Positions 1 through 64,000 of a stretch of DNA of 64,000 bases are shown in pieces. The notes under the pieces were generated by a model. The model searched no databases and had not been told where the DNA came from. It worked only from the letters and a program-made list of their open reading frames with translations. Origin of the DNA: Gemmatales bacterium (lineage in GTDB: Bacteria; Planctomycetota; Planctomycetia; Gemmatales; HRBIN36); contig JBEPZY010000001.1 in NCBI GenBank assembly GCA_041640595.1, forward strand, positions 672,001-736,000, written 5' to 3'. Position 1 is the stretch's first letter; every line of letters begins with the position of its first letter. Made by a program: the position numbers and the translations under genes.

Positions 1-483
1 AGGCGTATGCGAAGTTTGCGTTACCTGTCCACGGTGCTGCGGAAAGGCTCGTCCCTTGCTTCGTTCAAGGCAGAACTGAAATCGGTGCGGTAAAGGTCGT
101 CGGCAAAGGGCCACGAACTTAACAAGCCCTCTTGTCGGAAAGACGAGCATTAGCGAAAATGGGTCGCGCCACCACATGATTGTTTGCTCCGAATCGCTGC
201 CGGCTCCGATCCAAAAATTCCCGTAAGGCGTCCCGTGGCCCGGGGAAGACCGAAACAGTAAGCATGGGCAAACGCGGAATAAGCTGCGCTCACTGCGACG
301 AAATGTCGCTGGAACATTCGACCACTCGCTTGATACGGGTTACCTCGTCGCTATGGAAGAAGGCCGCGGATTTTGAAAAGGCTTGAAATCGTGCCGTGTG
401 ATCGGTCAAACCGACCATACGGGTAGCCGTCAGGCTAACGGGCACAAGAGCCGCTCAGTTCGGCAGTATCTCAGGAGCCAACC

Positions 484-2421
484 ATGCCCATTCAGGAACT
501 CAATCCAGAGCAAATACGAACCTGGTCGCTGGCAGAGAAAGACCGCTGGTGGTTGGAAAACGTTTTCCGCGGCGATATGCCGCAACTCACTGTTCGCTCT
601 GCCGTAACCGGCATGATCCTGGGCGGCTTATTGTCGCTAACTAACCTCTATGTTGGGGCAAAAACCGGCTGGACACTCGGCGTGGGGATCACTTCGGTGA
701 TCCTGGCTTTTGCTACCTTCCAGCTGCTGTCACGGCTAGGTTTGGGCCGCGAGTTAACCGTTCTGGAAAACAACGCCATGCAATCCGTGGCTACTGCTGC
801 GGGTTACATGACCTCTCCACTCATTTCGAGCCTGGCCGCTTACATGATGGTCAAACAGCAGGTAATTCCCATCTGGCAAACGGTCCTGTGGGTGTTTGCG
901 CTGGCCGTGCTGGGTGTGCTCTTTGCATTTCCGTTCAAGCGTCGCTTCATCAACGATGAACAACAACCGTTTCCGGAGGGTCGTGCTGCCGGTATCGTCA
1001 TGGACGCTCTGCATCATGGACAGGCATCCGGCGGGTTGCTCAAGGCGAAGCTGCTGGCCGGCTGCACTATTCTGGCGGCAACCGTCAAACTCCTGCAAAG
1101 CGAGAAAGTTACACACCTGCTGCATCTCCCGTGGCGGGTATGCGAATCCGTCTGGGAGTGTATTTACCGCCAGGCTGAACAGATTCCCAGGCTGCTGGGA
1201 ACGCGGCTAGACCGTTTGACGGTGGGCATAGAGTTAGACCTGGCCATGTTTGGTGCGGGAGGTTTAGTCGGCCTACGTGTGGCTGGTTCCATGTTACTCG
1301 GAGCCGTGGTGAACTTTGTGCTACTGGCTCCTTGGCTAATAGAACGGGGAGAAATCCAGCCTGGCTTATCGGGAACGATTGGCTTCCGGGAAATCACGTT
1401 CTGGTCGCTGTGGGCCGGCGTGGCCATGATGACTGCCGCCTCCTTGCTCGCTTTTTTCGCCAAACCGGAAATTATCTGGGCACCGATTCGCCGACTCTTT
1501 TCCCGCAACAGGCAAAATGATCAGGATGTACTGGCCCATATCGAACTGCCCATCCAGCTTTCATTACTGGGCGTGCCCTGTCTGACTGCACTGGTTTGTT
1601 GGATGGGCTGGGCATTTTTTGGCATCGCGCCGGTTTATGGTCTCCTCGCGGTGGTACTTACGTTTTTCTTCAGCCTGATCGCTATCAATTCCACAGGGCT
1701 GACTTCGATCACGCCGATCGGTGCCATGGGGAAGTTGACCCAGCTGATATTTGCTTTAGTGGCTCCAGGAGACAAAGGGGTCAACTTGATGACCGCCGGG
1801 ATTACCGGAGAGGTGGCGAGCAATTCTGCTAACCTGCTGATGGACATTAAACCCGGCTATATGCTAGGAGCCAAGCCACGCCAGCAAGCCGTCGGACACG
1901 TTCTTGGAGCACTGGCGGGAGCCCTGATAGCGACGCCGGTTTTCTATCTGGTGTTTATGCGCGTGGACCAGGGGCGACTGGATTGGCAGCAGGCGTTCCA
2001 ACCGTCGGATACAGTGGCTGAGATAAGCTTCGGCGATTACCCAATGCCTTCGGCGTCAATCTGGCGAGCGGTAGCGGATGTGCTGGCGGAGGGCGTTCAC
2101 GTAATCCCAGAATCGGCTCGCTGGGCCGCGTTGATGGCACTGGTGGCTGGACTTGTGCTGGAATGGTTCCGTTTGCGACGCCCCGCCTGGTTTTTTATTT
2201 CTCCCATCGGATTCAGCCTCGGTTTCGTGATCCGTTTCGATACCTGTGCTATCATGTTCCTGGGAGCGCTCAGCGTGTGGCTTGCAGAAAAATTGCGGCG
2301 GCCGGAAAGCTGGTGGGATCGCTCGGTCGTGCAAAATCACGAGGCCATTTGTGCCGGTTTGATTGCTGGCGGTTCCTTGATGGGCATTTTCCTGAACATC
2401 GTGGACATTCTGGTTCCCTGA
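484..2421 (+). CDS. OPT/YSL-family oligopeptide transporter
   Basis: 645 aa multi-TM protein with OPT-family motifs (NLYVGAKTGW, LENNAMQSVATAAG, PFPEGRAA, LLMDIKPGYMLGAKPRQQ); AGGAG RBS upstream. Confidence 0.9.
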   Translation: MPIQELNPEQIRTWSLAEKDRWWLENVFRGDMPQLTVRSAVTGMILGGLLSLTNLYVGAKTGWTLGVGITSVILAFATFQLLSRLGLGRELTVLENNAMQSVATAAGYMTSPLISSLAAYMMVKQQVIPIWQTVLWVFALAVLGVLFAFPFKRRFINDEQQPFPEGRAAGIVMDALHHGQASGGLLKAKLLAGCTILAATVKLLQSEKVTHLLHLPWRVCESVWECIYRQAEQIPRLLGTRLDRLTVGIELDLAMFGAGGLVGLRVAGSMLLGAVVNFVLLAPWLIERGEIQPGLSGTIGFREITFWSLWAGVAMMTAASLLAFFAKPEIIWAPIRRLFSRNRQNDQDVLAHIELPIQLSLLGVPCLTALVCWMGWAFFGIAPVYGLLAVVLTFFFSLIAINSTGLTSITPIGAMGKLTQLIFALVAPGDKGVNLMTAGITGEVASNSANLLMDIKPGYMLGAKPRQQAVGHVLGALAGALIATPVFYLVFMRVDQGRLDWQQAFQPSDTVAEISFGDYPMPSASIWRAVADVLAEGVHVIPESARWAALMALVAGLVLEWFRLRRPAWFFISPIGFSLGFVIRFDTCAIMFLGALSVWLAEKLRRPESWWDRSVVQNHEAICAGLIAGGSLMGIFLNIVDILVP

Positions 2422-2422
2422 C

Positions 2423-4468
2423 TCAGGGCAACAGATCGGGTAAGGGAAGTGGCACACTCAATTGGAGACGCACGCCGGGTAAGCAATCGCCAGATTCAGG
2501 CGGCTGATCGGTTGAGTGACAACGCGGCGTCAATTCCAGTGTTGTGAAGCCAAACACTTGCGAGCGGGCTTCACGCTCCGACCAGGAAACTTGCCAGGCT
2601 CGTCCGGAGCTGTCGTGTACCCGTCCCCAAATGCGGATAGCTACACCGGGTCGGTAGGCGTAACATTCTCCTGGCCAGGCAACATGCGTTACCAGGCGAT
2701 ACTCGTAGCGGGGTGATTGACCATAGCCGCGAAAGTTCGGGATGACAGTTCGGCCATCAGCTGGAAGGTGCAGACCGATTCTCGGGACAATTTCGGATGC
2801 CGCTAACGGCGACGATCCGACTCGCTGGTAGCTGAGCACGGTTTCCGGTTCGCCAGGACTGAGGAAAATCAGTTTCAGTTCGGCAGGCGGTTCCGGAAAA
2901 TTCAGGTCCGACGGGCTCTTTCCTGCGAGCACGGATAAGGGCGATACATTGGCAGGCCACAGGAGGAATAATCGCCCAAGCGGAAGCGGGATTTGCTCTT
3001 GCAGAACCAGTTGGGTCAGTTCATCGAGAGGATCCACGGCCTGACGCCCGGCCCAGCACTGGAGCAATTGCACCACCGACAACCAGTGAGCCAGTTCCCG
3101 GCGAGCAGCTCCGCTCAGCCAGCCGTGTTGAACACACTCACGCCAGGCAGAATACGTTTCCTTACCGTCGCCCAGCCGCAAAACGTTACGGCGAATCTCC
3201 GCTCGCACAGGTTCCAGCACCGCTCGATAGCGTGATTCCGCTAGGTGGCGTAAATCCTCGGCTACTTCCAGCGGCAAATCGCCAGGTAAAGGTTCGCGGT
3301 CCGCCCAGGCTATCGGGCAGTCTCGCTGCGCTCGTGTCAACCTTTCCTTCAACTCGGCCAGAAAGTTATCGAAAGCCTCGCGCGTCCCGGACGGACCAGC
3401 ATGAATCGCCGGCACAAACGCCAGCGCTCCTGAGTGCTCAACGCTGTTATCCGAAAATGCTGGCTGATCGCCGTGCGCTCCCAGAAGCAAAGCACGTTCC
3501 TGTACGCGTGTGAGGTGGTGGGTAACTTCCATTAGAGCCTGAACCAGTAGTTTGGCTTCTGGTGTCGAAGGTTTCGGCAGTTGTCCGCTGGCCTGGCGAA
3601 ACCGATGGACTTCGGCGATCCACCCCGGCCAATCCAGCACCAGCGCATGTCCCCGGCGCCAATCTTCCCAGCGGAGCAACCTTCGCCCTTGATCTGTCCA
3701 CCAGGCTAACCGCTCGGTTGGCGGCAAAAATGTCGTGGGATCGTCAGGCTGAGCCTGGTGGCTCCGCAAAGCATGCTGCCATCGAGTCGCCAGTCGCCAC
3801 AAGCCAGCTGTAGCCGCTATCAGTACCGCGACGCATGCCAGGGCCATTACGGGGAGCAGGATTCTTTGCCTGGCGGTACGGCTGTGAAATTCGTGGGCTG
3901 AGCGCAGGGTTTCTTCAAGCAACGGTGCCACACCGAAACGGGCTAGCGGATACGAGTCGGGCAAATCCGTCGGTTCCGCCAGACTTACAGCCCAGAACCG
4001 GCAGTTGACGCCGCCAAAACCGCCTTCCAGTTTGATATGCCGTTCAGACAGGGCGGCGACCAGTTGCTGAAACAACTCCGCTTTTCTATTTTCAAGCCAT
4101 TCCAGCGCGTCGGGGACAGTCATGGCGACGACTTGCTTCTCCCAATTGTGAAGGGCAACAAAAAACGGCCTTTGACCCGGCGTCAGTCGCCGTCCCCATT
4201 TAGCCAGGCTCTGAACCAGGGCCTCGACCAATACTCGGAGACTGTCTTTCGGACTGGCTGCGCACTTTTCATGGTCAAGCAGGAAAACGATCGCATCGGC
4301 ATAATCAGGTATGATGCCGTCTGCGTGCAAGGAAATGCTGGCCGGTAAACTTTCGGCAAGTTGAGCCAGACGCGCAAGCGTCTGTACGTCTTCGCCAACA
4401 AACGCTACGCTTACCTTCGCTTTTCGGGCCTTTTTGTTCGCTACGGACGGTTCGCCAGCTTCGGCCAT
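2423..4468 (-). CDS. Hypothetical membrane protein with a degenerate GTPase-like N-terminal region and a single TM segment
   Basis: 681 aa ORF; TM at about aa 204-224; N-terminal strand pattern (VAFVGED, DAIVFLLD, PFFVALHNWE) resembles a P-loop GTPase fold but has no intact GxxxxGKS/T. Confidence 0.6.
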   Translation of the reverse strand: MAEAGEPSVANKKARKAKVSVAFVGEDVQTLARLAQLAESLPASISLHADGIIPDYADAIVFLLDHEKCAASPKDSLRVLVEALVQSLAKWGRRLTPGQRPFFVALHNWEKQVVAMTVPDALEWLENRKAELFQQLVAALSERHIKLEGGFGGVNCRFWAVSLAEPTDLPDSYPLARFGVAPLLEETLRSAHEFHSRTARQRILLPVMALACVAVLIAATAGLWRLATRWQHALRSHQAQPDDPTTFLPPTERLAWWTDQGRRLLRWEDWRRGHALVLDWPGWIAEVHRFRQASGQLPKPSTPEAKLLVQALMEVTHHLTRVQERALLLGAHGDQPAFSDNSVEHSGALAFVPAIHAGPSGTREAFDNFLAELKERLTRAQRDCPIAWADREPLPGDLPLEVAEDLRHLAESRYRAVLEPVRAEIRRNVLRLGDGKETYSAWRECVQHGWLSGAARRELAHWLSVVQLLQCWAGRQAVDPLDELTQLVLQEQIPLPLGRLFLLWPANVSPLSVLAGKSPSDLNFPEPPAELKLIFLSPGEPETVLSYQRVGSSPLAASEIVPRIGLHLPADGRTVIPNFRGYGQSPRYEYRLVTHVAWPGECYAYRPGVAIRIWGRVHDSSGRAWQVSWSEREARSQVFGFTTLELTPRCHSTDQPPESGDCLPGVRLQLSVPLPLPDLLP

Positions 4469-4507
4469 TCCGTTCCACTCACTCGCTGACTTGCGCAGTC
4501 AACTCGC

Positions 4508-5221
4508 TCAGCGATCCACCAGGGGCGAGTATTTCGGTTGTTCTGTGTCAGGATGATCGAAGCGCACTTTCGCTTCCATCAGCAGGCGTCGCAGCTTGGT
4601 TACCTCGTTGTGGCGCAGGCTGGTGCTGTACGGGGTCACATGCAGTTCCACCGCCTCCAGAGCTGACTCCCGGCGGATTTGCCCCACCCGCAGCAGTATG
4701 GCTTCAGCATTGATTGGCTCCTTGGGCCATGTAGAGGGAAAAATCATCGGAGCATTTGCGGAAGTAGCGGAAACCACGCCGAGAACGAGAAAGTATTTGT
4801 CCGGCGGCACAAACGGGGGTTCGGAATTCGGCCCAAGGAGTTTGACACGCAAAATGAGCTTTTCCTTCGGGAGCTCATCTCTGGCAGGAGCGAACACCGC
4901 CGGAGATGGAGGAGCAGGATCAGGTGGCAACACCTCAGCAGTGTTCGGTTTCGTGTACGTTCCAGGTTCGGTACCCCCGTCGCCAGGACCGCTGCCCGGC
5001 GACCCGAAATGCAGTAGCAGCCATGCCAGGATACCTCCGATGGTGCCTCCGCCAAGCCGTGACCATAACACCGTCCGTTTTGAAGCCTCCTGCCCGGAGA
5101 TGGCGGCGAGAAGACCAAGCAGCCAGCCGGTCAACAACGCCCCTCCGATAAATGCGGCGATACTGATGCCTAAGCGTATCCACCAGGCCAGTTCCGCTAA
5201 CCAGTGCCACAACTCCACCAT
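4508..5221 (-). CDS. Hypothetical membrane protein (N-terminal TMs, Pro/Gly linker, C-terminal alpha/beta domain)
   Basis: 237 aa; AGGAGG RBS upstream; two hydrophobic segments followed by a Pro-rich linker. Confidence 0.7.
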   Translation of the reverse strand: MVELWHWLAELAWWIRLGISIAAFIGGALLTGWLLGLLAAISGQEASKRTVLWSRLGGGTIGGILAWLLLHFGSPGSGPGDGGTEPGTYTKPNTAEVLPPDPAPPSPAVFAPARDELPKEKLILRVKLLGPNSEPPFVPPDKYFLVLGVVSATSANAPMIFPSTWPKEPINAEAILLRVGQIRRESALEAVELHVTPYSTSLRHNEVTKLRRLLMEAKVRFDHPDTEQPKYSPLVDR

Positions 5222-5570
5222 GGTTTGCCTCCTGGTTTACGCCTGTAAGCCGCGACGAAGAATAGGGTACGTGTGTCTCTTGCGAAATCGCAGAAATACC
5301 GCGTATCGAGCAAATCTATTGGCTTGGAGCGTTGCTTGCCGAATGGCATCTTTCCTGCACATAGGTGAGAGAACGGCGGAAGCGTCATCACCATGCTCAC
5401 CCGAAAGCTTGCTCTATAGCGCAAGCTCGCAGCACCTGCTGGCCATTGATTTTCGGCCTTGCAACTCCTGAGTGAGAATGAGCCGACAGTTATCGTAGCA
5501 AAGTCGAGATGCGTTTCCCAGACCGGTCCCGTTGCGCGATTGCCCGGCGTCTCAGCAGCCGTATTCGCCA

Positions 5571-5683
5571 TAACGCGGGCCAGCCGCCTTACGCTGAAAG
5601 ATCGCACCTGCTGAACGGCTCGTCAAGCGAACCAGGCCTGATAACTAACGCGGGCCAAACGCAGCGCGCGGAAAGATCGCACC
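5571..5683. repeat. Degenerate 38-nt direct repeat pair with a 75-nt period
   Basis: 5571-5608 taacgcgggccagccgccttacgctgaaagatcgcacc vs 5646-5683 taacgcgggccaaacgcagcgcgcggaaagatcgcacc; 31/38 identical with both ends perfectly conserved. Confidence 0.7.
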
Positions 5684-5823
5684 GCAGCATCATTCGCTTC
5701 ACCGACGCGCGTGCGGAACTCGTGAACAAACAGAGCATACCTCAACGGTCTGCGATTTACTTTCGCTCGCACAGTTGGCTAGCTCCACCATGGTGTTACT
5801 ACGCGGGCCCTGAATAGCGGCGA

Positions 5824-6315
5824 CTAATACCGTGGCGGCGGAATGTACTCGTATCGTACTCCGGCAAACCAGCGGCGAAAGCGAGCTTCATCCTGCTGGT
5901 CGGGATGCGGCTTGGAATAGTCCGCAATCAGCAAAAAGGTCAGCCGTTTTTGTCCTGCCTGGGCTGCACGACTGCGGAAATCAGCAATGATCTGCTGCAC
6001 GTTTTTCTCGGTAACTTCCACTTCACGCCCGTCAAGTTGAAGCAAAAGTCGGCCCGTGTCGCCCTCAATTCGCAACGGTACCAGGTAATCGCGAAAGCCA
6101 GGCAAAGCATCCACCTGTCTTCGCAGTCTGGCCAATTCCTCCCAAGCCAAATGTTGCTGTGCTGGCGTCCAGATGCCGTGACGAGATACCGAACTGGTTG
6201 CCCCGCCAGGCCAGTCGCCCAGATGCGGCAATAGCAGGAACAACGAGAAAAGCAGCGCCATCACATCGGCCATCGGTAGCAGAAACCGGCTGATACTGCG
6301 ATAACGTCCCTGCAT
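5824..6315 (-). CDS. ExbD/TolR-like single-TM protein
   Basis: Start reassigned to MQGRY (ATG at 6315); LPMADVMALLFSLFLLLP matches the ExbD/TolR/MotB TM with its essential Asp; lies directly downstream of an ExbB-like gene. Confidence 0.65.
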   Translation of the reverse strand: MQGRYRSISRFLLPMADVMALLFSLFLLLPHLGDWPGGATSSVSRHGIWTPAQQHLAWEELARLRRQVDALPGFRDYLVPLRIEGDTGRLLLQLDGREVEVTEKNVQQIIADFRSRAAQAGQKRLTFLLIADYSKPHPDQQDEARFRRWFAGVRYEYIPPPRY

Positions 6316-6343
6316 AGGTATCCGCCCCCTTTTCGGAGCATGT

Positions 6344-6856
6344 TCACTCGATTCGAGACCGTCGCAAAGCCAGAACCAGGATAAAACGACGGCCAACGAC
6401 TACGAGCCACCACGGCACGACATTCACCAACGCCATCAGCAAGCCACTGGCTGTAGTGGTCAGGGCAGGTGCGTACAGTCGCAGGATTTCCTGCTGCGGC
6501 ACGACTTGCCGCAAACCGATGGTAGCAAAGGTCTGCAAAATTCCGGCCACCGTTCCGAATAGCCCTAACAGTGGAAACCACTCAGCTGCCCAGGCCATTT
6601 GTTGGAGAACTTCATCCGGCCGAGTATCGAAATCGGTCTCCTGCCAGCGCAATGCTCGCCACACGAGCCACAGTTGAATGATAGCCAGACCCGTGCCCAG
6701 TCCAAGAATCAACCAGTCCAGATACGATTCCCGGACTCGGTCGAGATAAAAGCGGAGAGCAGTTTCCGGCATGGCCAGAACCAGGGCGATCCCGGCAATG
6801 CCTGGCAGTAAACAAAGCACGGACGGGATCATCCACACGATGACGAACCGTTTCAT
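6344..6856 (-). CDS. MotA/TolQ/ExbB proton-channel family protein
   Basis: FPLLGLFGTVAGILQTF...APALTTTASGLLMAL signature. Confidence 0.85.
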   Translation of the reverse strand: MKRFVIVWMIPSVLCLLPGIAGIALVLAMPETALRFYLDRVRESYLDWLILGLGTGLAIIQLWLVWRALRWQETDFDTRPDEVLQQMAWAAEWFPLLGLFGTVAGILQTFATIGLRQVVPQQEILRLYAPALTTTASGLLMALVNVVPWWLVVVGRRFILVLALRRSRIE

Positions 6857-7142
6857 GTTATTGACCCCCTTGAGGCATGCTTGTCAGCGTAGCTTGAAGC
6901 GTTGACTGCAACGACCGCGCGAGAAGGAGGACGTCTCCAATTAAGCTACGCAGTTGTCCATAATGGTGCCACGGTGCGGGCTTGTTTGGTAGTTACCCGC
7001 AATCGGACAGTTCCGGAAACGTGCGAACCTGCTGCGAGCGATTCCGTGATAAACACCAGCACCGGGCAGCGCCGTTCAATTTTCTCACTAATTTCGGCAG
7101 GGCAGGGTACGCACAAAAATGGGTTCTCTCCTCAAGGCTCGT

Positions 7143-7532
7143 TCAATTTTCACCCCGCAATATCGGGGGCAGGGCCTGCAATTTCCCTTCGCGATTGACG
7201 CAAGCCAGGACGGTTTCCCCTTCTGCTAGCAACTGACCATCGCGATACACCTCGTAGCCATGCTCAATGCGAACCCCTGTTACTCGTCGCAAAGTGGTAC
7301 GCAATAGCAGGAGGTCGTCATAATAGGCGGGCCGGCGGTATTTCACCCGCGCTTCCACTACCACCAGGTAATATCCTGCGTCCTCGAGGTCGCGGTAGCT
7401 GATACCCTGCAGGCGGAGCAACTCGGTGCGTCCCTGCTCGAAATAGACCAGATACTGAGCATGATGCAGTAATCCCATGCGGTCGGTTTCAGCATAGCGG
7501 ACGCGGATGGAAATGTCGCAACTTGTCGGCAT
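7143..7532 (-). CDS. YbgC/FcbC-type acyl-CoA thioesterase (hotdog fold)
   Basis: RVRYAETDRMGLLHHAQYLVYFEQGR motif; start is ATG 7532 or 7544. Confidence 0.9.
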   Translation of the reverse strand: MPTSCDISIRVRYAETDRMGLLHHAQYLVYFEQGRTELLRLQGISYRDLEDAGYYLVVVEARVKYRRPAYYDDLLLLRTTLRRVTGVRIEHGYEVYRDGQLLAEGETVLACVNREGKLQALPPILRGEN

Positions 7533-7574
7533 AGGCGTTATCAATCTCCGCCAGTGGGAGTGATTGTGGCGATC

Positions 7575-9887
7575 TCAGCGAATCAGTCCCAGACGCGAAG
7601 AACCAAAGGGCCAGAACGGGAAATACACAACTACCGCTTTCCCCATGAGCAATCGTTCCGGTACCTGCCCCCAGGCGCGACTATCCTGGCTGGAAGTGCT
7701 ATTGTCGCCGAGGACAAAATACTCATCCGGGCCGAAGACGCGCGACCCTCCGTTGAGCCGATCCGGATAGTAGGCGGGGTCGGGGTAAGTTCCCTCGCTG
7801 CCAAATGCGACTTCGCCAGATGTACTTACCTGATGGGTAACTACACCGCGTGGGTAATAGGGTGCCCACCGCTCTGGTCGGATGCGATGTAATGCCGCTT
7901 GTTCGGGCGGCAAAGCGCCGCGGTGTGACTCGGGCTGTTCGGTGGCCAGTTTCCGGAATATCCGAGCCGCCCAGTCGCAGTATTTTTCAATCGGCACATC
8001 CTTGAGGCTGATAATATCCACCTGATCTCGCACCTGCCCGTGAGTATCCACAAGTGACAGGCGAACATCCTCCGGGTCCCGCTGGGTATAGTAAATGTCC
8101 CGCCACAACCGCAAATGGCGCACTTTCACCTCGGTTTGCTGAGCCATGATGGCAGCGGGTGAGAGATCGGCTATCCGCGGGCCATGCTGATCTCGACGCA
8201 GTTCGGGAACTGCAATCCCTTCACCAAACACCAGCCGCTCATTCACCCACACGGTGAGTCGCTGGTCGAAATCGGCAAACCTTAGCCCATAACGCCCCGG
8301 TCGCCGTAAATCTGTCATCGTCCGGGCATTTTCTCCTAACGACAGCGGAAGACCTTCTCGCCAGGCCTGTAGCTGACACTCGCCGGTCTGTAGATTCCAA
8401 ACGGCACGGTAACGGTCAACACCCGCCACCAGTTCCAGAGCGAGCGCTCCCTCGGCGCGAGCAACCTCGACTTCGCATTCGATCATCAAATCACGCACCC
8501 AGTGCCAGCTATAGCGTCCGAAATTCGTCCAGTTGTACGCCAGAAAGTCAGTGATTAGCTGGGGGGCCGGCGGATTTTTCGACAACTGGTCCGCTGTTGT
8601 TTCCACTTGTATTCGGCGTTGCCAGGCACCATCATTGTTCGGGGAGTCCGTGCCGGCAGCAGTCCATTCCCTGGGAACGCGATGCTGATAACGCAACCAC
8701 CGTGGCTCTGCACCAGCGCGAACTGAGAATTCGGCCATCAGGCCTGCCGAGCCAGCCAGGAGTTGCCGTTGCCAGCGATCACCGTCAGCTGGCCTCTGGT
8801 GCTGCGATAAACCTGGAGCCGGGGCAACGGTTTCATCTGCCCAGCGGGAAAAATGTTTTGCCAGGGCTTGCGGTTCGTGGTCGCAATCGTAAACCAGCTG
8901 GCGCATGTCGAGCAGACGGTCGGGACGCTTGCGAATGACAGTCAACCTGGGGTTCTCTTCATCCGTGGCCAGATAAACATCGCCTTGCCAGATCGCCAGC
9001 CGCTCGCCAGGAAAGCCCCACAATCGTTTGATGTAGTTGTACGGCGAAAAGGCCTGGTTGTAATGCGGAGAAGTGGGACCTTCGTAAATTTGGTCGCCAA
9101 TAGCCCGTTCGCCCCAGCCCGGAAACTTGAAAACAATCGTGTCGTGCCGATTGCGTTGCGGATCGGGTCGGCGAAAATCATACACCGGCTTGAGCACCAG
9201 CACCTTGTCCCCGCCTTCAATCCAGCCAGGTTTGTGAGCGTGGCGGCAATTGGGACAAACCACATAGTCCGGCACCATAGCAGGTCGCCGGGTGGCATCC
9301 CCTCCCGCACCAACGAAATACTCCCAGCCACATTGCGGGCATGTATTGACGAAATGGTTGCCCAGCCGGGTTGGCGCCATCGAACCGGTCGGAATGACGA
9401 ACGCCTCAGCCACGAACGTTTTCAAAAGCAGCACCAGGAACACGACAAACACCACAGTGTCCAGAAATTCACGAAAGGCTGATTTGTGCGATTCACCTCC
9501 TCCGGTGCGGGGCGAAACGTCGGCATTATTGACGGTGGCAGCTGGGGATGATGTCGGCGACGTAGTGGCACGCCCCTGGTCCTGTCCAGAAGTGGAAGAC
9601 TGCGTACCGCCATGTCCCGTCCCGGCATCGCTTGCCGGCGACAGCGGGTTTTCTTCAGTTGCTTTGCCAGGTTTGGTGTCTGTTGCATCACCGGCGCTAC
9701 TGGCAAGACCTGATATATTCGGCGCCGGCACTATCGGTCGATCGGCAGCCTCGTGTGGTATCCCGGTCGCCCTACCTGATGTTGGCGACTCGCCCGGTTC
9801 AACCGGCACCGGTCGGTTGCCGGTTGCTGATTCTGTCTCCCTCCCGCCAGCAGGGTCTGGTTTTTCGCTTTCGATCATTTTCGGCAA
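7575..9887 (-). CDS. lepB: Signal peptidase I (S26) with large insertions
   Basis: AFVIPTGSMAPT (catalytic Ser), YIKRLWG (catalytic Lys), YFVLGDNSTSSQDSRAWG; downstream of lepA. Confidence 0.9.
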   Translation of the reverse strand: MPKMIESEKPDPAGGRETESATGNRPVPVEPGESPTSGRATGIPHEAADRPIVPAPNISGLASSAGDATDTKPGKATEENPLSPASDAGTGHGGTQSSTSGQDQGRATTSPTSSPAATVNNADVSPRTGGGESHKSAFREFLDTVVFVVFLVLLLKTFVAEAFVIPTGSMAPTRLGNHFVNTCPQCGWEYFVGAGGDATRRPAMVPDYVVCPNCRHAHKPGWIEGGDKVLVLKPVYDFRRPDPQRNRHDTIVFKFPGWGERAIGDQIYEGPTSPHYNQAFSPYNYIKRLWGFPGERLAIWQGDVYLATDEENPRLTVIRKRPDRLLDMRQLVYDCDHEPQALAKHFSRWADETVAPAPGLSQHQRPADGDRWQRQLLAGSAGLMAEFSVRAGAEPRWLRYQHRVPREWTAAGTDSPNNDGAWQRRIQVETTADQLSKNPPAPQLITDFLAYNWTNFGRYSWHWVRDLMIECEVEVARAEGALALELVAGVDRYRAVWNLQTGECQLQAWREGLPLSLGENARTMTDLRRPGRYGLRFADFDQRLTVWVNERLVFGEGIAVPELRRDQHGPRIADLSPAAIMAQQTEVKVRHLRLWRDIYYTQRDPEDVRLSLVDTHGQVRDQVDIISLKDVPIEKYCDWAARIFRKLATEQPESHRGALPPEQAALHRIRPERWAPYYPRGVVTHQVSTSGEVAFGSEGTYPDPAYYPDRLNGGSRVFGPDEYFVLGDNSTSSQDSRAWGQVPERLLMGKAVVVYFPFWPFGSSRLGLIR

Positions 9888-9948
9888 TCCCTTATCTTAG
9901 GTGCTTTCGTAGGCCGAGCGCTAACGGAACACGTCCGGAAGAAAGGGG

Positions 9949-11778
9949 CTAATCTTCCTCGTCGTCACGGAGAACGGCCAAAAAAGCCTCTTGCGGAATT
10001 TCCACCTGGCCGACCTGTTTAAGCCGTTTTTTCCCTTCAGCTTGACGAGCCCAGAGCTTTCGCTTGCGGGTAATGTCGCCTCCATAGCATTTGGCGGTTA
10101 CGTTTTTGCGCAGCGGAGCAATCGTCTCGCGAGCGATGACACGGCTGCCAATGGCTGCCTGGATTGCTATCTCGAACTGGTGCCGGGCTATTTCCCGACG
10201 AAGCTTACGTACCAAAGCCCGGCCACGTCGTTCTGCCTGGCTGCGGTGCACAATTGTCGAAAGTGCATCCACTCGCTTTCCGTGCACCAAGATGTCCAGC
10301 TTGACCAGGTCCGCTGGTCGGTAGCCGATGAATTCATAGTCCATCGTACCGTAACCGTGCGTGATTGATTTCAGCTTGTCGTACAAGTCGTAGATCACCT
10401 CAGCCAATGGCATTTCGAAAACCAGCATGGCTCGAGTAGGGCTGAGGTATTCCGTGCGAATAAACGTGCCGCGCTTCTCGATACACAGTTGCATGATCGC
10501 CCCGATGTTCTCGGCAGGCACGATGAAATTGATCCGCACAATCGGCTCGCGGAACTCTGCAATCTGTCCGGCATCTGGTACGTCCTGCGGGGTTTGCACA
10601 TGAACCACTTCGCCGTTACGCTTGACGATTTCATACGTAACGTTCGGGGCCGTATGCACTAACTCCAGACCGCTTTCGCGTTCGATTCGCTCCTGGATGA
10701 TTTCCCGGTGGAGCATGCCCAGAAAACCGCACCGGAAACCGAACCCCAGTCCCTCGCTGGTCTCCGGTTGCCAGGTAAAACTCGAATCGTTCAGGCTCAA
10801 TCGCGCCAGCGCTTCGCGCAAAGCCTCGAAATCGGCATTGTTGACCGGATACAATCCGCTGTAAACCATCGGCTTGGGCTCTTTGTATCCGGGCAACGGT
10901 TCATCAGCGGGCTGACGGGCATCGGTGACGGTGTCGCCAATGCGGACGTCCTGGATGTTTTTGATTACAGCGGTCAGATAACCGACCTGACCCGGGCCGA
11001 GTGCATCGCACGGTTTCATCGCTGGACGAAACTGGCCGAGCTCCTGCACCTCGTATTCCCGCCCGGAACGCATAAACCGAATCCGCTGCCCCTGTCGCAA
11101 CACTCCCTCTTTGACCCGCACATACACCACCACGCCACGATAAGTGTCGAAATGACTGTTGAACACCAAGGCCCGCAGGGGTTGCTCAGGGCTACCGCTC
11201 GGAGGGGGAATGCGTTCGAGGATAGCCCGCATAACTTCCTCAACTCCCTGGCCGGTCTTGGCACTGCAAAAAAGCACATCCTTGGGGTCGATTGCCAGGC
11301 TATGTTCCATTTCCAAAACGGTCTCTTCCGGCCGGGCGATTGGCAGATCAATTTTGTTGACAACGGGCACGATAACCAGGCCTGCTTCCATCGCCAAAAA
11401 AGCGTTATGCACGGTTTGGGCTTGCACTCCCTGGGTAGCATCCACGAGCAAAATCGCCCCTTCGCAGGCCGCCAAACTCCGCGATACCTCGTAATTAAAA
11501 TCGGCGTGTCCCGGCGTATCAATCAGGTTCAGCTCGTAGGTTACCGATTTCTGGCCATCAGCCGATTCGCCGGCGGGAGCGTAGTAAATGGTCACCGGGT
11601 GCATCTGGATGGTGATGCCCCGCTCACGTTCCAGGTCCATGTCATCAAGAACCTGCTCCCGAAATTCCCGGGGACTGATCGCGCCAGTGCGCAGCAGGAA
11701 CTGGTCGGCAAGTGTGCTCTTGCCGTGGTCAATATGGGCAATAATGCAGAAATTACGAATTCGTTCCGTGGGCGTCAT
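9949..11778 (-). CDS. lepA: Translation elongation factor 4 (LepA)
   Basis: IAHIDHGKSTLAD, DTPGH, NKID, GFRCGFLGMLH, KCYGGDITRKRKL. Confidence 0.98.
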   Translation of the reverse strand: MTPTERIRNFCIIAHIDHGKSTLADQFLLRTGAISPREFREQVLDDMDLERERGITIQMHPVTIYYAPAGESADGQKSVTYELNLIDTPGHADFNYEVSRSLAACEGAILLVDATQGVQAQTVHNAFLAMEAGLVIVPVVNKIDLPIARPEETVLEMEHSLAIDPKDVLFCSAKTGQGVEEVMRAILERIPPPSGSPEQPLRALVFNSHFDTYRGVVVYVRVKEGVLRQGQRIRFMRSGREYEVQELGQFRPAMKPCDALGPGQVGYLTAVIKNIQDVRIGDTVTDARQPADEPLPGYKEPKPMVYSGLYPVNNADFEALREALARLSLNDSSFTWQPETSEGLGFGFRCGFLGMLHREIIQERIERESGLELVHTAPNVTYEIVKRNGEVVHVQTPQDVPDAGQIAEFREPIVRINFIVPAENIGAIMQLCIEKRGTFIRTEYLSPTRAMLVFEMPLAEVIYDLYDKLKSITHGYGTMDYEFIGYRPADLVKLDILVHGKRVDALSTIVHRSQAERRGRALVRKLRREIARHQFEIAIQAAIGSRVIARETIAPLRKNVTAKCYGGDITRKRKLWARQAEGKKRLKQVGQVEIPQEAFLAVLRDDEED

Positions 11779-12114
11779 AGTCGTTCATCGAACACACCGG
11801 GCACGTTCCTGGTGCTCATGCATTTTACGGTCATCAACGCAGGATCAGCAACCCGAACCGCCCCGAACACCAATCGGGAAGGTGTAGGCGCTGCTAACTG
11901 TGTTACTCCAGCTGATGCACCGGAGCGGGGAAGCCAGTGCCTTCGTCATCCACCAGGCTGGACGGTGCGCACTCAGCAAGGAGATTCACTTTGCGCACGC
12001 CAATTTACCGTGCTGGTGCCGGAATTGCCGACGCTTGCGATTTGTTTTGCGTCTTGGCCAATTGGGCAGCTGGCTTTGCTCCGTTGGCTGTCAGGGAAGG
12101 GTTATTTCGCCTTG

Positions 12115-12540
12115 CTATTTGATTTTCTTGAGGACCTTGCTTGCTCGGGCAGCATCGTCGGCATTGTCAAAAGCGAGAAAGCACACCCAGCGTTTGCCAA
12201 TCACGCCGGCAGAGACGCCGCGGAGATTGATCCCGGCTTCGCCCAGGGCTTGCGTAACCGCATGCAAGGCTCCGGGTTTATTCGGACCTTCCACACGCAG
12301 CGCTGCGATGTCTGAGGCGGGCACAAGTCCGGCGGCTTCAGCTGCCTTCTTCCCCTTTGCTGTGGTGATCGGCCCAAGGAAGACCACGCCTTTGCCGGGA
12401 ACATCCTGGCGACGCCGGGCAAAAGCGAATGCCAGGTCCACTTTGGCCTGTGCCAGCGGCGCCAGCTTTTCTGCCAGGGCTCCGGGCCGGTCGTCGATTT
12501 CCCCGGTGTACACGGTGATTTTTTGGACCTCAAGCGCCAT
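12115..12540 (-). CDS. Tandem ACT-domain protein
   Basis: Two ACT motifs (DDRPGALAEKLAPLAQAKVDL; NKPGALHAVTQALGEAGINL); GGAGG RBS before ATG 12540. Confidence 0.85.
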   Translation of the reverse strand: MALEVQKITVYTGEIDDRPGALAEKLAPLAQAKVDLAFAFARRRQDVPGKGVVFLGPITTAKGKKAAEAAGLVPASDIAALRVEGPNKPGALHAVTQALGEAGINLRGVSAGVIGKRWVCFLAFDNADDAARASKVLKKIK

Positions 12541-12828
12541 ACTACGCCTCCTTTGGAAAAGCCTTCGGGATTCGCCCATTTAGGATTATAATTGGAGCCA
12601 ATTAATTTGCCAGGGGCAAAATTCTGGTGCTTTAGCTCGGCGAACCAGATGCGACTGCCGACTGCTCGAGCGAAGAATGTCCAAAACCCAATTGTTACAC
12701 TACACTTGACGAAATCCCTATCAATAACAATAATTGCTTGCGATAACTGGCCAAATGACGGCGGCCTGCTAAACTAATTCCGCTGATGTCTCTTATCCAT
12801 TCATTTACCCTTCGCTGAGGAATGAGTC

Positions 12829-13203
12829 ATGGCCAAAGGTGCCGGGAAAGCACGGAAAAAACTACCGAAAGAACTGGCCGTCGTCTTCGCAGACAATTGC
12901 ACTGGCTGCGAGGCCTGTATCGAGGTTTGTCCCGTTGATTGCATTTACAAGATACCCGGCGAAGACCTTCCGCCTTTGCAGTCCTTCGTGGATATTGACC
13001 TGGAAAGGTGTATTGGCTGCCGACTTTGCGAACGGTGGTGCCCCTGGGACGCGATTGAGATGGTACCTACCGCCAGAGTCCACGAAGCCGTAGCTGTCAA
13101 AGGCGGCCCTCCCGCTTATGTCGAAAAAAACCAGGAACGACTCGTACAGGTTGCTCGGCAATTGGCCGAACTCTACGCCGAGCAACAATCCGCTAAGGCT
13201 TGA
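12829..13203 (+). CDS. 2x[4Fe-4S] ferredoxin-like protein
   Basis: CTGCEACIEVCP and CIGCRLCERWCP motifs; GAGG RBS. Confidence 0.9.
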   Translation: MAKGAGKARKKLPKELAVVFADNCTGCEACIEVCPVDCIYKIPGEDLPPLQSFVDIDLERCIGCRLCERWCPWDAIEMVPTARVHEAVAVKGGPPAYVEKNQERLVQVARQLAELYAEQQSAKA

Positions 13204-13246
13204 ACGCAATAGCAATTCGGAACGAGACACCTGGAGGAGCCAAGCT

Positions 13247-15010
13247 ATGCACCATTGCAAATGGACACTGGTTTGCGGCATGGGATTGCTTCTACTTCTC
13301 TCCGGCTGTTCGCGGGCAACGGATAGCGGTAACCGGGCGGAGGCCCAAAAGAAGCCTGTCACTCGGGAAACTTCCGGAACTGCCGGCCTGTCTCGCCCTG
13401 AGAACACGCGAACTGACCCCCAGAAAAAATCGGACGGTCAGGACGCCTCAGCTGGCAAGCAAATCCAAAATAACGCAGCTCAACCCGAACCGTTGAAGGT
13501 GAAACCTCACGAGCTGAATAGCGAGAAGAGTAAAGACGGCGAAATTCAGCCCGGTGCAGGTGCGACTACTCAGACCAGTGCCGGCCAAACCGTTACGCCC
13601 GATCCCGACGTCTTGCTACCGGATGAAAACGTGATGGAACCCTTCGAGCAGCAAGTTCCCATTTATTTCGTGAACCGGACCCAGCAACTTGAAGAATGGA
13701 ATAAGCTGCCGGCATTTTGGAACGAAGCCACGGAAAAGGTGATGCATCCAAAAACCGGTCAGATAATCGAACGGAAAGTGGTAAAGATCAAAGTGCCCCT
13801 GGGCCTTACGCAAAGCCCACCAGTGCCACCAGAAAATCCCCTCACTGTGAGCAAGTTTGTTTTGGGCAAAAAACTCTACTTCAGCCGAATCCTCTCTTCG
13901 GATAACTCCGTCTCGTGCTCCACCTGTCATCACCCCAACAAGGGATTTACGGACCAGTCTCCGGTGTCCACAGGTATCTTCGGGAAGCAGGGGACCGTCA
14001 GCGCTCCGACGGTCATGAACGCAGCATATAACCTTTTGCAGTTCTGGGATGGCCGGGCTGTCTCCCTTGAAGATCAGGCGCAAGGGCCAGTCCAAAATCC
14101 TCTGGAAATGTTCGATGGCAAGGGCAATGCCTGGCATGAAGCAGTCAAAAGATTGCGACAAAACACGGAGTTTGTTGAATTGTTCAAGCGTGCGTTTGGC
14201 CACTTGCCCACCCGGGATGCCAGCGCCAAAGCTATTGCCACTTACGAACGCCTGGTGTTAATCGGTAATTCCATCCACGACCGGGCAGAGCTAGCCATGC
14301 GTGAGCGTGTCGAGGCGGCCGGCGTACCGGATTTCACCATCCAGGCACAGGATTACGAGAAAGTCCTCAAAGACGCATTCACTCGTAAAGACAAGCACTC
14401 ACTCAGCCCGTTCCAGCTTGATCCAGAAAACGCTAAGGACCAGGAGAAAATTCCAGCACTGGCCAAGAGTATTGCCAACGGTCGCGCTCTGTTTTTCGGA
14501 AAAGCCCGTTGCAACCAGTGCCATGCGGGTGACAATTTCACAGATAACCAGTTCCATAACCTGGGAGTCGGATTCAAGGACGGTGCTAAGCTCTCCAAGG
14601 ATAACATCGGCCGATTCGGAGCACAAATGTTAGGCCATAAAGATCCCCAAGCCGTCGGCGCTTTCAAGACGCCTACATTACGCGGATTGCTCAGCACTGC
14701 CCCTTACATGCACGATGGTAGCGAAAAGACCCTGGAAGATGTCATCAACTTCTACGACCGAGGGGGCAACCCGAATCCCTGGCTTGACGCGAAAATGCGG
14801 GATATTGCCGCAGAACAAGCTTACCTCCGCGACCCCAAAAACTACAAGGGTCCGCAGGTTCACGTCTTCGACGGCAAACCAATCGTTCCTCTCCGCCTGA
14901 ATCTAACCGAGCAGGAAAAGCAAGACCTGGCCAATTTCCTGCGAGCTCTGCAAAGCGATCCTCCCGATCCCATCGTCGCTGATCCCAATAAGTTCCCGGC
15001 CGGGTATTAG
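13247..15010 (+). CDS. Diheme cytochrome c peroxidase/MauG superfamily lipoprotein
   Basis: Lipobox LSGC; hemes CSTCH and CNQCH; QFWDGRA; FKTPTLR..PYMHDGS; start at ATG 13247 after GGAGG. Confidence 0.9.
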   Translation: MHHCKWTLVCGMGLLLLLSGCSRATDSGNRAEAQKKPVTRETSGTAGLSRPENTRTDPQKKSDGQDASAGKQIQNNAAQPEPLKVKPHELNSEKSKDGEIQPGAGATTQTSAGQTVTPDPDVLLPDENVMEPFEQQVPIYFVNRTQQLEEWNKLPAFWNEATEKVMHPKTGQIIERKVVKIKVPLGLTQSPPVPPENPLTVSKFVLGKKLYFSRILSSDNSVSCSTCHHPNKGFTDQSPVSTGIFGKQGTVSAPTVMNAAYNLLQFWDGRAVSLEDQAQGPVQNPLEMFDGKGNAWHEAVKRLRQNTEFVELFKRAFGHLPTRDASAKAIATYERLVLIGNSIHDRAELAMRERVEAAGVPDFTIQAQDYEKVLKDAFTRKDKHSLSPFQLDPENAKDQEKIPALAKSIANGRALFFGKARCNQCHAGDNFTDNQFHNLGVGFKDGAKLSKDNIGRFGAQMLGHKDPQAVGAFKTPTLRGLLSTAPYMHDGSEKTLEDVINFYDRGGNPNPWLDAKMRDIAAEQAYLRDPKNYKGPQVHVFDGKPIVPLRLNLTEQEKQDLANFLRALQSDPPDPIVADPNKFPAGY

Positions 15011-15094
15011 CTCTGGCGATATTCCAGTGCTTGGAATAAACTAGCCCTGTCCGAACATTAGCTGATAACGGGACTAATAGCGGAGCCTATAAAC

Positions 15095-16006
15095 ATGCGC
15101 GGCTGGTTATTAACCGCTATGTGCGCGGTATCATTATTGGGATTCGCACAAGAAAACGATCCGTCCCGGCCAACCGCACGGGTGGTATTCGTAACTGGCG
15201 ATTGTGAGTATCGTTCAGAAATTACCATGCCCATGCTCGCTAAGATTCTGGAAACTCGGCATGGAATGCGTTGTACCATTTGTTACGCCATTGATGAAAA
15301 TACCGGCGAAATCAAACCAAAACACCTGACTAACATTCGTGGCCTGGAAGCACTCCGCGACGCTGATCTTGCTGTTTTCTTTATTCGTTATCGGCAATTG
15401 CCGCAAGAACAACTCAAATTAATTCTCGACTATGTTCATTCCGGCAAGCCGATCGTCGGGTTACGCACTTCTACCCATGCTTTTCGCTACCCGCCTGGTC
15501 CCAACGCTCGATGGAACGATGACTTTGGTCGGCTAGTTTTCGGTCAAAAATGGTTACGCCACCACGGACACGATTCGAGCACACTTGTCTATCTCGCACT
15601 CAAAGATCACCCGATCGCCCGCGGAATAGCCCCGGAATTTCACGTGCGTTCCTGGCTTTACCATGTCATGCCCCTTGAGGGAGACTGCACCATCTTGGCT
15701 AACGGTATAGCCGTCAAAGGCGATAAACCTTCTAAAGACGTCTTCGGCACCCCTAATCCCGTTGCCTGGACGAAGCATTTTCATAAAGCCCGTGTGTTCT
15801 TTACCACTCTGGGCCATCCTAAGGATTTTGAAGTGGAATCCGTGCGAAAGTTGCTTATCAATGGCATTTACTGGGCACTGGGGTGGGAAAATAAAATCCC
15901 CGAAAAAGGTTGCGATGCTGATTTTGTCGGCACTTATGTTGCGCCGCCAACTACTCAGGCCATTCCCGACCCGCTGTTACAGCTTGCACCGTATGCAGCA
16001 CGTTAA
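15095..16006 (+). CDS. Exported ThuA-like (class I GATase-like fold) protein
   Basis: Signal peptide; SGKPIVGLRTSTHAF, RVFFTTLGHPKDF, LLINGIYWALG are typical of ThuA domains. Confidence 0.8.
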   Translation: MRGWLLTAMCAVSLLGFAQENDPSRPTARVVFVTGDCEYRSEITMPMLAKILETRHGMRCTICYAIDENTGEIKPKHLTNIRGLEALRDADLAVFFIRYRQLPQEQLKLILDYVHSGKPIVGLRTSTHAFRYPPGPNARWNDDFGRLVFGQKWLRHHGHDSSTLVYLALKDHPIARGIAPEFHVRSWLYHVMPLEGDCTILANGIAVKGDKPSKDVFGTPNPVAWTKHFHKARVFFTTLGHPKDFEVESVRKLLINGIYWALGWENKIPEKGCDADFVGTYVAPPTTQAIPDPLLQLAPYAAR

Positions 16007-16215
16007 CGGCTTCTTATTTATGTTCGACCAGCGTGGTTTGCCTTGTTACATCAAACAAAACCGCTAGCACTGATTTTTCCAGCAGGGTTTGCTAAACCGC
16101 ATTCTTTTTAGCGACAGTGCAGTTCCGCCGTAACGGCTACTCCATCCAGGTGAAATACCGCCTTTTCCACGGCCGATTGTATCTAAGCAACAGACCCAGG
16201 ATCAAGGAAGAGGGC

Positions 16216-19200
16216 ATGCTGGTAAGGCGGCTATACAACTGGTTACGGCAGCTCCTTGCAACCAAGTACAACAGCAAACATCCTTGCCTTTCTCGCTATA
16301 CGCATCTACAATGCGAACTCCTCGAAAGCCGTGCCTGTCCTGCTGAATTGCGTCCATCACCGCTATCAGCCTCCTCGGAATTGCGTCCATCACCGGCTAC
16401 GCCTCCCGCGCTCACAGCACCCAGTTTCACTCGAACGATTCCTATCACAGGCCCAACCACCATTACCAGGCCGGGTGTCTATCAACTTCAGAACGATATC
16501 GTGGTTCAATCGGGTGTTGCGCTCACCATCGCCGCAAGCGATGTGGTGATCGATCTGAACGGTTATTCTCTTATCGGGCCTGGCTCTGCTAACACCACCA
16601 GTATCGGTATTTGGGCCAGCAACCGTGACCGGATAACGATTCGTAATGGCACCATTGATAATTTCTTCTATGGTGTGTATCTGTCTGACTCCGCCGATTA
16701 CGTTGTATCACGCGGGACTTATTTCGATCAGGGTGGCCATGTCATCGAAAACGTGCGATTCTATGGTAATACTTTCCGTGCTATTCGCGTAGAAGGCGTC
16801 GCCAATGTAATCCGTGATAACATCATTTACGATACAGGCGGTAGCCGGGTTTATAATCCCACTTATGCCGCCGCTATAGAAACTTATGGCCCGGGCACAG
16901 TTGTCGAAAACAACGTCATTTATAATATCCGAGGCAATGGCTACGGAATTCTTGTAAGCAACCTCGGTGCAGGTTCAACCATTCAAAACAATATCATTAC
17001 TGCGACCGCGTATGCTCCTGTACCGAATTACTCCGCACTTGTAGAAGGCTTGCACGATCAAGCTATTACCTACGCCATTGCTGTTCGTGGGCCGACGACC
17101 AACGCCATTGTGTCCGCAAATACGGTTGCTAATTTCGATTATGGCATAGCTTTTCTCGACTCCGCACGAGGACTCATCGCGGACAACTCTGTGGCAAACA
17201 CCGCAATCCCATTTTTCGCGCCCTCTGGGGCAGGACCTGTCGTTCTTTCGGACACAAATACAGCCGACCGGTTGGACTATATCGTAGCTTCCGCCAATGG
17301 TCTCATTAGATCATCGGGGCGCCTATCTTTATCGCCTGCTCCCCGTCGCTCTATATCTAACTCATCGGTCGGTTCCCAATCTGCCGTGCGGCGCATAACG
17401 ACACCGACAGTGATTACCCAGCCGGGTTACTATCGCCTCGATGCTGATCTACGTGTAAGTTCCGGAATAGCCATTCAGATCGAAAGCGACGACGTAATAA
17501 TTGACCTCAACGGCCACGCTTTGATTGGTCCGGGCACAGCTTCTAACACCGCGATCGGCGTCTATGCTACCGGACGCAGCCGCATTCGCATTACCAATGG
17601 TTCTATAAGCGGATTTCAATATGGCATATACTTGGCAGATGGAGCTGATGCAGTCCTAGCTGGACGAGCTATTTTCGATAGCAGCGGCCATGTTATAGAG
17701 AATGTCGGGCTTTATGGTAATACTTTCCGAGCCATCCGAGTCGAAGGTCGAGGTAACGTAATCCGCAATAACATCATAGAGGATACCGGCGGTTGCAATC
17801 TCTATAGTCCTACTCTTGCCGCAGGAGTGGAAGTGCTTGGCCCGGGCAATATTGTGGCTCAAAATCACATCTACGCTATGCGTGGGCAAGGCGTGGCCAT
17901 TTACGTGAGTGCCTTGGCGAGCGGAACCGTCGTGCAAGCTAACACCGTAACGCAAGCTGACCTCGGTCCGTCGGCCGCATATCGGCCTTCTTACGAGGGC
18001 CTGATCAACCAGGCTGTGACCTGGGGTATCCGTAACGATGCGAATGGCGACCCAGTTCTGGTCGTCAAGAACACAGTCGCCAACTTTACTTACAACGTCG
18101 GCTTTACAAGCCCAGCAACAGGACTTATAGATCGGAATGTCTCCGCCGGATCTTCCATACCCTATTTCGCAGCCAACTCTTCCGTCTATTTCGCCTCCAC
18201 AAATATCGCCGACCGTGTGCCTGTTCTGACCACGCAGGATACTAACATCGGAAACGGAAGCACTAGCAACCCGTCACCGGCCCGTATTGTGTTTGCCACT
18301 GGCGCTGGAGATGTCTATCCCGTCAGCGGGCCGATGACAATTACCCGACCAGGAATCTATGTCCTGCAACATGATATTCTCTATAGCGGTAACGGCTCAG
18401 CCATCACCATCAACACTAGCAACGTAACCCTTGATTTAAACGGCTATCAGATCATTGGTCCAGGAACATCGAGCAACACGGCCATTGGAGTTTATGCGCG
18501 GAACCGAGATCAAATCACAATCCGCAATGGTACTGTTCGGGGCTTTATGTATGGGATTTACATATCCGATGATTCCGACCGTGCGCTATCCGGTACCGGA
18601 TTCGATCAGGGACGTCACGTCATCGAAAATTTGCGGTTGATCGGCAATACCTTCAGAGGTATCCGCATAGAAGGGCGGGGTAACATGGTTCGTAATAACG
18701 TCGTAGAGGACACCGGCGGGACTTCCGTATATATTAGTCCAGTCGTTATGGGCATCGAGTCACTGGGTCCAGGAGCTTTGATAGCGGACAACTATGTTTA
18801 TGCCATCCGTGGCCATGGTTATGGCATTGCGGTGACAGGATATGGAGGCGGTACAATCATCGCTAACAATAAATTGAGTAATAGCAGTCTCTCGCCGACC
18901 TGGAGCTACAGGCCCGGGACAGATGGGGTGGTTTTTAACAGCAGCACCTATGGGATTTACGTTGGCGATAAAAACAACAGCGTGATTGTGCAGGATAATG
19001 ACATCATAAATTATAGGGTGGGAATCGCTTATCACCCGAATAGTGGCGGGTTAATTGCTGCTAATGCGATCACCCAGGCTCAAATAGCAATATATACTCC
19101 AGGGCGGCCCGATCCACTTGTAGTTCCTGCTCCGAATAACTCTATGGATCCGGGTAACGGCGTGGTAACCACGGAAATTGATTTACTCCCTACTAACAGC

Positions 19201-20160
19201 GCGACTGTCGCACCTTCGCAACTCAATGGCTATAGCGACGTAAGGCAAGGAGTCGTTCCTGTATATGCGCCGGTAGTAATCACCGCGCCGGGCAAATATG
19301 TTTTACAAAATGATATTAGGGTTACACGTGGGATAGGCATAGAAATTCGTGCCAGCGATGTCGTGATTGATCTCAATGGATTCAGCATCATAGGACCGGG
19401 CACTAAAGACACGAGGGCTATCGGTATCTACGCATTCAAGCAAAACCGCATTGAAATACGCAACGGCACAATCCAAGGTTTTTTGTATGGAGTGTTGCTT
19501 AGTGCTAATCAAGATAATGTGGTACGGAATCGCACCGGTTTCGCTAATGGTGGACACCTGATATCAAATTTGCGACTAGTGAATAACACTTTTAGAGGCA
19601 TGCGAATCGAAGGGCGCGGGAACATCGTGCGCAATAATTTGGTAATCAACACGGGTGGAACCAGCGTGCATCTAAGCGGATATGCTTTTGGGATTGAAGT
19701 TACAGGACCTGGGTCTCTGGTTGAGAACAACGTTGTTTATAACAGCATCGGTACAGGGCAAACAAGCGAGGGTGTAGGGATCAGCGTTTCGACGTTAGGT
19801 GGCGGGAGTGTGGTTCGCAGCAACATAGTGGCCAATAGCGGCTTATCACCGATTCCTAATTACGCACCCTGGCCTGGCGACTCGCCTTCTACGTGGGGTA
19901 TTTGGATCGGCGACACTGCGGGTGAGTCTGCCAAACCTAATAATACGTCGGGAATTCTGCATGCCAATCTTATTATCAATGCTCGATATGGAATAACCAT
20001 TCATCCAATGTCGAGGGGTTTAATGGCCAGAAACACTGCGGTGGGTGCCATTGTTCCGTTTTATACACCGGTTAGGATAGGTCCGCCCTTGAATTCAGCC
20101 GATGAGACTAACCAGGCGGACAAAAGTCCAGCAGTTTACACAGTTGAGGCAAACTATTAA
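16216..20160 (+). CDS. Large exported right-handed parallel beta-helix repeat protein with four tandem modules
   Basis: Start at ATG 16216; planctomycete export-type motif ELLESRACPA; four ~310-aa modules, each beginning ITxPGxYxLxxD..IxIxxSxVxxDLNG and containing NTFRxIRxEG. Confidence 0.85.
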   Translation: MLVRRLYNWLRQLLATKYNSKHPCLSRYTHLQCELLESRACPAELRPSPLSASSELRPSPATPPALTAPSFTRTIPITGPTTITRPGVYQLQNDIVVQSGVALTIAASDVVIDLNGYSLIGPGSANTTSIGIWASNRDRITIRNGTIDNFFYGVYLSDSADYVVSRGTYFDQGGHVIENVRFYGNTFRAIRVEGVANVIRDNIIYDTGGSRVYNPTYAAAIETYGPGTVVENNVIYNIRGNGYGILVSNLGAGSTIQNNIITATAYAPVPNYSALVEGLHDQAITYAIAVRGPTTNAIVSANTVANFDYGIAFLDSARGLIADNSVANTAIPFFAPSGAGPVVLSDTNTADRLDYIVASANGLIRSSGRLSLSPAPRRSISNSSVGSQSAVRRITTPTVITQPGYYRLDADLRVSSGIAIQIESDDVIIDLNGHALIGPGTASNTAIGVYATGRSRIRITNGSISGFQYGIYLADGADAVLAGRAIFDSSGHVIENVGLYGNTFRAIRVEGRGNVIRNNIIEDTGGCNLYSPTLAAGVEVLGPGNIVAQNHIYAMRGQGVAIYVSALASGTVVQANTVTQADLGPSAAYRPSYEGLINQAVTWGIRNDANGDPVLVVKNTVANFTYNVGFTSPATGLIDRNVSAGSSIPYFAANSSVYFASTNIADRVPVLTTQDTNIGNGSTSNPSPARIVFATGAGDVYPVSGPMTITRPGIYVLQHDILYSGNGSAITINTSNVTLDLNGYQIIGPGTSSNTAIGVYARNRDQITIRNGTVRGFMYGIYISDDSDRALSGTGFDQGRHVIENLRLIGNTFRGIRIEGRGNMVRNNVVEDTGGTSVYISPVVMGIESLGPGALIADNYVYAIRGHGYGIAVTGYGGGTIIANNKLSNSSLSPTWSYRPGTDGVVFNSSTYGIYVGDKNNSVIVQDNDIINYRVGIAYHPNSGGLIAANAITQAQIAIYTPGRPDPLVVPAPNNSMDPGNGVVTTEIDLLPTNSATVAPSQLNGYSDVRQGVVPVYAPVVITAPGKYVLQNDIRVTRGIGIEIRASDVVIDLNGFSIIGPGTKDTRAIGIYAFKQNRIEIRNGTIQGFLYGVLLSANQDNVVRNRTGFANGGHLISNLRLVNNTFRGMRIEGRGNIVRNNLVINTGGTSVHLSGYAFGIEVTGPGSLVENNVVYNSIGTGQTSEGVGISVSTLGGGSVVRSNIVANSGLSPIPNYAPWPGDSPSTWGIWIGDTAGESAKPNNTSGILHANLIINARYGITIHPMSRGLMARNTAVGAIVPFYTPVRIGPPLNSADETNQADKSPAVYTVEANY

Positions 20161-20223
20161 TAGTGGCTGACGCTGAGCGAGGTAAAAGCGTTTTGATGCG
20201 CTTGGTGCTGCGAAAATTACTCA

Positions 20224-21597
20224 TCATCGGATTGCTTCGGGTTCAGAGGAGCTTGGTGGAGTTTGCGGCGGCCGGAAAAACAGAGCAAGCACAAGTGCCG
20301 CCGTAAAGGCTACACCGGCTGGCCAAAGTAGCATGTCTTGGAATTTATATTCCAGGCTGCCCTGGGGTTCGGGCAGCTTGTAAGCTTCACCAAGCTGAGC
20401 GGCAGCAAAGTTCCCCAAAAAAAACCCTATTCCCAGGATTAGGACGTTATATAGACCTTGAGCGCTGGAGCGGGCATCCTTAGGGAAATATTGATCCACA
20501 AAAATATAGACCGTAGCGAAAAAGAATGCGTAACAGATGCCGTGCAAGAGATTAGCTGCAATAGCCACCCAGGGATAAGGCCAAAGAGCGAAAGCCGTGA
20601 AACGGATAGCATGGCCCAGAATGCCCAGGGTCATGGTCCACCGCCAGCCGAGACGTTTTAGAGTCCAGCCGAGAATGGCCATGGTGAAAATTTCTGCAAT
20701 CTGGCCGACGCTCATGACCGGCATGACCCAGTTGCCGGGAATGCCAACGGCTTGCTCTAAATAACGCTGGGCCCAGAAAAAGTACGTTTGATGAACGGCA
20801 GCATCGAAAAACGTAATTATGAACAGTAACAAGAACGCCGGTACACGCAGGTATTTGATCGCCTCGAGCCAGGCGAGGCGTTCGACAGACATGTCAGCCC
20901 GTCTCGGAGGCGTATGAGGCAGCGTCAGGCTGAATCCGGCAAGCAATAAGGAGGCCAAACCCGCAGCAATAAAAGTGTAACCTGTGGCTTGGCGAAGAGC
21001 GGCTCCCTGCTTGGACGTTCCCAATACCATGCCGAACCAATGGACAAGTTCCTCCAACCAGGTGGTCAAGTTGGTGTCGGAGAACGAGGGAAACGCTGGA
21101 ATGCGATCCCAATCGGCGAGAAGAAACACGAACGGCAAGCTGGGAGCGATCCAGCCAATGGTACCCCACAGGCGCACCAGCCCGAAATCGCGCTGGGGAT
21201 CGGGCAAATGTGTGAAGGCGATGGAATTGGTGATTGAAATGGTCGGCACGTAAAACAGAGAATGCACTAGCATTGCGAGAAAGAAGAGCCAAAACCGGAC
21301 GTCTGTTTCGAGTTTCAAGGCAGCGATGAAGGGCAGAGTCATGATTGCCAGACCGCCGACCAAATGACTAAAGGCGACGAAACGTTCAGCAGCGAAGTGG
21401 CGGTCAGCAAATTGCGTGAAGAAGAAAAGAGCCGTTACAGCGGCTATGTTGAAAGCTCCGAGGATCAGCGGTTGCTGCCACTGGGCGTTAAATTCCAGAC
21501 TTGCCAGATAACCAGGAATGAGTGGGAGCCAGGCACCCCAGATGAAGAATTCCAAAAACATCATCACGGAAAGTTTCCAGCGAGCGCCGGATGGCAT
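20224..21597 (-). CDS. MFS transporter, nucleoside:H+ symporter (NupG/XapB-like) family
   Basis: LSVMMFLEFFIWGAW, RLWGTIGW, GQIAEI, LHGICYAFFF motifs. Confidence 0.9.
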   Translation of the reverse strand: MPSGARWKLSVMMFLEFFIWGAWLPLIPGYLASLEFNAQWQQPLILGAFNIAAVTALFFFTQFADRHFAAERFVAFSHLVGGLAIMTLPFIAALKLETDVRFWLFFLAMLVHSLFYVPTISITNSIAFTHLPDPQRDFGLVRLWGTIGWIAPSLPFVFLLADWDRIPAFPSFSDTNLTTWLEELVHWFGMVLGTSKQGAALRQATGYTFIAAGLASLLLAGFSLTLPHTPPRRADMSVERLAWLEAIKYLRVPAFLLLFIITFFDAAVHQTYFFWAQRYLEQAVGIPGNWVMPVMSVGQIAEIFTMAILGWTLKRLGWRWTMTLGILGHAIRFTAFALWPYPWVAIAANLLHGICYAFFFATVYIFVDQYFPKDARSSAQGLYNVLILGIGFFLGNFAAAQLGEAYKLPEPQGSLEYKFQDMLLWPAGVAFTAALVLALFFRPPQTPPSSSEPEAIR

Positions 21598-21719
21598 GGG
21601 AGTTCCTCCGAGTTCTTCTAGCGTGGCAGGAAGGGCTGACTGAACCTATGTTGTAATGCCAGATAGGGTAGAGCGGCAACACAAAAATGCAGCCATGGAA
21701 TTGCTGCAGGGAGGAAAGT

Positions 21720-24215
21720 ATGCAATGGCTGGCGGCAGGTTTGCTGGCATTGGTGGCCAGCAGTCTCTGGCTGGGTTGGAGGAACTGGTGGCGGCGTGGC
21801 TTGCCGCAACTCAGTGGCCGCATCGTCATGCCCGGACTACGGGCCCCAGTGGAAATTCTCCGCGACCGCTGGGGCGTACCACACATCTTCGCAACCAGCG
21901 AACAGGACCTAGTGTTTGCGCAGGGCGTGGTACATGCTCAAGACCGGCTCTGGCAAATGGAAATGTTCCGCCGGCTTGGTCATGGTCGTCTCAGCGAAAT
22001 TTTCGGGGAAGCGGCTTTGCTTCTGGACAAGCCTGCCCGCATCCTGGGCTGGAGTGAATCGGCCGAGCGGGACTGGCAAAGCCTTGACGAATCCACGCGG
22101 CAATTGTTGCAGAGCTACGCTAACGGGGTAAATGCGATGCTGATTCGTATGACAAGAAAGCTACCCCCAGAATTCCGTTTGCTGCGTTATTTGCCGGAAC
22201 CCTGGCAACCGACGGATACACTTGTGTGGTCAAAAGTCATGAGTTGGGGCCTGTCCGTGAACTGGATTTCCGAGGTATTGCATTCGGTGCTGGTATCACG
22301 ATTGGGAGCACAACGCGCTGCCGAGTTAGTAGAGGAATATCCGCTGGAGCATCCAGTGATCATGGCGGAGCAAACCGTGCGGCAGTTTGCGGAAGAATTA
22401 CATGCAGAACTCAGTTTGCCGGAACAGCTGGCGGGCTGGCCAGCACTAGGTATGCTGAGCAATGCCTGGGTGGTTAGTGGTCAGCGAAGCGAAAGCGGAT
22501 TTCCCTTGCTGGCCGGGGATCCGCACTTAAGTGTTCAAATGCCTGGCTTGTGGTACGAATGCCACCTGCAATGTCCGCAATGGGAGGTGATAGGAGCAGG
22601 AATTGCTGGAGCGCCGGGAATTGTTATCGGCCATAATGCCGATATTGCCTGGTCGCTAACGGCCGCTTTGCCCGACACGCAAGACCTGTACTGGGAACGT
22701 ATTCGCCAGAATGGAAGTTTGGAGGTGGAGCATTGCGGACAGTGGAAATCCGTTGAGGTACGCCATGTGCCCATTCGTGTGCGTGGCTGGAAAAGACCCG
22801 CCTGGGTGGATGTAATTCGCACCCGACACGGCCCAATTATCAATGCTTTATTGCCGTCACGGTCGTCGCCAGCACAATGGTTTCCAGAAAGGATACGCAC
22901 ACTGTTTGAACCGCTGGCGCTAAGACACACGGCCGATGAACCAAACCTGATCGCTCGCGCTATCCTCAAGTTGAACCGTGCCCGAAACTGGGAGGAATTT
23001 CGTGAAGCGCTGCGCGACTGGACGAGTCCGCCGCAATGTTTCATCTACGCCGACCGTATGGGCAACATCGGCTTCCAAATGGCCGGCCTAGTGCCAGTCC
23101 GGCGACAGGGATTCGGTCAGATTCCCAAGCCCGGTTGGACGGATGAGTATGAGTGGCAGGGCTGGATACCATTCGAGCAGTTACCGCACGAGTATAACCC
23201 ACCACGTGGATGGATCGTTTCGGCCAATCACGCTGTTGCGGGTAAGGAATATCCGTATTTTTTGACGCGAGAACCGCTGAATGGTTATCGGGCCAAACGC
23301 ATTATTGAACTGTTGCAATCCCAGCCGCGCCATAACCTCCAGAGCTTTCGGCGCATTCAGCTTGACCAGCACTGCGATGCGGCAAGGCCATTCCTGGAAA
23401 TGGTGCGACAGCATAGCGAGCAACTGGTACAAAACTCCCGTGTCCGCAGTTACGGGCAGCTGGCCGCGAATGCACTGCAAGCGTTCTTGAGCTGGGATTT
23501 GGTGCTGGACTCGCAAAGTGTCGGCGGCACCATTTACGAGGTGTGGTTGCAGTTCGTATGCGAGAGATTGTATCGGCCATGGTTGGGAGAATGGACGCCG
23601 TTTTTCCTGGGCCTGGGATTTCATCCTGTGTTGAATCCGGCGGCATTACCGTTTCTGGATCGCTCTGCCCTCACAGCCATTCGCCTGCTGTCTTCGCCAA
23701 CAGCGGCTGGCTGGTGCCGGGATGAATCCGGGCAGCCGTGTTCCGTTACCGAATTGCTCGCGCTGGCCTTCGCCGATACGCTTGCTTACCTTTCTAAGAG
23801 ACTTGGCAGGGGGGTTCATCGCTGGCAATGGGGTAAACTGCACCGCGTGGAATTCCGCCATGTTCTGGGCCAGCAAAAACTGCTCGGCCGGTTTTTCAAT
23901 CGCGGCCCGTATGCCTACGGAGGCGATGTCAATACTGTCTGGCAGGCGTCGTTTACTCCCAACTGGCTCACGGGCACGCCCCAGGGTTTTACAGCTTCCT
24001 ACCGGCAGTTGTTCGACCTGACGGACTGGGATAGCGCCCTGGCTATCCATACCACCGGACAAAGCGGTCATCCCGCCAGCCGGCACTATGATGACTTCAT
24101 TCCGCTCTGGCTGAAAGGCGAGTATCACCCCTTGCTATGGTCGCGGCAAAAAATTGAACAATTCCTGGAAGGGCGGCTCGTCTTAGAACCGGCGACGTCG
24201 GAGGAAACAGCATGA
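21720..24215 (+). CDS. Penicillin acylase family Ntn-hydrolase
   Basis: [26 protein letters not shown] (nucleophile Ser), [21 protein letters not shown] 21720 after GGAGG. Confidence 0.93.
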
Positions 24216-25408
24216 CTGCTGTGCGCATGGCCGAACATTTGCGAGGACAACTGGAGCAATTACGCCAAACAGGCCTGTACAAGACCGAACGCGTCATCAC
24301 CTCCCCGCAAGGAGCGGAGATCAAAACGGCAGGCCGACAGGTTCTGAATTTTTGTGCCAACAATTACCTCGGTCTGGCTACTCACCCGGCTCTGGTTAAG
24401 GCTGCGCAACAAGCGCTGGATAAGGCCGGTTTTGGTATGGCTTCGGTGCGCTTTATCTGCGGCACCCACGAACTGCACAAACAACTCGAAACCGCTATCG
24501 CCCAATTTTATCAAAAGGACGACGCTATCCTGTACACTTCCTGTTTTGATGCGAACGGAGGTTTCTTCGAAGCGTTGCTCGGTGAAGAGGACACCGTTCT
24601 GAGCGATGAGTTGAACCACGCCAGTATTATTGACGGTATCCGTCTGTGCAAAGCGAAACGGCGACGGTACCGGCATTCCGACATGGGCGACCTTGAGGCC
24701 GGGCTTAAAGAAGCCCAGAGCAGTCGTTTTCGAGTAATCGTAACCGATGGTGTCTTTTCTATGGATGGTGATCTAGCGCGGTTGCCAGATATTTGCGAGT
24801 TAGCCGACAAATACGACGCTCTGGTCATGGTGGATGACAGTCATGCTACAGGTGTGCTGGGAAAACATGGACGTGGCACGGCGGAATTGCTGGGTGTCGA
24901 GCAACGTGTGGATGTGATTACGAGTACGCTGGGCAAAGCGCTTGGTGGAGCGGTAGGCGGTTTCACTGTCGCGCGCCGGGAAATCGTCGAATGGTTGCGC
25001 CAGCGCTCGCGACCGTATCTATTTTCCAACGCATTACCTCCTGCCGTATGTGCTGCCACACTTGCTGCGTTGCAGATTGTTAGCAGCGAGGAAGGTAAGC
25101 GCCTGCGTCAGCGTTTGAACGAGCACGCTGAATGGTTGCGGCAATCGCTGACCAAGGCCGGTTTCACACTCAAACCGGGCCAGCATCCGATCATTCCGGT
25201 CATGCTCGGGGAGGCGGCACTGGCGGTGCGTATGGCCGATGATTTGCTGCAAGAAGGCATTTACGTGATCGGTTTCAGTTACCCCGTTGTGCCGCAGGGT
25301 CAGGCACGAATACGTATCCAGGTCTCGGCACTTCACGAGCAAGAAGATTTGGAACGGGCTGTTGCCGCCTTTTGCCATGTCGGTCGCAAGCTCGGTGTGA
25401 TTCCTTGA
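24212..25408 (+). CDS. kbl: Glycine C-acetyltransferase (2-amino-3-ketobutyrate CoA ligase)
   Basis: [35 protein letters not shown] (PLP Lys), [11 protein letters not shown]. Confidence 0.95.
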
Positions 25409-25442
25409 GTTCCGCGAACCGACGGGTTTTCCATAACGTGGG

Positions 25443-25539
25443 GCTGAGAGCGATTTTGAATCCTGTCGAAACAGGGATGCCTCGGCTCGCAGATACACTG
25501 ACTGCCTAGCGGAGAGCGTTCCTGGCTCCTGTCGAAACA
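25443..25539. repeat. Degenerate 31-nt direct repeat pair with a 66-nt period
   Basis: 25443-25473 gctgagagcgattttgaatcctgtcgaaaca vs 25509-25539 gcggagagcgttcctggctcctgtcgaaaca; 25/31 identical. Confidence 0.7.
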
Positions 25540-25695
25540 CCCGCCCCATCTTCGCTCAGTAGTGTCCGGTTCGACCTGAACCAAGGTTTGGGAGAATCAG
25601 GTCTGAACCATAACTGGAGGTCTGGGGAGTTCCTGGGGAATCTCTTACACTAATCGCAAGGCTGGTAATGATGGGTGAGCCAGAAGGAGGCTGTG

Positions 25696-28600
25696 ATGCC
25701 GCGGTCGAACCGATTCTACACCTGCATAGCTGGACTGGTGCTGACGCTGACTTTGTTCACACTTGGTGCTTTCCTGAAAGCCAGCCGACTTGACGGCGGG
25801 CAGTACGTTGGTGCACCGCCACCTCCGAAGCCAAGCCGTGAGTCTCCGCTGAATCCCGAGGAAGAGCGAGCGACGTTCAGCTTACCGCCAGGATTTACCG
25901 TTGAACTGATAGCCAGTGAACCGGATGTTCCCAAGCCCATAACCGTGGTGTGGGACAGCGCGGGGCGAATGTGGACAATGACCGCCGTTGAATATCCCGT
26001 GGATGCGAATGACGATCCCCAAAAGGCGGAAGCTTTGTTTGCCCAGGGAGGTCGGGATCGGGTGTTGGTGTTCGATTCTCCTTACGGTGTCGGCCCGCAC
26101 AAGCCGCGCGTGTTTGCCGATGGGCTGGCCATACCCCTGGGTTTGTTGCCTTACCGGGACGGCGCCTTTGTGCAATATGGTCGGGAAATATGGTTCCTGC
26201 GCGACACCGACGGAGACGGCCGGGCCGACAAACGCGAAGTTGTGCTGCGGGGTTTTGGCATTCAGGATTCGCACCTGTTTCCTCACCAATTCACTCGTGG
26301 GCCGGGTAACTGGATTTATTTTGCCCAGGGTGCCTTCAACCGTTCCCTGGTGCAGACGCGAGACGGTCAGCAGGTGCGCCTCGATTACTGCAAAATGGCC
26401 CGCTTTCAACCGGATGGCACGCGACTGCAACTGGTGGCCTGCGGCCTGAACAACATTTGGGGTTTTGTCATTAATCGCCAGGGTGAAATGTTCATTCAGG
26501 AAGCCAACGATCTGGGCTATAGTGTCGTTCCGCTGCTGGTGGGCAGCAATTTCCCCGGCCATGCTATGGAGAAGCTCCGTCCTTATGCACCATGGCAACC
26601 AGCGCTGTGCGACCATTTTCGACTCGGCGGCACTGGTTTGTCCGGTCTGGCTTATGCGGAAGACGAAGACGTCTGGCCGGAACCTTATCGCGGCGTGTTT
26701 TACGTGGCCAATCCCATCCTGCAACGCATTCAGGCTATCCGCATGCATCGCGCTGGACCTGGATTTCGATTCGAGAAACTGCCCGACTTTATGCTTTGTA
26801 GCGACGAGTGGTTTCGTCCGGTGGCCATTCATTTTGGCCCCGATGGGTGCCTCTACGTGGTGGACTGGTACAACAAGATTATCTCGCACAACGAAGTTCC
26901 CCGCAACCATCCCGAACGCGACAAAATCCGAGGCCGCATCTGGCGTATTCGGCACGTCGAGCAAAAGCGCAGGGACGTTCCTAACCTTCAAAAAGCTAGC
27001 GAGGCGGATTTGTTGCAGCACTTGAAAGCGGCTAACAGCTGGGAAAGCCGATCGGCCTGGCAGGAAATCGTAGATCGGCAAGCGGCAAACCTGGCTCCTA
27101 CTTTGCAAGCCTGGGCCCGTGATGCTTCCCAGCCTGCCGATTTGCGAATCCAATGTTTGTGGGCCCTGGAAGGTTTGCGGAAAGCACCGCTGGAATTGTT
27201 GTGCCAGATGCTGGAGGACCGCAACCGCAATATCCGCCGTGAAGCGGTACGCATTCTGGGGACGCAAAATTTCGACCCGGAAGCGGTTGTGCGTTCGCTG
27301 AAAACGCTGGCCGATGACCCTGACCCCCAGGTTCGGGCCGAGGTGATTCATACCCTCGATGGTCTGGCTTCTCTGCCGCAAGAAGGAGTTGCCCTTCTGG
27401 TGCACATGGGCAAGGAAAAGCTGCCGGGGCCGACTATGAAACTGCAACAGGGAGGCGTAACTGCGAAAGTAGGTCCAGCTCATGACCGCGACTTTGAGCG
27501 TTATCTGGTTCGTGCTGCCCTGGAAAAGCGTCCGCAGTTGGTGCGACAATTCTTGCAAAGTCCTGCGGCGCAGGCTGTGCCAGCCGAGAATCGGTTGCTG
27601 GCCATCCTGGCTTTGCCACCAGCCGAATCCGCGCGTTTGCTGGCGAGCGAGTTGTCCCGCTTACCGCGACTTCCCGACGAGGAAGAACTTTTGCGCCTCG
27701 CGGAAGTGGCAGATGAACCTAGCGTAGCTACTCTTTTGCGTCGCTACTTACGACAGCAAGAGTGCCTGGACATGGTCATGCGGCATCGCCTGCAGTTGAG
27801 CCGAAAGATACAACCATTGCTTGCGGAGACTGCCCAGCGACTCTGGCAGGGCAACGCTCAGGAACGGCAACTCGCAATCCGGTTAACGACAGCTTTCCAG
27901 TTAGCCGAGATGAAACAAGCGTTGCTCAATCTGGTACAATCCGAAACCGCACCGGTTCCTGAAAAAGTAGCTGCATTACGGGCCCTGCGAGAACTGCAGA
28001 TGGCTCCGGGAGATGTATTAGCTCGTCTCATTCGCCAGCTTCCTCCGGGCGAGCTTCGCAGCGAAATGGTACTGGCACTGGCGGATTCTAACGATCCGCC
28101 AGCTCCGGAGCGGTTTTTGGAATTGCTTCCCTTCCTCAATCAGAAAGAGCGCCAGCTCGGTCTGGAGCGTTTGATTAGCCACCGTCGCGGTGCTGCAGCA
28201 GTTGTGCGATCGCTGCGGCAGGGCACTCTGGAAGACGACTGGCTCGATGGGCCGATGCTGGAAAGGCTGCAGATCGTGCTTGGGCAGAACCAGGAACTCG
28301 CTTCGTTTCTGAAGAGCAAGGCAAAGTTTTTCCGACCGGTTCTGCTACTGGATGGTCGGGACGACGCTTACGTGGATGAACCCATCACCTTGCGAGGTGA
28401 GTTCACCGTGGAAACCTGGGTTCGACTCGATCCGCCGATCACGAATGCGGATAGTATTCTGGGACGTCCTGGGGTGGCCGATTTCAATTTCCATGATGCT
28501 CGCTTCCGGGTTTGGTGCGGGCCGAAGATCGGCGATGTCCTCATCGCCAAGCGGACTATCGCCCCGCTGGTCTGGACGCACGTGGCAGTTACGCGAAACT

Positions 28601-29379
28601 CCCAGGGCCATTTTGCCATTTACATCAACGGGGAACTCGATAACGACCGCGGTCGTCCTTTTGCGGGCGAGCTGGCAGAGCTGCGTTTAGGACATAGTAA
28701 TCCCCCGCAGGGCACAGCAGGAGCGTTTGCCGAATTCCGTATCTGGAGCCGTGCTCGTACTGCTGAGGAAATCCGCCGGGATTTCGATCGTAGCTACGCC
28801 GACCAACCGCGTCCGCCCGAACTGGTGCGCTATTATCACGACGAACATTGGGGAAGACTGCATGGCAGTGCTCGCATTGCTCGAACAACGGATTTTCCAC
28901 CCATTCTCACCGCCGCCGAGGTACGGCAGCTGGACGAGAAGTTCTCGCGGTATCGGCAACTGGCGAGTCGGGCCGGTGACGCGGAACGCGGTCGGCAGGT
29001 GTTTGCCAAGCACTGTCTGGCCTGCCATAGTGTCGGTAACGAAGGGGGCCAGATTGGCCCGACCCTGAGCGGAGCAGGAGCCATGACTACGGAAGCTCTG
29101 CTTCGCAGTTTACTGACGCCCAGTGCTGCTGTGGAATCCGGTTATCGGCTCTACCGTGTGGAATTACGCAATGGCACCCTGCTGGAAGGGTTCCTGGTTC
29201 GCCAGGATGAAAATGAACTTGTCCTCCGGCGCCCGGGTGAACAGGATCGGCGGATTGCGATGTCGGAAGTGTATCGTTCCGGCTTCACACGGCGGAGCGT
29301 TATGCCCGATGGCCTGCTGGAAGCCATGACCGCCGAAGAGGTGGCCGACTTGTTCAGCTACCTTCGCACACTGAAATGA
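25696..29379 (+). CDS. PVC-type membrane-bound dehydrogenase / heme-binding protein (beta-propeller, HEAT repeats, LamG-like domain, cytochrome c)
   Basis: FSLPPGFTVELIASEP, DTDGDGRADKREV, GPDGCLYVVDWYN, FTVETWVR...WTHVAVTR (LamG), CLACH...IGPTLS...SVMPDGL; AGGAGG before ATG 25696. Confidence 0.9.
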   Translation: MPRSNRFYTCIAGLVLTLTLFTLGAFLKASRLDGGQYVGAPPPPKPSRESPLNPEEERATFSLPPGFTVELIASEPDVPKPITVVWDSAGRMWTMTAVEYPVDANDDPQKAEALFAQGGRDRVLVFDSPYGVGPHKPRVFADGLAIPLGLLPYRDGAFVQYGREIWFLRDTDGDGRADKREVVLRGFGIQDSHLFPHQFTRGPGNWIYFAQGAFNRSLVQTRDGQQVRLDYCKMARFQPDGTRLQLVACGLNNIWGFVINRQGEMFIQEANDLGYSVVPLLVGSNFPGHAMEKLRPYAPWQPALCDHFRLGGTGLSGLAYAEDEDVWPEPYRGVFYVANPILQRIQAIRMHRAGPGFRFEKLPDFMLCSDEWFRPVAIHFGPDGCLYVVDWYNKIISHNEVPRNHPERDKIRGRIWRIRHVEQKRRDVPNLQKASEADLLQHLKAANSWESRSAWQEIVDRQAANLAPTLQAWARDASQPADLRIQCLWALEGLRKAPLELLCQMLEDRNRNIRREAVRILGTQNFDPEAVVRSLKTLADDPDPQVRAEVIHTLDGLASLPQEGVALLVHMGKEKLPGPTMKLQQGGVTAKVGPAHDRDFERYLVRAALEKRPQLVRQFLQSPAAQAVPAENRLLAILALPPAESARLLASELSRLPRLPDEEELLRLAEVADEPSVATLLRRYLRQQECLDMVMRHRLQLSRKIQPLLAETAQRLWQGNAQERQLAIRLTTAFQLAEMKQALLNLVQSETAPVPEKVAALRALRELQMAPGDVLARLIRQLPPGELRSEMVLALADSNDPPAPERFLELLPFLNQKERQLGLERLISHRRGAAAVVRSLRQGTLEDDWLDGPMLERLQIVLGQNQELASFLKSKAKFFRPVLLLDGRDDAYVDEPITLRGEFTVETWVRLDPPITNADSILGRPGVADFNFHDARFRVWCGPKIGDVLIAKRTIAPLVWTHVAVTRNSQGHFAIYINGELDNDRGRPFAGELAELRLGHSNPPQGTAGAFAEFRIWSRARTAEEIRRDFDRSYADQPRPPELVRYYHDEHWGRLHGSARIARTTDFPPILTAAEVRQLDEKFSRYRQLASRAGDAERGRQVFAKHCLACHSVGNEGGQIGPTLSGAGAMTTEALLRSLLTPSAAVESGYRLYRVELRNGTLLEGFLVRQDENELVLRRPGEQDRRIAMSEVYRSGFTRRSVMPDGLLEAMTAEEVADLFSYLRTLK

Positions 29380-29543
29380 ATCCCCTTGCCACACTCCGCT
29401 GCTGCGGATAGGCTACATGGTACGGGGTGGTGGTCTTTGATAGCAAGACGTGATTGCGACGCGGGGTGGTGGTGTCGCAATGTCCATGTTTCGGCGGCTC
29501 GCTGTCACAATTTCCAGGTCGTCTAATCAGGAGGAGCTGTACC

Positions 29544-30500
29544 ATGTCTTGCACACGTCCTAACCCCAGAGCATTTACATTGATTGAGTTGCTGGTGGTG
29601 ATCGCCATTATCGGGCTGCTGATGGCCTTACTCTTACCAGCGATCCAGCGAGTCCGCGAGGCATCGAATCGCATGCGCTGCGGCAACAATCTGTCGCAAA
29701 TTGCCATTGCTTTTCATAACCACCACAACGATTTCGGTTACTTCCCGACCGGTGGTACTTCAATCAATAACGATCCGGGAACAACTGCAGATTTTACCCT
29801 GCCGCGAACCTTTATTGGTGGCCAGCCTGCCACTGGGCCGAATCAAGCCTGGGGGTGGGCTTATCAGATTTTGCCGTACATCGAACAGCGGGACCTATGG
29901 CTCAACCCCAATGACGCAACGGTAAGACAAACGCCGATCCCGTTGTACTTCTGCCCGTCTCGCAGGCGACCAGGAGTAGATGTGAACGGTATAGCACAAA
30001 TAGATTACGCCGGTAACGGTGGAGCCTTTGAAGGGCAATCGGGGCTGTTCGCGCCGGGCTGGGGTGCTGTCGTTATCCGACATGCCAGTGGGGCCATCGT
30101 TACCCGGACGCCCAGCGAGTCGCCTCCATTCGAGCGTGTCGTAACGCTGGATAGCGGATTCCCTGATGGTACCTCCAACACGTTCCTGGCAGGTGAAAAG
30201 TACGTCCGCAGAACTCAGTACCAACGCGGGCCACACGAAGACCGCGATAGCTTTGCCGCCGGATTCGTTTGCGACACGGTGCGCTGGGCCCGCGCTCCCA
30301 ACCAGAATTTACCCCAGCCGCTGGTGGACGACACCGGAGACGCTCCGCGTCGGTTTGGTTCCGCCCATGTTGCCCGCGTCAACTTTGTGTTTGTCGATCG
30401 CTCCGTCCGTGCCCTCAGTTACCGAATTGATATGACCATCTTTTACCTCCTTGCCGTCAAAGAAGACGGCCAGCAAATCAACCTCTCCCTCATCCAGTAG
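29544..30500 (+). CDS. DUF1559-family protein with prepilin-type N-terminus
   Basis: [56 protein letters not shown] before ATG 29544. Confidence 0.92.
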
Positions 30501-30740
30501 AAAATCGGGCTAAACAGGCAACGGGACGATTTTCCCCGTTTTGGCCCGGCTGGGTGCGGTACCTTTCCTTTGCGCGTCCAGGCATTCGCTCCTCTTTGCG
30601 GTCGTGGAGTGTATTCTAAATTGCGGTCTGGAGCACGGGTCGGATTTCGCGCTAAAAACGCAAAACTACGACCTATCTGCCTGTATCGGCTGCACGGGCA
30701 AGCAAGGAGTCGGCTCGAGCTACCAGTAAGGGGAGGGCAA

Positions 30741-31544
30741 ATGGACTTACCTTTTTTGAATCAGGTGGTACTCATCACCGGAGCGGCGCACGGACTGGGT
30801 CGTCAACTGGCGCTGGAGATGGCGACTGGTGGGGCAGTGGTTGCCGCAATTGACCGCGATGTTGCACCGATGGATAGTCTGATGGCGGAGTTGAAAACGC
30901 GCGGTCGCACTGGCGGTTATGCACAAGCGGATGTCACGGATCGAACTGGTTTGTTTCAGGCAGTAGCCGACCTGGAACGCCGACTCGGCCCGATAGAAAT
31001 CCTTATCGCTAATGCCGGCATCGGCTGTCCTACCCCGGCCACTGCTTTCGATGCCGATGCGTTTGCCCGACAAATCGAAGTGAACCTGATTGGTGTGGCG
31101 AATAGCATTGCCGCCGTGTTGCCAGGAATGCTGGAACGCAAACGCGGCCATCTCGTGGCCATCTCCAGTTTGGCTTCGTTCCGCGGTCTGGCTTTTCTTG
31201 GCGGTTATTGCGCCAGCAAGGCGGGAGTGAATGCCCTGATGGAGAGTTTGCGTCTGGAACTGGCCCCACGCAACATCCACTGCACCATTGTTAGTCCGGG
31301 CTGGATTCGCACCAATCTTACCGCCCATTTACCGCTTCCCAAACCGGATATTATGCCTGTCGAAGAAGCGGCCCGGCTTATAGTCAGGGCTATCCGACAG
31401 CGCAAGGCCTTTTATGCGTTTCCCTGGACAACGGCCTGGGTACTGCGACTGTGTCGTATGCTGCCGCCCGGTCTCAGCGATTGGTTGTTGCGTTCTTATG
31501 GCCGGCGATTGCAGCGACGCTTGGCCCGTCTCACTCCACAGTAA
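30741..31544 (+). CDS. Short-chain dehydrogenase/reductase
   Basis: TGAAHGLG, NAG, YCASK; ATG 30741 after GGAGG. Confidence 0.92.
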   Translation: MDLPFLNQVVLITGAAHGLGRQLALEMATGGAVVAAIDRDVAPMDSLMAELKTRGRTGGYAQADVTDRTGLFQAVADLERRLGPIEILIANAGIGCPTPATAFDADAFARQIEVNLIGVANSIAAVLPGMLERKRGHLVAISSLASFRGLAFLGGYCASKAGVNALMESLRLELAPRNIHCTIVSPGWIRTNLTAHLPLPKPDIMPVEEAARLIVRAIRQRKAFYAFPWTTAWVLRLCRMLPPGLSDWLLRSYGRRLQRRLARLTPQ

Positions 31545-33357
31545 CGCTCTTGGCCAGGTTGCGAGGCTTATCCACGTCACAACCTCGCAAAAGCGCCACG
31601 TGATAAGCTAGTAACTGCAACGGAATTACCGCCAGGATCGGTTGCAAGTATTCCGGCGCTTCGGGAATGAAAATCACGTCATCGGCGCGGCAGACCGCCT
31701 CCTTACAGCCGGGCGTGGTTATCGCCAGAATTGGACCGCCACGAGCACGAATTTCTTCCATGTTGCTGATGACCTTGTCGAACACCGAACCACGCGGCAC
31801 CAGGAAAACCGAAGGCGTGTTTTCGTCCACCAGGGCAATTGGTCCGTGCTTCATCTCGGCGGCGGGATAACCTTCGGCGTGAATGTAACTGATTTCTTTC
31901 ATCTTCAAGGCGCCCTCTAAGGCCACCGGATAAAGATACTGCCGACCCAGATAAAGGAAGTTGTGGACATGATAATACTTCGCCGCAATGTTGCGAACAA
32001 CCTCATGACAAGCCAGCGTCTGTCGCGCCAGGTCGGGTAAACGACGTAGCTCCTCGATAATACGGGCTCCCTGTGTTGCCGACAGGTGGCGCATGCGTCC
32101 AAAGTAAAGGGCCAGGAGGGTAAGGACAAGCACCTGGGAGGTAAATGCTTTGGTGCTGGCAACGCCTATTTCCGGACCGGCACGAAGGTAAACGCCACCA
32201 TCTGCCTCGCGTGCTATGGTCGAACCGACGACATTGCAAATACTCAATGTTGGTATTCCCTTCCGTTTCGCCTCGCGTACAGCTGCTAACGTGTCAGCAG
32301 TTTCACCGGACTGTGTAATCGCGATCAGGATCGTATTTTGCTCAATGGGGGCGTTGCGATAGCGGAATTCGCTTGCGTATTCGACTTCGACGGGAATTCG
32401 ACTCAGTTCTTCAAACAGGTATTCTCCCACCAGTCCGGCGTGGTACGAGGTGCCGCATCCGGTAAGAATGATTCTGTCCACCTGGCGAAGGCGGCGCGGA
32501 GAAAGATTCAGTCCGCCAAAGTGGGCCGTCGAATCGGTTTCGTCGAGCCGGCCTCGCATGGCGTTTTCCAGGGCTTCCGGCTGCTCGTAAATCTCTTTCA
32601 GCATGTAATGGTCGAAACCATTGAGTTCGACATCCTCAGGTTGCCAATCCAGGGCATGGATGCTCGCCTCTACGGGAGTGCTATCACGATCGAATATTTC
32701 CCAGCGCTCTGGTGTGAGCACGCAGATTTGCCCATCGTTCAGGTAAACCGCCCGCTGGGTGTAACCGACCAGAGCACTGGGATCACTGGCCAGGAACATT
32801 TCCTGTTCACCCAGCCCCACTACCAGCGGCGAACCGAACCGAGCTCCGATGAGCAGGCCGGGATGCCGTGGACTGATAACAGCCAGACCGTAAGTGCCTT
32901 TCAGGCGTGGCAAGGCTTTGCGGACGGCTTCGAGTAAATCCCCTTCGTAGTAGTAGGCAATCAGATGGGCGATAACTTCCGTATCCGTCTGGCTGCGAAA
33001 GACGAAACCTTCGCTTTCCAGTTGTGTTTTGAGATGAGCGTAATTTTCAATGACGCCGTTATGGACCACCGCCACCAGGTTATTGCCCCCGATGTGCGGA
33101 TGGGCATTGTAATCTGTTGCAGCACCGTGGGTAGCCCATCGCGTGTGGCTGATGCCGTGTTTTCCGGAAACCGGTTTTTCCGCAACCAACCGTATTAATT
33201 CGCTGAGCCGACCAGCCTTTTTCCGAACATGTAAGGTGTTGCCAGACAACGTTGCCAGCCCTGCGCTGTCATAGCCGCGGTATTCCAGCCGACGCAAACC
33301 TTCGAGCAAAATCGGCGTAGCCTCACGGTGACCGGTGTAACCAATGATACCGCACAT
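31531..33357 (-). CDS. glmS: Glutamine--fructose-6-phosphate transaminase (isomerizing)
   Basis: MCGIIG, LEYRGYDSAG, HTRWATHG, SGETADTL, DKPRNLAKSVTVE. Confidence 0.98.
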   Translation of the reverse strand: MCGIIGYTGHREATPILLEGLRRLEYRGYDSAGLATLSGNTLHVRKKAGRLSELIRLVAEKPVSGKHGISHTRWATHGAATDYNAHPHIGGNNLVAVVHNGVIENYAHLKTQLESEGFVFRSQTDTEVIAHLIAYYYEGDLLEAVRKALPRLKGTYGLAVISPRHPGLLIGARFGSPLVVGLGEQEMFLASDPSALVGYTQRAVYLNDGQICVLTPERWEIFDRDSTPVEASIHALDWQPEDVELNGFDHYMLKEIYEQPEALENAMRGRLDETDSTAHFGGLNLSPRRLRQVDRIILTGCGTSYHAGLVGEYLFEELSRIPVEVEYASEFRYRNAPIEQNTILIAITQSGETADTLAAVREAKRKGIPTLSICNVVGSTIAREADGGVYLRAGPEIGVASTKAFTSQVLVLTLLALYFGRMRHLSATQGARIIEELRRLPDLARQTLACHEVVRNIAAKYYHVHNFLYLGRQYLYPVALEGALKMKEISYIHAEGYPAAEMKHGPIALVDENTPSVFLVPRGSVFDKVISNMEEIRARGGPILAITTPGCKEAVCRADDVIFIPEAPEYLQPILAVIPLQLLAYHVALLRGCDVDKPRNLAKSVTVE

Positions 33358-33603
33358 ATTTTCTCCTCCCGAATAGCGCCGGTCTCGAAGATGCTCCGCA
33401 CCGGAGTAAATCTGTCTCCCAATGTGGGCCGAAGAAAATCCCGCAACTTATGAAAAGCTGTGCCCGCAAAAGGCATTCCCGACCCCGCCATGTAGCAGCC
33501 GGCGATGATGCGAGCAAGAGCAGTTCAGGAAAACGGCGATGCCTGGGTCTGGAAGCAGCCAGTAAAATGGCAGTGTCGAAAAGGAAGGAGTCAGGGGCTG
33601 GCA

Positions 33604-34026
33604 ATGAAAACTTTCACACGCTATCTCACGATGCATCTGCCGCAACGCTACGGCTTTGTCAACATCACGCCTCAAGTGAAACAGGCGGTGCGGGAAAGTG
33701 GAGTGAAGGAAGGGATTTGCCTGGTCAACAGCATGCACATCACCAGTTCGGTGTTCATCAACGACGATGAACGTGGCCTGCATGAGGATTTTTTGCGTTG
33801 GTTGGAACAACTGGCTCCTCACAATCCCGATCCCGACGTTTATCACCACAACCGGACGGGTGAAGATAACGCGGATGCGCATTTGAAGCGGCAAATCATG
33901 GGGCGGGAAGTGGTCGTGGCGATTACCAACGGGGAATTGGACTTCGGGCCGTGGGAACAAATTTTTTACGGCGAGTTTGATGGCCGCCGACCCAAACGTG
34001 TGCTCATCAAGATCATCGGCGACTGA
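33604..34026 (+). CDS. YjbQ/UPF0047 family protein
   Basis: [37 protein letters not shown]. Confidence 0.92.
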
Positions 34027-34027
34027 G

Positions 34028-35350
34028 ATGTTTCCGAAGACGGCTTTTCTTGTCGCAACCTCGCAAGCGCCCAGTTGGGGGCAATCGCAATGGCAGACCT
34101 TCGCGCCGTTCGGTATTGCCCTGGCTATCGGTTGCTTGATTGGCCTGGAACGAGAAAGGTCGGCTCCAACGGAGAATCAGGGCCTACCAGGTGGCATTCG
34201 CACCTTCCCGTTGATAGGTTTGCTCGGGTGCAGTGCTGCCTGGTTTGGAGAGCAGATTCATCTGGCCGTTTTCGTGGCGCTGACGGCAGGTTTTGCGGCG
34301 ATAGTGGTGATGGCTTACTTTTTGACCGGAAGTCGTGGTGACATCGGCATGACAACCGAAGTAGCCGCTTTGTTAACTTACCTGTTCGGAGCCATGACTT
34401 ACCAGGGACACTGGTTGCTGGCGGCAGGGCTGGCGGTTGCGACCACCGTGTTGCTCTCGTTGCGCCGAATATTGCACGAATGGGTGCGGCGAATTTCGGA
34501 GCAAGATTTATACGCGGCGTTACAGCTGGCGGTTACGACTGTCATTATTTTGCCTTTGTTGCCCGACGTGGATTATGGCCCCGAGCCGGTTCGTTTGTTC
34601 AATCCATTTCGCACCTGGCTGCTGGTGGTGCTGGTGAGTGGGGTTGGCTTTGTAGCCTACGTCGTTATGCGCTGGATCGGGCCCCGGTGGGGATTGCCAC
34701 TCACGGGTCTGCTCGGAGGAATGATTTCGAGCACTGCGGTTACTTTGGCGCTGGCACAACGGGCCAGCCAGGAACCCCACCTGAGCCGGCATTATGCTCT
34801 GGCGATCGGCCTTTCCTGGGCGGCGATGAGTTTCCGGGTGCTGGTGGTGACCAGCCTGGTGGAGTGGGAGTTGCTTGGGTATCTCGCACCGCCGTTCGTA
34901 TTGGCGTCATTACTGTCCGGAGGAACAGCCCTGGCACTGCTGGCTCCGCAGGTGGCGCGAGAACCAATCGAACTACCTGCACGAAACCCGTTCTCGCTCT
35001 GGTCAGCCATACGGTTGGCAGGGTTATTCGTGCTGATACTATTCGCGGTTCGCATGGCTCAGTATTATTTTTCCGAGTCCGGCTTGCTTTTGGCCTCGGT
35101 GCTGGCTGGTGTGGCTGATATGGACTCCATCACGTTGAGTCTGGCACAATTTGCGGCCCGAGGTGAACTTGCGCCGCACCTGGCCATGTTCGGTATTTGC
35201 CTGGCCGCCCTGAGCAATACGCTGACCAAGACGTTCCTGGCCCTTTTCTTCGGCAAAGCTGGGCTTGGGGTTTTGGTAGTCGGCCTCGGTTTATTGACCA
35301 TCCTCGGAGGAGCAACCGGATTACTGCTGGTGATGGCTTTTATCTCGTGA
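34028..35350 (+). CDS. MgtC/SapB family protein with DUF4010-type C-terminal domain
   Basis: ALAIGCLIGLERE, GIRTFPL, GMTTEVA, GGMISSTAVT, GVADMDSITLS. Confidence 0.88.
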   Translation: MFPKTAFLVATSQAPSWGQSQWQTFAPFGIALAIGCLIGLERERSAPTENQGLPGGIRTFPLIGLLGCSAAWFGEQIHLAVFVALTAGFAAIVVMAYFLTGSRGDIGMTTEVAALLTYLFGAMTYQGHWLLAAGLAVATTVLLSLRRILHEWVRRISEQDLYAALQLAVTTVIILPLLPDVDYGPEPVRLFNPFRTWLLVVLVSGVGFVAYVVMRWIGPRWGLPLTGLLGGMISSTAVTLALAQRASQEPHLSRHYALAIGLSWAAMSFRVLVVTSLVEWELLGYLAPPFVLASLLSGGTALALLAPQVAREPIELPARNPFSLWSAIRLAGLFVLILFAVRMAQYYFSESGLLLASVLAGVADMDSITLSLAQFAARGELAPHLAMFGICLAALSNTLTKTFLALFFGKAGLGVLVVGLGLLTILGGATGLLLVMAFIS

Positions 35351-35365
35351 CAGGCAGGACTGGCC

Positions 35366-37066
35366 ATGGAACAAGTCGTCCACGTGCGCGTCTGTGATGC
35401 TCAGACGGGCGCTTCTCTGCCGTGCCGACTCTTAATCCGGGATACCACTGGCCAGCTGCACGTACCGTTAGGTTACCTGCGCAATCCCTCGGTAGAAGAA
35501 GGCCAGGAAGTCGGCGGACATCTGGTGCAAGGTGGCGACGTTTGGACTTACATAGATGGCCAGTGTGAAGTGCGTTTGCCTCCCGGACGGTTGTTCTTCC
35601 AGGTTCGGCGAGGCTTGCGCTATCTACCTCTTTGCACAGAGGAAGACCGGGGCCTGGGACGAATCGCTGTTCGTCTGCGTATGCGGCAGGCGATTTCGTC
35701 GGAGCCAGGGTGGTACTGGGCAGACACACGTGCTCACTGGCTGACGCCTGCTGCCGCGGCTCTTGAAGGTGCAGCAGAAGACCTTGATCTCGTTCATGTC
35801 CTGGCAGCCCGCTGGGATCGGCCAGGACTGCCTCGCATTTCTAACCTTTTGGATTTCAGTGGGCAGCAAGTCTTGCTGGAACGTTACGGGTGTAAGGTAG
35901 TGGTCAATACCTACCAGCGCGGTGGTGCTTGGGGCGACCTGGCATTGCTCCATTGTCATCGAATTGTTTTTCCGCTGGTGTCGGGAGAAACCGGCTTTGA
36001 ACACTACACCTTGGCTGATTGGTGCTACCAGTGCCACCGCAAAGGCGGACTGGTCATCTGGCCCGGTTTTCCCGGTGAAATGGGAGAACGCTTCCTGCTG
36101 GCGGTGCTTGGAGACATAGACGGGATCGAATGGTGCGGCGAAACGTTATGCGCTCAGGAAGCGCAGGCTTCGGACCCGTCGAATCAACCCGCTAAATTGG
36201 GCCCAGACGATTGTGCTGACTGCACATCCGGCCTGCAACCCGACACCGGTTTGACTGCCGGAGGGTTAGCTCTTTGGTATGCTTTACTTAATCTGGGCAA
36301 GCGTCTGGCCATTGTCGGAGCCAGTGGCAAGCGCTCCAACGCTACTCCCCTCGGGGCTGTTCGCACGGCGACGTTTCTTGGAGCCGAGCCACTAACGCCA
36401 GCTGCCTGGGTGGCGGCTGTCAAACGAGGCCAAACTTACGCTACATGCGGTCCCGTTCTGCGCTGGCAAATCAACGGGCAGCAGAACATCTGGAACTGGC
36501 CACCTCCTGCTGGCGAACTCCAACACGGTCCCCCTGAACGCCTTGAAGATGCATCCTCACAACAGACTGCCGTTCCGCTCCCTCAAAAGTCCGAACCGGA
36601 AGTTTTGGACATTCAGGTTCAAGCTCGCAGTGTCTTGCCATTTATGCGTCTGGAGTTGATATGTGCTGGACAGGTGATGGAAAGTGCTTCCGCGAGCGAA
36701 ACAGTAGTTGAAGCGGTTGAAGGATCGAAAGCGAGTGTCGGGAATGCCGAGAGAGATGCTAACCACTCGCCTCGAATCTGGCTTGCGGAACTGCGCTGGC
36801 AAATTCGGTTCGACAAGCTCGCCGAACTACCTGGCAATTGGCTGGCCCTTCGCTGCTGGCGAGGGGATTGCCTGGTGGCGCATTCCTCGGCGATATGGTT
36901 ACCGACCTTTGCACAGCTAAGCAGAGCGGATCGGGACTTGCTGGAACATGCCCTTGGTAAAAGCGAGGCGATTATTCAAAACACGGCCCATCCGCGGCGA
37001 GAGACATTGTTGCAGCGGCTAGACGAAGCTCGCGCACTCATTCATTGCCGTGGTCGGAACCGCTAA
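35366..37066 (+). CDS. CehA/McbA-like PHP-fold metallohydrolase homolog, apparently degenerate
   Basis: Overall architecture (GWYWADTRAH, CHRKGGLVIW, WYALLNLG, GAVRT, VKRGQTYATCGP). Confidence 0.65.
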   Translation: MEQVVHVRVCDAQTGASLPCRLLIRDTTGQLHVPLGYLRNPSVEEGQEVGGHLVQGGDVWTYIDGQCEVRLPPGRLFFQVRRGLRYLPLCTEEDRGLGRIAVRLRMRQAISSEPGWYWADTRAHWLTPAAAALEGAAEDLDLVHVLAARWDRPGLPRISNLLDFSGQQVLLERYGCKVVVNTYQRGGAWGDLALLHCHRIVFPLVSGETGFEHYTLADWCYQCHRKGGLVIWPGFPGEMGERFLLAVLGDIDGIEWCGETLCAQEAQASDPSNQPAKLGPDDCADCTSGLQPDTGLTAGGLALWYALLNLGKRLAIVGASGKRSNATPLGAVRTATFLGAEPLTPAAWVAAVKRGQTYATCGPVLRWQINGQQNIWNWPPPAGELQHGPPERLEDASSQQTAVPLPQKSEPEVLDIQVQARSVLPFMRLELICAGQVMESASASETVVEAVEGSKASVGNAERDANHSPRIWLAELRWQIRFDKLAELPGNWLALRCWRGDCLVAHSSAIWLPTFAQLSRADRDLLEHALGKSEAIIQNTAHPRRETLLQRLDEARALIHCRGRNR

Positions 37067-37076
37067 TAGTTTTTGC

Positions 37077-37106
37077 TTGACGGCGGCCCCAGCGCATTTT
37101 TATAAT
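37077..37106 (+). promoter_or_regulatory. Sigma70-type promoter for the second DUF1559 gene
   Basis: TTGACG (37077-37082), N18 spacer, TATAAT (37101-37106). Confidence 0.7.
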
Positions 37107-37162
37107 TTGGTAAGTGTGGCCTTTCCGGATGAATTTATGCTGCTCATCAAAGGAGGCGGAGC

Positions 37163-38110
37163 ATGTACAGGCGAAGAGCATTTACGCTCATTGAATTGCT
37201 CGTGGTAATTGCCATCATCGGCTTGCTTCTGGCGTTACTTTTACCGGCCATCCAGCGTGTGAGGGAAGCATCCAATCGCATGCGTTGTGGCAACAACCTG
37301 CGGCAACTGGCGATTGCACTTCACAATTATCACAACACCCATAGCGCATTTCCCTATGGCGGTAAAAATGCTTGCGACAACCCGGTGGATCCCAACACAC
37401 CTGCTGGCTATTGTCCCGACCCTAGTGGCTCAGGGGGTTGTTGCGCGCCGTTTCCTCACTCCAATCCTGATCTGCGAACAGAGTGGAACTGGACGTACCA
37501 TATTTTGCCTTACCTGGAGTTAGATTATGTCCATAGGAATACCAATGCCAGTCAGGTGCAAAATTACATCGTTGCTCTTTTCTATTGCCCGACGCGCCGG
37601 CGTCCTAATGCCCCGAGTCGAAGTGACTATGCAGGCAATATAGGCAGCTCCAGTTCCCAATCTAATATCAATGGTGTTTTCGTGCACAACAGCAGACCTT
37701 TCCCAGTTTCCGTGGACCAGATTTTCGATGGGACCAGCAACACGATATTGCTGGGTGAGAAGCAAGTTTCTGTGCGATTTATGGGACAGTCAGGTTATTG
37801 CTGCGATGACAATGAATCGCCATTTACCCCTGGTTGGGATGCGGACGTGCTCCGCTTCGGTAACGCCACACTAGCCGCTAACTATAGTAGCGGCCCACCT
37901 GGGCCCGATAACCAGGATCCGCATGATTTGGCCAACTCAGCTAGCGGACCCAGTTCCTGGCGATTTGGTTCGCGGCATCCTGGCTCGTTCAATGCTGTAA
38001 TGGCGGACCACAGTGTCAGGAAGATTCGCTTTACCTGCAACCCGATGATGTTCCAGAACCTGTGTGTCCGTGATGATGGCAATGCGGTCAATTTCAGTCA
38101 ACTCGAATGA
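37163..38110 (+). CDS. DUF1559-family protein with prepilin-type N-terminus
   Basis: [51 protein letters not shown]. Confidence 0.92.
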
Positions 38111-38149
38111 GCAACTCGGAGATGCTACAGGATGTTTTGGGGCACCACG

Positions 38150-38326
38150 ATGCGAAAATGGCTGCTGCGCGTGTTTGTTGCGGTCATGGTTGGGGCGGCT
38201 GTGACCGGCTGCGGTAACGGTACTCGACCGCCAACGGAAGAGGAAATCCGCAAATACGAGGAGGAACACAAGAAAGCCGTTGAACAGGAGGCACAGCAGC
38301 AACATCGTACCGATCAGGAACAGTAG
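38150..38326 (+). CDS. Small lipoprotein accompanying DUF1559
   Basis: MRKWLLRVFVAVMVGAAVTG-C lipobox followed by a charged helix. Confidence 0.75.
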   Translation: MRKWLLRVFVAVMVGAAVTGCGNGTRPPTEEEIRKYEEEHKKAVEQEAQQQHRTDQEQ

Positions 38327-38566
38327 TCAATTTCCTTAGGCGTCCGAAAAAGATTCGACCAGTGCATCGCCTGCAGGCTGCTCTGGTCGCTTTTGGCATT
38401 TTGCGTGGATTCTCTAACAAGCTCGCTGCGTGAATTCGCTGGAGGCACGCGGCTTTGCTTTTTCCGATGACTTGCGTGGGCTGTGCTTTACTTTTTGTTG
38501 CTGCTCAGCAATAATGTTTCCCTGCTCAGAAGCGTTGCCGAGACTATGCAGGGAGCATTGCAAACC

Positions 38567-39175
38567 ATGCCTTATAGTGCGCGACTGGCAAAAGCCCTGG
38601 ACTACGCGGTTGGTTTGTTTGGCGAACAGAAGCGCAAAGTGGGTGGTGCCCCGGTCATATCCCATTTGCTGATGGTGGCAGCTTTGGTAAGCGAGGCAGG
38701 CGGTGATGAAGACCAGATCATCGCTGCGTTATTGCACGACGCTGCCGAAGATGCTGGCGGTGAGCGTACCCTGCAGCAAATTCGTGAGCAGTTCGGCGAC
38801 CGTGTGGCCATGATCGTGGACTGGTGTTCCGATACACTGGAGTTTCCAAAGCCCCCCTGGGAGACGCGAAAGCGGGCGCACGTGCAACGACTTTATCAGG
38901 CGCCTTCGGAAGCTTTGCTGGTTGTACTCGCGGACAAACTTCACAACGCTCGCTCTATCCTGGCAGCCCTGCGGCGAATCGGCCCAGAGGTTTTTTCCTT
39001 CTTTTCCGGCGGTCGGGACGGAACGCTCTGGTACTATCGGGAAATGGTACGGCTATTCCGGAAACAGCTTCCCGACTGCGACCTGACAGGCGAGCTTACC
39101 CGCACAGTGGAAGAAATCCATCGCCGCCTCGAAAACCCTCCGCTCCCCGTTAGTTATGAACAGCCGGGGCAGTGA
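38567..39175 (+). CDS. Stand-alone HD-domain hydrolase of the RelA/SpoT type (Mesh1/small alarmone hydrolase-like)
   Basis: QKRK..SHLLMVA, AALLHDAAED, ADKLHNARS; start uncertain (38546 or 38567). Confidence 0.85.
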   Translation: MPYSARLAKALDYAVGLFGEQKRKVGGAPVISHLLMVAALVSEAGGDEDQIIAALLHDAAEDAGGERTLQQIREQFGDRVAMIVDWCSDTLEFPKPPWETRKRAHVQRLYQAPSEALLVVLADKLHNARSILAALRRIGPEVFSFFSGGRDGTLWYYREMVRLFRKQLPDCDLTGELTRTVEEIHRRLENPPLPVSYEQPGQ

Positions 39176-39207
39176 AGCGACTCGCCGTAACCCGGAACGG
39201 GAGCGTA

Positions 39208-40755
39208 TCAGAGCGTCGGACCGATAGTCCAGGGGGCGAACTCTTCCTCGCCGACACCGTGTAATTCGCTTTTGGTTTTTTTGCCGCTGGCCACTGCAAG
39301 AATCTCCTCGAAAATCATCCTGCCCACGTCCGCAACGCTAACCCCGCGACTCAGGATTACGCCGGCATCTATGTCCATGTCGTCGGACATTCGCTCGTAA
39401 AGCGGAGTGTTTGTCGAGACCTTTATCGTGGGTACCGGTTTACAACCGTAAACCGAACCGCGACCGGTGGTGAAAACTGCAATGTTACAACCGCCCGCTA
39501 CCAGCCCAGTCATCGAGACGGGATCATAGCCGGGGGTATCCATCACCACCAAACCCGTGGAACGAATAGGCTCGGCATACAGGACAACGTCCATGAGCGC
39601 TGTGGTGCCACCTTTAGCTACCGCACCGAGCGATTTTTCGTAGATCGTGGTCAAGCCACCGGCCTTGTTTCCTGGAGAAGGATTGTTGTTGATTTCCGCC
39701 CCGAACAGTCCCGTGTACCATTCCCACCAGCGAATCCGCTCGACCAGTTTCTCCCCGACCGCACGTGTGATCGCCCGGCGAGTAAGAAGATGCTCGGCAC
39801 CGTAAATTTCCGGTGTTTCTGCGAGAACCACGGTACCGCCCTGGGCGACCAGCAGATCGGAAGCGTAGCCCAGCGCGGGATTTGCCGTCACGCCGCTGTT
39901 ACCGTCGGAGCCACCACATTGCGTGGCCAGCACCAGCTTGCTTGCCGGGAGAGAAACGCGCTTCACGTCGTTGACGCGGGGCAGTATCTCAGCAACGGCA
40001 CGCACACCGGCTTCGACCGTTCTCGCAATGCCGCCACATTCCTGAATGGTCAGCACTACAGGCAACGAATGCTTCTGTCCCAGCTGCAAAAGGCCTCCCT
40101 GCACCAGATGCAAAGCCTGAGCGGTTTCACAGCCTAATCCGACCAGAATGGAGGCACCGATATTGGCATGGCGAGCGAATCCCGCCAGAGTACGCTCCAG
40201 TTGTTGATGGTCAGGCCCTTCAAACGGAATTGCGCAACCGCTCTTATGAGTGATGGCAATCACGCCGTCCACATTGGGATATTGACGCAGCAGGTCGCTG
40301 TGGCGGATGCGTTCGGAAATGTATTTACTCACGCTGGCCGAACAGTTTACCGTACTGATAACGGCCACGTAGTTTCGTGTGCCATACCTGCCGTCGCCGC
40401 GATCGTAGCCGTGGAAGTAGCGTACTTCCTCTGCACGTACCGGTGGCGGGACCTCCGTACAGAACGCATAATCCCGTTCAAAACGCCCCAGGTGAACGTT
40501 GTGCACGTGCACATGTTCGCCAGGAACAATATCCTGGCTGGCAAAGCCGATGATCTGCCCGAACTTGCGAATAGCCTCCCCGCGAACAATTGGTCGCAGG
40601 GCCACTTTGTGCCCCATAGGAATACTTCCGGTCAACCGAATTCGCTGTCCGTTGCAACTTATTGCCTGGCCAGCTTCGAGATTGCGAGCGGCAACGGCTA
40701 CGTTATCTTCCAATCGCAAATGCACCACATCCGGCGGTGTGTGGGTATTGGACAT
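39208..40755 (-). CDS. UxaA/GarD-family sugar-acid dehydratase with SAF domain
   Basis: DNVAVA, GHKVAL, QCGGSD, NNNPSPGNKAGGLTTIYEKSLG, FTTGRG. Confidence 0.93.
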   Translation of the reverse strand: MSNTHTPPDVVHLRLEDNVAVAARNLEAGQAISCNGQRIRLTGSIPMGHKVALRPIVRGEAIRKFGQIIGFASQDIVPGEHVHVHNVHLGRFERDYAFCTEVPPPVRAEEVRYFHGYDRGDGRYGTRNYVAVISTVNCSASVSKYISERIRHSDLLRQYPNVDGVIAITHKSGCAIPFEGPDHQQLERTLAGFARHANIGASILVGLGCETAQALHLVQGGLLQLGQKHSLPVVLTIQECGGIARTVEAGVRAVAEILPRVNDVKRVSLPASKLVLATQCGGSDGNSGVTANPALGYASDLLVAQGGTVVLAETPEIYGAEHLLTRRAITRAVGEKLVERIRWWEWYTGLFGAEINNNPSPGNKAGGLTTIYEKSLGAVAKGGTTALMDVVLYAEPIRSTGLVVMDTPGYDPVSMTGLVAGGCNIAVFTTGRGSVYGCKPVPTIKVSTNTPLYERMSDDMDIDAGVILSRGVSVADVGRMIFEEILAVASGKKTKSELHGVGEEEFAPWTIGPTL

Positions 40756-40874
40756 GGCAACCCTCGGGTTATGGCCTTATGGTTCGTTTGTCCATAAGGT
40801 CGGCACACTGGTTTGCTTACGCCGACTAGGGCGTAGGCGAGTTACTCTGGATATTGTATCTGTGGAGATAGCGA

Positions 40875-41852
40875 ATGCCGGCAACAAAACCTTATCTGCA
40901 TCTGCAACACTGGCTTACCATCGGCGAGCTTTTACGCATCAGCAACCTTCCCACCGCCTGGGCTGATGTTGCCTGTGGCTGGCTCATTGGTGTGCACCAT
41001 GGCCCGGAGGGAATGGTCGTTCCAGGCAACTTGGCCGGTCTTTTGGGACTCCTGATCAGTAGCAGTGGCCTCTATCTTTCGGGCATGGCCTGGAACGATT
41101 TTTTTGACGCCGCAGTGGATGCGGTAGAACGCCCCTGGCGACCGATTCCTTCCGGCCGTATCAGCCGTCAAACTGCCGCTGCAATTGCAAGCGGGCTGAT
41201 GCTGACGGGCATCCTCGCCGCAGGCCTGACCTCGTGGTGGAATGCGACCTGCCTGCCCCTGGCGCTCAGTGGTTGTCTCGCCTTACTTATCCTGGCCTAT
41301 GACGGCTGGCTCAAGCAAAACTGGACTGGCCCGTTTGTCCTGGGAGCGTGCCGCTTCCTGAATGTGATCCTGGGTGGCAGTTTGACCCCGGAAGTCTTTT
41401 CCTCGTGGTTGCTGTACGTCGCTGCCACCAATGGCGTTTATGTCATCGGCGTAAGCTCGCTAGCGCGGGGCGAGACCGGGAACGTCAGCCGGGCTTGGTT
41501 CCTCGCTTCCGGCCTGTTCCTGACGCTTTCGTTTTTGATGACGCTGGCGACTGGCGTTTGGCCCATCATTGGAGTTTCTGATTACGCATCCGTCTCGGAG
41601 CATCCACGCTGGTCATGGTTCGTGTGGTGGACCATGTTTGCTTGGTGGGGAGTTGGGCTAGTGCGGCTGATCCTTGGTGTGCGATCCACACAGACCCCTG
41701 GTCAGATACAGCAAGTCGTTGGAAAGCTTCTGGCCAGGATAACTGTGCTGGACGCGCTTCTGGCAGCAGCAATCGTTGGCCCTGTCGCGTATCTTATTGC
41801 TGTGCTGATGGTTCCCGCGTGGTGGCTGCGGCGGTTCTTCGCGCCTTCGTAA
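40875..41852 (+). CDS. UbiA-family prenyltransferase (EboC-like)
   Basis: LLRISNLPTAWAD, WNDFFDAAVDAVERPWRPIPSGR, GACRFLNVILG. Confidence 0.88.
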   Translation: MPATKPYLHLQHWLTIGELLRISNLPTAWADVACGWLIGVHHGPEGMVVPGNLAGLLGLLISSSGLYLSGMAWNDFFDAAVDAVERPWRPIPSGRISRQTAAAIASGLMLTGILAAGLTSWWNATCLPLALSGCLALLILAYDGWLKQNWTGPFVLGACRFLNVILGGSLTPEVFSSWLLYVAATNGVYVIGVSSLARGETGNVSRAWFLASGLFLTLSFLMTLATGVWPIIGVSDYASVSEHPRWSWFVWWTMFAWWGVGLVRLILGVRSTQTPGQIQQVVGKLLARITVLDALLAAAIVGPVAYLIAVLMVPAWWLRRFFAPS

Positions 41853-41931
41853 TTCGCTTCTTCCCGGTTGCCGCTACTCGCCAACGTTGTTGCCGTAATA
41901 GTCTCGCCAACCGCAGGAATTGCCGGGCTGT

Positions 41932-42387
41932 TTATTGCGGATTCGTCGGTAATAACATCGGCCCCGGTGATCCTGGGCGGAACTGAAGACTGTAAAGAAC
42001 GGGGCCCTGGTCTGGAACGAAGATGAGGGTCTGTAGCAACACCCGGCCGGTCTGAGCGTCTCGAACGATAACGGGACGGCGACTCTGGGCTGGCAAACGC
42101 TCCCAGACAGTTTCGCCCGGCACCAGGCGAATGGAGGCACCGGCTCCGGGAGTCAAACCGATGACCAGTACAGGAATTTTCAGGTCGTTGCGGATGCCGA
42201 CACGGACCGGCGACGGCTCCAGGGCCAAAAGCGTTTCAGCCCTGCTTGCGACAGTCATGCCGATTAGGAAAGCAAGCCGCCATGCCAGACGCACGGAATA
42301 CCTCCATCTGTTTGCCACTAGCATAACGCAGGAAAAGAGCCGAACTTGCGCTAAGTAGGTGCCCCCTAGCGGTGTTGCGATGCTCAA
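41932..42387 (-). CDS. Hypothetical exported protein (start uncertain)
   Basis: Fills the gap between two genes; signal-like segment LAFLIGMTVASRA then a beta-rich domain. Confidence 0.5.
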   Translation of the reverse strand: MSIATPLGGTYLAQVRLFSCVMLVANRWRYSVRLAWRLAFLIGMTVASRAETLLALEPSPVRVGIRNDLKIPVLVIGLTPGAGASIRLVPGETVWERLPAQSRRPVIVRDAQTGRVLLQTLIFVPDQGPVLYSLQFRPGSPGPMLLPTNPQ

Positions 42388-42509
42388 CGTTAGCTATTGT
42401 CTTTATCTAGCTGCCGCCAGCCAAATCGGAATTGAGCAGCACGCCAGGACGGCGTATAATCGTGGAAAAGGGCGAATTTTCATGGTGCCATCTGCCAGGA
42501 AACCTTGTC

Positions 42510-43049
42510 GTGCTGCTGTGTCGTCCGCGGGTGGCTGATCTGCTTTTCTGCGTCTATAATCGGGCGTTGCACCCCGAGCTGTTTGACGTTTTGTCCACTC
42601 ACCGGCTGGAGCGGTCAGATTTTTTGCTGCATGTGTGGATTACCTGCAGTGGGCACGTCTTGACCTGGACCGACGGTAAACGCCAATTGACGGAAGTTGT
42701 GGCGTCGCAACAGGATACGTTACCGGAACAGTGGTTGGTGCGTATGCCCTTACGCGGAGAACGTCAGGCGGAAGTCGCAGAACTACCCGGAGTTCGCTAT
42801 CAGGCCAGTTTCCAGGAGGAACGCCTGCCCCAGGAAGTGTTCGTGCAGGTACATGATGAGATTGTCCAGGACGGGCAGACAGAGGGCATCCTCATTCAAT
42901 TGGGAGCCGGTGGCCGCATGGCTGTTGTCCCAGTTAGTTATCTCAACCCGCAAGCTCGCCCTCGTTCGCTCCTGGTTTACGCATTCCACACTTTCCCGGA
43001 CGAATACACAATAGTCAAAACCCAGACGTTGATCGAATCCGTGCCCTAG
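42510..43049 (+). CDS. DUF2617-like protein
   Basis: RPRVADL..RALHPELF, GHVLTW..LTEV, AFHTFPDEYTIVKTQTLIE pattern; GTG start at 42510 is inferred. Confidence 0.7.
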   Translation: MLLCRPRVADLLFCVYNRALHPELFDVLSTHRLERSDFLLHVWITCSGHVLTWTDGKRQLTEVVASQQDTLPEQWLVRMPLRGERQAEVAELPGVRYQASFQEERLPQEVFVQVHDEIVQDGQTEGILIQLGAGGRMAVVPVSYLNPQARPRSLLVYAFHTFPDEYTIVKTQTLIESVP

Positions 43050-43055
43050 GCAGTC

Positions 43056-43967
43056 ATGCTGAAAATTACGCTACGCACCGCCCTTACCGTTCCACTGGAA
43101 GCCGAATGCATTCGGCCGGATAGCCTGTGCCATCTAAAACCGGCTGAGATTTTGCAACAGCCTGTCTGGTACGGTAATCGAGAGGAGAAACTGGGGGATT
43201 TTTTTGACGTGCAGGGCAGCGGGGAAGATGGAGAAATTCATATCGAGGGAGATTTGTCCAAAGTGAAATGGTTGGGCGCCCACATGACAGCGGGCCGGCT
43301 GATCGTGCATGGGCCGGTCGGTATGCATCTCGGTTCTCAAATGCGCGGTGGCAGCATTGAAGTATTCGGCTCGGTTTCCGACTGGCTCGGCGCGGAAATG
43401 CGTGCCGGGAAAATTCATGTCCACGGTAATGCGGGGCACCTTGTTGGCGCGGCGTATCGTGGCAGTCGGGCTGGCATGCGGGGTGGCGTCATTCTTGTCG
43501 AAGGGAACGCGGGCACCGAAGTCGGACACGGTTTACGGCGGGGTCTGATCGTGATCGGCGGTGACGTTGGCGATTTTTGCGGTGTCAATCTGATTGCCGG
43601 CACCGTCTGCGTTTTTGGCCGGGTGGGCTGGCGTGCTGGAGCAGGTCTCAAACGCGGCAGCATTGTCCTGTTCAACCAGGACAGCGGTTTTCGGCCATTG
43701 CCAACGTACCGTCTCAGCGGCGTCTATGAACTGGTGTGGCTACGCATTCTGGCCAGGCAGTTCGCGTTCTGGCGGTTCCGTCCGGCTGCGCTCGCTGGTG
43801 AGCAACAAGAAGGTAATGGCGTGGGACACGCTGCACAACCTAACGCCCACGCATCCGACACAAACTTGTCCGAACGGCTTCTGGAGCTATGTTCTGGCCG
43901 GTTCTGCCGCTACTGCGGGGATTTTGCAGAACTGCCCAAAGGCGAAATTTTGCAACGAACATCATAA
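43056..43967 (+). CDS. fwdC: Formylmethanofuran dehydrogenase subunit C (FwdC/FhcC-like)
   Basis: GXGXG beta-helix repeats (GAHMTAG, GSQMRGG, GAEMRAG, GAAYRGSRAGMRGG); LEAECIRPD N-terminus. Confidence 0.9.
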   Translation: MLKITLRTALTVPLEAECIRPDSLCHLKPAEILQQPVWYGNREEKLGDFFDVQGSGEDGEIHIEGDLSKVKWLGAHMTAGRLIVHGPVGMHLGSQMRGGSIEVFGSVSDWLGAEMRAGKIHVHGNAGHLVGAAYRGSRAGMRGGVILVEGNAGTEVGHGLRRGLIVIGGDVGDFCGVNLIAGTVCVFGRVGWRAGAGLKRGSIVLFNQDSGFRPLPTYRLSGVYELVWLRILARQFAFWRFRPAALAGEQQEGNGVGHAAQPNAHASDTNLSERLLELCSGRFCRYCGDFAELPKGEILQRTS

Positions 43968-44624
43968 GATGCCGTAACGAGCAAAGGTTTCTCGAACGCT
44001 TTTACCAGCCGCCAGTTCATCTCGTACCCGATTTTCACCGGTTACCTTCGCCAGAGCCAGCTGCAGTGCCCGTTCGGCCAGCGTAAGCGGCACGACCACA
44101 ATTCCGTCGAAGTCAGCAAAAACGATGTCGCCAGGGTGAATCATACACTCACCTATCAGAACCGGTCCGTTCATGTATAGCCCTTGCAGCCTACCTTTGG
44201 AATCGAGCGGACAGAATCCAGCCGCGAACACGGGAAAATCGAGGCGGAGAATTTTCTCAACATCCCGCGTCAAGCCGTCCGTGACGACGCCTGCAGCGCC
44301 ACGTGCTTTACAGGCTGTCGAAAGTAACTCGCCCCACAAGGCACAACTGGTATCATTGCGGGTACTGGCCAGTAACACATCTCCCGGTTGGAGCTGATCT
44401 ACGCATTCCATTTCCAGGGCGTATGGGATCTCCGGCATTTCCGTGGCAGGGCCCAGCGCCAGTGTTACGGCACGACCGACAATTCGCCAGTGAGGTGCGA
44501 GCGGGCGAATATAGTGGGGCAGGGCACTCGTGCGATGTCCGAGCGTATCCAGAACATCCGCCAGCACCGCACTGTATAACACGGACACATGGCGACGATA
44601 CTCGGCCAGCACGGAGTCGTTCAT
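43962..44624 (-). CDS. RraA/HMG aldolase family protein
   Basis: SAVLADVLD, ALWGELLSTAC..RGAAGVVTDGLTRD, PGDIVFADFDG; start reassigned to ATG 44624 (GAGGGG RBS). Confidence 0.9.
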   Translation of the reverse strand: MNDSVLAEYRRHVSVLYSAVLADVLDTLGHRTSALPHYIRPLAPHWRIVGRAVTLALGPATEMPEIPYALEMECVDQLQPGDVLLASTRNDTSCALWGELLSTACKARGAAGVVTDGLTRDVEKILRLDFPVFAAGFCPLDSKGRLQGLYMNGPVLIGECMIHPGDIVFADFDGIVVVPLTLAERALQLALAKVTGENRVRDELAAGKSVRETFARYGIL

Positions 44625-44730
44625 GACCTGCCCCTCTTTTTGCAAGTTGGTCTGGTCAGATGCCATGCGGATAGAATATTCACGTGCAGGTTGCTGCCAA
44701 CGGATGTATCGCACAAACACACGAATGAAT

Positions 44731-45081
44731 ATGGCGGAAACTTTTGTGCTCATTGCTGGCCGTACCTCGCGGCAAGGGACCAGCCTGAACGAGAGCAAAT
44801 TCGGTAAGGAATATCTGGAGGAGACCCACACGCTGTGGATGAACAGTGCTGACCTGGCTGAGCTGGGCTTGAAACCTGGAAGTCGTGTGCGAATTCGCAG
44901 CCAGTGGGGTAGTGCGGAGGTGATTGTACAGGTGGACAAACGAGGAGAACTGCCGCGGGGTGTGGTTTTCATCGCCTACGGGGATGCGTCCAGCCGACTC
45001 ATGGGGGGCGACACTCACGGGACAGGGATGCCGGATAGCAAAGGAATCGATGTAACCATCGAACCGCTGCCAGCTAGCTGA
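44731..45081 (+). CDS. fwdD: Formylmethanofuran dehydrogenase subunit D-like protein (molybdopterin dinucleotide-binding domain)
   Basis: LIAGRTSRQG, MNSADLAELG, GVVFIAYG, THGTGMPDSKG; directly upstream of fwdB; start at 44725 or 44731. Confidence 0.85.
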   Translation: MAETFVLIAGRTSRQGTSLNESKFGKEYLEETHTLWMNSADLAELGLKPGSRVRIRSQWGSAEVIVQVDKRGELPRGVVFIAYGDASSRLMGGDTHGTGMPDSKGIDVTIEPLPAS

Positions 45082-45117
45082 AGTTTTGGACCGGCTTCCC
45101 GATAACAGGAGACGACC

Positions 45118-46443
45118 ATGAGCGCCACGCTGACGGATATACGAATCGTTGAAAACGCGACGTGTACGTTTTGCGGCTGCGTGTGCGACGATATGGTTTT
45201 GAAGGTGCAGGGCGACCGCATTGTGGAAGCGAAAAACGCCTGTGTGCTGGGAAAAGCCTGGTTCCTGAGCCATCACGGCGAAGATCGGCCGGTGGCACTC
45301 ATTGAAGGCCAACCAGCCAGCCTGGAAGAGGCGGTGGAGCGTGCCGCGGAAATACTTGTTAAGGCCAGGTATCCGGTCGTTTACGGGCTATCGGACACCA
45401 CCTGCGAAGCTCAGCGTATAGCGGTGGCGATCGCCGACTGGATTGGCGGCTGCGTTGATACTACCACGTCGGTTTGTCACGGACCGTCCGGAATGGCGTT
45501 TCAAGGAGTGGGTGAGGTAACCTGTTCGCTGGGCGAGGTCAAGAATCGCGCCGATCTGGTGGTCTTCTGGGGTTGCAATCCGGCGGAATCGCACCCGCGA
45601 CACATGACCCGATACTCGACCATGCCCCGTGGTTTATTCGTTCCGAACGGCCGCAAAGATCGGACTGTGGTGCTTGTGGACGTTCGACGCACCAAGACCG
45701 CTCCAGCAGCGGACATTTTCCTGCAAATCAAGCCGCGCAGGGATTTCGAAGCTCTCTGGGCACTTCGAGCCCTGATCAAAGGATATTCTCCGGGTCCTTC
45801 CATTGAGGAAGAAACGGGCATTTCGTTAGCGCAACTACAGGACTTGGCTCAGCGAATGAAATCGTGCAAGTTTGGCGTGCTCTTTTTCGGTATGGGTTTA
45901 TCCATGACTCGGGGCAAACACCTCAACGTAGAGGCGGCCCTGGCACTCGCTCGCGATTTGAACCAGTACACCAAGTTTTACATCAAACCAATGCGTGGTC
46001 ATGGGAACGTGACTGGAGCAGATAATGTCGTCAGCTGGCAGACCGGTTATCCTTTTGGTGTGAATCTGGCCCGGGGTTATCCGCGATTTAATCCGGGGGA
46101 ATACACGACCGCCGATCTGCTAGCCCGAGGCGAAGCAGACGCGGCATTGATTATTGCTTCCGACCCCATGGCTAATTTCTCGGAGCCGGCCCGAGAACAT
46201 TTGCGCCGGATTCCGTATATCGCCCTGGATCCTAAAGAGACCCCCACCACGCGACACGCTACCGTCGCTTTCACGACGGCGGTATATGGCATCAACGTGG
46301 CAGGCACGGTTTATCGCATGGACGATGTACCGATTCGCCTGCGACCGGCCATTCCGTCGCCGTATCCGAGTGACGAAGAAGTCCTGCGACGCCTGGAGCG
46401 CCGCATTAGGCAATTACTCGGAGTCGGCACACAAAAAGCATAA
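45118..46443 (+). CDS. fwdB: Formylmethanofuran dehydrogenase subunit B
   Basis: CTFCGCVCDD [4Fe-4S] motif, SVCHGPS, CSLGEVKNRAD, WGCNPAESHPRH, PMRGHGNV, WQTGYP. Confidence 0.93.
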   Translation: MSATLTDIRIVENATCTFCGCVCDDMVLKVQGDRIVEAKNACVLGKAWFLSHHGEDRPVALIEGQPASLEEAVERAAEILVKARYPVVYGLSDTTCEAQRIAVAIADWIGGCVDTTTSVCHGPSGMAFQGVGEVTCSLGEVKNRADLVVFWGCNPAESHPRHMTRYSTMPRGLFVPNGRKDRTVVLVDVRRTKTAPAADIFLQIKPRRDFEALWALRALIKGYSPGPSIEEETGISLAQLQDLAQRMKSCKFGVLFFGMGLSMTRGKHLNVEAALALARDLNQYTKFYIKPMRGHGNVTGADNVVSWQTGYPFGVNLARGYPRFNPGEYTTADLLARGEADAALIIASDPMANFSEPAREHLRRIPYIALDPKETPTTRHATVAFTTAVYGINVAGTVYRMDDVPIRLRPAIPSPYPSDEEVLRRLERRIRQLLGVGTQKA

Positions 46444-46453
46444 ACGCGGAAGT

Positions 46454-46969
46454 ATGGCTATGAATGAGGCAGCAAGTCATCAGTCGCAATCATCCCATGA
46501 AATAACTGCCACGGAGCCGGTGACCGGGCAGCCCAGGGAAAAGACATCGCGGCGTCGGGGCAGGAAAACTGTGCTCGTGGCCTTCAAGGTCGAGCAGGAG
46601 TTGGCGCGTGTGCTCGACCAGTTGCCGAACAAAAGCGATTTCATTCGTCGGGCTATCATCGCCCAGTTGAACATGGCGTGTCCGTTGTGCGAAGGGACGG
46701 GCGTCTTGCCGCGCGGATTGCATGACCATTATGTAGCGCACCTGCGGGAGATAGCTCAACGCAACTGCGAACGATGCGGGAGAAGCGAACCATTACCCGC
46801 CTCGCCAGCCGAAATCCCTGCCGAGGACAGACCTAGGTTAGAGCAGTTCTTTTTCGGGGGTCCGTTTTACTGCCACAACTGTTATGATACTGCTCCTGCC
46901 TGTGACGATTGCGGCTGGCATATTGCTCCCGAACAGGCACGTCAGCATCAGCACGAACATAAACGCTAA
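46454..46969 (+). CDS. Ribbon-helix-helix protein with C-terminal multi-CxxC zinc ribbons
   Basis: VLVAFKVEQELARVLDQLPNKSDFIRRAI (RHH-like); CPLC, CERC, CHNC, CDDC. Confidence 0.7.
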   Translation: MAMNEAASHQSQSSHEITATEPVTGQPREKTSRRRGRKTVLVAFKVEQELARVLDQLPNKSDFIRRAIIAQLNMACPLCEGTGVLPRGLHDHYVAHLREIAQRNCERCGRSEPLPASPAEIPAEDRPRLEQFFFGGPFYCHNCYDTAPACDDCGWHIAPEQARQHQHEHKR

Positions 46970-47086
46970 CCGGTTTTTCACGATAGCACCTGCGCAGGAT
47001 AAGGCACACCGTGGTTTTCGCATCTGGCCAGGGTTGCGATAGAACCACCAAACGGACGTGCAAACCACACCAAACTCACCTTCCGT

Positions 47087-47824
47087 TCACGCCTCCGATG
47101 CGTCCAGAGTAATCCGGTACTCCACTGCCTGGGGCGAATGAAGCAAGGCGCGCAGATAGCACGGAGCCGCAGACGGTAGTTGCAAAGGCTGCAATATCCA
47201 ATGGCTGTCGGACGTTTGGCAGTGTGCTACCAGCGTGTAACCACGCCCGCCCAGGATTAGCCGGGAACCTTCTATTTTGGGTGCATCGCTAGGGCGACTG
47301 AGCGCTACTGGAATTTGCAAGCGAAAGCCGGGGATCGTCCACTGCATCCGGCAAACGTATTCCAGCCCACTTGGTGCCAGTGAGAAAAATTCCTCGATGA
47401 CAGGGCCAGCGTAAAGTTTCCAGGTCACACTCCACGACAGGAACTGGCCAGACTCCTGCTCGATGTCGAGCCACGCATCGTACCAGCTGGCAGGCAAGCC
47501 GGCCAGAGGTATCCACGAACCATCAGCCTCACGGTAAAGAGGACCAAGAGCAATGGCATTGGTGTTGACGCTGTCCGGAGCCAGGTCTTCTGAAGTCCGC
47601 AAGGACGAAGTGTCCCAGAAAGGCACCTGGTTACCGAAAGCAAAATGCACTACCCCCAGTGGTGTGTCGCTCGTTTCTCGTTGAAGAACCAACACCAGGC
47701 GATAAAAACCAGAAGCGGCTCGTAAGTAGCGTGGCTCGGAGATAGTGCCTTCGACAAGCAGGCGGTCAGGCTCAAAGGCTATACTCATGGGATCGGTTTG
47801 ACGAGCTTCCTGGTACTGCGACAT
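47087..47824 (-). CDS. Hypothetical protein
   Basis: 245 aa ORF filling the gap; no recognisable motif. Confidence 0.5.
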   Translation of the reverse strand: MSQYQEARQTDPMSIAFEPDRLLVEGTISEPRYLRAASGFYRLVLVLQRETSDTPLGVVHFAFGNQVPFWDTSSLRTSEDLAPDSVNTNAIALGPLYREADGSWIPLAGLPASWYDAWLDIEQESGQFLSWSVTWKLYAGPVIEEFFSLAPSGLEYVCRMQWTIPGFRLQIPVALSRPSDAPKIEGSRLILGGRGYTLVAHCQTSDSHWILQPLQLPSAAPCYLRALLHSPQAVEYRITLDASEA

Positions 47825-47931
47825 TCAGACATTTGTGCTCCAAGGCTCCGATAGGGTAACTGATACAATTAGCTGCGGAGTGCGGATAAAAGAGTCGCAA
47901 ATCCGAAGGGTTGCCTCAAGCCCGGCCATGA

Positions 47932-48438
47932 CTATAAGTAGTTCGCTACAAACCGCAAAATGTCCCGAGCCGAAATTACTCCCAGCGGTCGTTCTTTACG
48001 GACTACCGGCAGATGGCGATAGTCGCCAGCATCCATCTTATGGACTGCGAACAACACCGGATGGTCGGGGTGAACGGTTTCCGGGTTGGGAGTCATGAAC
48101 ATACTGACCGGCAAATTTTCGAATTGTTCGTGTTGTCCGACCACACGCATCAACAAATCGCGCTCACTGAATATGCCAACAATTTGCCCGGCGTCATTAA
48201 CGACCAGGACAGCACCGATAGAAAAATCCACCATGCGGCGGATAGCTTCTCGTACCGGGGTATTGGGCAAGACGGTAACCGGTTTCTGGGGACGCAATTG
48301 CTTGATTTTCGTGTCCATCAAGGCCTGGCTCAGTTCATCGCGGGGTTGCGGCATGTCCAGCGGAGTCAATGGTTGCCCGCAGTACATACAACTCTCTTCG
48401 CCAGGCAGGTTGTCGTAGCCGCAAAAAGGGCAAATCAC
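47932..48438 (-). CDS. CBS-pair protein with N-terminal zinc ribbon
   Basis: CPFC...CMYC; GIFSERD, YRHLPVV; GGAGG before the GTG start. Confidence 0.9.
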   Translation of the reverse strand: MICPFCGYDNLPGEESCMYCGQPLTPLDMPQPRDELSQALMDTKIKQLRPQKPVTVLPNTPVREAIRRMVDFSIGAVLVVNDAGQIVGIFSERDLLMRVVGQHEQFENLPVSMFMTPNPETVHPDHPVLFAVHKMDAGDYRHLPVVRKERPLGVISARDILRFVANYL

Positions 48439-48544
48439 AGAAACACCTCCGCAGCACTGTCTATTACCCGGCAGCGCTTGACGCTACCGAGTAGATGGGC
48501 GTTGCTGCACAGTATATGAGACGAACGTGTTTGCTCGCTTGGAG

Positions 48545-49597
48545 TTAATCCTGGGCCGCGGGTCCGTTGGCTTCGCTTTCTTCCACCACCCAGATGTCAT
48601 CGCTCTGGAAAAGCTCTTCGAGTTTGCCCCGACCTTTGGCCTTGATGACATCCTCCACCTGCCGATTGAGCAATTCCTCAAAGGTTGGGCGTTCAATGGC
48701 GCGGAACACACCCACTGGCTCGGGAAATTGGGGATAGTACATGCGGCTAAGAATAAAGGCCAGGGTCGGCTCGGCTGCCTTCTCGTCGTGGATGACCAGA
48801 TCGTCCACACTGATTCCCTTGCCCAGTTCCACGACCTCCGGCTCCAGCCCGTTCAGTCGAATCCCCTTGTCACGTTGCTTTCCGAAAATAAGCGGTTTAC
48901 CGTGCTCCAGGTACAAAATATGGTCTGCTTTGACCTCTTTATCGGTCAGATATTCGAAGACACCATCGTTGAAAACCTTGCAGTTCTGATAGACCTCGAC
49001 AAAAGCCGACCCCTTATGCAGAGCCGCGCGACGAAGGGTATCGGTAAGGTGATTGATGTCCACGTCCACAGTGCGTGCTACAAAGGTTGCTTCCGCAGCC
49101 AGGGCCACGGTAATCGGTCGGATGGGGTTTTCCACCGAACCGAGTGGACTCGATTTGGTGCGGGTTCCCAATCGGGAAGTCGGCGAGTACTGCCCCTTGG
49201 TCAAGCCGTAAATTTCATTATTGAACAGCACAATCTTGATATCCACATTGCGGCGCAGCGCGTGCAGGAGGTGATTGCCCCCGATAGAAAGACCGTCACC
49301 GTCGCCGGTAATCACCCAGACCAGCAAATCCGGCCGGGCTACCTTCAGCCCAGTGGCGAACGTGGGCGCCCGACCATGAATGGTGTGGAATCCATAGGTG
49401 TTCATGTAATAAGGAAAGCGGCTGGAGCAGCCGATACCGGAGATGAACACAAATTTCTCTCGCGGAATGCCCAGCGAGGCACAGACCTTTTTCATCTGCG
49501 CCAGAATGGAATAATCACCGCATCCCGGGCACCAGCGGACGTCCTGGTCGCTGGCAAAATCCTTCGCAGTTAGTGTAGGTAGCGTTGCAGTAGGCAT
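48545..49597 (-). CDS. 2-oxoacid:ferredoxin oxidoreductase beta subunit
   Basis: WCPGCGD, SGIGCSSR, HGRA, GDGD (TPP-binding), YGLTKGQYSPT. Confidence 0.95.
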   Translation of the reverse strand: MPTATLPTLTAKDFASDQDVRWCPGCGDYSILAQMKKVCASLGIPREKFVFISGIGCSSRFPYYMNTYGFHTIHGRAPTFATGLKVARPDLLVWVITGDGDGLSIGGNHLLHALRRNVDIKIVLFNNEIYGLTKGQYSPTSRLGTRTKSSPLGSVENPIRPITVALAAEATFVARTVDVDINHLTDTLRRAALHKGSAFVEVYQNCKVFNDGVFEYLTDKEVKADHILYLEHGKPLIFGKQRDKGIRLNGLEPEVVELGKGISVDDLVIHDEKAAEPTLAFILSRMYYPQFPEPVGVFRAIERPTFEELLNRQVEDVIKAKGRGKLEELFQSDDIWVVEESEANGPAAQD

Positions 49598-49763
49598 GGT
49601 CGTCTCTCGCAGTCACCGGTCCGGGCACTGTTCACAGTACCCTATTCTGGTAAGCCTGAGTCTGTTGGACAATTGATCATCAGAAGCGACGTCTGGTTCC
49701 GCGTATTAACCCGGCCGCACCTTAGTGTTCTGATATTGCCGGCCGTTTCAGTCCCCGGCCGTT

Positions 49764-51644
49764 TCAGACGCGGAGAAGTTCGTGGATTTTTTCCTCGATC
49801 TCGCTGACCAGGAATGGCCGGCCCTGAATCTTATTCAATCCGACGCAGTCAACGAGATAACGTCCCTGCAGAAGCAGGCGTAGCTGGCCGGTATTAAGTT
49901 CCGGGACCAGTACGCGCTTATAACGCCGCAACACTTCTCCCGTGTTCTTCGGCATCGGATTGAGATAACGTAACTGGGCACAGGCCACGCTCAGTCCTTT
50001 TCGTTGAGCACGTTCCACGGCAGCCATGATAGCACCATACGTGCTACCCCAACTGATCACCAGCAGGTCGCCGCTCTCCGGGCCTTTGACGCTCAAAGGT
50101 GGGATTTCGTTAGCGATATTGGCAATTTTCTGAGCCCGTGTTCGCACCATGTGCTCGTGATTGAGCGGGTCGTAACTGACGTTACCCGTTACATCTTCCT
50201 TTTCCAACCCTCCGATGCGGTGTTCCAGGCCCGGTGTGCCTGGCAATGCCCAGGGTCGCACCAGCCGCTCATCCCGTTTGTAGGGCATAAACTGACCATC
50301 ATGATTCGGCTCGGTCGGGTGCCGAATTTCGATTTTTGGCAACTCTTCAAGCTTGGGAATGGGCCAGGGTTCTGCCGAGTTCGCCAGATAACCATCCGAG
50401 AGGAAGATGACCGGTGTCATGAACCGAACTGCCAGGCGAACGGCCTCCATAATCATGGTGAAGCACTCCGCCGGGGAAGCAGGGGCGACTACGGCTAGCG
50501 GAGATTCACCGTTGCGACCGAACAGGGCCTGCAACAAGTCGGCCTGCTCGGTTTTGGTGGGCATGCCCGTGCTGGGGCCCGCTCGCTGAACGTCTATCAC
50601 GACCACGGGAAGCTCTGCCATAACCGCCAGGTTGATGGCCTCCGATTTCAGGCACAAACCCGGCCCACTGGTTCCCGTTACGCCGAGAGCACCGCCGAAC
50701 GACGCACCGATAGCGCAACCCACGGCAGCTATTTCGTCCTCGGCCTGGATGGTGATTACGCCATACCGCTTCATCTCCGCCAGCGTGTGCAATATGTCAC
50801 TGGCTGGTGTAATAGGATAGCTGCAATAGACCAGGGTCTTGCCAGTGATTTGCGAGACGGCCACCAAACCCAGAGCCGTAGCTTCGTTCCCTGTGATTTT
50901 GCGATACCGACCTGGAGCAATTCGGGCCCTGGGCACGCGATACTGCACCGGTAACTCTTCGAGGGTCTCACCATAGTGATAGCCGGCTTTCAGAGCCCGA
51001 ATATTAGCTTCCATGACCGCAGGATTGCGGGCAAATTTTTCGCGAATCCAGCGAAGCGTCGGTTCGAGTGGACGCTCATAGAGCCAGTAAACCAGACCCA
51101 GAACGAAGAAGTTGCGGCAACGATCCACCTCGCGGGGACTGAGCTTGAGGTCGCTAAGAGCCTCCCGATTCAGACGAGTAATGGGCACCGCCAGCAGGCG
51201 ATACTTTTTCAGGCTGCCATCTTCCAGCGGGTTGGTTTTATAACCGGCTTTCTGCAGATCGCTGGTGGTAAAGGAATCCGAATTGACAATCAGAATGCCG
51301 CCTTCTTCCAGGTCTTTGATGTTGGTTTTGAGAGCGGCGGGATTCATTGCTACCAGAGCATTGACCCGATCGCCAGGGGTGTAAATGTCATAGCTGCTGA
51401 AATGAATCTGGTAACCGCTGACACCCGCTAAAGAACCTGCTGGTGCTCGAATTTCCGCAGGGAAGTCAGGAAGCGTGCTGATGTCGTTCCCGAACACCGC
51501 AGAGGCGTTGCTAAACTGCGTGCCCGCCAGTTGCATACCGTCGCCGGAGTCTCCAGCGAAGCGAACAACAACCTCGGGGCGCTCTTCAATTCGGTAGGAT
51601 TTAGTCCGATCGGGTTTGGTTGTCGCTTCCACAGTCGCGCTCAT
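49764..51644 (-). CDS. 2-oxoacid:ferredoxin oxidoreductase alpha subunit (fused gamma domain)
   Basis: [44 protein letters not shown] 51644 after AGGAG. Confidence 0.95.
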
Positions 51645-51780
51645 GGGTCTTTCACTCCTCAAGACGACTTCGGCTGGCCAGGATTGCCGGCTCAAGCCTT
51701 TGCGTCCTTCTAATCCATCTTACGCTTGGCCAGGCGATAAATCTCTCTCTGCTGCGAAAATTTGGTGCTGCATCTGCGAT

Positions 51781-52251
51781 TCAGCCCCCGTATTCCTGCT
51801 GCACCTGATTAGGATCGGGTGGCTGATTATAGACCAGGTCAGGCATGTGTTCTGCAATGTAGCGCAAAATCCGCTTTATGGACAGGATGGCAATTGGAAA
51901 ACCGGCCTCGTTGACCACGGGCAGGTGGCGATAACCGCCGTGCTGCATTCGTCGCAACGCGATCCCGATGGTTTCGTTATCGCGCACCGTGACCGGATTC
52001 GGCGTCATGCACTCGCGCAGGGCAACATTGAGCGGTTTTCCCGTTGCGACCACTCGCCGCAGCAGATCCCGTTCGGTGAAAATTCCGATCAGTTGCCCAT
52101 CCTGACAAATGAGAACACAGCCAGTGCGATTTTCCTGCATACGCCGCACCGCTTCGCGGACAGTGTCCGCCGGTCGCAACAGCAACGGTTTCTGCAGGTC
52201 GGTCAACTGGCCGACTTTTTCGCTACGCAAGTTGCGGTCAAGTAACGGCAT
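51781..52251 (-). CDS. CBS-pair protein
   Basis: GIFTERD, MTPNP, YRHLPVV. Confidence 0.9.
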   Translation of the reverse strand: MPLLDRNLRSEKVGQLTDLQKPLLLRPADTVREAVRRMQENRTGCVLICQDGQLIGIFTERDLLRRVVATGKPLNVALRECMTPNPVTVRDNETIGIALRRMQHGGYRHLPVVNEAGFPIAILSIKRILRYIAEHMPDLVYNQPPDPNQVQQEYGG

Positions 52252-52685
52252 GATGAAGCTCGTCCCCTTACAACCGTTCCGGCTTATCCAATCCGTTCCC
52301 TCTAGTCAAGGATACCACCATCCGTCCGTGCGAGCCTCCCCATCAGCAGCCAAGTCCATTATTCCGATGCCGTCGCTTGCGACAGCCTTGCTTTGGCGGT
52401 ATCCTCGTAATGGACACTATATGACTTTTTCTCGGCAGAGTAAGCGCCAGGCTCAAATTTTGTTTGAGCGGGAATACCCGCAAAGCCTGCGATGTTTATC
52501 CAAATCCCAATAATATCCGGGAAAAACGCCTCGCCCCCTTGACGCTAGAGAACCAACCGGCTTTTCTCCGGTACCGAAGAAGGAGGCAGGTTTGGACAAA
52601 AGCGAACAATTGAGCTTCCCATAATTGCGACGGTTTGATACTGTCTGGCGGCTGTTCTTCCGACACGGCAAAAGGGAATGCTGAC

Positions 52686-53570
52686 ATGAAACGAATGATC
52701 GGCGTCGCTTGTGGAACAGTCGCCTGGTATAGCCTGGCCGTGGGTCAGTTCCTTACTCCGATTTGCAGCGGCAGTACCTGAGGTCCCGCACCAGGTCCTG
52801 CCGGCCGGGTGCCGGCTTCGGTCGTCCCTCCTGCTCCCGCCTATGGCAACCAGCAAGCGAATCCGGTACAAAGGCCGCGAGTTCTGCCGGCTTCCCAGGA
52901 TGCAGCCATGCCGTCAGCAATTCGCCGGCCCGTCGCCCATCCCAGCCCGTATTTGCCTCCCATGCCCGAAATGATGAACAATCCGCTCCGCTCCACGGTC
53001 GTGCAAACCGATCCTAACCGGGTTCATCCGGGTTCCAGCACCAGGAATGGCGTTCCGCCTTCTCCAGCGTCAACGCCAACGGCCGACAACGGTGTACGCT
53101 CGCATCCTCAACCGGTCGTTCGCGGCCGTCTTGACGAAGAGGCCTCGCCGCCACCTTCTGCAATTACCTTACCGCCGCCGGAAGTCCTTGGACTGCTTCC
53201 GCCCAGTTCCACTGTCGGCAACACGAACGACAGGAAGGGCAATTCACGTGTCCCTGATGCGAAACCGGATCAACTTTCTCGGGGAAATCCTGCTGCACGT
53301 TCCGCGTCAGAAAACGGCAACAAGGAAACGGGAATGAATCCTTCGCCCGACTTGCAATCGTTCGGATTGCGGCAGCGGTGTGAAAGGTTAGGAATCACGA
53401 GCTACCGATTGGAAAAAACGGAAGACGGACAATGGCGGTTTCTGTGTGTCCTGGCAGCTAGTTCCGGCCAGGCTCAACGCGAACTTGAAGCGGTTGCCGA
53501 TTCGCAAAGCGAGGCAGTTTCAGCTTTGCTCGAGCATCTTGAACGCACTACCACTACCGCAAACCGCTAA
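52686..53570 (+). CDS. Putative exported selenoprotein of unknown function (in-frame TGA at codon 32)
   Basis: ATG 52686 with AAGGGA RBS; MKRMIGVACGTVAWYSLAVGQFLTPICSGST-TGA(52779-52781)-GPAPGPAGRVPASVV... runs in frame into the 52809-53570 ORF; hairpin downstream; adjacent to selD. Confidence 0.6.
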
Positions 53571-53612
53571 TTGTGCGGGGGACGTAACACACTTCTTTTG
53601 TTTCAGCGCCGC

Positions 53613-54665
53613 TCAACACACGACCAGGCGGAAACTATCCGTCGCCGGCAACGCCTCGCCAACACGCGCGGCCAGGCAACCGCCTTCGCGCAACCGCGTT
53701 TCCAGTTCCGAAAGATTCTCCTCTGCTACCGCGATGAGTAACCCGCCTGAAGTTTGAGCGTCGTAAAAGATTTCCATGCGAATTCTGTCGGGCCGACCTT
53801 CGATACGCAGGCCGGGCTCAACGAACGCGCGATTCGTCCTGCTGGCGCGGGTGAAAAACTTCCGCTCGACCAGTTCCTCAACGCCAGGAAGTAAGGGTAA
53901 CCGCTCCAGATAAATGCGAAAAGTGCAGCCACTTGCCTCGGCCATTTCGTAAGCATGTCCGGCCAGGCCGAATCCCGTAATATCGGTCATCGCATGAGCC
54001 CGTGCCGCTTTGGCCGCTTCTGCCGCTTCGCGATTCAGTTGAATCATGCTGGAAATAGCTGCTTGCAACGTGGCTTCTGGACATTTGCCAGCTCGATGAG
54101 CCGTGGTAACGAACCCGGTGCCTAGCGGCTTTGTCAGTACCAGCACATCTCCAGGTCGGGCACCCGCATTGGTGATCACCTGAGAAGGATGAACGACGCC
54201 CAGAACTGATAATCCATACTTAATCTCGCGATCTCGAACCGTATGTCCGCCGATAACAACGCAGCCAGCTTCCCGGCATCGCTCAGCGCCGCCTTGCAGA
54301 ATCCTGGCAAGAATCTCCAGCGGTAACTCATCGTCCGGAAATCCCACCAGGTTCAGCGCGGTCTTCGGTGTTCCCCCCATGGCGTACACATCGCTCAGGG
54401 CATTCGCGGCGGCGATCTGCCCGTACACATAGGGGTCGTCCACAACCGGCGGGAAAAAGTCCAGCGTCTGCACCACTGCCAGATCATCACTGAGACGATA
54501 TACCCCTGCGTCGTCGGCTGTCGCGGTGCCCACGAGAACGTTGGAATCTTTGATTGTCGGCAACTCACGCAGCACCTGCGCGAGGCCCGATGCGGGCAGC
54601 TTGCCTGCTCAACCTGCGCAAGTTGCGTAATCCGTCAGCCGTTTTCTGCGACCAAAGTTCCACAT
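53613..54665 (-). CDS. selD: Selenide, water dikinase (selenophosphate synthetase), Sec-containing form
   Basis: MWNFGRRKRLTDYATCAG-TGA(54611-54609)-AGKLPASGL runs in frame into DDAGVY, DFFPPVVDDP, ANALSDVYAMGG, TDITGFGL, DAQTSGGLL; the TGA sits at the catalytic Cys/Sec position. Confidence 0.95.
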
Positions 54666-54691
54666 TGGGACTTGCCCATCATGGGTCGGGT

Positions 54692-54715
54692 TGAATTGTA
54701 CCCTGAATTGTACCC
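54692..54715. repeat. Perfect 12-nt tandem duplication TGAATTGTACCC x2
   Basis: 54692-54703 equals 54704-54715; on the minus strand each copy contains TACAAT, upstream of selD. Confidence 0.85.
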
Positions 54716-54722
54716 GGTTACG

Positions 54723-54759
54723 AAAAAGGCCCACGAGCAGTTATTGTGCTCGCGGGCCT
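54723..54759 (-). terminator. Intrinsic terminator between the Rdx gene and selD
   Basis: Minus strand AGGCCCGCGAGCA-loop-TGCTCGTGGGCC followed by TTTTT. Confidence 0.75.
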
Positions 54760-54821
54760 CCAGAGCTTTGTTTCGGTCAGTAGAACCTAACGGCTGTTGA
54801 CCGAGCTGGACTCCGGCATTG

Positions 54822-55061
54822 TTACAGGCCGGCACGCTTTTTCAGTTGCTCCACCACCCAGTTTTCGTCCGGGAATTGGCCAGTCTTGAGTTTCGAATAC
54901 AGGGTCTCGCCGTTTACCTGAATTTCAAAGCAACCTCCAGTTCCCGGCACCAGGGTGAACTCGCTGATTTTGTTTTTCAGGGCGGTGAGCACCTGGCTCG
55001 TCAAACTGACGGCCCGCGGCTCGTAGTTTCACTGGTAGCAGTATTCCAGTCGGATTTTCAT
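54822..55061 (-). CDS. Rdx family (SelW/SelT/SelH-like) selenoprotein, CxxU
   Basis: AAAGGAGG RBS; MKIRLEYCYQ-TGA(55031-55029)-NYEPRAVSL...LVPGTGGCFEIQVNGETLYSK..GQFP; 79 aa with readthrough. Confidence 0.93.
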
Positions 55062-55269
55062 AGCATCACCTCCTTTGAGCCTTGCATGTCTCCGCGGACG
55101 AAAGACCGGTTTCTTTCGTCCGTCGGGTGATTTTATTCGCCTTACCGGACTCCTTCAATCCCGCGCTGCCGGCGTTTCCGATGTCACATTCCGCTCCCCA
55201 CATCCGTATATGTTAGCAGGGGCCTACGACCGACGCGCTCCAGCGTTCGTCTAACTCGCAGGAGGTACC

Positions 55270-56148
55270 ATGAGCAAGAAGGCGTGGATACTCCTCTTCT
55301 GTGGCATTCTGCTGGGACTGGTTGGGTTTCGGCTGGCCCGGGACCAGTACCGTGCCTGGCAAACGAGCCGATTGGCTGGTCCCCATTTGGAACGCTGTCA
55401 GCAAGAATGCCAGGACGCTGTCGATCGGCGAATCCAGGAACTACGGCAGTATTTCGCTGATCGCCGCCAGCGCTGTCGCCCGTTCGCCGAGGAAGCGCTC
55501 AGCTTCACGAGCAAGGTCAAATTACTTTTTTACGGCGACAGCCATATTCGAGAAGCTTTCGAGAAACATCTGTTCTCCGCAGAGAGTTTGCAAAAAGAAA
55601 TCGAGCGCACCATCACATTGTGCTTGCAGGACATAAACAACGCTGAGAACAAGATGCTGGTCGCCTTGCAAGCTGATTTAGCCACCCACGCTCCGTCCTT
55701 AGCCGGACTTAGTAACGAAGAGCTTCGCCGCCGCTATGACGAACTTATAGCCCGGATAGCCACCGACCCCAGCATGAGCTTAAAGGAGGATGTTATCCGC
55801 GAAGTTTCTCTTACGGTTGCATCGGAGATTCTCGTTGCGGTGCTGCGGCAGCTAGCTGTCCGCGCGGGAATACTCGGTACCGGGGCAGCCAGCGGTTGGG
55901 CTTCTTTCGGTGTAGGCTTGATTATCGCCATTGTGTTAGACCAAATATGGGATTGGTACTTTGACCCAGTGGGTCAGTTAGCCACTAAGCTGGATAACCA
56001 ATTGCGAGACCTGGAGATGTGGATTATTCAGGGATCAAACGAGCAGCCGGGGCTCTATGCTCGACTAACCAAGGTCGCCAGTGATCGCGCCAAATGGCGA
56101 GAGGAAGCAGTGATTACTATGCTTCGCCAATCACAGGGGAGCAACTAA
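55270..56148 (+). CDS. Hypothetical membrane-anchored helical protein with an internal Gly-rich hydrophobic hairpin
   Basis: AGGAGG RBS; N-terminal TM; hydrophobic segment LAVRAGILGTGAASGWASFGVGLIIAIVL. Confidence 0.8.
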   Translation: MSKKAWILLFCGILLGLVGFRLARDQYRAWQTSRLAGPHLERCQQECQDAVDRRIQELRQYFADRRQRCRPFAEEALSFTSKVKLLFYGDSHIREAFEKHLFSAESLQKEIERTITLCLQDINNAENKMLVALQADLATHAPSLAGLSNEELRRRYDELIARIATDPSMSLKEDVIREVSLTVASEILVAVLRQLAVRAGILGTGAASGWASFGVGLIIAIVLDQIWDWYFDPVGQLATKLDNQLRDLEMWIIQGSNEQPGLYARLTKVASDRAKWREEAVITMLRQSQGSN

Positions 56149-56149
56149 T

Positions 56150-57022
56150 ATGTTCGGCCAGTATCTAATCACATTTGCGACCGTGAGCACATTGCTGATA
56201 TTCAGCTTGATATCAGTACCGAGCAGCTACGCCCAGGCTAAGGGAAAGGCCGCTCGTGAAGTAGCGGAGTACCTCATTAGAAAGTTCGGCAAAGAAGCTG
56301 CCGAAGAAACTGTAGAATCGTTGACTCGTCGTCTGGAACGTTTAGTGCTTCGGCATGGTGATGAAGTCCTCGAAGCCGTCGAGAAAGGCGGTTTCAGGGC
56401 GCTGTTTGCGCTGGAGAAAACGGCAGAACGATCGCCGCAATTGGTTAAGCTGCTGATTCGTTATGGCGATGAAGCAGTTTGGATTGTTGAGCGACCAAGA
56501 AGCACAGCCATCTTCCTCAAACACGGGGACGACGCTGCCCGTGCCTTGATCAAGCATGGCGAGATAGCCGAACCGGTCATCGAACAATTAGGCCAGCCCG
56601 CCGCTAAAACGTTAGCTAACCTGTCCAATCAGCAGGCACGTCGATTAGCTATCATGGCCAATAATGGCGACTTAGCGAAAATCGGCCGTACCACCGAACT
56701 ATTGGAGGTCGTAACTAAGCATCCTGATCCAACCTGGGCCGACACTGTGATGGACTTTATCTGGCGGCATAAGGGAGCTCTAGCGGTATCAGCTGCCCTG
56801 ACGGCATTCCTAGCCGATCCCGAACCATTTATCAATGGCGTCAAGGATATTACCAAAATTGCGGCGGAAAATACCGTTGGAAAAGTGGCCGAAGAAGCCG
56901 CCCGACAAATCAATTGGACGCTCATTATTCTGGCACTTATAACATTGGGCGCTGCGTTGATCGTTATCAGACTCTATTTGAACCATCGAAGACGAGGTTC
57001 TTCACCTCAACAAGTTGCGTAG
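56150..57022 (+). CDS. Hypothetical exported/membrane protein with repeated (H/Y)G(D/E) motifs and a C-terminal TM
   Basis: Starts 1 nt after the upstream stop; signal peptide (SYA-Q); C-terminal TM followed by a basic tail. Confidence 0.8.
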   Translation: MFGQYLITFATVSTLLIFSLISVPSSYAQAKGKAAREVAEYLIRKFGKEAAEETVESLTRRLERLVLRHGDEVLEAVEKGGFRALFALEKTAERSPQLVKLLIRYGDEAVWIVERPRSTAIFLKHGDDAARALIKHGEIAEPVIEQLGQPAAKTLANLSNQQARRLAIMANNGDLAKIGRTTELLEVVTKHPDPTWADTVMDFIWRHKGALAVSAALTAFLADPEPFINGVKDITKIAAENTVGKVAEEAARQINWTLIILALITLGAALIVIRLYLNHRRRGSSPQQVA

Positions 57023-57104
57023 TTCCTTGGGCTACCCAATTGGTACTTACAGCAGTTATAGAACACGCGGTACCTTGGTAGCGATGGGCGGTTGGCGTGC
57101 AGGA

Positions 57105-57578
57105 CTAACAGTTATCGGAAAGGTTTCTGCCAAAGAGTTCGCGGCTATCCAGAAGAATAGTAACCGGGCCAGAGTTAATCAGTTCCACCTCCATTTCCGC
57201 GGCGAAAACGCCGGTCTCCACATGCACACCGAGCGATCGCACAGCGGCAATAAACCGGTCATATAGCTGTCGGGCCTGGTCGGGCGGAGCAGCATTTACG
57301 AAACTCGGTCGTCTGCCTTTGCGACAGTCAGCCAACAATGTGAACTGGCTGACCACTAACATAGAGCCGCCAACCTGAAGGATATCTAAATTCATCTTGC
57401 CCTGCTGGTCGTCGTGAATGCGCAGGGCCACTATTTTCTCGGCCAAACGTTCAGCATCTTCGTGGGTGTCTTCCTTAGCCACGCCTAGAAACACGAGCAG
57501 CCCCCTTTCAATCTGGCCCACTACCCGTCCCTGGACACGCACGGCTGCCCGGCTAACACGTTGAATCACCGCCCGCAT
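57105..57578 (-). CDS. dtd: D-aminoacyl-tRNA deacylase
   Basis: [25 protein letters not shown]. Confidence 0.96.
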
Positions 57579-57630
57579 CGCTGGTCCCTCACTGCACTCG
57601 GCAAATATTATATGGGCCAGAATCGGCTCC

Positions 57631-59226
57631 TTATGAACTGCCAGCATAAACGCGATAATCCAGATTGGGGAAGATATTATGACGTGCTTCCAGTTTCGCT
57701 AGCCAGGGCTCATCCACAGCATTCTTATTGACCTGGTCGTACAGGGCGTTGAAGTTGAGGATATGCACGCGGGTACGCTCTCGGGCATATTCGACCATAG
57801 TGCCGGTTTTCATAATGAAGGCCCAGTCGCTCGATTGGGCCAGGAGTAATTCCCGTGCCATCTGATTGAGAGCGCGCTCTAATATTCCCGTCGCTTTCGG
57901 AAATCGCCTGGCCGCTTCCACCATACGGTCTGCCATCATGTGCAGGTGAGGATAAATCCAGTCGTTGGAGCCCTCTAACCACACCTCGCAATAACCTTTC
58001 CAACCCCAGCTTGAAAATGCAGGCTGACAAATCTGCAGGCGGGGCTGCAATTCTAAATACTGGGGAACTGTGATGGTCTTGATAGTTTGCTGATCATAAC
58101 ACATCTTGCGGAGTAAGAAATTGAGCCATTCGGGTCCCTCGAACCACCAGTGCCCGAACAGTTCCGCGTCGTAAGGTGCGACCACCAAAGGTGGACGACC
58201 TCCCATAATGCTATGCAACCATTCAACTTGCTTTTCGCGGTTGAACATAAAGTTACCCGCATGTTCAGCCGCCTTTTCTAAGGCCGCCTCACGAACATAG
58301 GGGAGCTTATGATCCGTGGGCCCGGTGATTTTATAGTACTTGATTCCCAGATTGTGTCGGATGCCAATACTATGCAGGTGCGGACGGATATAGTCGTAAT
58401 CTAAGTCAAAGCCGACGTCGCGATAAAACTCGCGATAATTATAGTCCCCTGGATAGCCTTCGATGGCACTCCAGACTTGTTTAGAAGATTCGGTATCCCG
58501 CCCCAAAGCGGCGACATTAGTACCTGGGCAAAGAATGGGGGCATAGACGCCATAGCGTGGTCGCGGATCGGCAAAGAGCACCCCATGCGTGTCCAGGAAG
58601 AAATATCGGAGGCCGGACTGCTCCAGGTAGCGTTCGATACCAGGTGCATACCCGCATTCGGGCAGCCATATTCCACGGGGTCGGCGTCCGAAGTGGCGCT
58701 CAAACTCGCGGCAACCGATTTCAATCTGGGCCCGGACAGCGTCCCAGTTGATGGTCATCAACGGCAGGAAGCCGTGTGTGGCAGCACAGGTAATCAATTC
58801 CAGTTTGCCGGTCTCGAAAAATCGGCGGAAACCTTGCAAAAGGTTGTTCCCGTATTTGCTGGTGAAGACCTGGCGGCAATGCTCGAACCGCTCCAGATAC
58901 ATGCGAGCCAGGCAATGAAATTCAGGCTGCCAGCGTGTGCGGTCGAGTTCCTTGCGAGCCAGGGCAATGAGGTTGTCCAGATGACGCAGGTAACGGTACT
59001 GCAGGAGCGGATCGGTGAGCATGGCGGCCAGCGTCGGGGAAATGGACATGGTGAGCCGCCATTCCACGCCATCTCGCTCCAGACCTTCCATCATGTCCAG
59101 AAGTGGGATATAAGTCTCCGTGATGGCCTCGTAGAGCCAATCTTCTTCCAGACAATCTTCGTACTCGGGATGCCGCACGAAGGGCAAATGGGCGTGCAGC
59201 ACCAGGCACAGATAACCTAAGGGCAT
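57631..59226 (-). CDS. GH57 family 1,4-alpha-glucan branching enzyme with DUF1957-type C-terminus
   Basis: [53 protein letters not shown] 59226 after AGGAG. Confidence 0.92.
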
Positions 59227-59349
59227 GACTAAATGTCTCCTCGTCGTCGCAGGATAAGCCCCATGCCAGCACTGAGGCACGGTTCCAGTGTAGCAGAATC
59301 GCAAAGTTTCGGCGAGTTTTCGTTTCCCAGACTGTACAGGGTTTATCTG

Positions 59350-59829
59350 ATGATATGCATTGCCGTGCTAGCCAGCAGCTTTGCCTGGTGTATGCTGGCC
59401 GCACAGGAAAAAGACCAGCGGCAAAAGCGTGAGCTGGAGCGGTGGCAAGGCACGTGGAGGGCAGTTGCAGGAGAACGAGATGGGCAATTGCGTCCCAAGG
59501 CGTTTCTGGAAGCGCTTCGGATAGTTGTAGAGAATGATGTCATGACAATCCAGGCCGGCAAGCGCAGCCAGAAGTTACGCTTGGTGCTCGACCCCACTGT
59601 CCGACCCAAGGCCGTGGACCTGATACATCTCGATGGCAAAGAGCAGGGCGAGGTCTGGCTCGGCATTTACCAACTGGAACCGCAGCGCCTCAAGTTATGT
59701 GTAAGCCCGCCTGGGACACCGCGGCCCGATGATTTCGTGACCCGTCCCGGCTCTGGTCGGGAGTTGCTGATCCTGGAACGCACAGATTCCCGCGAGAAAT
59801 CGCAGCCCACGCCAGGTCCCGGCAAGTGA
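59350..59829 (+). CDS. TIGR03067-like planctomycete domain protein
   Basis: Signal peptide; ELERWQGTWRAVAGERDG, LDPTVRPKAVDL, LGIYQLE..LKLC..RPDDF. Confidence 0.85.
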   Translation: MICIAVLASSFAWCMLAAQEKDQRQKRELERWQGTWRAVAGERDGQLRPKAFLEALRIVVENDVMTIQAGKRSQKLRLVLDPTVRPKAVDLIHLDGKEQGEVWLGIYQLEPQRLKLCVSPPGTPRPDDFVTRPGSGRELLILERTDSREKSQPTPGPGK

Positions 59830-59906
59830 ACGCTTAGGAGACCTCGCCTGGAACGCCCGTGCTGTCCTTGAGCATGATGGCGCGAATATCTGTCGGCTGG
59901 CCTTGC

Positions 59907-60515
59907 TCAGACTCCGTGGCAGGGAGCGGGCTCTAAGGCCAAATGCCTGCCCTGTACGCGAATTTGCCAGTATGCAGGTAAGTCCAGTTCGCCGACGTGG
60001 CACCGGCCAGAGTATTCCACGCCCACCGAGCAACGCAGCAACCAGCCATCTTCCCTTGGGTAAAGCCAGAGCTCTGGTAAGCCAGGGACGCATACGTGAG
60101 AAGTTGGCGTTGCACCAATTCGCAAGGCCTGGCTTACAAGAATGGCAGCGTGCCAGTGCAAAACTGGTCGCGCTGGTGGCGACCAGGTCAACCGGGCCGT
60201 CAATAGTCGGCGATCCGGTATGGCTAAATGAAGCTGGCATGCCTCTCGCCCTGAGTCGGCGAGCAAAGTGAGTGTAGTGTCTGGCCACCAGATTCCTTGA
60301 GCAGCTTCATGGTTTTGATAACGGCAGCGTCCTTCCGCCTGCCAGATGTAACCCTCGCATTCGCGCTCGATCCAGACGTGTATTGGCCGCAACGGAGCCA
60401 GTAAGGCCAGGTCTGACCGCGTTGGTTGGTGCAACCCGCCCACGCTCAATCGTCGTTGGGAGTAAAGCAACGTTCCCCCAAATTCGTCAATCCAGAGCAC
60501 CGCTGATGTTGCCAT
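59907..60515 (-). CDS. Hypothetical protein, possibly FHA-like
   Basis: LWIDEFGG..LSVGG..SDLALLAPLRPIH pattern reminiscent of planctomycete FHA-like proteins; start uncertain. Confidence 0.55.
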   Translation of the reverse strand: MATSAVLWIDEFGGTLLYSQRRLSVGGLHQPTRSDLALLAPLRPIHVWIERECEGYIWQAEGRCRYQNHEAAQGIWWPDTTLTLLADSGREACQLHLAIPDRRLLTARLTWSPPARPVLHWHAAILVSQALRIGATPTSHVCVPGLPELWLYPREDGWLLRCSVGVEYSGRCHVGELDLPAYWQIRVQGRHLALEPAPCHGV

Positions 60516-60792
60516 CGTTGCTGTTAACGTCTGTCCTACGCCCTGAGTGCTCAATGGGCAAGCGGCAGTGCGCACGGCTGGGCTGTCAATCTGGGAAAAA
60601 GATAGTGAAGGTATGCAAAATGGGAACAAAGCCACCAACCATGTCGCCTGGTTTGCCTACGATCCAAAATTCTTCCCGCCGATGCATCTTGGGGACATAT
60701 CGCAGCCTGACTGGTCCGCAACCAAAATCGAACGTGCAAAGGGTTAGCCAGAAGAACCAGAATTTGTGGTCGTGGCTAGGAAGGAGAAAATC

Positions 60793-61986
60793 ATGCGGGG
60801 GAAGCGGCAACGGCTGCTGATAGCGATCGTGCTTAGCCTCGTGGCGAGCCAGGCACAGGCGAAATGGTGGGTCTGGCCCTTCGGACGCAAGGCTACTCCT
60901 GACACGCAGGAAGCCGCTCAGCTGGCTGAAGATGCCGGGATGTATCAGCCGACTCTGCCGGGTTGCAGTAGCGGTTGGTGCAAGCATGGTTTGTCTCGCG
61001 ATTGTACCGAAAGCGGTTGCAGCGATGATTTTGGCTGGTACGCGGTAGGCGATTTCATTTATCTGCGGCGCGAACGACCAAGCGAAACTTTCCTCGGTCG
61101 TGAGGTTGACCTGACAACGCTCCCGGTGCGACAACTCCGCGACCTGACGACGGACAGCGACCGGTTCAATTACGAACCTGGGTTCCATGTCTTGATCGGT
61201 CTGCCGATCAAACCGGAATGGTCGGTAGAAGCGAGTTTCTTCGGCATTTTTGACTGGTCGCAAGAAGCCACGCTTGTCAACCGCAACCCGCCATTTTTTG
61301 GTATTGATTCGCCATACCTGACGATCAACGGTGGCGCAGTGGATGCTATCCGGTACAACTATGAGACCGAACTGCGTAATTTCGAAGCGAACTTTCGCAA
61401 TTTTCGCCCATTCGGGCCGTTTTGCACTTTCTCCTGGTTTTTCGGAGCCCGGTACATTTGGATCAGCGACGAAATCATGCTCACCGGTTCGGAAAACCTG
61501 TTCTTATCGGCTGAACGAACGCACGCCGACGTAGATAACCACCTCATCGGAGGCCACGTGGGTGCCAGCCTGGCCGTTTCGCCCTTCCATTGCCTGAGCA
61601 TGGGGTTATACTCGAAGGTCGGCGTTTATGGGAACATCATTCGCAGCCGTGTCAACAACTTCCTGCGCGACCCTGCATCCTTCCCCGCCGAAACAGAACG
61701 GTTGCTCATTGCACGCGATGACGGATCCACTGGCGTATCTCTCGAAGCCGGCGCCAAAATAGCATGGCGCCTCACCGAGAACATTTCGATTCGCGGCGGT
61801 TACAGCGTGCTCTTCCTCGACGGCCTGGCTCTGGCTCCCGACCAGTTGAACGTCAACAGGCAAGTATTTGCCACCACCGTCTTACTCGATCGCACCAGCG
61901 TTTTCGGTCGCCAGCCAGGGCGCACGGACGAAACTGGAAGCATGCTGATTCACGGCTTTTCTGTCGGTCTCGAAATTGACTGGTAG
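60793..61986 (+). CDS. Outer-membrane beta-barrel protein (BBP7-like)
   Basis: AGGAG RBS; signal peptide (AQA); alternating beta pattern, FGARY, NHLIGGHVG, RGGYSVLFLDGLALAPDQ; C-terminal HGFSVGLEIDW. Confidence 0.85.
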   Translation: MRGKRQRLLIAIVLSLVASQAQAKWWVWPFGRKATPDTQEAAQLAEDAGMYQPTLPGCSSGWCKHGLSRDCTESGCSDDFGWYAVGDFIYLRRERPSETFLGREVDLTTLPVRQLRDLTTDSDRFNYEPGFHVLIGLPIKPEWSVEASFFGIFDWSQEATLVNRNPPFFGIDSPYLTINGGAVDAIRYNYETELRNFEANFRNFRPFGPFCTFSWFFGARYIWISDEIMLTGSENLFLSAERTHADVDNHLIGGHVGASLAVSPFHCLSMGLYSKVGVYGNIIRSRVNNFLRDPASFPAETERLLIARDDGSTGVSLEAGAKIAWRLTENISIRGGYSVLFLDGLALAPDQLNVNRQVFATTVLLDRTSVFGRQPGRTDETGSMLIHGFSVGLEIDW

Positions 61987-62051
61987 TCGCGGTTCTAAAG
62001 CGGCCGGTCTGCGATCGCACAGAACAACTGTACTTGCGACGGCATTAGCAA

Positions 62052-62086
62052 AAACGGGCCACCAAGGTGGTCCGTTTCGTTTTTTT
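62052..62086 (+). terminator. Intrinsic terminator after the beta-barrel gene
   Basis: AAACGGGCCACC-AA-GGTGGTCCGTTT followed by CGTTTTTTT. Confidence 0.75.
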
Positions 62087-62195
62087 GTCGCCGAAATGTC
62101 GTCTTGCATTTTTCGTTTCCGTGCGCTAAGGTGTTGCCACAACTTGAGCGACTGGCCCTTTAGCCAGGGATGGCTGAAGTTTTTACCAGGCAAGG

Positions 62196-63794
62196 ATGCT
62201 GAAGGTGCACGAAATGGTGGCGCACACGCACCAGGCTTGGCTCGTCGGGCTTCTTGCTTTCGTGGTAACCGGTGGTGTCGTAACAGGTAGTGATCCTGCT
62301 TCATCGCTGTTAGTGCAGCAAGCATTGCGGGAAGCCCGGCTCTGCTTGCAACGCGGCGAAGCGGGCACTGCTGTACGCGTGCTGGAACGTCAGCTACCTC
62401 ATATCAACGGCGATGCGGCGTACCTGGAACTCTTAGGGCAAGCCTACGAAGCCTACCTAATCGAGTTGCACCAGCTAGGCCGCACAGATCTGTTGCCGAC
62501 TTATTTAGACCGACTGGCCATTATCAATCCGTCCCGGGCAGGAAGCCTGCGCGAGCGGTGGCAAGTTTCTCCGGTCAACGAGCTGGCCGCTCATCGCATC
62601 GTGGCACGCGGTCGCATGGATGATGAACCACCCCTTAGTACCGTCCGTTTGGAAGATTTACTATCCTCGGCCGACGACGCCTTCACGCAGGGACATTATC
62701 CCCGAGCGCGACTCCTTTATTGGCGCGCTTATCACAGTGGACAGTCTCTGTCTCTGCTTCAGCGGCAGCGTTGGGCCTACTCCATTCTGCATGAGGTCTA
62801 TACTCGCTTGCAGCAACCAGCTTTGAACAATCCTTACTGGCCCGTCATCTATAGTGAAGCCCGACATGCTTTAGAGCTGGTGCCTGATTGGCCATTCGCC
62901 CAGCAAATTGTCAAGGAAGTAGAGCTAAGGCTTCACGGATACCGGCTTCCTATTCAGCACGAAGCTGCTCGTCGCGGAGAATGGTACGTAAGCCGTTCGA
63001 CACATTTTCGCATCTATCATCAGCAGGCGGGGCTAGCCGAGCGTGTGCTCGTACAGGCTGAACAAACGCTCTATGCAACCACCTGGTTCTGGTTTGGCGA
63101 ACTGGAACCACCGAACTGGACCAATCCATGCGACATTTACCTGCATCCTGATGGCCAGACATTCGCCCGAAGCACGGGTGTCCACCCCACCGCCTGTGGT
63201 TTCTCTACACTCACGCATGATAGCCACACTTCGGGCCGAATCGTCGCCAGACGTATAGACCTCAATGCCCAGGCCCCGGATTTGCTTATCCGCATTGTGC
63301 CACACGAAACGACACACATCGCCCTGGCTGGTCGGTTTGGCGACCGACCTTTGCCACGATGGGCCGATGAAGCACTGGCTATTCTGGCAGAGCCTGCCGA
63401 GTTCCGTCAGCATTACCGCGAGCAAGCACGCCGTGCATGCCAACAGAAGGTCGCTTTACCTATCGAAACGCTCATTACCCTGGAGGATTATCCTGCTCAG
63501 TTCCAACCCACTATCTTTTACGGGCAAAGTTTGCTTCTGATAGAATACTTGCTTCAACATAAAGGCAGGTGGAACTTAGTGCACTTCCTGGCAGAAGTGC
63601 GCCGCCTGGGTTTTGAGCCGGCGCTACGGCAATGTTATGGATTGGCATCCCTGGCAGAACTGGCCGAGAACGCCTGGCAACGCAACTTTTTGCCGCCACA
63701 AAATCAGATTTCTCAATTATCCGCGCCTTTTGCCCCTGGTGTGAATTCGAACGCTAAGTCGCAGACCTTGCATTATGGCTGGAATCGCCGCTAG
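62196..63794 (+). CDS. Exported zincin (peptidase MA-like) protein with N-terminal TPR-like helices
   Basis: PHETTH zinc motif, PLPRWADEALA, FYGQS; signal-like N-terminus. Confidence 0.8.
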   Translation: MLKVHEMVAHTHQAWLVGLLAFVVTGGVVTGSDPASSLLVQQALREARLCLQRGEAGTAVRVLERQLPHINGDAAYLELLGQAYEAYLIELHQLGRTDLLPTYLDRLAIINPSRAGSLRERWQVSPVNELAAHRIVARGRMDDEPPLSTVRLEDLLSSADDAFTQGHYPRARLLYWRAYHSGQSLSLLQRQRWAYSILHEVYTRLQQPALNNPYWPVIYSEARHALELVPDWPFAQQIVKEVELRLHGYRLPIQHEAARRGEWYVSRSTHFRIYHQQAGLAERVLVQAEQTLYATTWFWFGELEPPNWTNPCDIYLHPDGQTFARSTGVHPTACGFSTLTHDSHTSGRIVARRIDLNAQAPDLLIRIVPHETTHIALAGRFGDRPLPRWADEALAILAEPAEFRQHYREQARRACQQKVALPIETLITLEDYPAQFQPTIFYGQSLLLIEYLLQHKGRWNLVHFLAEVRRLGFEPALRQCYGLASLAELAENAWQRNFLPPQNQISQLSAPFAPGVNSNAKSQTLHYGWNRR

Positions 63795-63954
63795 GCTTGC
63801 GTTTAGGCTCACATTTAGAAGGATTACGCAGAAGATGCGAGGCTGTGACCGCTAGCAATTCCCCTAGGCCGATTGGTACCGAGATTGCGACCGATACACG
63901 GCCGGAAAACAAACCCATGTGTGTGCTTTACCAGGTCTAGACCAGGAGGCCCCT

Positions 63955-64000
63955 ATGACCCGTCTGTGCGTTTATGAGGACCCGGTTGTTGACAGCTTAG
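63955..64000 (+). CDS. 5' end of a CDS running off the window (MTRLCVYEDPVVDSL...), possibly a GlmU-like sugar nucleotidyltransferase
   Basis: AGGAGG RBS then ATG 63955; only 15 codons visible. Confidence 0.45.
   Translation, partial: MTRLCVYEDPVVDSL

Follow-up and report, generated by a model that had tools for sequence, protein, structure and literature searches.

In bacterial selenoproteins of the Escherichia coli fdhF type, an in-frame UGA is followed 16-37 nt on by a hairpin with G in the first two loop positions, selA, selB, selC and selD are present, and a Cys homolog is found where the trait has been lost. The bacterial SECIS (bSECIS) model comprises a stem of 4-16 bp, a loop of 3-9 nt with G in its two initial positions, a spacing of 16-37 nt, and a stability of -7.5 kcal/mol or below (PMC13188914). 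Mobile redox tails are described from two other systems. FrnE (DsbA family, cd03024; Deinococcus DR_0659) carries a flexible terminal CXXXXC peptide, which according to the available part of PMC8945050 reaches the active site and helps to regenerate it. In class I and II ribonucleotide reductases (RNRs), disordered tails carry paired Cys residues (CXXXXC for E. coli), and in NrdA this tail is a swinging arm whose Cys pair shuttles electrons (bioRxiv 2022.04.23.489257, in the part of the text available). The gene considered here shares the fdhF-type features and, like FrnE and NrdA, encodes two chalcogen residues four apart on a flexible, disordered terminal arm. By sequence comparison it almost certainly represents a real selenoprotein family of unusual build that is widespread in the order Gemmatales.

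The gene lies in a 64,000-nt stretch of Gemmatales DNA, in the following referred to as the window. Its features and those of its neighbours are:

52671..52677, + strand: Shine-Dalgarno-like AAAGGGA, 8 nt 5' of ATG 52686 (from the sequence)
52686..53570, + strand: full coding sequence, 294 aa, with UGA almost certainly read as Sec at residue 32 (from the sequence and homologs)
52686..52745, + strand: predicted signal peptide, approximately residues 1-20 (basic N-region, moderate hydrophobic stretch, family leader alignment)
52764..52781, + strand: predicted C27-S-G-S-T-U32 pair, C-x4-U form (same form in G002, G003, G004, L227, and L228)
52779..52781, + strand: putative Sec-encoding TGA (homolog reading, variant check, N-terminal model, and 124-gene tally)
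52782..53351, + strand: Pro-rich disordered arm, 20% Pro in residues 33-220 (model pLDDT mostly 45-60)
52800..52816, + strand: SECIS-type hairpin, 6-bp stem, loop CGGGU, coding for G-R-V-P, in frame, 24 nt past the UGA, -12.1 kcal/mol
52950..52973, + strand: YLPPMPEM motif, common to members of the window's own family f1 (invariant in alignment A1)
53115..53141, + strand: VVRGRLDEE, the family's R[GA]Q-type motif (alignment)
53163..53195, + strand: ITLPPPEVLGL, the PxPExLG motif (retained, in doubled form, where members lack the C-terminal domain)
53352..53561, + strand: C-terminal alpha-beta-beta-beta-alpha domain, dsRBD/HPF-like (confident model, residues 223-292)
53613..54665, - strand: Sec-containing selD (ATG 54665, TGA 54609-54611), tail-to-tail neighbour, linked in close relatives only
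54822..55061, - strand: Rdx/SelW-like selenoprotein gene, CYQU, TGA 55029-55031, just beyond selD

The mechanically called open reading frame begins at GTG 52809, that is, past the TGA. As the original prediction had it, the frame extends back through TGA 52779-52781 to ATG 52686, giving a single frame of 294 codons that ends at TAA 53570; its sole TGA is residue 32, with Cys27 five residues ahead. Judged by the homologs, the true start of the gene is 52686: the anticipated ribosome-binding site is found ahead of it, and GGAGG-type sites precede the equivalent ATG in homologs. Three runs belonging to other studies (X3, X7, and X16) supply contigs that cross codon 52779-52781, with no variant there among the matches listed, and the stretch 52686-52821 differs by two synonymous changes only, likewise among the matches listed. 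These contigs, together with TGA in 124 of 124 homologous genes, rule out an assembly error or a private nonsense mutation. A contig from an RNA library covers the gene and also intergenic DNA, and promoter and terminator scans at the gene found nothing.

An initial search of 41 related genomes yielded seven with a match. TGA stands in the same place in G002 and G003 (C-x4-U) and in G008 and G011, which have the reversed order U-G-P-Q-G-C; G005 has Cys at the Sec position, in a C-P-G-G-A-C that aligns with the window pair, and the copy of G001 is truncated by its contig end. This last copy (L020 / G001:C216), which lacks its N-terminus, is from a selA-positive genome of genus g1 and clusters with the g3 Cys forms instead of with its congeners; transfer or binning could account for this. 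A model of the C-terminal domain matched 154 of 267 Gemmatales genomes and missed whole genera because the domain, and not the gene, has been lost there. A model of the first 50 residues matched 206 of the 252 genomes of the sister family and none of the 14 of the window's own, more divergent family; its 206 matches fall in 206 genomes, so that the gene is single copy in nearly all genomes matched. Of 136 loci read for the final tally, 124 genes remained after the exclusion of 12: the Cys gene of G005, one short form, two loci truncated at contig ends, two fusions with thioredoxin, and six paralogs that are lipoproteins. TGA is in frame in all 124, located 24-38 codons past a start and directly behind a signal-peptide-like leader, although the members are kin and not independent, and such counts therefore show breadth, not probability. 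Further into the coding sequence, six of the genes (G041, G065, G127, G137, G138, and G139) show a frameshift or a stretch of N. Exactly one TGA, and never TAA or TAG, was present in 150 of 150 rows of the N-terminal model, among 206 matches listed in part. The codons 5' of the TGA are kept in homologs as the signal-peptide leader, so that coding is conserved on both sides of the in-frame UGA, and both forms of conservation that had been expected of a Sec codon were encountered. The family is placed in Gemmatales and includes cultured members (Gemmata algarum JC673 and Gemmata sp. IIL30), which makes it directly testable.

The partner Cys is present in every one of the 124 genes, with 94 of the U-x4-C, 26 of the U-x5-C, and four of the C-x4-U type; it can stand after the Sec, before it or, in the metagenome contig L231, directly adjacent to it (C-U). 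The C-x4-U motif that had drawn attention to the gene is hence genuine in the window but a minority form, shared with G002, G003, and G004 and with the metagenome relatives L227 and L228, whereas U-x4-C or U-x5-C is the norm. Since order and spacing vary, conservation extends to the Se/S pair and its flexible peptide but to no fixed geometry, and the four arrangements on one scaffold constitute a natural series on the role of Sec in a redox pair. A parallel had also been drawn to CSSGWC in another exported protein of the window (open reading frame 60793). This C-x4-C is present, in a BBP7 porin, but C-x4-C is not clearly enriched among the exported proteins (24.7 versus 19.6 per 100,000 residues, for a crude set of 635 signal-peptide proteins of the genome); exported CxxGxC matches are mostly CxxGxCH and cytochrome-like, and CSSGWC was rejected as a family trait.

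The window hairpin agrees with the bacterial SECIS model in each of its four rules (PMC13188914, section 5). Taken alone, it is as stable as its shuffles (z -0.08), and a rival fold is preferred in a 60-nt context. Across the family, a hairpin built on the core GGY-NGKNN-GCC stands behind the UGA of 111 of 124 genes, always in frame and 21-39 nt downstream (three of the 111 at 39 nt), and a relaxed test raises this to 116 of 124; by neither test was a hairpin found in the other eight, seven of genus g91 and G050. Among 70 distinct hairpins, 92.7% of cells pair as compared to 80.9% when shuffled, two-sided changes amount to 74 cells versus 22.5, and slid registers pair at 25-51%. As the rows were chosen by the core motif, its three pairs are fixed by construction, and the evidence from covariation therefore lies in the two flanking pairs, each paired in 69 of 70 hairpins versus 55 and 52 in the shuffled sets, and in the loop-closing pair. 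The loop codon is furthermore fixed as DNA while its residue varies (GGT in 42 of 42 Gly, AGT in 21 of 21 Ser, and CGT in nine of 12 Arg codons); in gene bodies, T-ending codons make up 16%, 25%, and 16% for Gly, Ser, and Arg, respectively. In the window genome, an in-frame hairpin of the family type stands behind 17 of 109,528 TGA triplets.

The Sec machinery that the prediction presupposed is complete in the window genome (G000, 95% complete): selA and selB score above curated cut-offs, selD itself contains Sec, and the sole tRNA with a UCA anticodon detected is tRNA-Sec. selA was found in 244 of 267 Gemmatales genomes, which the family may help to explain. Conversely, G005 (94% complete) lacks selA, selB, and selD, and its match to the tRNA-Sec model scores like ordinary long tRNAs. 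The expected substitution of Cys for Sec where the Sec genes are absent is thus borne out, in a single lineage, as G005 is the only genome read with Cys at this position; the second Cys form, P0007, is a database representative. In the domain tree, which has few columns and is too short to root the order of the U/C motifs, the Cys forms cluster with the G004 gene, one of the C-x4-U type (91/97). G009, G166, G060, and G152 have neither selA nor selB, and no family member was found in them with the N-terminal and other queries used; weak matches to the C-terminal domain occur in G009 and G166. TGA forms are also present in selA-negative assemblies, namely G120, G132, G028, and eight others (59-88% complete). 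Because G120 and G132 retain selB and selD, and G028 selB, selA was presumably unassembled or missed in these three. All in all, the UGA bears every genomic mark of a Sec codon, and given the in-frame SECIS-type hairpin, the Sec genes, and the Cys found where these genes were lost, Sec is in all probability inserted here. The central claim of the original prediction is in this respect supported by sequence comparison.

The genomic surroundings are less uniform. The tail-to-tail Sec-containing selD and the nearby CxxU Rdx gene (CYQU) exist as described; the latter has a hairpin at 55000-55010 whose register matches that of the family SECIS in G008. The position beside selD recurs in the close relatives G003, L227, and L228, but in 20 other genomes no selD lies within approximately 7 kb, and a functional operon with selD and Rdx finds no support outside close relatives. 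In G002 (L156, G002:C60), selB-selA lies 6-8 kb from the Sec gene, a DUF1559 gene occupies the place that selD has in the window genome, and the upstream genes for a CBS protein and a 2-oxoacid oxidoreductase are retained. Overall, the neighbourhoods (n=20, 15-20 kb each) have little in common. A PilZ-domain gene or an ECF sigma factor was seen near the Sec gene in three of 21 neighbourhoods each (L168, L159, L169, and L118).

The leader of the window protein reaches an 11-residue hydropathy of up to 1.7 and forms a helix (residues 4-23) in the structure model. Signal peptidase I probably cuts it, by our inference after A-V-G, which would bring the Sec/Cys pair to within a few residues of the N-terminus of the mature protein, located in the periplasm or envelope. 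The leader might instead be an uncleaved membrane anchor, because the hydrophobic stretch is moderate and the homologous domains of other orders sit behind anchors and lack a Cys pair. A seleno-lipoprotein was rejected, as a [LVI][ASTVI][GAS] lipobox directly precedes U in none of 34 rows, and what stands ahead of U is variable (G, YP, D, Q, L, and T).

The model shows no structure from residue 24 to about 220, with a Gly/Pro-rich Sec peptide. In the window, the predicted tether with a compact C-terminal domain is thus recovered as a disordered Pro-rich arm ending in that domain, but the domain is dispensable in part of the family: in the Gemmata-like genera g7, g12, g14, and g17 it is absent, and the chain ends in a doubled PxPxxLG. 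This loss suggests that the tether docks via a short motif and not via the domain alone. On sequence grounds, the constant core comprises the leader, the Sec/Cys pair, the peptide encoded by the SECIS, the Pro-rich arm, and PxPExLG. The PxPExLG of the window gene is the top match of its own profile in this genome, and the profile search rules out a genome-wide sorting signal; nor does the motif belong to the domain fold, as it is modelled with low confidence in the compact model and does not pack on the domain. The domain is limited to the class Planctomycetia in the genomes searched. Of 400 genomes sampled across the phylum, 39, all of this class, have it behind membrane anchors; the 29 of these that were read contain neither a TGA nor, in the chain as predicted, a Cys pair. 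The loose R[GA]Q-type motif is not enriched among signal-peptide proteins (54 of 635 versus 140 of 2131). The window encodes a further exported protein (62196-63794, + strand) with VARGRMDDE, which resembles this motif, and no Pfam match.

By analogy with FrnE and the C-x4-C tails of RNRs, the protein may well be a periplasmic swinging-arm selenenylsulfide redox shuttle, the reading that we prefer. The pair would form the tip of a long Pro-rich arm and cycle between a selenenylsulfide ring and selenolate plus thiol. The other end would dock on an envelope partner via PxPExLG and, in most members, via the dsRBD-like domain, and the arm could take electrons from DsbD or a periplasmic thioredoxin and reduce or reshuffle the disulfides of envelope proteins. 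This reading draws on the freedom with which U and C change order and spacing, on the likeness to FrnE and RNR, and on two fusions with thioredoxin on the same tail. In these fusions (L117 of G048 and L125 of G225), an exported thioredoxin-like domain with C-F-W-C or C-Y-W-C replaces the Sec peptide, and the signal peptide and the tail module (RGQ/MQ..E, LPSPxELG, and the domain) are retained; both nest among Sec members in the domain tree (96/88). Other combinations exist in P0063, P0066, P0094, and P0128, which have an N-terminal leader, an internal C-x-x-G-V-C, and then the same domain. The redox shuttle is weakened because no redox partner is a conserved neighbour in the 20 neighbourhoods and because C-x4-C is not clearly enriched in the signal-peptide proteins of the genome. 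Moreover, as the protein has no catalytic domain of its own, the likeness to FrnE and RNR comes down to a six-residue motif and its setting.

A possible electron donor, DsbD, was found in 41 of 41 genomes searched. In the window genome (G000:C2 around 320003, + strand; L206:620-2845; DsbD_TM and Thioredoxin_7), its periplasmic thioredoxin domain reads T-U-T-N-C; one TGA lies inside the match, in the thioredoxin domain, in four of four genomes of the window's genus g1, and most other genomes have none. The DsbD matches of G008, G010, and G012 likewise contain one TGA. Two further selenoprotein candidates were noted in the window genome: a signal-peptide protein of ~428 aa with adjacent C-U and a family-type in-frame hairpin (G000:C8 around 50854, + strand; L205:1097-2383), without a match in Pfam or NCBIfam, and a membrane-anchored protein of 144 aa with C-U-N-L-N-C and a hairpin (G000:C3 around 463126, + strand; L207:1399-1833), without a match in the libraries scanned.

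With Sec taken as real, the N-terminal Se/S hook might instead bind soft metals (Cu(I), Ag, Hg, or As) in the periplasm and act in buffering, as a chaperone, or as the arm of a sensor. A free amine in proximity to selenolate and thiolate suits such metals by established chemistry, and several catalogued selenoproteins bind metals (PMC13188914, Table 1, in the part available), yet no metal-transport or resistance gene recurs in the 20 neighbourhoods, no conserved His or additional ligand is found near the pair, the order and spacing of U and C vary, and thioredoxin domains stand in for the peptide in the two fusions, so we consider this unlikely.

A lower probability still is assigned to a structural role, in which lasting Se-S or Se-Se bonds would cross-link copies with each other or with envelope proteins, the arm spanning the periplasm. 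The single copy in nearly all genomes matched (206 in 206) and the Pro-rich spacer would fit, as would the disulfide-stabilised, Pro/Cys-rich envelopes that have been reported, and in nine genomes read (G004, G008, G011, G049, G076, G083, G093, G144, and G187) the Sec gene converges on a neighbouring gene for a lipoprotein paralog that has this domain too. Against this, Sec is costly and UGA read-through usually limits the yield, which from established knowledge would fit a catalyst rather than a bulk part; the intramolecular partner Cys is always kept, and several Sec-less genomes are without any member found. The paralog itself (G000:C2:490549-490767, - strand; L073) combines the domain and a Pro-rich linker with lipoboxes, lacks Sec, and has no family match in the libraries. 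A complex model of the window domain with that of the paralog scored 0.03 versus a mark of 0.32 and counts neither way.

That the protein stores or donates selenium, or gives rise to a small processed peptide through cleavage at the R[GA]Q motif, is improbable: a short Sec peptide directly behind a signal peptide, a conserved R[GA]Q-x-x-[DE] that could serve as cut site, and a family near-universal where Sec genes are present would agree with it, but each chain has only one Sec, no gene for a modifying enzyme or protease recurs nearby, and the Sec-less G005 keeps a Cys version. Finally, we regard it as very improbable indeed that the UGA is a true stop between a leader peptide and a separate gene, or is read as Cys or Trp, for although databases call the downstream part as a gene and TGA forms occur in the selA-negative assemblies named above, the database starts are scattered, G120, G132, and G028 keep the other Sec genes mentioned, G005 carries an unbroken frame with Cys, at the DNA level the loop codon is fixed, the codon is TGA and never TAA or TAG in all 150 rows among the matches listed, and the only UCA-anticodon tRNA found is tRNA-Sec.

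Beyond the preferred redox shuttle, the leaders may point to regulation. Of the 124 family genes, 107 carry CANGGANG, the CsrA/RsmA consensus (PMC6692469, in the part available), at their start or close to it, as compared to 301 of 6800 random windows, and its hairpin stays in the leader as RNA when the start codon moves (e.g., L031:1144, L128-L131, and L235-L243); the site is missing from the window's own gene. csrA is present in five of five genomes tested, and the genomes of these leaders hold 2-7 csrA-like genes. It is conceivable, if on balance doubtful, that the family represents a near-universal and almost obligate Sec envelope protein, a free-standing selenenylsulfide arm without a catalytic fold, in which Sec and Cys can trade places, and that this arm forms the centre of a periplasmic disulfide system based on selenium, together with Sec-DsbD and further exported selenoproteins, is controlled by CsrA in most lineages, and is a main reason why about nine in ten Gemmatales genomes keep the Sec machinery. 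The family directs attention to selenium chemistry in the envelopes of aerobic planctomycetes, the structure of which has long been in question.

The family is apparently undescribed in the catalogues and literature checked, although it may have been reported elsewhere, as most subscription papers were outside the search. Sixty-three full-length members matched no family of NCBIfam 20.0 or Pfam at E 0.01. In the available parts of the sources, none of the 119 families in Table 1 of the review fits by motif or description and its text does not mention planctomycetes (PMC13188914), neither deep-Sep (PMC12013277) nor BSepDB (PMC13326102) names the family, BSepDB having scanned Gemmata genomes for reported families only, and PMC4807772 describes other planctomycete selenoproteins; the families of Haft and Tolstoy 2025 were compared through the review table and NCBIfam only. 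The impression that no described selenoprotein family is involved has thus held up. Among 149 database representatives, only the Cys form P0007 has family leader and pair, three more with a leader are of different architecture, and the remainder start downstream of the TGA; named members are annotated as hypothetical protein. The ESM Atlas returned unnamed Planctomycetota clusters only, and neither tblastn against 50,697 phage records nor the 120 viral pattern matches listed revealed a phage copy. A large selenoprotein family is hereby added that standard pipelines cut at the UGA and that searches for Cys/Sec pairs would miss because Cys forms hardly exist.

Compared with known folds, residues 223-292 resemble dsRBD and the HPF/RaiA/YcaO-N folds in their modelled alpha-beta-beta-beta-alpha topology (for the window model, the best match has Z 7.4 at rmsd 3.7 with 74 aligned; for a compact homolog, Z 8.3 at rmsd 3.8 with 71 aligned). 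These matches span Z 5-8.3 with many unrelated rows tied, and fold and sequence searches of solved structures found no specific relative (none by Foldseek at E 0.001). Unlike dsRBD and HPF, with which there is no sequence match, the Gemmatales domain is predicted outside the cytoplasm and is lost in part of the family. TsoB (NF045694, UxxxxU) has the same four-residue spacing but is a rhodanese/DsbD fusion, and the HesB-like proteins (UxGP) likewise have U near G-P but resemble Fe-S carriers; the HMMs of both matched none of the 63 members. FrnE differs in being cytoplasmic, with its own CXXC thioredoxin domain and a C-terminal, Cys-only tail, whereas the pair of the Gemmatales protein is N-terminal, predicted to be exported, and Sec-holding, with no catalytic domain attached. 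The RNRs are large cytoplasmic enzymes without Sec or signal peptide. The chalcogen pair on a disordered terminal arm is therefore shared with both systems, and the DsbA-thioredoxin or RNR catalytic domain is absent. Accordingly, the family belongs neither to FrnE nor to RNR nor to any selenoprotein family in the catalogues, and it breaks two usual patterns of known bacterial selenoproteins: its Sec lies outside any folded domain instead of in a folded active site, and its Cys homologs (G005 and P0007) are very rare, whereas Cys forms are as a rule far more abundant than those with Sec.
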